From the IMG/VR virus record IMGVR_UViG_3300048578_000133, positions 1 through 27,657 of that record: DNA of 27,657 nucleotides, one strand, 5' to 3'. The position numbers and the translations under genes were made by a program. The first letter of the stretch is position 1, and the number at the start of each line of letters is the position of its first letter. The stretch comes from a virus (lineage: Duplodnaviria; Caudoviricetes). Of the stretch, positions 1-27,657 are shown piece after piece. Below the pieces are notes generated by a model. The model did not search any database and was not told where the DNA came from. It saw only the letters and a list, made by a program, of their open reading frames with translations.

Positions 1-303
1 ATTTATATCGGTAAGCATTTTTAAAAAAGAGAGTGCGCTCTGTTGGTTTACGGCACCTTTATAGGTATCCGCAAATGTTTCGTAAAATAAATATACCTCA
101 ACTTGTAGCCTAACATTTTGCATTAGTTCTGCCATATCTTCTATACCCAAACTTCGGAATGCCAGGAATATTGCAGGTGCCGGAAAAGTGTGTTCTTCTT
201 CTAAAAAACCAACTTGATTATGCCAAAGGTCAACCCATTTAATGCCCTCTATTTCTGCTGCTTTTTCAGCCAGTTCTATATATAATTCATCCCAAGCTTG
301 CAT
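1..303 (-). CDS. Phage protein, probable tail completion/terminator (Mu gp37-like); 3' end outside the window
   Basis: Manual translation from ATG at 303: MQAWDELYIELAEKAAEIEGIKWVDLWHNQVGFLEEEHTFPAPAIFLAF..., open to base 1. Not in the ORF track. Function inferred from position after gpG. Confidence 0.65.
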   Translation of the reverse strand, partial: MQAWDELYIELAEKAAEIEGIKWVDLWHNQVGFLEEEHTFPAPAIFLAFRSLGIEDMAELMQNVRLQVEVYLFYETFADTYKGAVNQQSALSFLKMLTDIN

Positions 304-307
304 ATTT

Positions 308-820
308 TTATTTGTTAAATGTTGTAATTATTGTTTCTATTATTTTACTGTCTATATTTTTATTTAGCTCAGCACTATTGCCTATAAACTGGCGTTTAGG
401 TATGCGAATATCCATACGTTTCTTTTTTGTTAATGCCATCCACTTCCACTTTTCCTTGTCCGTTTCAATATACATGGCCCAAAAAAACTTTCGCATTTTT
501 GCGGTTATTGGTATACTGTACTTAGCACCATTATTATGAGCGTCTGCATGTGGCAAGTCGGTTCCAATAATTATGTTGTTTATTGTTGCAAGCCTTACCT
601 TTAAGTCATTCATTAAACTATTGGTGTTCATTAGTATTTTATGGCCTAAATCGTCCTTTCTTTTGGGCCATGCAACAAAGCTTCTATCAGTAAAACCCTG
701 CTTGCGAAAACTGCCTTTAAAATGGCTTAAAGCCTGCTGACTTACGTTATGAGGAAGCTGTTTAATAATGGCCTTTCCCATAGCCTCAAAATCGGGTGTT
801 TTGTTAATTTTTGATGGCAT
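308..820 (-). CDS. Virion morphogenesis protein (Mu gpG / phage tail S-like)
   Basis: Motifs W-PKRK, HADAHNNG and IPKRQFIG; follows MuF as in Mu. Confidence 0.85.
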   Translation of the reverse strand: MPSKINKTPDFEAMGKAIIKQLPHNVSQQALSHFKGSFRKQGFTDRSFVAWPKRKDDLGHKILMNTNSLMNDLKVRLATINNIIIGTDLPHADAHNNGAKYSIPITAKMRKFFWAMYIETDKEKWKWMALTKKKRMDIRIPKRQFIGNSAELNKNIDSKIIETIITTFNK

Positions 821-850
821 TTGTGTTTTAATTATAAAATACTACCTTTG
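820..850 (+). promoter_or_regulatory. Bacteroidota primary-sigma promoter, antisense to the head operon
   Basis: TTTG (820-823), 19-nt spacer, TACCTTTG (843-850): exact -33/-7 consensus. Confidence 0.75.
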
Positions 851-854
851 AAGT

Positions 855-920
855 CCTCGGGGAGCGGTTCGCCAATCCCCACCAATAGAAAGCCATTAGC
901 AATAATGGCTTTCCGTATTT
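855..920 (+). ncRNA. Candidate small RNA: tRNA-acceptor-like minihelix ending in ACCA, followed by a terminator-like hairpin
   Basis: GGGGA (859-863) pairs with TCCCC (876-880); inner GG-TTCG-CC; ACCA at 881-884; consensus promoter directly upstream. Confidence 0.55.
888..920 (+). terminator. Hairpin, probable intrinsic terminator
   Basis: GAAAGCCATTA-GCAA-TAATGGCTTTC: 11-bp perfect stem, GNRA loop on the plus strand, then CGTATTTT. Confidence 0.65.
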
Positions 921-2257
921 TAAAGCAATTCGTTCAGTTTGTCCAGTATGGTTTCAAAAGTGTCTGCCTTTTCAATGTTTACCATTTTGCCTTTGTATTC
1001 AAAATAACATGTCTTAACGTTTTTATAGTGCTTAATTTTAGCATTTACCTGTTTTGCAGCATCAACCAGTGAAGACTTTAAAAAAGATGCTTGGTAATTA
1101 TCCAAATCAATTACAATAAACGTTTCTGCTAAATCTCTTAACTGACCTTGCTTTTTTAGTTTATCGTTAAAAGCGTTAGTTATCGAATTTTTAACAATTT
1201 TACTTTTAGCAACAATCTTGTCTCCAATTACATCGTCAAACTTTAACTCCGGGTTTTTCTGGCCTTTTTTGTGTGGGTTTATTTCAACCTTCTTACCTAG
1301 CCAATCTGTTGCTGTTGTTGCGGTTTTTACGTTACTCACAAGGTCAGTTAAATCAGCAAACATACTTACTTTAACAACTCTTTCTTTTGGTGTTTTAATC
1401 GTATATTTTGGTGCATAATTCTTGCTGTTTTCAAGAGCTTCTCTTAAATCCTGTCTGCCTTGAACCCCACGTTTTGCAAGCTGGAAAAACGGGTGTCTTT
1501 CTTCGCTAAATATTTCTTTAGTTAATGCCACATTGTTTTTAAACTCAGGTGGTATATCAGCAGCGGTTTGTAAAGCATAACACCTACACCTGAAGCGTAA
1601 AGGTGGATAGTGTGTTTTCCAAAAATCAGAATCAATAGCGGCAATAATGTCATTAAGTTTCCTATGCTCATCGCTAACCCGGTTGTCTTCTTGTGTTTTA
1701 AATTTAAGGTTTGGAAAACGCTCTTTATTTTTAACAGCTGTTTCCCAAAATGCAGCCATTTTAGCGCTATGGTTAGCGGTGTCATACTCTGCCTGAAGAT
1801 GATTAATATTGTATTGGTTGTTAAGTTTTAACGCTTCTTTTTTAAACTCTTCAAACGGAACAATTTTACCATCCTTAACCATCTTGCTGTTTAGCTCTTC
1901 AAGCATGGTATATGTTTTTGCACCACTAAACCTATAAAGGTTTTGTTGCAATAGTATTGCATCTCGCGAAGGAAGTTTGGAGTTATTGTTCCAGCCCTTT
2001 CCAAAACCACTTTCAGCACCCTCGTTTAATGTTTCAAAGGTTTTTGTAATTGATTCTCTATTCAGGTCTGTAGGCTTTATTTTGCCTTCGTGCAGGTCTT
2101 TTGCAAGCTGCGTAATAACTTTCTCCCATCCGCTTAAATCAATGGCTAAAACAGTGTTAAAACCACCACAGCAAGGACAGTTTTCAATATTGTAATATGC
2201 CTCAACCTTTTTGTAATAAAACTTTTGCGAAGCTGATATGAGCTGCGCGTTTATTTC
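920..2257 (-). CDS. MuF (Mu gp30/gpF-like) minor head protein with C-terminal CdiA-like nuclease domain; probably the -1 frameshift extension of the portal
   Basis: MuF motifs (LQAEYDTA, D-RV--EH, FW-THYPPLRFRCRC). The frame is open upstream of the tracked TTG at 1951 into the portal 3' end (first upstream stop at 2372-2374) with no ATG/GTG/TTG. C-terminal VEINP..KNPE....GD..IVIDL. Confidence 0.85.
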   Translation of the reverse strand, partial: EINAQLISASQKFYYKKVEAYYNIENCPCCGGFNTVLAIDLSGWEKVITQLAKDLHEGKIKPTDLNRESITKTFETLNEGAESGFGKGWNNNSKLPSRDAILLQQNLYRFSGAKTYTMLEELNSKMVKDGKIVPFEEFKKEALKLNNQYNINHLQAEYDTANHSAKMAAFWETAVKNKERFPNLKFKTQEDNRVSDEHRKLNDIIAAIDSDFWKTHYPPLRFRCRCYALQTAADIPPEFKNNVALTKEIFSEERHPFFQLAKRGVQGRQDLREALENSKNYAPKYTIKTPKERVVKVSMFADLTDLVSNVKTATTATDWLGKKVEINPHKKGQKNPELKFDDVIGDKIVAKSKIVKNSITNAFNDKLKKQGQLRDLAETFIVIDLDNYQASFLKSSLVDAAKQVNAKIKHYKNVKTCYFEYKGKMVNIEKADTFETILDKLNELL

Positions 2258-2277
2258 TTTTTTCCGTCCCCACCTCC
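2227..2277 (-). promoter_or_regulatory. Putative -1 ribosomal frameshift signal (portal to MuF)
   Basis: A-AAA-AAG in the portal frame at 2263-2257; GGAGG 9 nt upstream; imperfect hairpin GCGCAGCT-CATATC-AGCTTCGC 8 nt downstream. Confidence 0.75.
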
Positions 2278-3513
2278 CGAAGGGTTGGGCGCAATAGGTG
2301 CATTTTGTTTTATTCCTAAAATTGGTATTCCGGTAACTTGGGTAATGTATTCTGGGTCTATGTCGTAAAGGCTACCAAATTTTTGAATAGTATCAATAAT
2401 TTGCAGTTGTGTAAGGCTTTCTGTGTTATCCCACTTAAAGTAATGGTTTGCTAGAGGTGCATACACTGGGCTAAGGTTTACCAATACTGGTTTTATTTGC
2501 ATATTAAACACATATTCAAATAGCGTTTTGTCCGCTTCAAACCTGTCTTTTGCAAGTGTAAACTGTATATCAGCACTTCCTACAAATGCTTTCTGATCAG
2601 TTAGCCCGGCACCACCAAGAACACGCTTGCTAAGCTCATCATTGCAAATTTGTATTAGCTTTTCATGAGGCGCAACACCAGTACCTCCAATGTTGCCAAT
2701 TTCAAACTTCTCTTGTCCTTTACCCACCATAAAGTGGTTGCGTTTAAAGTTTGATGCTGCATTAAAAAGCTCTTTTAATCGTGTATCGTCTTCACGGTCT
2801 GTGGTAACAAAAATAGGTGGTACACCAAACTTGTCTATGTAATCTAGAAATGCACCAAAGCCTAATTTTTTAGCCAATATTACTATGGCCATTTGCGAGA
2901 GCATTCCTAACTCATCATCTTTACCAATTTGCACGTATTGTTGCGCAAATGGCCCCTCTCTATAACTCCATCCTGTAGTTGCACCTGAAGTCTTGGTTAT
3001 TATTCCTTTTCTTGTGTTAAAGTGACCACGTGGAATTTCTGTAATTTGTTTGAGCTCACCTTCAGGAGTTAAATCGAAAAACTCAAGAAGCTTTGTGCCT
3101 TCAAATTGGTGTGTTATAACCATTCTGATTAAATCACGCATCCAAGGCCTTTCTAATAACCAACTTATTTCAGTGTTTTCTTTATCCTTTTCGTCAACCA
3201 TTTTAAATTTACTACGTTGGCTGTAAAGCACTCGCGTATCTATAATGGATGAAAGGTGTTGATCCAATAATAAATTACTGTATAAGCTGGCCAATGGTTG
3301 AAAGTCGGGCTCTTTAGGGTCGGTTGCTAAGGCAATGGCCGTTTTAAGGTCTTTAATTGTTTTTGCTGTTAACTCAACGGCCTCATACTCCAGCGTTTTA
3401 CTTGGGCTATCTGTACCTCTTCTAATAGCAGATTCAACTAAAATAGCTCTGTCATCAATCCTTTTAAGAACCTCTCTTTGAATGTAGTTCCAAGCTTTAT
3501 TTTTTAAACTCAT
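2251..3513 (-). CDS. Portal protein (DUF935 / Mu gp29-like)
   Basis: 420 aa; D-HLSS-I-TR, KFGVPP, C-DELSK-VLG motifs; lies between terminase/gp36 and MuF. Confidence 0.88.
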   Translation of the reverse strand: MSLKNKAWNYIQREVLKRIDDRAILVESAIRRGTDSPSKTLEYEAVELTAKTIKDLKTAIALATDPKEPDFQPLASLYSNLLLDQHLSSIIDTRVLYSQRSKFKMVDEKDKENTEISWLLERPWMRDLIRMVITHQFEGTKLLEFFDLTPEGELKQITEIPRGHFNTRKGIITKTSGATTGWSYREGPFAQQYVQIGKDDELGMLSQMAIVILAKKLGFGAFLDYIDKFGVPPIFVTTDREDDTRLKELFNAASNFKRNHFMVGKGQEKFEIGNIGGTGVAPHEKLIQICNDELSKRVLGGAGLTDQKAFVGSADIQFTLAKDRFEADKTLFEYVFNMQIKPVLVNLSPVYAPLANHYFKWDNTESLTQLQIIDTIQKFGSLYDIDPEYITQVTGIPILGIKQNAPIAPNPSGGGDGKKK

Positions 3514-3523
3514 AGTTGATTGA

Positions 3524-3943
3524 TTAAATGTAATAGTCGTTATTGGTGTTATTTCCGTACATTAGTGATGTAGCCGAATTTCCGGTATCATCCAACTTAG
3601 GTGGAATGTCTAATACAACTCTTCCTGCTTGTATCTTTTCAAGTTGTTTTAAACCCCATTTAAAATCATTGTCTTTTTCAGGGTCGAATTTCCGAGCTGA
3701 ATTTCTGCTTAGAATTTGATGAACAACCATTTTAGCAATAATCATTACTAAAAATTCATCACGAATAGGCTCTTGTTCATTAAAGGTATCAATAACATCA
3801 TATCTTTCCTTTAAATAGGGTTTTACAATGCCAATTACTGATGTTTCTGTTCGGTTTATAATTTCCGCATCATCTGATGTGCTTTCGGTAATAAACCGTT
3901 CAAAGCTGTAAAGTAATAAATCGTTATTTGTTAGGTAAATCAT
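3524..3943 (-). CDS. Head-tail adaptor (DUF1320 / Mu gp36-like)
   Basis: 139 aa; YLT..DL start, YL..RYD and LEKIQAG...LD motifs. Confidence 0.82.
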   Translation of the reverse strand: MIYLTNNDLLLYSFERFITESTSDDAEIINRTETSVIGIVKPYLKERYDVIDTFNEQEPIRDEFLVMIIAKMVVHQILSRNSARKFDPEKDNDFKWGLKQLEKIQAGRVVLDIPPKLDDTGNSATSLMYGNNTNNDYYI

Positions 3944-5454
3944 AGTCTTTCATTATTTGGCATCATTCTGCCTGATTGATAATTGCCCTGTTTGTTTCCT
4001 ATTGGTATATGTCGCTGTAAAAATTCAACGCACTGATGGTGAGCATCGGGCCAGTCATCATGTGTTTTATATCCCGGCTCTATTCCTAAAAGTTGTGCAA
4101 TACCTACTTGTGTATCGGCATGAGCTTTTTTTGCTTCATTAAAGTAAATACGGCTGTTTTGATACCTTGGTTGCAGCGATAGTATTCGGTCGTATTTATT
4201 GTTTTTAGACACAGTTACCTTGCTAATGTTTAAGTAAATACCATACTCGCGGCTAACTTCGTTTATGGTGCGTTCCACTTCATCATTCCAAAACTGCGCC
4301 TCATACTGCCAATGCACAGTAACGGTTTTTGGTAGTTTAATTTGAAACTCACACATCCACTCAACCGCGGCCCTCATTTTACTTTGTTTACAAAAACAGT
4401 CAATGTGCCAAAAGTCGGTATCTTTTAAACCCATTACCTCCACTGCGTTGTAATCGCTTGTGCTGTTTCCTGCATAAGCAATATCCCAATGGCCAACTAT
4501 AATTTTAAAGTGGTTTAGGTTGGGTATTTTACCCCACTGTATTTGTTCGTTTTTAAAAATATCACCTTCAACATGTGGCTCGTTGTTGTATTCCGCCATT
4601 GCTTGAAGTCTACCGATATCGTCTTCAATTTCTTTAAAATAATTGGCGTGGTATTTTTGGTGCCATGTTGGTTTATACGTTACTGGGTCGTAAGCATTAA
4701 TCCTGTGCTTTTTCCATTTAGGATGGTTTTCTGCCAAAATTGTTTGTATCATTATTGGGTGGAAACCATTGTTTGATTGTATAAACCTACGTATGGGGCC
4801 ATCCATTGTTGGTATTAAATCCTTTTCAATCCATCTGGCTATTTCCTTTTGTCTTTTTGGGTTTTTAATGGTTTCTTTTATCTCTAAATCATCTGCATTA
4901 ATATGTGTTGGCCTACGGTTTTTAACACGTAAACCACGTACACTTTGTCCCATGCCTAATGCTTGACCAATAAACCCGCTTTTGGTAATAAAAAAACCAT
5001 CCTCCCAAGTGCCAAATTGTTTTTGTTCACCAAAGTGAGCTATGATACGCGGGTTCGTTTCAAACTCCGCGCGTAAATCTTCCAATAGCTGCTCAGCGCG
5101 TGGCTCAGAACTACCAATAACAACTAAGTAAACGGGTTCACCACGTAACCACAACCAAAATGGAATAAATATATTATTCCATACCGATTTAGCTAAAGCA
5201 CGTCCCCACCAAGCAAATCCTTTAAATAATGGGTCTTTTGCTACCATTAAGGCAAATTCGGTATGGAAGTCTGCGCACTCACTATCTGCATAATGCGGAA
5301 AGAAGTGTTCAACCATAAATTTGGGGTCGCGTTTGCACTGCTCAACAATGGCTTGCATTTCCGCTGCTGTCTGAAACTCCGGTACACCAGCTGAGCGGGC
5401 AAATTCGAGTTTCTTTTTGTACCGCTCTATGCTCTTCTTATCTGCGGCTTTCAT
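3940..5454 (-). CDS. Terminase large subunit (Mu gp28-like)
   Basis: Deviant Walker A (WGRALAKS), Walker B (INADDLE), RNase H-like nuclease motifs (HWDIAY, HDDWPDA). Confidence 0.9.
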   Translation of the reverse strand: MKAADKKSIERYKKKLEFARSAGVPEFQTAAEMQAIVEQCKRDPKFMVEHFFPHYADSECADFHTEFALMVAKDPLFKGFAWWGRALAKSVWNNIFIPFWLWLRGEPVYLVVIGSSEPRAEQLLEDLRAEFETNPRIIAHFGEQKQFGTWEDGFFITKSGFIGQALGMGQSVRGLRVKNRRPTHINADDLEIKETIKNPKRQKEIARWIEKDLIPTMDGPIRRFIQSNNGFHPIMIQTILAENHPKWKKHRINAYDPVTYKPTWHQKYHANYFKEIEDDIGRLQAMAEYNNEPHVEGDIFKNEQIQWGKIPNLNHFKIIVGHWDIAYAGNSTSDYNAVEVMGLKDTDFWHIDCFCKQSKMRAAVEWMCEFQIKLPKTVTVHWQYEAQFWNDEVERTINEVSREYGIYLNISKVTVSKNNKYDRILSLQPRYQNSRIYFNEAKKAHADTQVGIAQLLGIEPGYKTHDDWPDAHHQCVEFLQRHIPIGNKQGNYQSGRMMPNNERL

Positions 5455-5960
5455 TATCCTAAAGTTTCTGCAACCGCACTAATGTGGTTTTCTTGAAAAT
5501 CTACAGTTTGTAAATACAAATCTTTATCATGCTCGGCCAAGGCTTTAAAAATGGCATCCATTATTTCTAAATAAAGCCGTAAAGAAGGTTTGTTTGATTT
5601 TTCTACCGCTTCTAATGCTTTGCTGTACATCGCTATTTCCTGACCCATTGCTACCGTTTCTTTTTGTAGCATCATTACCTCCATTTTGTCCTTTTTGGCT
5701 TGCGCTTCGGGGATTAACTTAAACAGCTCTAACCTTCTTTCTGTTAATGTTCCGATAACAGTTTTAATGTCTTCAGCTCTTTTTTCGGTAGCATTTAAAC
5801 GGGCTGTTCTTTGTTGCTTCCAATTATCCTTTGGGTCATTAACCCACTTGGTTAATGTTTGAACCGATACTCCTAATATTTGGTGTATTTCGACCTGACT
5901 TTTACCATGCTCTATAAACATGATTTTAGCGGCTGTTTTTAGCTTTTTTGTGTCTGCCAT
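5454..5960 (-). CDS. Terminase small subunit (N-terminal HTH)
   Basis: HTH SQVEIHQILGVSVQTLTKWV; TAATG overlap with the large subunit; ATG at 5960 preferred over the tracked TTG at 5981. Confidence 0.8.
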   Translation of the reverse strand: MADTKKLKTAAKIMFIEHGKSQVEIHQILGVSVQTLTKWVNDPKDNWKQQRTARLNATEKRAEDIKTVIGTLTERRLELFKLIPEAQAKKDKMEVMMLQKETVAMGQEIAMYSKALEAVEKSNKPSLRLYLEIMDAIFKALAEHDKDLYLQTVDFQENHISAVAETLG

Positions 5961-6044
5961 TTGTTGCGATTTGTTACACAAAAAAAGCCCTCAAAATGCC
6001 GTTATTTTTTTTTCAATTCCGAATCGGTAACTGTTTGTTAGTAA

Positions 6045-6067
6045 TTCAGTATCAATTATATACTGAA
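6045..6067. promoter_or_regulatory. Palindromic operator candidate between the divergent late operons
   Basis: TTCAGTAT-N7-ATACTGAA perfect inverted repeat near the centre of the intergenic region. Confidence 0.5.
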
Positions 6068-6144
6068 ACGGAATAGCAATTTTTTTTCAAGATTTAACCA
6101 GTACATTTTTGTTCCATCAAAAGGCAACAAAAACACTTTAAACT

Positions 6145-7371
6145 TTGAAAAAACACTATCTGATTTTAGCAAATGCAGCACGCGATAAAAACCTAGTAGG
6201 TATTGTTGTTTGTGAAGCCAAAGGCACAGTGGCTACTTTTAAAATTCGTGGATATATAGGTAGCGAAAAAAATAACCCGGATGTATTATCACTCCTTGTT
6301 GATGATGCTATTGCTAAAGGCTGTAAAACAGCTGTTGTACAAATTAGCACTCAGGGTGGTAGTGTTTATGATGCCGCAGATATGGTTGCTGAACTTGAGC
6401 GTTTTGGCGAAGGCAATGTAACAGTATATGCAGGAGCATTAGTTGCTAGTGCAGGCACTCGTTTTTTAACCAAGTTTAAAAGTGTTGGCCGCCCCAATTC
6501 GCAGTTTATGATACATAAACCTTCGGCTGGTAGTTATGGAACTGAAACCGATATGGAAAACGGTTTAGTTAGGTTAAAGAATACCACCAATGATTATCGT
6601 GCAGCATACGCCAAAAAAATGCAAATAACCGAAGCACAGGTAGAAGCTCTATGGGCGAATGGAGATAAATGGTTTACCGCAAAACAGGCCCTAGATGCTA
6701 AGCTTATTGATGTTATAGAAGGTACAGCTGAAGTAATAGATACAGAAACAACAGCTATGCTAAGGGCTTGCGGAGCGCCTGTTATTCCTGTTCCCCAAAA
6801 ACAATCAAGTAAAATTATGGATAGAGACGAATTAATCGCATTGCTAGGCTTGGATGCCTCGGCAAGTGATGAGCAAATTAAAGCAGCTATTGCTGCCAAG
6901 AAGCCTGCCACTCAAAATACAGAAATGAATAAAACTGAATTAATTGCCAGTTTAGGACTGGATGCAAATGCGACCGAAGATCAAATTAAGGCCGCAATTT
7001 CTAAAATGAAAACATCCGCATCGGCTCATGATGCTGCGCAGAAGGAAGCGGAAAACCATGCAAAAACAAACGCTGAAAATGCAGTAAAGGCGGCTATTAC
7101 AGCTAAAAAAGTGCCTGCTACACAATTGGAGTCATTAGTTAAAATGTACATGGCTACTCCTAAAGAAACGCAGGCCATGATTGATGCATTACCGGAAGGT
7201 AAGGCACTTAGTGCAGAACTTGACACAGATAAGCCTGCTGACTTAGAAGCATCGCGTAAAGACTGGAAGCTTAGTGATTATTTAGACAAAGACCCAAAAG
7301 CATTAGCTGCTATGGAAAAGGGAGACCCTAAACGATTTAAGCAACTAAACGATGATTACTACGGTGCGTAG
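6145..7371 (+). CDS. ClpP-like prohead protease fused to scaffold protein
   Basis: GGSV, G-VASAG (catalytic Ser), FMIHKP and WFTAKQAL...LID motifs; Ala/Lys-rich helical C-terminal half. Confidence 0.88.
   Translation: MKKHYLILANAARDKNLVGIVVCEAKGTVATFKIRGYIGSEKNNPDVLSLLVDDAIAKGCKTAVVQISTQGGSVYDAADMVAELERFGEGNVTVYAGALVASAGTRFLTKFKSVGRPNSQFMIHKPSAGSYGTETDMENGLVRLKNTTNDYRAAYAKKMQITEAQVEALWANGDKWFTAKQALDAKLIDVIEGTAEVIDTETTAMLRACGAPVIPVPQKQSSKIMDRDELIALLGLDASASDEQIKAAIAAKKPATQNTEMNKTELIASLGLDANATEDQIKAAISKMKTSASAHDAAQKEAENHAKTNAENAVKAAITAKKVPATQLESLVKMYMATPKETQAMIDALPEGKALSAELDTDKPADLEASRKDWKLSDYLDKDPKALAAMEKGDPKRFKQLNDDYYGA
6817..7011 (+). repeat. Tandem duplication (108-nt period) of the scaffold N-terminal motif
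   Basis: MDRDELIALLGLDASASDEQIKAAI (from 6817) and MNKTELIASLGLDANATEDQIKAAI (from 6925). Confidence 0.85.
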
Positions 7372-7429
7372 TAATCATTATTTCTAAAACTACCGGGCAA
7401 TTATTAATAAACAAATTTTCAAAAAATAG

Positions 7430-8314
7430 ATGTCACAATTAAAAAACGAATTAGCCGAAAAAGAGCTAATTAAACAGTTTCGCCACATCAAAAGCTGGTT
7501 AGGTCGCGTAAAGTCTAAACCGCAATGGGTAAGTAATGATGTTATTAAAATACCTAAGCAGGGCGCAGCACCTACTGTTTTAATTAACAACAACATCTAC
7601 CCAATCATTAGCAATGAGCGCGAGGATGACCATATCGTTCTTGCATTAAACAAATACGACACCACTAACACTGTTGTTAGTGATGATGAGTTGGAAACAT
7701 TGCCTTATGAAAAGGTTAATGATGTGCAAGTACAACACCGCGAAGAGTTGGAGGACGTAACCGCAGAACACGCTTTACATTCTATTGCACCACCTGCACA
7801 TAGTGCTACAACACCTGTACTGGAAACAACCGGAGCAACTGTTGACGGGCGTAAACGCTTAACAACAGCAGATTTAATTACCTACAAGAAAAAGTTAGAC
7901 GATTTAAAAGTACCTAAAAAAGGTAGAATGCTGATTTTATGTAGCGATCACGTTTCTGACTTGCTTTTGGAAGATAAAGCATTTGTTACGCAATATCATA
8001 ACCAAACCGATGGTCTAATTGCCTCAAACTATATGGGCTTTGAAGTATTCGAAGACCTAAGCGAAGTTACTTACAAAGATGTAGCTGGCACATTGACCAG
8101 AGAGGCATACGGAGCTTTAGCAACAGGTAAAACAGCCTCAATTGTTGCCTATGTTGGCAATTTGGCAAAAGCCACAGGAAGCGTTAAGCGCTACATGCGT
8201 AGTGCCGAACAAGACCCTGAAAATCGTAAAAATACAATTGGCTTCCGTTTATACGCCATTTGTGTTGCCATCAAAAACCAAGGTATGGGAGCTATCGTTT
8301 CCGCTGCTGCTTAA
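7430..8314 (+). CDS. Major capsid protein
   Basis: 294 aa directly after protease/scaffold; LDDLKVPKKGR.LIL and YMGFEVFE motifs typical of HK97-fold capsids. Confidence 0.85.
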   Translation: MSQLKNELAEKELIKQFRHIKSWLGRVKSKPQWVSNDVIKIPKQGAAPTVLINNNIYPIISNEREDDHIVLALNKYDTTNTVVSDDELETLPYEKVNDVQVQHREELEDVTAEHALHSIAPPAHSATTPVLETTGATVDGRKRLTTADLITYKKKLDDLKVPKKGRMLILCSDHVSDLLLEDKAFVTQYHNQTDGLIASNYMGFEVFEDLSEVTYKDVAGTLTREAYGALATGKTASIVAYVGNLAKATGSVKRYMRSAEQDPENRKNTIGFRLYAICVAIKNQGMGAIVSAAA

Positions 8315-8344
8315 TCACCAATTTAAAATAGGAGACTAAAACAA

Positions 8345-8686
8345 ATGGGAGCAACAAATAACAAATATCGCTCATCTGCCGCAGTATTGGTTGCAGTGAC
8401 TTATGCCGCTGTAATGAGCGCTGAGGTGTGGAATGAAAAAACTGTGGTTACTGTGGCAAGCATGACAGGTGCCGGAACGCTTAACCTAGATGTTAACGAA
8501 AGGACAACCGCAGGAGACACTCTTATTGTTAAGGCCAGTGCAGATGCTACTGGTAGAACCTTAACATTTGGTACAGGTTTTACTGCGGCACCTTATGCAA
8601 TTGCATCAAGTAAAAGCGTTGCCATAAGCTTTGTTTACGATGGTTCAAAATTCGTGCAAGCTGCCGCACCAGCGGTTCTAAACTAA
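8345..8686 (+). CDS. Putative capsid decoration protein
   Basis: 113 aa, Ala/Thr/Val-rich beta-type protein immediately after the capsid gene. Confidence 0.5.
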   Translation: MGATNNKYRSSAAVLVAVTYAAVMSAEVWNEKTVVTVASMTGAGTLNLDVNERTTAGDTLIVKASADATGRTLTFGTGFTAAPYAIASSKSVAISFVYDGSKFVQAAAPAVLN

Positions 8687-8690
8687 ACTT

Positions 8691-9134
8691 ATGCGGAGTA
8701 TTAAATACATAGTTGTGCATTGCACCGGAGGAAACCCAAATGAAACCATACAGCAACTTAAAAATGGCTTTAAAGCCTTAGGTTGGAAAAACAATGGTTA
8801 CCACATAGTTGTGGACGGTAAAGGTGCAAGGCACAACATTACTCCGCTAAATCAGCTTGCAAATGGAGTGGCTGGCCACAACTCAAAATCAATTCATGTT
8901 AGTTACATGGGTGGAAAAGTAGTTAAAGGAAAGCCAGTTGACACACGCACTGAAGAGCAAAAAACCGAATTGTTAAAAATACTAAAAGAATTAAAAAACC
9001 AGTTTCCAACAGCTGTAATTGTTGGGCACAGAGATTTTAGCGCAGACACCAATAAGAATGGAGTAATAGACCATTTTGAATGGATTAAAGCCTGTCCTTG
9101 TTTCGATGCAAAAAAAGAATATGAAAACATTTAA
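8691..9134 (+). CDS. Endolysin, N-acetylmuramoyl-L-alanine amidase (T7 lysozyme-like)
   Basis: IVVHCT, GYH, GH-N..SI, GHRD and KACPCFD zinc-amidase motifs. Confidence 0.93.
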   Translation: MRSIKYIVVHCTGGNPNETIQQLKNGFKALGWKNNGYHIVVDGKGARHNITPLNQLANGVAGHNSKSIHVSYMGGKVVKGKPVDTRTEEQKTELLKILKELKNQFPTAVIVGHRDFSADTNKNGVIDHFEWIKACPCFDAKKEYENI

Positions 9135-9612
9135 AACACTGTTCTTTTCCATTTTTATTGTTATGCTACTTGTATCAGTGGGTTGCAAATCATCGCAACC
9201 CACAGTTCAGGTGGTTCACGACAGTATTTTTGTTGAAAAGACAAAAACCGTTACCATAGTGGATACGGTAATTAAAATACCTGCTTCGCATGTTGGATTA
9301 ACATTTCCTTGCGATTCGTTTAAACAGGGTTTAAAACCTGTTTCAAAAACAGTTAAAAACGCAAAACTAACTGTCCATCGACAGAGTGGTAACACTTTAA
9401 AAATTGACTGCAATTGCGATACTGTTGAGATTAAGGCCAAACTATTACATACTTTAGAAACAGAGTACAAGGCACGAAGTCAGATTCAGAATTCAACAAA
9501 AATAGAACAGGTTAAATATACACCGTGGCATATCAAAGCCCTTGCGTGGCTCGGTGGCCTGTTCTTAATTGGTTTAGTGGGCTATTTCGTATTTAAAGCG
9601 GTATTGCGATGA
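9121..9612 (+). CDS. Lipoprotein with C-terminal transmembrane helix, probable unimolecular spanin
   Basis: From ATG 9121: MKTFKTLFFSIFIVMLLVSVG-C lipobox; C-terminal ALAWLGGLFLIGLVGYFVF; overlaps the endolysin stop. Confidence 0.7.
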   Translation: MKTFKTLFFSIFIVMLLVSVGCKSSQPTVQVVHDSIFVEKTKTVTIVDTVIKIPASHVGLTFPCDSFKQGLKPVSKTVKNAKLTVHRQSGNTLKIDCNCDTVEIKAKLLHTLETEYKARSQIQNSTKIEQVKYTPWHIKALAWLGGLFLIGLVGYFVFKAVLR

Positions 9613-9998
9613 CAAAAAGTTTATCAGAATTAAACCAAGAAGCACAAGCGCTACTTGTTAAATATGGTGTAAATAAAATTTACGCCACATCAGATGGCCA
9701 GTTTTTTTTACTGGAGTCTAGAGCGCATTTACATGCGGGCAAAAACCACACTGTTTACCCGATAGAGGCAAACGAAAAAGAGGTTGTTACAAATAGTGCA
9801 GAAGGTGATACAAAAGAAGCATTATCAGTAAAAGCTTTAACAGAGCTTATTGCAGGTGAAAACGACTTAGAAAAAGTACACTTAATGCTACTTGAAGAAA
9901 TTGCCGGACAAAATAGAAAAAGCGCCATTGCGGCCTTCGAAAAACGAATTGCAATTTTAACAGACTTAAGAACTAAGGAGGACATAAAACATGAGTAA
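9609..9998 (+). CDS. Hypothetical phage protein
   Basis: 129-aa ORF overlapping both neighbours. Confidence 0.7.
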   Translation: MTKSLSELNQEAQALLVKYGVNKIYATSDGQFFLLESRAHLHAGKNHTVYPIEANEKEVVTNSAEGDTKEALSVKALTELIAGENDLEKVHLMLLEEIAGQNRKSAIAAFEKRIAILTDLRTKEDIKHE

Positions 9999-11232
9999 TG
10001 TTTTTGATGGTGTTAATGTTAATAAGCTAAATGGTTTATTAGGCGAAAGCGCACCGGGTACAGACAATGTTTGTATCTTAATTTATGCAATTGCAGTTGC
10101 TAAACTTCCAGCTGGTGTTTCTCATAATACAGCTTATGAGCTGTTGCAGAAAGAAGATGCAATTGCACTTGGTTTTACGGCCGCACATGATGCTAACGAA
10201 AGTATTTATGCGCTAGGCACTATTCAAGAAACCTTTAGTTATGCCCCCAATTGTGTTATACACTTAATTCCTGTAAACACAGGAGCATCGCCTGATACTA
10301 TTTTGGGCCTTGATGCTGTTAAAGCGGCTATTAGAACTGCTGCTGATGCTAAAGGTATAGCAATTGGTGGAACCGCAGAAACCGCAGTAGAACTAGCTAC
10401 CAAGGTTGAGTTAGTGCAAGCTGTAGTTAATGCATTTGCTGGTGAACACCGCAGAATTGATTTTGTTCTTCTTCAGGGTAACAATAAAACAGGAGATGAT
10501 GCTTGGGAAATTGCCGATTTGGTTGATTTACGCACAAAGAATGCCCCAAATGTTTCTGTTTCAATTGCCCAAGACCCATTTGTTGCACAGCTTGACCCTG
10601 CCTATGCACTGCAAGCTGATATTGGTTGTACGCTAGGAATGATTATGGCTCGTAAGGTTAATGAAAACTTAGGTTCTGTTGATATCATCAATAAGCCTGA
10701 TGCATACAAAGCTGACCAAAATTACACTTTAACGCGTGGTGATAGATGGAAAGCTGCACAGCTAAGTAATGGAGTTAAGTTAACAGAAGTAAGCCCTGTA
10801 ACACAAACAGCCATAACTAATAAAGGTTACATTTTTGCAGGTTCTTACGAAGGTTATGCGGGTAAGTATTTTAACGATTCGCCAACTTGTGTGGCCGCTA
10901 CAAGCGATTATAATCGAATTGAAAATAACCGCACTTGGAATAAAGCAGCTCGTTTACTTCGTTCGGTATTGATACCTAAAGTTAAGGGTGTAGTTAAAAA
11001 AAATCCTTCAACCGGGTTTATCAAATCAACCACCATTGCACAATGGATGGGCTTATGTAACAAGGCTCTAAACTCAATGCTTTTGGCCGATGAAATAAGC
11101 GGTTTTGAAGTAAATATACCGGCAAATCAAATTCCTTCAGCAACCACCCCTGTTAAAGTTAAAGCAATGGTAGTTAAAGATGGCATTGCGCACTCATTTG
11201 ATATTGATTTAGGACTAACAAACCAAGCATAA
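9991..11232 (+). CDS. Tail sheath protein (DUF2586-like)
   Basis: KGYIF...Y.G..G.YFNDS.T and DY..IENNRT.NKAAR motifs; precedes the tube gene. Confidence 0.85.
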   Translation: MSNVFDGVNVNKLNGLLGESAPGTDNVCILIYAIAVAKLPAGVSHNTAYELLQKEDAIALGFTAAHDANESIYALGTIQETFSYAPNCVIHLIPVNTGASPDTILGLDAVKAAIRTAADAKGIAIGGTAETAVELATKVELVQAVVNAFAGEHRRIDFVLLQGNNKTGDDAWEIADLVDLRTKNAPNVSVSIAQDPFVAQLDPAYALQADIGCTLGMIMARKVNENLGSVDIINKPDAYKADQNYTLTRGDRWKAAQLSNGVKLTEVSPVTQTAITNKGYIFAGSYEGYAGKYFNDSPTCVAATSDYNRIENNRTWNKAARLLRSVLIPKVKGVVKKNPSTGFIKSTTIAQWMGLCNKALNSMLLADEISGFEVNIPANQIPSATTPVKVKAMVVKDGIAHSFDIDLGLTNQA

Positions 11233-11233
11233 G

Positions 11234-11668
11234 ATGCCAACAGTAATAGAAAATAAATTCGGAAAGCTTGTAGGCTGGAACCGAATAACCGTAAACATTT
11301 TAGGCCGCGACCTAGAAGGTATTGCACGTATAGCTTATGGCGACAGTACAGTTAAAACAAACGCATACGGTGCTGGCAAATATCCGGTTGGCCGCGAAGA
11401 GGGCAATTATGAGTGTAAAGAACTTGTACTGGGCCTTTTTGAAGAAGAGGTACGTGGTATATTATTAAGTATACCGGGTAAAAGGATAACCGACATTGAA
11501 ATGTTTGATACTGTAGTTGAGTACGAACTACCAAATGGTGTTATTCTTCGCGACAGGATAATGAACTGCGAGTTTACAGACAATTCAAAAGATGTTAAAC
11601 AAGGTGATGGCAAAATTGTAACAGAGTACAAGCTTATCGCCTCTCATGTTAACTGGAACACAATCTAA
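11234..11668 (+). CDS. Tail tube protein
   Basis: 144 aa after the sheath; YGAG.YPVGR..GNY and CEFT...K...QGD motifs. Confidence 0.8.
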   Translation: MPTVIENKFGKLVGWNRITVNILGRDLEGIARIAYGDSTVKTNAYGAGKYPVGREEGNYECKELVLGLFEEEVRGILLSIPGKRITDIEMFDTVVEYELPNGVILRDRIMNCEFTDNSKDVKQGDGKIVTEYKLIASHVNWNTI

Positions 11669-11669
11669 T

Positions 11670-12014
11670 ATGAAAGTAGATCAAAACAACATGAAGCCTG
11701 TTGATGATTTGGCAAACGAAATCAACGGATGGAAGGCTAAGTATGGCGAACACAATGTTCATCAAGCCGACATTGAAAGTGATGAAGGTATACTTACCTA
11801 CATCATAAGGAAACCCGGTAGAAAAGAGATTGATGCAATGGCACATCACAAATCAAACAATGATGTTACCAAAGCCAATAATGTGCTTATTTCAAACTGT
11901 ATTTTACATGGCGATAAGGATATTATAGAGCGTGATGGTGATGTGTATGCTGAGGTTCTTTTAAAGATATCTGCACTTGTTAAAAAGCGCGAATCGGCAA
12001 TAAAAAAGCTTTAG
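11670..12014 (+). CDS. Tail assembly chaperone (gpG-like)
   Basis: Between tube and tape measure; WKAKYG and RKPGR motifs; ends ATA AAA AAG CTT TAG. Confidence 0.8.
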   Translation: MKVDQNNMKPVDDLANEINGWKAKYGEHNVHQADIESDEGILTYIIRKPGRKEIDAMAHHKSNNDVTKANNVLISNCILHGDKDIIERDGDVYAEVLLKISALVKKRESAIKKL

Positions 12015-12250
12015 CCCGTTGGGAACTTAAACCTCCTGAAAGCCCGGAGGAGGAAAGCCTAAGGGGCTTGGCTCAGGGCGATGCCATAATACAAGTTTGT
12101 TATGGTATCGACCCCGAGAGCCTATCGGACGATGAATGGGCTAAACTCATTCAACAATACAAGTTTGTGGAGCAGCTTAAATCTGTTCAATTCAGAAACA
12201 ATATGAGAATAGTACTGCAAGAGGCACTAAATGCAGTTTTTGGTAATTAA
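12002..12250 (+). CDS. Tail assembly chaperone -1 frameshift extension (gpT-like)
   Basis: A-AAA-AAG at 12002-12008; the -1 frame is open and continuous with tracked ORF 12068-12250 (IDPESLSDDEWA). Confidence 0.82.
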   Translation, partial: KKALARWELKPPESPEEESLRGLAQGDAIIQVCYGIDPESLSDDEWAKLIQQYKFVEQLKSVQFRNNMRIVLQEALNAVFGN

Positions 12251-12252
12251 CA

Positions 12253-14292
12253 ATGGCAGAACAAAAAACAAGTTGGATACTAGAGCTAGTTGACAAAGTT
12301 AGCGGCAACATGAAACAAGTTACAGCATCGGTTGAAAAGTCCGAGGCTGCAATTGACCATGTTGTTACTGGTATCAGCAGTTTAGAAAGTACCATGCAAA
12401 GCAGTAGTCAAGACATGGTTTCTGAACTACAAAAAATTGTTTCTGCTGTAGTTGATTTGGGTGAAAAGTTTGACCAAACAGGTAAAAAGGGTGAAGACTC
12501 TAATAACCGAACCGAAAAAAGCCTAAAACTACTTGCCGTTCAGGCCGGAAGTGAGGCTATTCAGAATTTAGGCCAGCCATTTCTTGATGGTGCTGAAGGT
12601 ACATATCATTTTGATGCATCATTAAGACAGCTGTCATCTATTACCGGAGTTGTTGGAGATGGGTTAACCGATATTGGTGAACGCGCAAGAAAAAATGCCA
12701 AAGATTTTGGTGGCGATGCATCCTCAGCATTAGACTCATATACCATTTTACTTAGTAAACTAACTCCTGAAATAGCAAAAAGCCCGGAGGCTTTAGAAAT
12801 GATGGGAACAAGCGTTGCTAAGTTGGGAGAAACCATGAAAGGAGATTTAGTTGGTGCTGCAAACTCTGCATCAGCAGCCATGAATCAATTTGATGTTGAC
12901 ATGACCGACCCCATAAAAGCAGCTAAAGAAATGGATAGCATGCTAAATATGATGGTTGCATCAGCAAATGTTGGTTCGCAGGATGTTCCGGTAGTTGCAC
13001 AGGCGTTAGAAGAGGTTGGTGCTGTAGCCAAAAATGCAAATGTTTCATTCGCTGAAACAAATGGTTTACTTCAGGTACTTGGTAAATACGGAAAAGAAGG
13101 TGCTGAAGGTGGACGCGCTTTAAGAAACGTGTTAGGCATTTTGGCAAAAGAAGACTTTTTACCAAAAGAAGTACGTGAACAGTTGGAAGCAACTGGGGTT
13201 AATATTCAGGCATTAACGGATAAGACTCAACCATTAACAACCCGACTATCTGAACTTAAAAAAATAGGCGGTAACGATGCATTACTTGGTGCCATGTTTG
13301 GAACTGAAAATACAGTTGCAATAATGGGCCTATTAAATAGACTAGACCTTGTAAAACAATACACTGGAGAAATTGAAAGTAGTACCACCGCATTAAATGA
13401 TGCAGTTGCAATTTTAGGGGAAGGTTATCAAGAGCAAAAAGATAGGATACATTCATTTTTTGAGGATTGGAAATTAAGTATTTACGGTGCAACTGGAGCT
13501 ATGCTTCCTTTTATTGATGTTGGGTTAAGTGGCATACTTGGGTTAATAAATTTGGCCCCGGGAATAATGGCTAGTGTAGAGTTGTTTAATCTTTTAGGTA
13601 AAAGCCAATGGGTAGCAGCGGCAGGCACAAAAGCAGTAGCAGCGGCACAATGGTTATGGAATGCGGCTTTAACAGCAAACCCTATTGGTATTGTAATAAC
13701 AGCCATTGCGGCACTTGTGGCTGGTGTGGTTTGGGCTTATCATGAGTTTGATAATTTCAGAGCAACCGTTTGGGGTGTATGGGAAGCTGTTAAGCAGGTG
13801 TTTGATAATATTTTTGGATTCTTCGAACGTCTTATTGCGCCTGTAATTGGAGCAATTGGTGCAGCTAAAGAAGGTAACTGGGGTGAAGCGGCTAAGCAAG
13901 CTGGTTTAGCGGTGTTTAATTTAACCCCTGTAGGTGTAGCTGCAAATGCAGTTAGTTATGCTTCTGAAGGTGGATTTACAAAAGGTGTTAGTGATGCTTA
14001 CACCGATGGAAGAGTACAATCTTTCGCAGCTGATGCTTCAAAAAAAGAAAATGGAGTTGATGCTTCAGTAAATAAAAGCAAAGTAGAAAAAGGAATAGCC
14101 CCTGTTTTTGGTGCTAAGGATGCACCCGGACTAAGTATATCAGGTAGTGGTGGTGGTAAATCGGTTATTATGAATGTTGAAATTAAAAACACTTTCAGCA
14201 ATATTAAGAGTGAAATGGATGTGCGCAAAATAGCCGATGATGTGGCAAGGGTGATAACAGATAGAATGAGAGATACTTTAATTACTGCCTAA
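12253..14292 (+). CDS. Tail tape measure protein
   Basis: 679 aa, Ala/Gly-rich helical; AEGGRALRNVL core and AAQWLWNAALTANPIG motif. Confidence 0.92.
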   Translation: MAEQKTSWILELVDKVSGNMKQVTASVEKSEAAIDHVVTGISSLESTMQSSSQDMVSELQKIVSAVVDLGEKFDQTGKKGEDSNNRTEKSLKLLAVQAGSEAIQNLGQPFLDGAEGTYHFDASLRQLSSITGVVGDGLTDIGERARKNAKDFGGDASSALDSYTILLSKLTPEIAKSPEALEMMGTSVAKLGETMKGDLVGAANSASAAMNQFDVDMTDPIKAAKEMDSMLNMMVASANVGSQDVPVVAQALEEVGAVAKNANVSFAETNGLLQVLGKYGKEGAEGGRALRNVLGILAKEDFLPKEVREQLEATGVNIQALTDKTQPLTTRLSELKKIGGNDALLGAMFGTENTVAIMGLLNRLDLVKQYTGEIESSTTALNDAVAILGEGYQEQKDRIHSFFEDWKLSIYGATGAMLPFIDVGLSGILGLINLAPGIMASVELFNLLGKSQWVAAAGTKAVAAAQWLWNAALTANPIGIVITAIAALVAGVVWAYHEFDNFRATVWGVWEAVKQVFDNIFGFFERLIAPVIGAIGAAKEGNWGEAAKQAGLAVFNLTPVGVAANAVSYASEGGFTKGVSDAYTDGRVQSFAADASKKENGVDASVNKSKVEKGIAPVFGAKDAPGLSISGSGGGKSVIMNVEIKNTFSNIKSEMDVRKIADDVARVITDRMRDTLITA

Positions 14293-14960
14293 TGGATTTT
14301 AGAAACGACATAGGTACTTTATTTGAGTTGGCTTTTGGTGTAAAAATGCCTGTTTTTATTCCTTATCCATTAGAGGTTAACAGACCTGATTTACCATCTT
14401 TTAAGCAAGGGAATAATACAGCAAACGATTTACCCGGATACAGCAATGTTAGCACTAAGGCTGATCAGTTAAGCACGCGTAAAAGCCATTTTGGGTTACC
14501 TGTTTTTTCTCCAATAGCGTTTATAGGCAGGCAGTATAAAATGTTTGACAGAAGTGGTGTTTTGATTGATGTTAATATGCCAACATTTTCAATGCCTGCA
14601 ACTACATTAGTTGATTTTAGTCGTTCGAAAATACTTGCAGAAACTCCACAAAATGCGGGTGAAGGAGCCGTAGTAGAAATGTTTGGTTTTGAAAACTGGG
14701 CAATACGAATACGTGGTTTATGTATAATGGATCAAGCTCACCCCACCCATAAAACAGCACAGGAGCAAAAAGAAGAGATTTTGTTGTGGGAAAGTTTGGC
14801 ATCTGGAGTATATGTGGCTGGTGATGTTTTTACCGAAAAAAACATTCAGTACATGGCTATAAAATCAATAAACATTAGCCAATTAGAAGGCCGTCCAAAT
14901 GTTGTTCCTTTTGAAATGAACTGTATTAGCCTAACACCTCCTGAATACCAGTTTTTATGA
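14292..14960 (+). CDS. Tail/baseplate protein (DUF6046-like tube initiator)
   Basis: Follows the tape measure gene; G.VVE.FG...W.IRIRG motif. Confidence 0.65.
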   Translation: MDFRNDIGTLFELAFGVKMPVFIPYPLEVNRPDLPSFKQGNNTANDLPGYSNVSTKADQLSTRKSHFGLPVFSPIAFIGRQYKMFDRSGVLIDVNMPTFSMPATTLVDFSRSKILAETPQNAGEGAVVEMFGFENWAIRIRGLCIMDQAHPTHKTAQEQKEEILLWESLASGVYVAGDVFTEKNIQYMAIKSINISQLEGRPNVVPFEMNCISLTPPEYQFL

Positions 14961-15919
14961 AAGTAATGACGTGTTTAATTGAGTTTCCCGGAAACACATT
15001 ATTGAAAGAAATGCGTAAGCCAGCAAGTATTCATATTGACACCTCATTTAAGGAGTTAATTGCTAAAGCTGAGATTACTCTTCCTCGTAACGTGTCGTTC
15101 TTTGATAAATATAAACCACGGGAGGTATTTAAAAGAGACCAGCCTGTAATAATATCATACGGATATAACGGCAATCTTATAAAGCGATTTACAGGGTACA
15201 TTGTTGGCGTTTCGGCTGATTATCCAATAACCATAAAGCTACAGGATGAAATGTACATGGTTAAAAAGATTCCAGTTAATTATTCTGCAAAAAGTACAAC
15301 ACTTGATCAGCTGCTAAAAAGTATTGTTAAAGGTTATACAATAAATGCGCTAGAAGGTGTTCAACTTGGTTCTATAAGGCTTGCAAAAACCCATGTTGGA
15401 GCTGTGCTTGAAAAAATCAGAAGCGATTTTGGTATTTACTCATACATGGATGGTAAAACGCTTATTAGTGGTAAGTACTATGCCGATAACACAACCGATA
15501 AAATAGAAACATTAAACCTTGATACGTTCATTGCCGAAAACTCCCTTGAATACACAAATACCGATGATGTAATTGCATTAGTTAAAGGTAAAACAACGGT
15601 AAAGAATGTGAAAGTTGAGTATCAAATTGGGCAAGAAGGTGGAGACGTTTACGATTTTGAATACAAGCTTGCTACAAGTTTAGATGTTCTTAAAAGCAAA
15701 GTTAATTCAGATTACGCTAGAATAAGAAGAGGCGGATATAAAGGTACATTATCTGCATTTGGTGAACCGCATTTTAAACATGGTTTAAAAGTAAATTTAG
15801 TAAGTACGATTTACCCTGATAGAAATGGTACTTACTACATTGATGCAGTAACTGAAGATTATAGCGAACAAGGTATTAGACAAACTTTAATTTTTGGCGG
15901 AATAGGTACAACAATATGA
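14957..15919 (+). CDS. Baseplate hub protein (Mu gp44 / P2 gpD-like)
   Basis: AEITLP, YGYNG...FTGY, GYKGTL..FG.P and GTYYID.V motifs. Confidence 0.78.
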   Translation: MKVMTCLIEFPGNTLLKEMRKPASIHIDTSFKELIAKAEITLPRNVSFFDKYKPREVFKRDQPVIISYGYNGNLIKRFTGYIVGVSADYPITIKLQDEMYMVKKIPVNYSAKSTTLDQLLKSIVKGYTINALEGVQLGSIRLAKTHVGAVLEKIRSDFGIYSYMDGKTLISGKYYADNTTDKIETLNLDTFIAENSLEYTNTDDVIALVKGKTTVKNVKVEYQIGQEGGDVYDFEYKLATSLDVLKSKVNSDYARIRRGGYKGTLSAFGEPHFKHGLKVNLVSTIYPDRNGTYYIDAVTEDYSEQGIRQTLIFGGIGTTI

Positions 15920-16440
15920 GCGAAGCTGTAAGGGATTTAATTAAGGCTATGCGAGAAACAAATGAGTCTTTAGTAACTGTATCAACACGTGTTGTTACTG
16001 CTAAAGATGTTGATTGGGAAGCCAAAACAATGACAGCGATAGGTGTTAGTGATGAGCTTGAATACTACGATGTGATGTTAGGTCTTGGGTCAATTCATTG
16101 TAAACCTAAAATAGGCACATTATGCCTGATTGGTGTTATTGAAAACAAGCAAGCCGAAGCTTTTTTAATTGAAGCGCAAGAGTTAGATGATGTAGAAGTG
16201 AACACTTTGAATTTAGTATTTAACAGTGGTGTAAATGGCGGGTTGGTAAAAGTTACAGTACTTCAGCAAGAACTTAATAAGCTTATGGATTTTTGCAATA
16301 CACTACGCATTGCAACTCAAACTATGGCTACTGCACTGGAAGCATTACTTCCGGGAACAGGTTCAGCTTTTAATACAGCAATGACAGGTAAGACTACAGG
16401 AGATTTCAGTGGAATTGAAAATGATAAAATAAAACATTGA
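15916..16440 (+). CDS. Baseplate spike/assembly protein (gpV/gp45-like)
   Basis: OB-fold-like N-terminus with PKIGT.CLIG and NGGLVKV; follows the hub gene. Confidence 0.65.
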   Translation: MSEAVRDLIKAMRETNESLVTVSTRVVTAKDVDWEAKTMTAIGVSDELEYYDVMLGLGSIHCKPKIGTLCLIGVIENKQAEAFLIEAQELDDVEVNTLNLVFNSGVNGGLVKVTVLQQELNKLMDFCNTLRIATQTMATALEALLPGTGSAFNTAMTGKTTGDFSGIENDKIKH

Positions 16441-16712
16441 TGGCTAAAGACATACTTAGGGATGCAGAAGGTGATGTACTGCTAAGTCCAACTGGTATTT
16501 TACATGGTGAAAGTGAGTATCAAGAAGTGGCTCTGCTGTTAAGTTTAAATCCGGGTGATTTAAAACATGCTCCACTATTAGGGCCATCACTAATTAGATA
16601 TGTTAAATCAGCTGCACCACAAGAAAAAATAGAGAGTGAATTGTCCTTGCACTTTAAAATGGATAATAAAGATTTTAGGAAATACAAAAAATACATCAAT
16701 ACAAAACGATGA
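16437..16712 (+). CDS. Small baseplate protein (gp25/gp46-like)
   Basis: 91 aa with PGDLKHAPLLG motif; synteny. Confidence 0.6.
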   Translation: MMAKDILRDAEGDVLLSPTGILHGESEYQEVALLLSLNPGDLKHAPLLGPSLIRYVKSAAPQEKIESELSLHFKMDNKDFRKYKKYINTKR

Positions 16713-17272
16713 TTAACTACATAATTAAAGGCTTTGGTTACGATAGCATAGCCGATTACAAGCGTAGCATGTACGGCTTATTTTTCAATGGGAAACAAAT
16801 TGAAGTCAAATTACTGCTACTATCATTTCCGGGACTTATTAGAATGTTTGTAAAAGATGCGATTGGGTTTGATTTGCCTGTATTGTTTGCATTTGTTTTC
16901 TTAATAGTTGCAGAGTTTCAAACAGGTGTAAAAGTGGCAAAACTTAAACGCGGTGAGCGTTTCAGAAGCAGACCAGTTGGTCGTATGATTATTAAAATAG
17001 GCACATACATAGCCATACTTTGGTGTTTAAATACATTTAGTAAAGGTATTGATGCGCCCGACATAATGGGTGTGGGCCTTAATCCGCTTACATGGCTGTA
17101 TTACGTTGCCCTGTTCTTCATCATTTTTCAGCTATTAATTAGTTGGTTCGAAAATTTGGGTAGCCTAGGTTATAAAGAAGCAGGAGGCTTGGTTGGATAC
17201 TTACTTAGAAAGTTTAATAAGTGGTTTGAGTTTGACGGAACAAAAGACAATAGCCATGATAATAATAGTTGA
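16709..17272 (+). CDS. Holin (phage holin 4-like)
   Basis: About three hydrophobic segments; E..TG..A...S....R...K and S..ENL motifs. Confidence 0.7.
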   Translation: MINYIIKGFGYDSIADYKRSMYGLFFNGKQIEVKLLLLSFPGLIRMFVKDAIGFDLPVLFAFVFLIVAEFQTGVKVAKLKRGERFRSRPVGRMIIKIGTYIAILWCLNTFSKGIDAPDIMGVGLNPLTWLYYVALFFIIFQLLISWFENLGSLGYKEAGGLVGYLLRKFNKWFEFDGTKDNSHDNNS

Positions 17273-17561
17273 AGAAGGTCAAACTTTAATTGATATAGCA
17301 ATTCAGGAATACGGCTGCATTGAAGCTGTTTCCTATTTGTGCGAGGACAATAATTTTTCTTTAGATGAGACTTTAAACCCCGATCAAAAAGTAAAAATAC
17401 GAGATGTTATTCCAAATATAAATGGCTCAAACATCGAAGTTTTAAATATTCAAAAAAGCAAAAGAACAATAATAAACAGTGGAATAGCGCCAATTCAAAC
17501 CGTAACACCAACAACCGGATTTTTTGACGATAATTTTTACGATACAGAATTTTACGAATAA
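17256..17561 (+). CDS. LysM-like tail/baseplate protein (gpX-like)
   Basis: From ATG 17256: VEEGQTLIDIAIQEYG...L.PDQKVKI. Confidence 0.72.
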   Translation: MIIIVEEGQTLIDIAIQEYGCIEAVSYLCEDNNFSLDETLNPDQKVKIRDVIPNINGSNIEVLNIQKSKRTIINSGIAPIQTVTPTTGFFDDNFYDTEFYE

Positions 17562-17563
17562 CA

Positions 17564-19084
17564 ATGAGAACTAAAGCTGAAATATTAGCATCAGAAACTG
17601 GTTTAGCCAATGGCGATGATTACGAAGCACAACGTTTGGCCATTATAAACGCCCAAACAAGTGCTAATAATGCCGTTTCTATTATGTGGCCCGCAGCCGA
17701 TGAGGCTGCTATGCTTGCTTTAGCCACCGCTAAAAAAGGCCATTTTGCAAAACGTAACGATATACAGAGCGGATTTAAATGGATTTATATTTTAAATCAA
17801 TTGCCTGCTTCAGAACTGGCAAATTGGTCGCCATTTGCCATTTGGTATACTGAAGCTACCGGAGGTACTTTAGATTTTACAGCATTGGCCCAATGTGGCG
17901 AATTTACTAGTAATTCAGAAACGCCTTTCCCAACAACCGGAGGTACTGGAGATGCTGGAGCAATCATGGCAGGTAACACCTTTATCAATACAGGTTCATA
18001 TTGGAACGGTCGTGCCATGTTAATTGCAAAAATTGATACACCGGGAACCAACGCAGATAATTGGGAAGTTATACAGCAATATTTGGGTTATACTCCGATT
18101 AATGTTGAAAACCGCGTTAATGAAGTAACACCAAGTGCAATTAATTTTCCAAACAATGATGCTGTTATTGCTTATTTATCTACTCAACTAAGTGCCTTAA
18201 TTGGTACATTAGGCGAACCCTCAACTACCAAATATGTTGCTGTTAATGATTTGGTGGCCGCATTGGCTGCAAAAGCAGACACCAATACCATTACCGCATT
18301 ACTAAATGGATTTGCCTTTAAAACAACGCCATGCCGTGTTGCAACAACCGAAAACATAACACTAAATGGTTTACAAACTATTGATGAGTTATTAATATCT
18401 GAAGACGATAGTGTTTTAGTTTGGCAACAAACGGATAAAACACAAAACGGTATTTATTTGGCCAAAGATGGTGCATGGGTAAGGCGTGAGGATGCCAATA
18501 CATCACTAAAGCTAAAAGCAGCTACAGTTAGGGTTACTGAAGGCACTGAAAATGCAGACCAACAATTTACCCAAATACATGAAGATGTTATAATAGGAAC
18601 TAACGATATTGAGTTTACCAAGTCAGGAGCCACTGCGGCTTTTGCAACTTTGGTAGGTGTACCGGGTGATAATACTGCATTGGCAGCGGCTTTGCTTTTG
18701 AAAGCTAATGAGGCTGATGTAGTAAAGAAAACAGGAGACCAAACAGTTAACGGAAAAAAGAGCTTTCCAGATGGATTTAGTGGCTCGTATATTAAAGGAA
18801 CAACAATCACAGGTAATGTTACTATTGATGCCTCATTCATAAACAAATACCACTATGTAGAAGCCGCTGCTGTTATCACCATACCTAATGGTGTGATGTC
18901 TGAAGGGAACCAAATAAGATTCATCCGTGACACTTCCGGTGAGGTTCAATTTGTTGTAGGTGGCACAGCAGAATTACGTGTAGCAGGTAATACACGATTT
19001 AGAATTGCTGAACAAAATGCAGCCGTTGAAGTGGTGGCGAAAACATCAACCGTTGTACACATATTAGGAGCATTAAAAGTATGA
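17564..19084 (+). CDS. Tail fibre-like protein, mosaic
   Basis: Internal RVATTENITLNGLQTID...QNGIY...GAWVR..DA domain; VKKTGDQTVNGKKSF fibre repeat; beta-rich C-terminus. Confidence 0.72.
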   Translation: MRTKAEILASETGLANGDDYEAQRLAIINAQTSANNAVSIMWPAADEAAMLALATAKKGHFAKRNDIQSGFKWIYILNQLPASELANWSPFAIWYTEATGGTLDFTALAQCGEFTSNSETPFPTTGGTGDAGAIMAGNTFINTGSYWNGRAMLIAKIDTPGTNADNWEVIQQYLGYTPINVENRVNEVTPSAINFPNNDAVIAYLSTQLSALIGTLGEPSTTKYVAVNDLVAALAAKADTNTITALLNGFAFKTTPCRVATTENITLNGLQTIDELLISEDDSVLVWQQTDKTQNGIYLAKDGAWVRREDANTSLKLKAATVRVTEGTENADQQFTQIHEDVIIGTNDIEFTKSGATAAFATLVGVPGDNTALAAALLLKANEADVVKKTGDQTVNGKKSFPDGFSGSYIKGTTITGNVTIDASFINKYHYVEAAAVITIPNGVMSEGNQIRFIRDTSGEVQFVVGGTAELRVAGNTRFRIAEQNAAVEVVAKTSTVVHILGALKV

Positions 19085-19902
19085 TAGGGGTAATAGAAAC
19101 ACCAGTTAGCGCAATAGTCACTAATGTTCACCTAATGGAGATGATTAAGGCAGCAGGTGCAGCGGGTGAGCCAATACCTAGTGCGGCTAATTTGGCTTTA
19201 TTGAATACATTTTTTAATAGTCTTCAATCTGCAATTACAGGAGGTGCAGCATTTAGAGATGTTTATTCATTGATTCTAATATATGGAACAGACTTGGTTT
19301 ACACTTCTGATTTAGGATTTGATGCAAGGCATGGAAATGACCCGTACAAAAAGGCTTTTAAATCACCATCAGGAACATTAACGAAAACAGCAAAGTCAGG
19401 ATACGGCACCGATGGAGTAGCTTATATTAATTGTAACTATAAACAGTCAGAAGATACAAAGTCTACAGCAACAGATAGATTTCATTTAGGTATTTTCAGG
19501 AGTTGGACAAATAACGGAAGTGGACAGACACATGCTAGTGGTTCTCATAATATGAGGTTTAGTGGCTCAAACGCTAATTATGGATGGGTGTTACACCGTG
19601 GTATTAATTTGGCTTCTGCAAAATCAGGATTTTTAGATTATTACGCTGAAACCGATGCCTCGCAAAGCCATTTTTATTATCAAAATGTACTTCAAAGTTC
19701 AACTAATACAGGTGTTGATTTAACTAGTTCAGGGTTGGATTTATTATCACTGTGTAGAACAAATAACCTTAATGTACCTGTAGATTTTTTACATGCAAAT
19801 ACACGAGAAAGTTTAAGGGTAGTTGGCAAAAGGACTAACATCAATAGAACAACTTTATACAACGCTGCAATTGCTTATGCAAATGGAGTGTTTGCCCTGT
19901 AA
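19081..19902 (+). CDS. Hypothetical virion protein, possible receptor-binding/lectin-like
   Basis: 273 aa with GTGA/ATGA-type overlap to the fibre gene; Ser/Thr/Asn/Gly-rich. Confidence 0.5.
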   Translation: MIGVIETPVSAIVTNVHLMEMIKAAGAAGEPIPSAANLALLNTFFNSLQSAITGGAAFRDVYSLILIYGTDLVYTSDLGFDARHGNDPYKKAFKSPSGTLTKTAKSGYGTDGVAYINCNYKQSEDTKSTATDRFHLGIFRSWTNNGSGQTHASGSHNMRFSGSNANYGWVLHRGINLASAKSGFLDYYAETDASQSHFYYQNVLQSSTNTGVDLTSSGLDLLSLCRTNNLNVPVDFLHANTRESLRVVGKRTNINRTTLYNAAIAYANGVFAL

Positions 19903-19968
19903 AATGCAAACGCGGGACCTCTCCCGCGTTTACCCTAGCCTATGAAACATCACCCTATGAAAGAATGA
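19900..19968 (-). ncRNA. Candidate antisense small RNA with two UUUCAUAGG motifs
   Basis: Near-consensus -7 TAAATTCG (19980-19973); CCTATGAAA twice on plus (19939-19947, 19954-19962); 10-bp hairpin 19908-19931. Confidence 0.45.
19906..19933. terminator. GC-rich hairpin, probable terminator
   Basis: AAACGCGGGA-CCTC-TCCCGCGTTT; extends by a G-U pair on the minus strand and is followed there by ATTTT. Confidence 0.65.
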
Positions 19969-19996
19969 TACACGAATTTAAATAAATCAAATTAAA

Positions 19997-20794
19997 ATGG
20001 CAAGAAGTAAAACAGAAATTGGAAGTCAATTTGATGCCGAAGTAAATAACACTCCCGGACTCGAAAACTTAACCACTAGTGAAGCTGGCGAATGGCGTTT
20101 ATGGCGCGGTGTTGTAGTTTCGGTAATATTCTTTGTTGAAAGCCTTTGGGATGCATTTAAAACCGAAGTTTTAAATATTGTTTCAAACAACCGTTACGGC
20201 CACGGTGATTGGTATCGTTCACAAGCCTTATTGTTTCAATACGGTGATGCTTTGGAGGAAAGTAATGGTAAAATATATTACCCGGTTATCGACCCTGAAA
20301 AACGCATTATTAAACGTTGTGCAGTATCTAAATCAGGTGGTAAAATGATTATTAAAGTAGCAGGCGAAACAGCAAAACTAACCACTTTACAAATCACAGC
20401 ATTTAATAGCTACATGGAAGATATAAAGCCGTTTTGCGTAGACCATCAAACCGTGTCTTCTGATCCTGACGAAATGCGATGCGAAATGATAATTTACTTT
20501 GATGGCAAATTGGGCGAAGAGTTTGTTAAAAATGGCGTTGAAGCTGCAATTAATCAATATCTATCAAACGTAGACTTTAATGGTAAGTTTAACATTAATA
20601 CTTTTAGAGATGCCATAGAAAAGGTTGATGGAGTGGAAATAGGCGGTGTTGATATTCAAGTAGTGCAAATTAGGCCAACAGAAGGTGTACTTGTTAATGT
20701 ACTTTACGATTATGTGCCTATCAGTGGTTGGTATAAATGGCTAAATACCGAAGAGCCTACCGATGCATCAGTAATAACCTATTTACCCAATTAA
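19997..20794 (+). CDS. Baseplate wedge protein (gpJ-like)
   Basis: WY...AL.FQYGD, IIKRCAV, IKVA and YL....FNG.F motifs. Confidence 0.72.
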   Translation: MARSKTEIGSQFDAEVNNTPGLENLTTSEAGEWRLWRGVVVSVIFFVESLWDAFKTEVLNIVSNNRYGHGDWYRSQALLFQYGDALEESNGKIYYPVIDPEKRIIKRCAVSKSGGKMIIKVAGETAKLTTLQITAFNSYMEDIKPFCVDHQTVSSDPDEMRCEMIIYFDGKLGEEFVKNGVEAAINQYLSNVDFNGKFNINTFRDAIEKVDGVEIGGVDIQVVQIRPTEGVLVNVLYDYVPISGWYKWLNTEEPTDASVITYLPN

Positions 20795-20797
20795 GCC

Positions 20798-21304
20798 ATG
20801 AACTACAGCTTTACCATACCTAAATTATTGGATAACATGGGCGTATTGTACCGCATGGCTAAGCGTAAGATAATCCTTACTGCATTACTAAGTGGAATTA
20901 AGCGCACAACACTTAATAGTACATCAACACCCGGTGATACAGATACAAGTTTGTATGTTCAATTTGCCGCATTCAGGGATTTTGTATTTCTGCGTACATC
21001 ATACAACTCGCAGCAAATTAAACTAAAAGGCTTACTAAATCGATTGTTTGACCCAACACTAAAACGTATACAAGTTATAACCCTTAGCGATGTGGTTCGT
21101 ACTAGTTATTTACAAGGTGGTGATGTTGCACCGGGTAGCGAAGTAGTTTATTTTAATACAGGTAAATACTACAGCGGTGGCGGTGTACTTTTATCAGGCC
21201 AAATAAACGTACCTATTGAATTATCTGCAAAAGAGGCCGAAATAAAAGCTTGGGTTGATTATTACATTTTTTACGATAAAAACTACACAATAACTTATTT
21301 TTAG
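20798..21304 (+). CDS. Baseplate wedge protein (gpI/gp48-like)
   Basis: NSQQI.L..LLN..FD....RI motif; follows the J-like gene. Confidence 0.6.
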   Translation: MNYSFTIPKLLDNMGVLYRMAKRKIILTALLSGIKRTTLNSTSTPGDTDTSLYVQFAAFRDFVFLRTSYNSQQIKLKGLLNRLFDPTLKRIQVITLSDVVRTSYLQGGDVAPGSEVVYFNTGKYYSGGGVLLSGQINVPIELSAKEAEIKAWVDYYIFYDKNYTITYF

Positions 21305-21305
21305 T

Positions 21306-22151
21306 ATGAAAACAGCAACATTTATAGCAGGCTCACCTTTGGTTTATCAGGCTGCCGTAGCGATGCAAGATGGATTAAAAGATGCCATATTATCACTAGC
21401 ACTTCCGTATGGAAATGTTCGTTTGTCGGGTTGTATAGATTCAACTGAAGACTTTGTTAATTCACTAAGCATTACTACATCCGAAGGTTGGGTATTATTA
21501 GCAGGTGAGCCTATGTATATGCCTGCACAAAGTTACACCCAACCAAGTGCCGGAAGTCGAAAATTTGTAGTATACAAGCAAACTGCAACTACTAATTATC
21601 CAGAAGCTGATTCGGATGGTATAACACGCCAAATGGTTGTTAATAATACCGCAGCGATTAAGGCCGTTGCAACTAGTTATACATTGTTAACTGGTGAAGC
21701 ATGGTGGTCTGAGGTGGTTACAATGCCTAAAAAGTTAAACCAATTAGTTACTTCAGATAATTTAGGTTGGTGGAGAAATGTTGGTGAGTATTCTTTAATT
21801 ACCGTTTCAGGTGAAGCCTACTTAACAGAAGATTTTACTAATGGCGATGGTTCTGCACCAGTAATAAATTGGAGATATAGAAAAATTGGTGATAATATGC
21901 AATTCAGTGGGGCTGTTTTAACGTCTGAAGAGGTAACAGGGCCAACTACACTTCATATTACAACACTTCCTGAAGGTTATAGACCAGCTGTAAGACAATT
22001 TTTCCCCGTTTCTGTCGGTAATGAAGTAAATACATACACTGCTATGCTTTGGGTTTTAACCGATGGGTTTGTAGGGGTAAGAGTTCAATCAGGCATATCC
22101 TTAACCGGAATGACCGTCTACCTATCAAACATAACTATACCATTAACTTAA
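21306..22151 (+). CDS. Tail fibre / receptor-binding protein
   Basis: Last structural gene; N-terminal LSGC..EGWV...GE; C-terminal YRKIGD...TLPEGYRP domain. Confidence 0.68.
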   Translation: MKTATFIAGSPLVYQAAVAMQDGLKDAILSLALPYGNVRLSGCIDSTEDFVNSLSITTSEGWVLLAGEPMYMPAQSYTQPSAGSRKFVVYKQTATTNYPEADSDGITRQMVVNNTAAIKAVATSYTLLTGEAWWSEVVTMPKKLNQLVTSDNLGWWRNVGEYSLITVSGEAYLTEDFTNGDGSAPVINWRYRKIGDNMQFSGAVLTSEEVTGPTTLHITTLPEGYRPAVRQFFPVSVGNEVNTYTAMLWVLTDGFVGVRVQSGISLTGMTVYLSNITIPLT

Positions 22152-22159
22152 TACTTATT

Positions 22160-22285
22160 GGGGGATAAAAAGCCCCCGTCTTGTATTGCCGGCTCTCAAC
22201 CCGACAATACATAAAGGTGCGTCCACACCACGACAGAGGCAATGCCTTTGAATCGGTGTGGACGCACCTTTTTTATTTTGAGAGG
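22160..22285 (-). ncRNA. Candidate structured RNA / attenuator upstream of the methylase
   Basis: Four interlocking pairings, two needing G-U pairs available only on the minus strand; -7 TATTTTTG at 22296-22289; U-tract after the closing stem. Confidence 0.65.
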
Positions 22286-22312
22286 ATTCAAAAATACAAC
22301 ACTTTTTAAATT

Positions 22313-23131
22313 ATGACAGATACAACTAAAAAAATGAAAACACCGATTTCTTATTACGGTGGCAAACAAAAACTTGCATCAACAATTGTTAAATTAATTC
22401 CTGAACACAACCTCTACTGCGAACCATTTATAGGAGGTGCTGCTGTTTTCTTTGCAAAGCCGCCTAGCAATGTTGAAGTAATTAACGACACTAATCGCGA
22501 AATGATCAACTTCTATCGGGTTGTACAAAATGATTTCGTAAGCCTCGAAAAAGAGGTTAGAATAAGCTTACACAGCCGTGATGTGCATCGTAGAGCAACT
22601 GTGATATATCACAACCCGGATATGTTTAACGAAATTAAACGAGCTTGGGCCGTTTGGGTTTTAGCTGCTCAAAGCTTTGCCAGCGGTTTGGATAAAGATT
22701 GGGGTTATGATATTAAAAAGTCCACAACATCTAAAAAAGTGGCCAATAAGCGTACTGGCTTTACCGAAGATTATGCAATTCGATTACAGGAGGTACAAAT
22801 AGAGTGTACCGATGCACTTCGTATTATTCGCAGTAGGGATAGCGTAGATTCATTTTTTTATTGTGACCCTCCTTACTACAATAGCAATTGCGGTCATTAC
22901 GATGGTTACACGATAGAAGACTTTGATGCTCTATTGAAATTACTAAGCGAGTGTAAAGGTAAATTCTTATTATCTAGCTATCCAAGCCCTATTTTAAAGC
23001 AATACAGCGCAAAATTCGGTTGGCATACCCAAACACTCGACTTTCAGGTTTCTGTAGCTAATAACCACGGCAAACCGGGTAAACCTAAAACAGAAGTACT
23101 GACGGCTAACTATCCAATTAGCATTAAGTAG
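22313..23131 (+). CDS. DNA adenine methyltransferase (Dam-like, D12 class)
   Basis: YYGGK, EPFIGG (motif I), INDTN and DPPY (motif IV); alternative start at ATG 22334. Confidence 0.93.
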   Translation: MTDTTKKMKTPISYYGGKQKLASTIVKLIPEHNLYCEPFIGGAAVFFAKPPSNVEVINDTNREMINFYRVVQNDFVSLEKEVRISLHSRDVHRRATVIYHNPDMFNEIKRAWAVWVLAAQSFASGLDKDWGYDIKKSTTSKKVANKRTGFTEDYAIRLQEVQIECTDALRIIRSRDSVDSFFYCDPPYYNSNCGHYDGYTIEDFDALLKLLSECKGKFLLSSYPSPILKQYSAKFGWHTQTLDFQVSVANNHGKPGKPKTEVLTANYPISIK

Positions 23132-23154
23132 TTTTTAAAAGCCTTTTAAAAAGA

Positions 23155-23180
23155 AAAAGCCCCTTAATTGGGGCTTTTTT
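23155..23180. terminator. Bidirectional intrinsic terminator
   Basis: AAAAGCCCC-TTAATT-GGGGCTTTTTT. Confidence 0.85.
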
Positions 23181-23201
23181 AATATAATTGAATAAAAAAT
23201 C

Positions 23202-23254
23202 AAATCTCGGACGGTTGGATTTAAAAACTCGGACGATTTGATTTTGCGATTATA
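23202..23254. repeat. Prophage end: two direct repeats (22-bp period), putative transposase sites, ending GATTATA
   Basis: AAATCTCGGACGGTTGGATTT (23202-23222) and AAAACTCGGACGATTTGATTT (23224-23244), then TGCGATTATA. Confidence 0.75.
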
Positions 23255-23259
23255 GAAAG

Positions 23260-24492
23260 TTATTCTAAATCGTATTGTTTAATTTTACGGTACAATGTAC
23301 GTTCGCTGATACCCAATTCTTGTGCCGCTTTTTTCCTTCTTCCGTTGTATTTGTTTAAAGCCTTTTTAATCAGCTCAATTTCTTTGTCTTCAATAGATAA
23401 CGACTCCGGAACCGGAATGGCTTCATTTAACTCAATAACCTGGTTGTTGGGTTGATTATGGCCCATTTGCATGGGTTGTTGGTTAACATTTGGGTGATAA
23501 AATGTTGGTGTTGGAGCAGCCATAGGGCTATTATCCGTAACCGGACTTGCGCCCATATTATCAGGAGCATTCCCATTTTGAATCATACCAAAAACAATAC
23601 TTTTTAAATCGTTCATGTCTTTACGCATATCGTAAAGTACCTTATAAAAAATATCACGTTCGCTCATGCCATGGTCCACATTGGTGCCCATCAGCATAGG
23701 TAAACTTTGGCGTTCGGCAGGCAACACACGTTGCAATTCACTTGCGTTAACAATTTTATCCTCGTCAAGTACACTTAATTGTTCGGCAATATTTTTAAGT
23801 TGACGGATGTTACCCGGCCAAGTATAGTTTACTATCATTTGCGCTGCATCCGGCTCAAGGGTTACGATTTTAGAACGGTATTTTTCCGAAAAATCAGCAG
23901 CAAATTTCCTGAACAATAAATGAATATCTTCTTTACGCTCACGCAAAGGTGGAACCTTGATAGGCACGGTGCTTAATCGGTAGTATAAATCCTCACGAAA
24001 CTTACCACGTGCGGCCAATTCCAGTAAATCTTTATTGGTAGCCGCAACAACCCTCACATCTGTTTTCTGTGTTTTTGATGAACCTACTTTAATAAACTCT
24101 CCACTCTCTAGCACACGTAACAAACGGGCTTGAGTTTCTAATGGAAGTTCACCTACTTCATCTAAAAAAATGGTACCGCCATTTACGGTTTCAAAGTAAC
24201 CTTTACGGGTATCGTGTGCTCCGGTAAACGATCCTTTTTCGTGGCCAAATAATTCAGAGTCGATGGTGCCTTCAGGAATTGCACCACAGTTTACCGCAAT
24301 AAAGTTTCCGTGTTTACGGTTGCTTAAGGCATGTATAATTTTACTAAACGCTTCTTTACCCACACCACTTTCTCCGTTAATTAAAACAGAAATATCTGTT
24401 GGTGCCACTTTAACTGCTGTTTCTAAAGCAATATTAAGCAGGGGAGAGTTGCCTATAATTTCAAATCGTTGTTTTATTTCTTGAATGTTCAT
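23260..24492 (-). CDS. Sigma-54-interacting AAA+ / Fis-family regulator without a receiver domain
   Basis: GESGVGKE Walker A, ELFGHEKGSFTGA, FLDEVGE, FREDLYYRL, WPGNIRQL, C-terminal HTH. Confidence 0.95.
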   Translation of the reverse strand: MNIQEIKQRFEIIGNSPLLNIALETAVKVAPTDISVLINGESGVGKEAFSKIIHALSNRKHGNFIAVNCGAIPEGTIDSELFGHEKGSFTGAHDTRKGYFETVNGGTIFLDEVGELPLETQARLLRVLESGEFIKVGSSKTQKTDVRVVAATNKDLLELAARGKFREDLYYRLSTVPIKVPPLRERKEDIHLLFRKFAADFSEKYRSKIVTLEPDAAQMIVNYTWPGNIRQLKNIAEQLSVLDEDKIVNASELQRVLPAERQSLPMLMGTNVDHGMSERDIFYKVLYDMRKDMNDLKSIVFGMIQNGNAPDNMGASPVTDNSPMAAPTPTFYHPNVNQQPMQMGHNQPNNQVIELNEAIPVPESLSIEDKEIELIKKALNKYNGRRKKAAQELGISERTLYRKIKQYDLE

Positions 24493-24500
24493 GGCTAAAA

Positions 24501-25880
24501 TTATTTAAAAGTATCAACCACCTTACCAAACAAGCTGGTCATGGTTGAGCGTTCTATTTTTACATTTACATAATCGCCTACTTTGTATCCTTCGCCAACC
24601 GGAAAAACCACCAACTGGTTTTGGTCGTTGCGGCCTTTAAAATCATCATTCGATTTTTTAGAATAACCATCAATTAATACCTTATAGGTTTTACCAATGT
24701 AATCTAATTTTTTATTCAAACTGATGCTGTTTTGTAATTCCACCAACTCTGCAAGTCTGCGGCCTTTTACATCAGCCGGAACATCATCAGCATATTTGCG
24801 TGCAGCCAATGTTCCCGGACGTTCGCTATAGGCATACATAAACGCAAACTCAAATTGTGCTTCTCTAAACATACTTAATGTATCTTGAAATTCTTCTTCC
24901 GATTCAGTACAAAAGCCAACAATGGCATCGGTACTGATACCTACATCAGGTAATATGCTTCTGATGGTTTTTAACCTTTCGCTAAACCAAGTTCTGTCGT
25001 AAGTACGGTTCATCAACTTTAAAATACGGCTATTGCCGCTTTGTAAAGGGTAATGAATATACTTACAAATGTTGTCGTACTTTTTCATGGTGTAAAGTAC
25101 TTCATCGGTAATGTCTTTTGGGTGAGAAGAAGAAAAACGAATACGTAAATCAGGTGATATTAAAGCCACTTTCTCTAACAATTGTGCAAAGTTACACAGT
25201 GTTTCACCGGCTTCGTTTTGCCATTTGTACGAGTCAACATTTTGGCCTAATAAAGTTACCTCTCTGTAGCCTTGGTTAAACAATTCGGTGGCTTCTCGTA
25301 TAATGCTTTCCGGCTCACGGCTGCGCTCACGACCACGTGTAAAAGGCACAACGCAGAAAGAACACATATTATCGCACCCCCGCATGATACTTACAAATGC
25401 ATTTACACCATTGCTGCTTAAACGCACCGGAGTAATTTCAGCATAAGTTTCTTCTCTGCTCAACAATACGTTAACCGCCTTTTGTCCCGCTTCCACTTGT
25501 TGTATCAATTTAGGAATATCGCGGTAGGCATCAGGTCCTACAACAATATCCACCAATTGGTCTTGTTCCAGTAATTTTGATTTTAAACGTTCGGCCATAC
25601 AACCCATTACACCCACTATCATTCCCGGGTTTTTACGTTTGTTGCCTTTCATCTCTTTTAATCGGCCCCAAATTTTGGCTTCCGCATTATCTCTAATGGC
25701 ACAGGTATTTAAAAACACCACATCCGCTTGTAATGGGTCGTCTGTTGTGGTAAATCCTTCTCCTTGCATAATACTGGCCATTACCTCACTATCCGCAAGG
25801 TTCATGGCGCAGCCGTATGTTTCTATGTATAAACGTCTTTTGGCTGTATCTATCGCTGTATCGGCTACTAATCCTCTCAT
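24501..25880 (-). CDS. miaB: tRNA-2-methylthio-N6-dimethylallyladenosine synthase
   Basis: TYGCAMN..DSE, NTCAIR, GCMAER, radical [29 protein letters not shown] domain. Confidence 0.96.
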
Positions 25881-25902
25881 TTGTATTTGAATTTTCGAGG
25901 TG

Positions 25903-25934
25903 CAAATATAAAAGAATTTCTGACAGACTGTCAG
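25903..25934 (-). promoter_or_regulatory. miaB promoter -7 element with a palindromic operator
   Basis: TATATTTG on minus (25910-25903); CTGACAG-A-CTGTCAG perfect palindrome at 25920-25934. Confidence 0.7.
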
Positions 25935-26042
25935 CTATTTTTCGGTTAAAACCATTTGTATATTAATATTCAATAACTCAATCGGTAATAATTGGTTTAA
26001 TTGTTGCCAAATGCTAAATTTCACCCAATAACCAACACCATT

Positions 26043-26678
26043 ATGAAACAATTATTGCTAACGCTCTTTGCCGTTTACAATTTATCAGCTTTCTCTCAAA
26101 CACCTTTTTCTATTGGTATCAACTCTTCTATAGACTATACAGGATTACAAGCGAGACCAAATTTTGTAGAGCCATGGATTGGTTACCAACTAGGTGTGAG
26201 GTTAAAGTACGATTTGAATCAAAACTTCTCTCTAATTACTGGTTTCAATCACCAAAATCAAGGATCAAAAGCTGATTTATCTCGGTTAAGATTTAGAGAC
26301 GCAACGGATTTAACTCCAATAAGCGTGGAGGGTTATGATAAAATTAGCCAAGTGCCTTTGTTGTTTTCTTTTTATGCCGGTAAAAAACTCAGGTATGGAT
26401 TTAATGTGGGAGCGGCATACAGTTTTTTGTACCGTGTAAATTCGCATATTACTTACCAAGACAAGAATAATTTAAATGAGGAAACAAAAAGATATACCAC
26501 TGCAGTTTCAAGTCAGTTTATTACCGGTCTGTTTTCTTTTGGTGTTGAGTATAATTTAAATCGAACTACTTTTAGGGTTGAACCAAATATGTCGTATCAT
26601 ATTTTTGATGTTACAAATAGCTTCTTTAACTACCTGAACCTTGGTTTAGGAGCTTCTGTTTATTACAGGTTGGAGTAA
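26043..26678 (+). CDS. Outer-membrane beta-barrel protein (PorT/OMP_b-brl-like)
   Basis: Signal peptide from ATG 26043 (MKQLLLTLFAVYNLSAFS-Q); alternating beta strands; C-terminal GLGASVYYRL. Confidence 0.72.
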   Translation: MKQLLLTLFAVYNLSAFSQTPFSIGINSSIDYTGLQARPNFVEPWIGYQLGVRLKYDLNQNFSLITGFNHQNQGSKADLSRLRFRDATDLTPISVEGYDKISQVPLLFSFYAGKKLRYGFNVGAAYSFLYRVNSHITYQDKNNLNEETKRYTTAVSSQFITGLFSFGVEYNLNRTTFRVEPNMSYHIFDVTNSFFNYLNLGLGASVYYRLE

Positions 26679-26705
26679 GAAAGTATCCAGTTTTTTATTT
26701 AAGTG

Positions 26706-26759
26706 TTTATTGAATAACAATAAAAAAATATTGTTATTCGTTTAATTTACATATATTTG
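26706..26759 (+). promoter_or_regulatory. Promoter and operator of the DUF2975-HTH operon
   Basis: -7 TATATTTG (26752-26759); TTTATTG-N5-CAATAAA (26706-26724); 11-bp inverted repeat 26712-26722/26729-26739. Confidence 0.65.
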
Positions 26760-26774
26760 AACTAAATAAAAAAC

Positions 26775-27398
26775 ATGGAAACAAATAATCTTAAAACCAT
26801 TAAAGTTCTTTATTGGGCTACCTTAATTGGGTTTGTAATACATATTGTTGTTGTCGGGCACACAACATTTCAAAGCTTATTTCCCTCACCTTTATTGTAT
26901 GGAGAGGTTAGGTTGATTCCAATTGATTTTATGACTCGTGTTACTAAAAACGCAACAACTTTTGGTGAAGTTAGGTTGTTTGATATGACCAACACACATG
27001 GAGCGATTGTTTTTAACAACACCTCTTTCATGAACACAAAAGCAATTGTATTAGTTGTGCTGAATGTGATAGGTCAACTTGTTTGGCTATATTTCACTTG
27101 GTTGTTATTGACTATTTTTAAGTCGTTAAAATCCGAAAATGTTTTTGTTGGTGCCAACATAAAAAGGTTGAGGTTGATTGCTTCAGTTATAGGGATATCA
27201 CCCATAATACAATTGATTAAAAATGTGTTATTTGCTGATTTAGTCGGTCAAGAAATAATTTTAACAGATAAATATGTAGCTTTCAATTACGACTATTCTA
27301 TGTTTTCTGGTGTGCTTTATATGGTATTGATTTTAATATTGGTTGAAGTGTTTAGGTATGGTATGAAATTAAAACAGGAATACGATTTAACAGTTTAA
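26775..27398 (+). CDS. DUF2975 family membrane protein
   Basis: Four hydrophobic segments; F...NIKRLR and EVFRYG..LK.E.DLTV motifs. Confidence 0.88.
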   Translation: METNNLKTIKVLYWATLIGFVIHIVVVGHTTFQSLFPSPLLYGEVRLIPIDFMTRVTKNATTFGEVRLFDMTNTHGAIVFNNTSFMNTKAIVLVVLNVIGQLVWLYFTWLLLTIFKSLKSENVFVGANIKRLRLIASVIGISPIIQLIKNVLFADLVGQEIILTDKYVAFNYDYSMFSGVLYMVLILILVEVFRYGMKLKQEYDLTV

Positions 27399-27400
27399 TC

Positions 27401-27607
27401 ATGGCAATAGTTATAAATTTAGACGTGATGATGGCGAAGCGCAAAATGAGCCTAAATGAGTTGTCAGAAAAAGTTGATATTACTTTATCTAACTTATCTA
27501 TATTAAAAACAGGTAAAGCAAAAGCCATACGTTTTTCAACATTAGAGGCTATTTGTAGGGTATTAGATTGCCAACCCGGTGATATTTTAGAGTACAAAAC
27601 GGAATAG
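27401..27607 (+). CDS. Cro/C1-type HTH regulator (YozG-like)
   Basis: NLDVMMAKRKMSL.ELS...NLSILKTGKAKAIRFSTL..IC..L.CQPGDILEY. Confidence 0.93.
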   Translation: MAIVINLDVMMAKRKMSLNELSEKVDITLSNLSILKTGKAKAIRFSTLEAICRVLDCQPGDILEYKTE

Positions 27608-27657
27608 TTAACATTCAAATTAGGTTGTTTGAAAGTCAACGATATCACATTATTTAG

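Follow-up and report, generated by a model that had tools for sequence, protein, structure and literature searches.

What takes the place of an immunity gene behind a phage toxin that appears to lack one? MuF toxins have been described together with protein immunity (Jamet 2017, PMC5576092; Apk2/IapK, PMC12226406) and, in the accessible parts of these sources, the immunity factors of polymorphic toxins are proteins. The locus analyzed here lies within a stretch of Caudoviricetes DNA of 27,657 nucleotides (termed here the window), the right part of which, according to gene annotation, consists of host genes with a Mu-like prophage end to their left. In this prophage the stop codon of a MuF gene (920-922, minus strand) and the ATG of a gpG-like gene (820, minus strand) are separated by an intergenic gap of 99 nt (821-919) that contains a conserved ORF on neither strand and, hence, no small immunity ORF directly downstream of MuF. 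The gap is occupied by a convergent promoter-hairpin-terminator unit which, as judged by sequence comparison across homologous loci, is real, conserved, toxin-specific and non-coding.

An ORF does follow the antisense promoter, and it measures 55 aa in the window (906-1072, plus strand) and 20 aa in a second locus (L001), is absent from 4 homologues and is not conserved; as an immunity protein it was ruled out because only 20 aa of it exist in L001. The gaps of the window and L001 are identical (99/99) and their flanks are 97-98% identical, so that the changes are too few to count. Elsewhere in the window, a D12-class adenine methyltransferase is encoded at the prophage end (22313-23131), and the host genes (23260-27398) encode a sigma-54 activator, a radical SAM/TRAM protein, an outer-membrane barrel and a DUF2975 protein.

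The MuF protein and its predicted tRNase tail

The genes surrounding the gap, all on the minus strand, are as follows:

308-820, minus: gpG-like neck/tail-completion gene (weak PF05069 match, below cut-off)
920-2371, minus: MuF frame of 483 aa, counted from stop to stop, with its first Met at residue 155
920-1420, minus: C-terminal PD-(D/E)XK domain of MuF, similar to Bp1026b CdiA-CT, a predicted tRNase (profile and model)
2251-3513, minus: Mu-type portal gene
2251-2265, minus: portal end GGA AAA AAG AAA TAA with an A AAA AAG heptamer, a candidate site for a -1 frameshift into MuF

Pfam recognizes the MuF domain alone in the window's MuF protein and leaves the tail unmatched, and a PDB search with the single tail sequence returned no match. 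A search of 1.84 billion representatives yielded 48 tail relatives; within an alignment of 29 sequences, residues D26, N30, N56, D67 and K87 are invariant and K55, P57, E58, Q93 and L94 nearly so. The tail profile matches 4G6V_A, from the CdiA-CT/CdiI complex of Burkholderia pseudomallei 1026b (E 6.8e-4), with KNPE lying over KNPD, D67 over the second Asp and K87 over the Lys; in other words, E58, D67 and K87 are the counterparts of that toxin's acidic and Lys motif. The structural model of the tail (pLDDT 95.6) has 4G6V_A as its sole Foldseek match under E 0.001 (TM 0.53/0.64, 19% identity), and the residue expected as Glu before the PD-(D/E)XK core corresponds to D26/N30 in the window tail. 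The Pfam CdiA_C family gives no match for the window, L154, L161 or L170, and a score of 26.1 against a cut-off of 26.6 for L145; the assignment of this tail subfamily to CdiA_C otherwise exists as an Atlas lead only. By fold and catalytic motif the tail is predicted to be a Bp1026b-type PD-(D/E)XK tRNase with a presumptive activity, which agrees with the CdiA-like toxin proposed in the initial annotation. The Bp1026b CdiA-CT cleaves tRNA-Ala in the acceptor stem and a relative, E479, cuts the T loop (PMC9086364); because an acceptor-stem cutter and a T-loop cutter are relatives, the substrate cannot be read off from the fold. The MuF tail of Peternella (L146, 2275-2754) bears a weak likeness to the family (E 2.4e-5); it has neither the NPE/GD motif nor the RNA, and two small ORFs follow it. 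The phages of the MuF relatives found by the protein-side search have Flavobacterium, Winogradskyella, Bacteroides and Elizabethkingia as hosts.

The window's MuF frame has no early start codon. The portal-MuF overlap was examined in 15 loci, of which one is fused and one could not be called; in all 13 remaining, unfused loci (the window, L001, L154, L166, L192, L195, L196, L198, L199, L159, L146, L086 and L150) the end of portal overlaps MuF in a -1 relation, and most of these portal ends are slippery-looking heptamers with A- or T-runs. In-frame portal-MuF-toxin fusions occur as well, in P0005 (880 aa) and L145 (855 aa). Taken together, the lack of an early start, the 13 overlaps and the two fusions suggest that the toxin is likely made as a frameshifted portal-MuF-toxin product; a literature search returned no paper on a programmed portal-MuF frameshift.

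A convergent hairpin unit that follows the toxin subtype

The elements of the unit within the gap, all on the plus strand, are:

820-823, plus: TTTG, a -33-type element that overlaps the gpG start codon of the opposite strand
843-850, plus: TACCTTTG, a Bacteroidota sigma-A -7 box, with a predicted start near 855
855-920, plus: predicted small RNA of ~65 nt with two hairpins (by folding; putative ends)
859-880, plus: conserved hairpin, consisting of an outer stem (859-863/876-880), a GC/AA internal loop, an inner stem (866-867/872-873) and a cap (868-871)
881-884, plus: ACCA following the stem, not conserved across the family
888-913, plus: terminator-like hairpin of 11 bp with a GCAA loop, its U tract weak in the window and stronger in homologues

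The consensus of the -7 box and its position at -12 to -5 follow PMC9723704. From 5' to 3' the hairpin reads GGGGA (859-863), GC (864-865), GG (866-867), TTCG (868-871), CC (872-873), AA (874-875) and TCCCC (876-880). The initial annotation had described a TTTG-N19-TACCTTTG promoter, a hairpin running from GGGGA to ACCA, an 11-bp hairpin with a GCAA loop and a gap of 99 nt; the promoter is present at 820-850, the other elements are in place and the hairpins fold as it described. Its remark that the RNA barely overlaps the MuF coding sequence agrees with the extent of the predicted RNA, 855-920, the MuF stop being its limit.

Folding returns exactly the two-hairpin structure, which over positions 855-921 has a z score of -4.7 (0/200 shuffles). 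Individual features of the window are within chance: the first hairpin alone (z -1.5 relative to shuffles), the promoter pattern alone (1 observed versus 0.56 expected; 44/100 shuffles), the 19-nt spacing of which is lacking in most homologues in its exact form, and a 5-bp stem with NCCA after a -7 box (0.755 per shuffled window; 103/200 shuffles). It is through the conservation of hairpin and position, rather than through single features of the window, that chance is exceeded. ARAGORN found no tRNA in the window, and Rfam 15 gave 0 matches at the gathering score, the best (E 3.4) falling on the terminator. Four metatranscriptome runs contain low-depth, scattered contigs over MuF, portal and gpG that carry neither strand information nor RNA ends. 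Among contigs of relatives, some retain the promoter block (820-857) and differ in sequence beyond 857, and others retain 854-938 behind a different upstream block, so that promoter and RNA seem, in these sequences, to exchange near the predicted start.

The key characteristic of the unit is its association with one type of tail. Five loci or locus pairs (L154, L159, L161/L192, L166 and L145) were found by protein-side searches, and each has an antisense TAnnTTTG box, the hairpin and a terminator-like hairpin within its MuF-gpG gap; because L145, L154, L159, L166 and L192 came from these searches, they were not selected by the RNA, and L145 had no part in defining the motif. From the protein-found loci a DNA pattern with a free 3' tail was built and used in a scan blind to proteins, which returned 25 loci, of which 11 lie directly behind this toxin subfamily (E<1e-35), 6 of them new, and 14 are not beside this toxin. 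A covariance model, which family members match by construction or near-identity at 28-39 bits, scores 8 of these 14, among the matches listed, at 14-22 bits and misses L145. (An earlier, promoter-bearing pattern gave 84 loci, mostly chance matches, of which 10 were MuF-linked; genome and metagenome scans with an overlong pattern spacer gave 5 loci, L159 alone being relevant.)

Within 9 aligned rows, 4 of which had been found with a pattern fixing the inner core, 4 of the 7 pairs show compensatory changes (9 cells), and pairing amounts to 90.5% versus 16-57% in slid controls. What does not vary is a GC that faces an AA, with a G-C pair following: this GC/AA loop is retained in L159 alongside two compensatory swaps and in L145 within a wholly different stem. 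A descriptor of this form (stem-GC-G..C-AA-stem) matches the antisense strand of the gap in 10/10 loci with an NPE-type tail and in 0/20 other MuF loci, these 30 representatives having been chosen by the author from 75 loci; it never matches the sense strand, and its shuffle rate is 0-1.7%. The 10 loci amount to some 8 lineages, viral contigs being the source of nearly all of them, and the MuF core, tail and gpG of the homologues are 25-53% identical to those of the window, with the motif still present. The proposed pairing of RNA unit and toxin is thereby borne out. One copy is present in 9/10 loci, and L166 carries two.

As to which strand is transcribed, the promoter and terminator bracket the hairpin on the plus strand, the caps are UUCG or GNRA-like, and two G-U pairs of the L145 hairpin fail on the minus strand; these features favour a plus-strand RNA. 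The mRNA-strand version of the window's hairpin folds about equally well and contains a U-G wobble.

The slot behind MuF genes was also surveyed more broadly. Of 82 loci given, 75 with a callable MuF and flank were kept, falling into 22 tail clusters (7 were dropped for want of a MuF call or owing to a short flank). An antisense -7 box occurs 40-175 nt from the stop in 62/62 long-tailed MuF loci without a following ORF, spanning 15/15 tail clusters, where 38 of the 62 loci form a single cluster and some were reached via promoter-bearing patterns. It occurs in 0/8 short MuFs and in 1/3 MuFs with same-strand small ORFs, in which case it lies inside the ORF and has a weak fold. Tails in this set include CdiA_C-like ones (L023, L010, L052, L145 and L151, all below cut-off) and LPD3 ones (L095 and L140); the L106 tail has no useful domain match. 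The LPD3 domain is presumed here to be an RNase.

Pairs of closely related loci show how tail and RNA travel together. L086 and L087 have MuF cores that are 95% identical, and one possesses both a tail and an RNA whereas the other possesses neither; L086 and L095 have cores that are 90% identical, and both their tails and their RNAs differ. Judged from such comparisons, the RNA sequence follows the tail type, like toxin-immunity cassettes. In the hankyphage (p00, L150), a papain-type MuF tail faces a convergent ORF of 83 aa (2860-3135, minus strand) that lies behind a TAnnTTTG box and matches no Pfam family; it is a candidate for protein immunity.

Several other arrangements were observed in this slot. 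LPD3-type MuF tails (L095-L143; 38 loci, one cluster) have in the MuF-gpG gap a long-hairpin RNA of their own with a recurring CCTAAG or CATAAG. CdiA_C-like MuF tails in L006, L010, L052, L056 and L069 are accompanied, near 1500-1650, by a longer RNA, a second type bearing CCA, in which there is a short GGGC-N3-4-GCCC-RCCA hairpin. L159 contains a second hairpin and terminator cassette (1820-1957, minus strand) that resembles the L023 RNA, and L166 contains two GC/AA hairpins (1866-1946, minus strand); by analogy, these extra cassettes are like stacked immunity genes.

What the RNA may do

The explanation preferred here, with slightly better than even confidence, is that the unit specifies an RNA antitoxin of ~65 nt that is expressed in the lysogen and binds the predicted tRNase through the GC/AA internal loop. 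It builds upon what can be read directly: the layout, the conservation and covariation of the motif, its strict association with a single toxin subtype and the toxin fold. On this account, a housekeeping-type sigma-A promoter would produce the RNA in the lysogen from ~855, independently of the late operon, and the hairpin near 920 would end it short of the MuF coding sequence. Production of the toxin would come late, probably by frameshifting into a portal-MuF-toxin protein, which would then be packaged and carried into new hosts. The RNA would presumably occupy the toxin active site as a distorted-helix decoy; were it so bound, producers and fellow lysogens would be immune, and naive cells would lose tRNA. 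Behind other MuF nuclease tails, the slot would contain a different RNA specific to each, as in toxin-immunity cassettes.

An improbable alternative, though the best placed of the four considered, is cis-antisense or convergent-transcription control, in which leaky expression of MuF and gpG in the lysogen is reduced by collision or by base pairing to the mRNA downstream of the MuF stop. That the RNA is antisense to the operon mRNA just upstream of the gpG start was noted in the initial annotation: complementarity to the operon mRNA is indeed full, and the promoter overlaps the gpG start, but because the RNA would start near 855, the gpG start and the 30 nt before it are left uncovered. Antisense RNAs are frequent in flavobacteria (PMC9723704), which is consistent with such control; yet an invariant mismatch loop is not required for it, and the loop here is constant and changes with the type of toxin. 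The RNA would terminate before the MuF coding sequence, it misses both start regions, and short MuFs lack the box.

Somewhat less probable again is that the RNA, trimmed to the CCA at 884, inhibits the toxin as a tRNA-Ala acceptor minihelix, which is how the initial annotation had read the unit. This idea draws upon the acceptor-stem cleavage of tRNA-Ala by the Bp1026b CdiA-CT (PMC9086364) and upon a CCA within 10 nt of the stem in 5/11 motif copies. An exact stem-N-CCA occurs, however, in only 2/11 (the window and L159), and the CCA is absent from 6/11; where present, it is spaced by 1-4 nt, and its A is often part of the terminator A tract. Conservation of the stem plus NCCA among homologues had been proposed beforehand as a test; within the family, both the G-rich stem and the UUCG are replaced: in L145 and in the first L166 copy a GUUC/GAAY outer stem replaces the G-rich one, and UUCG caps only 3/11 copies, the others having GAGA, (U)GCAA(A), ACAA-containing or longer caps, as expected of a structural cap. 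As to the echo of the T loop, GCGGTTCG is common to the window copy and the T arm of E. coli tRNA-Ala (alaV), and sharing of this kind is borderline (p 0.02-0.03, uncorrected, in 3/9 rows; none in 6/9), the comparison having been made with E. coli rather than Bacteroidota tRNA-Ala. The stem plus NCCA is at chance level, there are 2 inner pairs only, and the G3-U70 pair is absent, as had been noted; a 7-bp acceptor with T arm, G3-U70 and a conserved N-CCA do not characterize this RNA. The CCA is not the family's determinant, and it may matter in the G-rich subgroup.

It is unlikely, and a little more so, that the RNA is an activating, guiding or chaperoning partner of the tail, as within a packaged ribonucleoprotein, rather than an inhibitor. 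Toxin-specific co-exchange would suit any binding partner, and inactive MuF tails are predicted to bind RNA (PMC5512222), whereas the filling of the same slot by a protein ORF for a non-nuclease tail, the stacked extra cassettes and a lysogen-type promoter are better suited to immunity and protection. Least probable is an mRNA-strand element, such as an autoregulatory cut site formed by a U-G wobble hairpin and terminator behind the MuF stop with an incidental promoter, since, despite similar folding energies on both strands and an invariant U-G pair in the minus-strand form, the antisense box is kept in 62/62 loci and the cap loops and L145 G-U pairs favour the plus strand.

Extending the preferred antitoxin reading, one may suppose, at somewhat less than an even chance, that Bacteroidota Mu-like phages possess a polymorphic toxin system with RNA immunity, in which RNase tails (PD-(D/E)XK or LPD3-type) are made as portal-MuF fusions, each with a convergent decoy RNA, and in which spare cassettes are stacked like orphan immunity genes. 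If true, this would constitute a new class--RNA immunity for delivered toxins--and a source of natural small-RNA inhibitors of tRNases; it would connect work on delivered toxins with work on RNA antitoxins, which are separate fields, and would explain MuF nuclease genes without an immunity ORF. A domain of 165 aa and an RNA of 65 nt make the role of MuF tails in gut and environmental Bacteroidota phages testable, and swappable toxin-RNA pairs provide a ready specificity matrix.

Relation to known systems

Type I systems are defined by an antisense RNA that covers the toxin's translation start or coding region; the predicted RNA (855-920) reaches no further than the MuF stop. In type III systems, such as ToxIN and AbiQ, an RNA antitoxin binds the nuclease directly, and a repeat array lies upstream of, and is co-transcribed with, the toxin; here the RNA is convergent and downstream, with one copy in 9/10 loci. 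In the prophage-borne AbiF/RCd22 system, an RNA has been proposed to neutralize a nuclease by direct binding (10.1101/2025.04.15.648962). The window system would by analogy resemble type III systems and AbiF/RCd22 in having an RNA that neutralizes a nuclease by binding; it differs from them in its toxin fold, its fusion to a virion protein and its RNA, which is on the opposite strand, downstream, and usually a single hairpin without a repeat array or pseudoknot.

Compared with a tRNA acceptor minihelix (E. coli alaV), the window copy is alike in its GGGG start, its ACCA after the stem and GCGGTTCG, and unlike in being composed of 5 pairs, a 2x2 mismatch loop and 2 pairs rather than 7+5 and in having no G3-U70; the shared features are not conserved. 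A full-text search, covering literature outside subscription journals, found no publication that describes an RNA next to MuF toxins; the phage RNA catalogue in PMC10690425 may list the motif as an uncharacterised one.

RNase domains fused to MuF or portal have been described (Iyer 2017, PMC5512222; bioRxiv 10.64898/2026.08.28.747851). The window protein is like the MuF-PBECR and portal fusions (PMC5512222), which have RNase-like tails fused to MuF or portal and are thought to be injected, no RNA partner being named in the available sections. With the CdiA-CT/CdiI of B. pseudomallei 1026b (4G6V; PMC9086364) it shares the fold and the aligned acidic and Lys motif, and it differs as a phage head protein with predicted head delivery, without a CdiI and below the Pfam CdiA_C threshold. 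It is likewise a MuF polymorphic toxin in its makeup, having a MuF domain with a C-terminal toxin domain adjoining portal, and it has in common with those described (PMC5576092, PMC12226406), among which cd13442-type tails are listed in the accessible text, a temperate phage and a MuF domain with a variable toxin tail behind the portal gene; where it departs from them is in having no same-strand immunity ORF, its slot being filled by a convergent non-coding unit.

Follow-up and report, generated by a model that had tools for sequence, protein, structure and literature searches.

A conserved recoding site between the portal and MuF genes of Mu-like phages of Bacteroidota, predicted to yield two forms of portal

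The portal gene of a Mu-like prophage of Bacteroidia very probably specifies two proteins by recoding, a short portal of 420 aa and an 864-aa fusion of portal to the MuF head protein. In this phage the recoding is probably a ribosomal −1 frameshift; such a programmed shift had been put forward in the original prediction, and it is supported by the conservation of the frame, slip site, hairpin and GGAGG motif in relatives. As far as sequence comparison can tell, this appears to be a real and conserved recoding site that couples a known kind of mechanism to an undescribed kind of gene, with an interchange of routes like that of dnaX.

The window analysed here, a stretch of 27,657 nt, comprises the late region of a Mu-like prophage with a contractile tail and, after it, host genes. 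Terminase, gp36 adaptor, portal, MuF and neck genes lie on the minus strand; a Clp-like protease, capsid, sheath, tube, chaperone and tape measure are encoded on the plus strand. The two blocks, packaging/portal and protease–capsid–tail, diverge from one intergenic region (5454–6145), a layout likewise present in Peternella_1 and unlike the co-linear late operon of Mu. The phage region is closed by a D12-class adenine methyltransferase gene (22313–23260), which host genes for a sigma-54 activator and MiaB adjoin. The proteins closest to the flanking MiaB are named from Bacteroidia or Bacteroidota bacteria; the host is evidently an uncultured member of the Bacteroidia and the phage a Mu-like prophage. 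Its nearest isolated relative is the lytic Winogradskyella phage Peternella_1, with a portal that is 46% identical.

The portal gene (2251..3513, minus strand) gives the 420-aa short product (PF06074, E 1.2e-47, 163 bits against a curated cutoff of 23.9; phrog_113 portal) and ends GGA AAA AAG AAA TAA. Within this end the slippery heptamer A AAA AAG (2257..2263, minus) is in phase, spanning two lysine codons, and the TAA stop (2251..2253, minus) follows one codon past it. An SD-like GGAGG (2273..2277, minus) lies 9 nt upstream of the heptamer, and a hairpin (2227..2248, minus) begins 8 nt downstream, so that the described portal end was correct to the base. MuF follows directly downstream of the portal; its SPP1 gp7-like product matches PF04233 (E 1e-11, 46 bits for MuF1 against a cutoff of 29.6), phrog_220 and phrog_35074. 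The MuF frame runs from stop to stop between 2371 and 920 (minus) and is, as had been stated, the −1 frame relative to the portal, open for about 100 codons without any ATG, GTG or TTG before the TTG at 1951; the first ATG is at 1906. With 445 codons past the slip site (920..2257, minus), the predicted fusion of 419 + 445 = 864 aa was reproduced, including its GDGKK junction, here GDGKK-EINAQ.

This arrangement is of the dnaX/IS3 type, i.e. an X_XXZ_ZZN heptamer in phase inside a two-frame overlap, with an SD-like element 6–17 nt upstream (here GGAGG at 9 nt). The AAAAAAG heptamer alone is common, with 25 copies in the 27.7-kb window; GGAGG followed by AAAAAAG within 6–14 nt occurs once. The SD score of the junction (−13.8) was matched by none of 201 windows in the portal gene. 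The hairpin is modest, consisting of three base pairs, one mismatch, four further pairs and a 6-nt loop; it folds at −8.4 kcal/mol (z −2.36), and 6 of 200 shuffles were equally good. Its distance and energy agree with the values in the available passages of PMC4066793 (3′ structure 4–10 nt past the motif, at least 7.6 kcal/mol), while it narrowly misses the rule given there of four consecutive opening pairs. Among the four nearest loci GGAGG is invariant, and two of the seven hairpin pairs show compensatory changes. A promoter and terminator scan of 1800–2700 returned one promoter-like site against 2.0 expected and no terminator, which gives no sign of separate MuF transcription.

The start-less part of the MuF frame (about 100 codons, 1952..2257, minus), made up of a Cys-rich linker and a helical segment, bears the sequence signature of purifying selection. 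Compared with the related locus L003, 82 of 100 amino acids are identical, and the nucleotide differences by codon position are 16/13/56. The segment also aligns to a natural fusion protein, P0121, from residue 35 of the latter, i.e. 66 residues ahead of TTG 1951. Contigs from sequencing runs X1, X3 and X7 span the junction, run X2 having no coverage there; the RNA-labelled runs were available as contigs and are uninformative on slippage or expression. The X3 and X7 contigs have 22 and 46 mismatches to the window and hence represent other strains. Among the substitutions listed in the start-less part, 8 of 10 hit the third position of a MuF-frame codon (P 0.003), and no indel is among the differences listed for the three contigs; an indel error in the A run had been named beforehand as an outcome that would refute the shift. 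Farther along, part of the C-terminal region of MuF aligns with P0121 up to residue 369. The C-terminal ~200 aa (including 1190–920, minus) had no match in Pfam or PDB, and a PDB sequence search with the MuF frame returned only two weak kinesin matches (E 0.015–0.019). The gene after MuF, at the position where the immunity gene of a MuF polymorphic toxin would sit, encodes a neck protein.

We compared the window with a first set of 211 loci; 15 had no portal end or MuF match, and 197 were scored. MuF lay in a −1 overlap in 153 of these, in the +1 frame in 24 and fused to the portal in 19, with one other arrangement. Clustering at 90% portal identity gave 76 clusters with a majority state of −1 (63), +1 (4) or fused (9), four of them mixed. 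The −1 state persists down to ~38% portal identity, including in the isolated lytic phage Peternella_1. The proposed search of homologues for conserved slippery sites found A AAA AAR or G GGA AAG in phase within the final 60 nt of the portal gene in 62 of 63 −1 clusters, compared with 29 of 430 other gene ends at the same loci, and a run of nine or more A's in 45 of 63 compared with 0 of 430, although the clusters are related by descent and P values overstate their independence. Three +1 clusters without an A run (L016, L072 and L144) have an ATG in the overlap. At the portal end of one cluster, L043, only the tetramer A_AAG precedes the stop, the downstream fold reaches −17 kcal/mol, and an ATG follows 11 nt later. 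Peternella_1 (MT732475.1, 5243–5380) has the split layout with an A10 run; its annotation starts MuF at a downstream codon, ~110 nt beyond the run, and calls the portal a head morphogenesis protein. Cys and His residues cluster in the linker past the slip site (2251–2120, minus), where the window reads CPCC; the first 45 MuF-frame codons include one Cys or more and at least two Cys/His in 59 of 63 clusters, a count without a background. The Cys/His linker is a possible metal site or cleavage region.

The 63 −1 clusters comprise two signal classes, 18 with short runs (A3–A8, the window included) and 45 with A9–12, mostly A10. An SD-like score of ≤ −8 kcal was found in 12/18 short-run clusters versus 4/45 long-run clusters, a downstream fold of ≤ −8 in 15/18 versus 8/45, and both together in 10/18 versus 0/45; within the short class, six clusters have no SD-like motif and three no hairpin of ≤ −8. 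The motif of the 12 clusters that bear it is GGAGG in eight, GGAGA in two and GGGGG in two, with a spacing of 9 nt in 11. Five codons ahead of the shift, glycine is encoded by GGA in 11/13 cases (background 0.29), and none of 500 synonymous randomisations reached the total SD score of 17 clusters (without L171). Two short-class clusters, L004 and L132, carry G GGA AAG with only four A's and so are too short for polymerase slippage. G GGA AAG is the lambda G/GT site, one that polymerase slippage would not use. In 7/18 short-class versus 2/45 long-run clusters, an in-frame ATG lies no more than 90 nt from the portal stop. Named hosts of the long class are almost all Flavobacteriales, and those of the short class include Sphingobacteriales and Chitinophagaceae as well as three Flavobacteriaceae.

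The third frame further separates the classes: it is closed within 10 codons in 45/45 long-run clusters versus 10/18 short-run clusters, the latter being near the 0.48 background from fused ORFs. This is the pattern expected if only long runs slip both ways and short sites slip one way on the ribosome; passages of PMC5009743 and PMC3711429 describe the slippage of Thermus dnaX as going in both directions. The layout expected for transcriptional slippage, a run of at least 8–9 A/T with near stops in both non-productive frames, is present in all 45 split long-run clusters and in all 29 clusters of fused genes described below; it is absent from the window, which has an A6 run and a third frame open for 18 codons. 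The A10 relatives are thus predicted to be of the polymerase-slippage type. The dnaX/IS3-type ribosomal signal originally proposed fits the window, but it does not extend to most relatives, whose A10 anatomy fits slippage by the polymerase. Ribosomal shifting may nonetheless contribute at those long runs that hold an in-phase A AAA AAG (14/45 split long-run and 24/29 fused clusters).

We also found 33 longer homologs of 828–884 aa. A fusion scan built on an alignment of 28 longer homologs yielded 79 loci, of which four were dropped, leaving 70 fused and five −1 loci in 31 clusters, a set that is enriched for fusions by design and in which L266 duplicates L006. At the junction of the 29 fused clusters the run is A10 in 27 and A11 in two. 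In the frame entered on adding one A, a stop follows 1–2 codons later in 29/29 (background 0.25), and the other frame reaches a stop within 3–9 codons. Fused clusters of the first set behave similarly, 7/9 keeping A9–11 and 8/9 having the immediate stop. Natural in-frame fusions, which had been suggested as a check, therefore exist, but they are themselves recoding loci in mirror arrangement: by default such genes are predicted to make the fusion, and they would make the short portal on slipping. The idea that these fused loci are split loci whose A run expanded by error was rejected: after an expansion the former portal stop would lie in the delete-one-A frame, and their nearest stop is in the add-one-A frame.

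Near-identical phages can differ in A-run length (A9–A11) or in nearby indels, with flips between split, fused and +1 states (L156, L032, L149 and the L022 cluster, in the last of which L117, L119, L165, L126, L127 and L208 are cases of run-length flips). The L022 cluster is mixed (41 −1, five fused, one other), as are L021 and L149. Expansion of the A run in a split locus is the likely origin of those members of the L022 and L149 clusters that have A11, and L032 (+1, A11) and L156 (+1, A9) may be variants in run length; slippage on the DNA or errors of assembly may account for A-run differences between near-identical records. A quick tree, drawn for 71 of the 76 representatives (the five without an N-terminal portal were left out), requires 13 changes among the four states, the starred branches forcing at least 7 long, 6 short and 4 fused; the states are clustered on the tree, so the counts are not independent. 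The two-product outcome, short portal plus portal–MuF, appears to be conserved while the route to it changes among four. Both forms are kept, though not necessarily at one ratio, since the default product of split A10 loci is the opposite of that of fused ones; for the same reason a fixed low MuF:portal ratio is not established, the original prediction having been that frameshifting would set the MuF:portal ratio. From these comparisons both short portal and portal–MuF appear to be required, paralleling dnaX.

We propose that a fraction of ribosomes would slip by −1 at A AAA AAG, read on through GAA ATA AAC and complete MuF, such that one gene would give both the 420-aa portal and the 864-aa fusion. 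The slip would be a tandem tRNA-Lys slippage, with the hairpin and perhaps also SD pairing as stimulators. A host with a single tRNA-Lys (UUU) makes A_AAA_AAG shift-prone; pattern searches for tRNA-Lys (CUU/UUU) in the genomes of 10 relatives did not identify tRNAs. The resulting portal rings would be mixed, with MuF entering the head on part of the 12 subunits, and the covalent tether would replace the non-covalent portal–gp7 binding of SPP1, with a head protease possibly releasing MuF. According to the passages available, SPP1 gp7 binds the portal and is present in 1–2 copies per capsid, and gp44 of 80alpha is an ejected, genome-protecting protein of ~2 copies. MuF could therefore plausibly be loaded as a covalent extension of some of the 12 subunits; that MuF functions in this phage like gp7 or gp44 is an extrapolation by analogy. 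The portal of the Mu virion lacks its last 124 residues, which the source, in the part available, attributes to protease cleavage, and the portal–MuF tether may for that reason be temporary. Across the family there would be four routes: the ribosomal shift proposed for the window, slippage at A10 in a split gene, slippage at A10 by which a fused gene yields the short portal and, rarely, a separate ATG.

The phage has a second recoding site, of the G/GT type, in its tail assembly chaperone gene. As previously stated, this gene carries the same heptamer (12002..12008, plus strand), in phase within ATA AAA AAG CTT TAG. Behind the heptamer lies a 59-nt stretch that folds at −26 kcal/mol, and the 82-codon −1 frame ends just before the tape-measure ATG (12002–12250). 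A AAA AAG within an A6 run is kept in 9/9 related prophages whose locus reaches the gene, whatever their portal class (the count leaves out L291, whose locus ends early, L296, a more distant second prophage without the gene, and L302), and it is therefore plausible that A AAA AAG shifts in these hosts. A host-wide switch to slippage was rejected as an account of the A10 portal sites, since the chaperone stays A6 in hosts that have them.

The part played by GGAGG is doubtful. The motif noted beforehand is present and conserved; it may be idle, since Bacteroidia sequester the anti-SD according to passages of PMC10798248. At the Flavobacterium johnsoniae prfB frameshift, the same passages state, the SD is normally unpaired and shifting is equal with or without it. 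A shift that is real but driven by heptamer and hairpin, with GGAGG a relic or active only under stress or infection, is a variant compatible with our preferred reading, and one toward which we lean somewhat less than away from it. It agrees with the sparse use of SD sequences in the window, where only 3 of 25 gene starts score ≤ −6.5, and with the 6/18 short-class clusters that have no motif. Against an idle GGAGG, the 9-nt spacing, the GGA bias and the loss of the motif in the long-run class argue for selection at the RNA level, and every member of the Chitinophagales, Sphingobacteriales and Bacteroidales that was examined still carries the prfB SD (passages of PMC10798248). SD-like sequences (−6.5 to −10.7) precede 3 of 22 phage late genes scored, including that of the tail sheath (8325–8344, 9971–9990 and 19061–19080, plus strand), even though SDs are normally ignored in this host class; most others score 0.

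The other explanations dispense with a ribosomal shift in this phage. Slippage of RNA polymerase, adding one A to the mRNA, would bring the window into line with the 45 of 63 related −1 clusters that have A9–12 runs, yet its own A6 run falls short of the 8–9 or more given for efficient slippage in passages of PMC5009743 and PMC3711429, its third frame is open, near relatives use G GGA AAG, and both SD-like motif and hairpin stand at ribosomal spacings; we consider this route improbable. About as little weight falls on an independent MuF gene coupled to portal termination and started at ATA 2254, an ATT, TTG 1951 or ATG 1906. ATA 2254 does overlap the portal stop, Bacteroidia need no SD, three related clusters do start MuF separately, and a nearby ATG exists in 7/18 short-class clusters. 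However, the ATA is unconserved (GTA in L004, L005 and most others), starts at 1951 or 1906 would drop at least 66 residues that are homologous to the fusions and under purifying selection, and the clusters that initiate separately are those that lost the slip site. Nor would independent initiation explain the slip site in 62/63 clusters and the mirror fusions. Least probable, and very unlikely in our judgement, is an assembly error, prophage decay or DNA-level phase variation in the homopolymer of a normally fused gene. The few clusters that mix states by run length (L022, L021, L149) would speak for it, but they belong to the A10 class and the window has only A6; moreover, contigs from three runs, two of them with 22–46 substitutions, list no indel, and the −1 state holds to ~38% portal identity and in Peternella_1.

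Among known systems, the ribosomal −1 shift of E. coli dnaX (tau/gamma) is closest to the proposed site, with the same A_AAA_AAG heptamer, a 5′ SD-like element and a 3′ stem–loop. Passages of PMC5009743 and PMC3711429 further describe an interchange of ribosomal and transcriptional routes (slippage in Thermus thermophilus) and of one- and two-ORF layouts (the latter in Antonov et al., 2013), and, at slippage-type dnaX genes, stops in both non-zero frames as at the A10 portal loci. Unlike dnaX, the present case concerns a phage portal gene with a MuF head-protein extension in a host class that sequesters its anti-SD, as predicted from sequence. The lambda-type G/GT shift likewise gives short and C-terminally extended products of a phage assembly gene, but G/GT chaperones are absent from the virion in the accounts available, whereas the portal is its dodecameric vertex; and the chaperone site is A6 in all nine relatives, whereas the portal site switches class. 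Extensions by which a fraction of a virion protein gains an extra domain are described, in the passages available, for capsid and tail-shaft proteins of T3/T7, A2, A118, A500 and PSA; these are mostly outward Ig-like domains, compared with an internal MuF domain on the portal here. Portal and MuF are also adjacent or fused elsewhere, as single-ORF fusions in the Microbacterium EA3/EA5/EA8 and EB phages and phrog_35074 (an 890-position fusion family) and as separate MuF genes beside the portal in SPP1 (gp7) and 80alpha (gp44). The passages available describe no recoding for these, whereas the Bacteroidota fusions keep a slip site that would also yield free portal.

A literature search over titles, the starts of abstracts and passages of open-access texts returned no account of a recoded portal gene; such a case could be listed in the cluster tables of PMC3711429 or PMC4066793. 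The word 'frameshift' is absent from the available parts of PMC5576092 and PMC8776804, 'portal' from 300,000 of the 449,034 characters of PMC5009743, and both 'portal' and 'DUF935' from the available part of PMC3711429. Parts of PMC7302621, PMC7290940 and PMC11915804 were also drawn on.

If the proposed recoding is correct, the portal, a core virion vertex, would join the short list of recoded phage genes, and a mechanism would be at hand for loading a MuF/gp7-type protein into heads. Systematic misannotation is implied, in that split loci are called with a truncated MuF (e.g. Peternella_1) and fused loci miss the short portal. The site would be a second test case, beside prfB, for use of the anti-SD during elongation in Bacteroidia, and the family would offer a large natural series on the replacement of ribosomal by transcriptional recoding and vice versa, dnaX-like but with many more switches. 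We incline slightly toward a broader view, in which Bacteroidota Mu-like phages must build a two-form portal ring and have switched repeatedly among four routes to it, in which the portal–MuF fusions of this group in databases are unrecognised recoding genes, and in which the internal SD of the ribosomal class is selected even though the anti-SD is hidden, the latter being freed during elongation or late infection.
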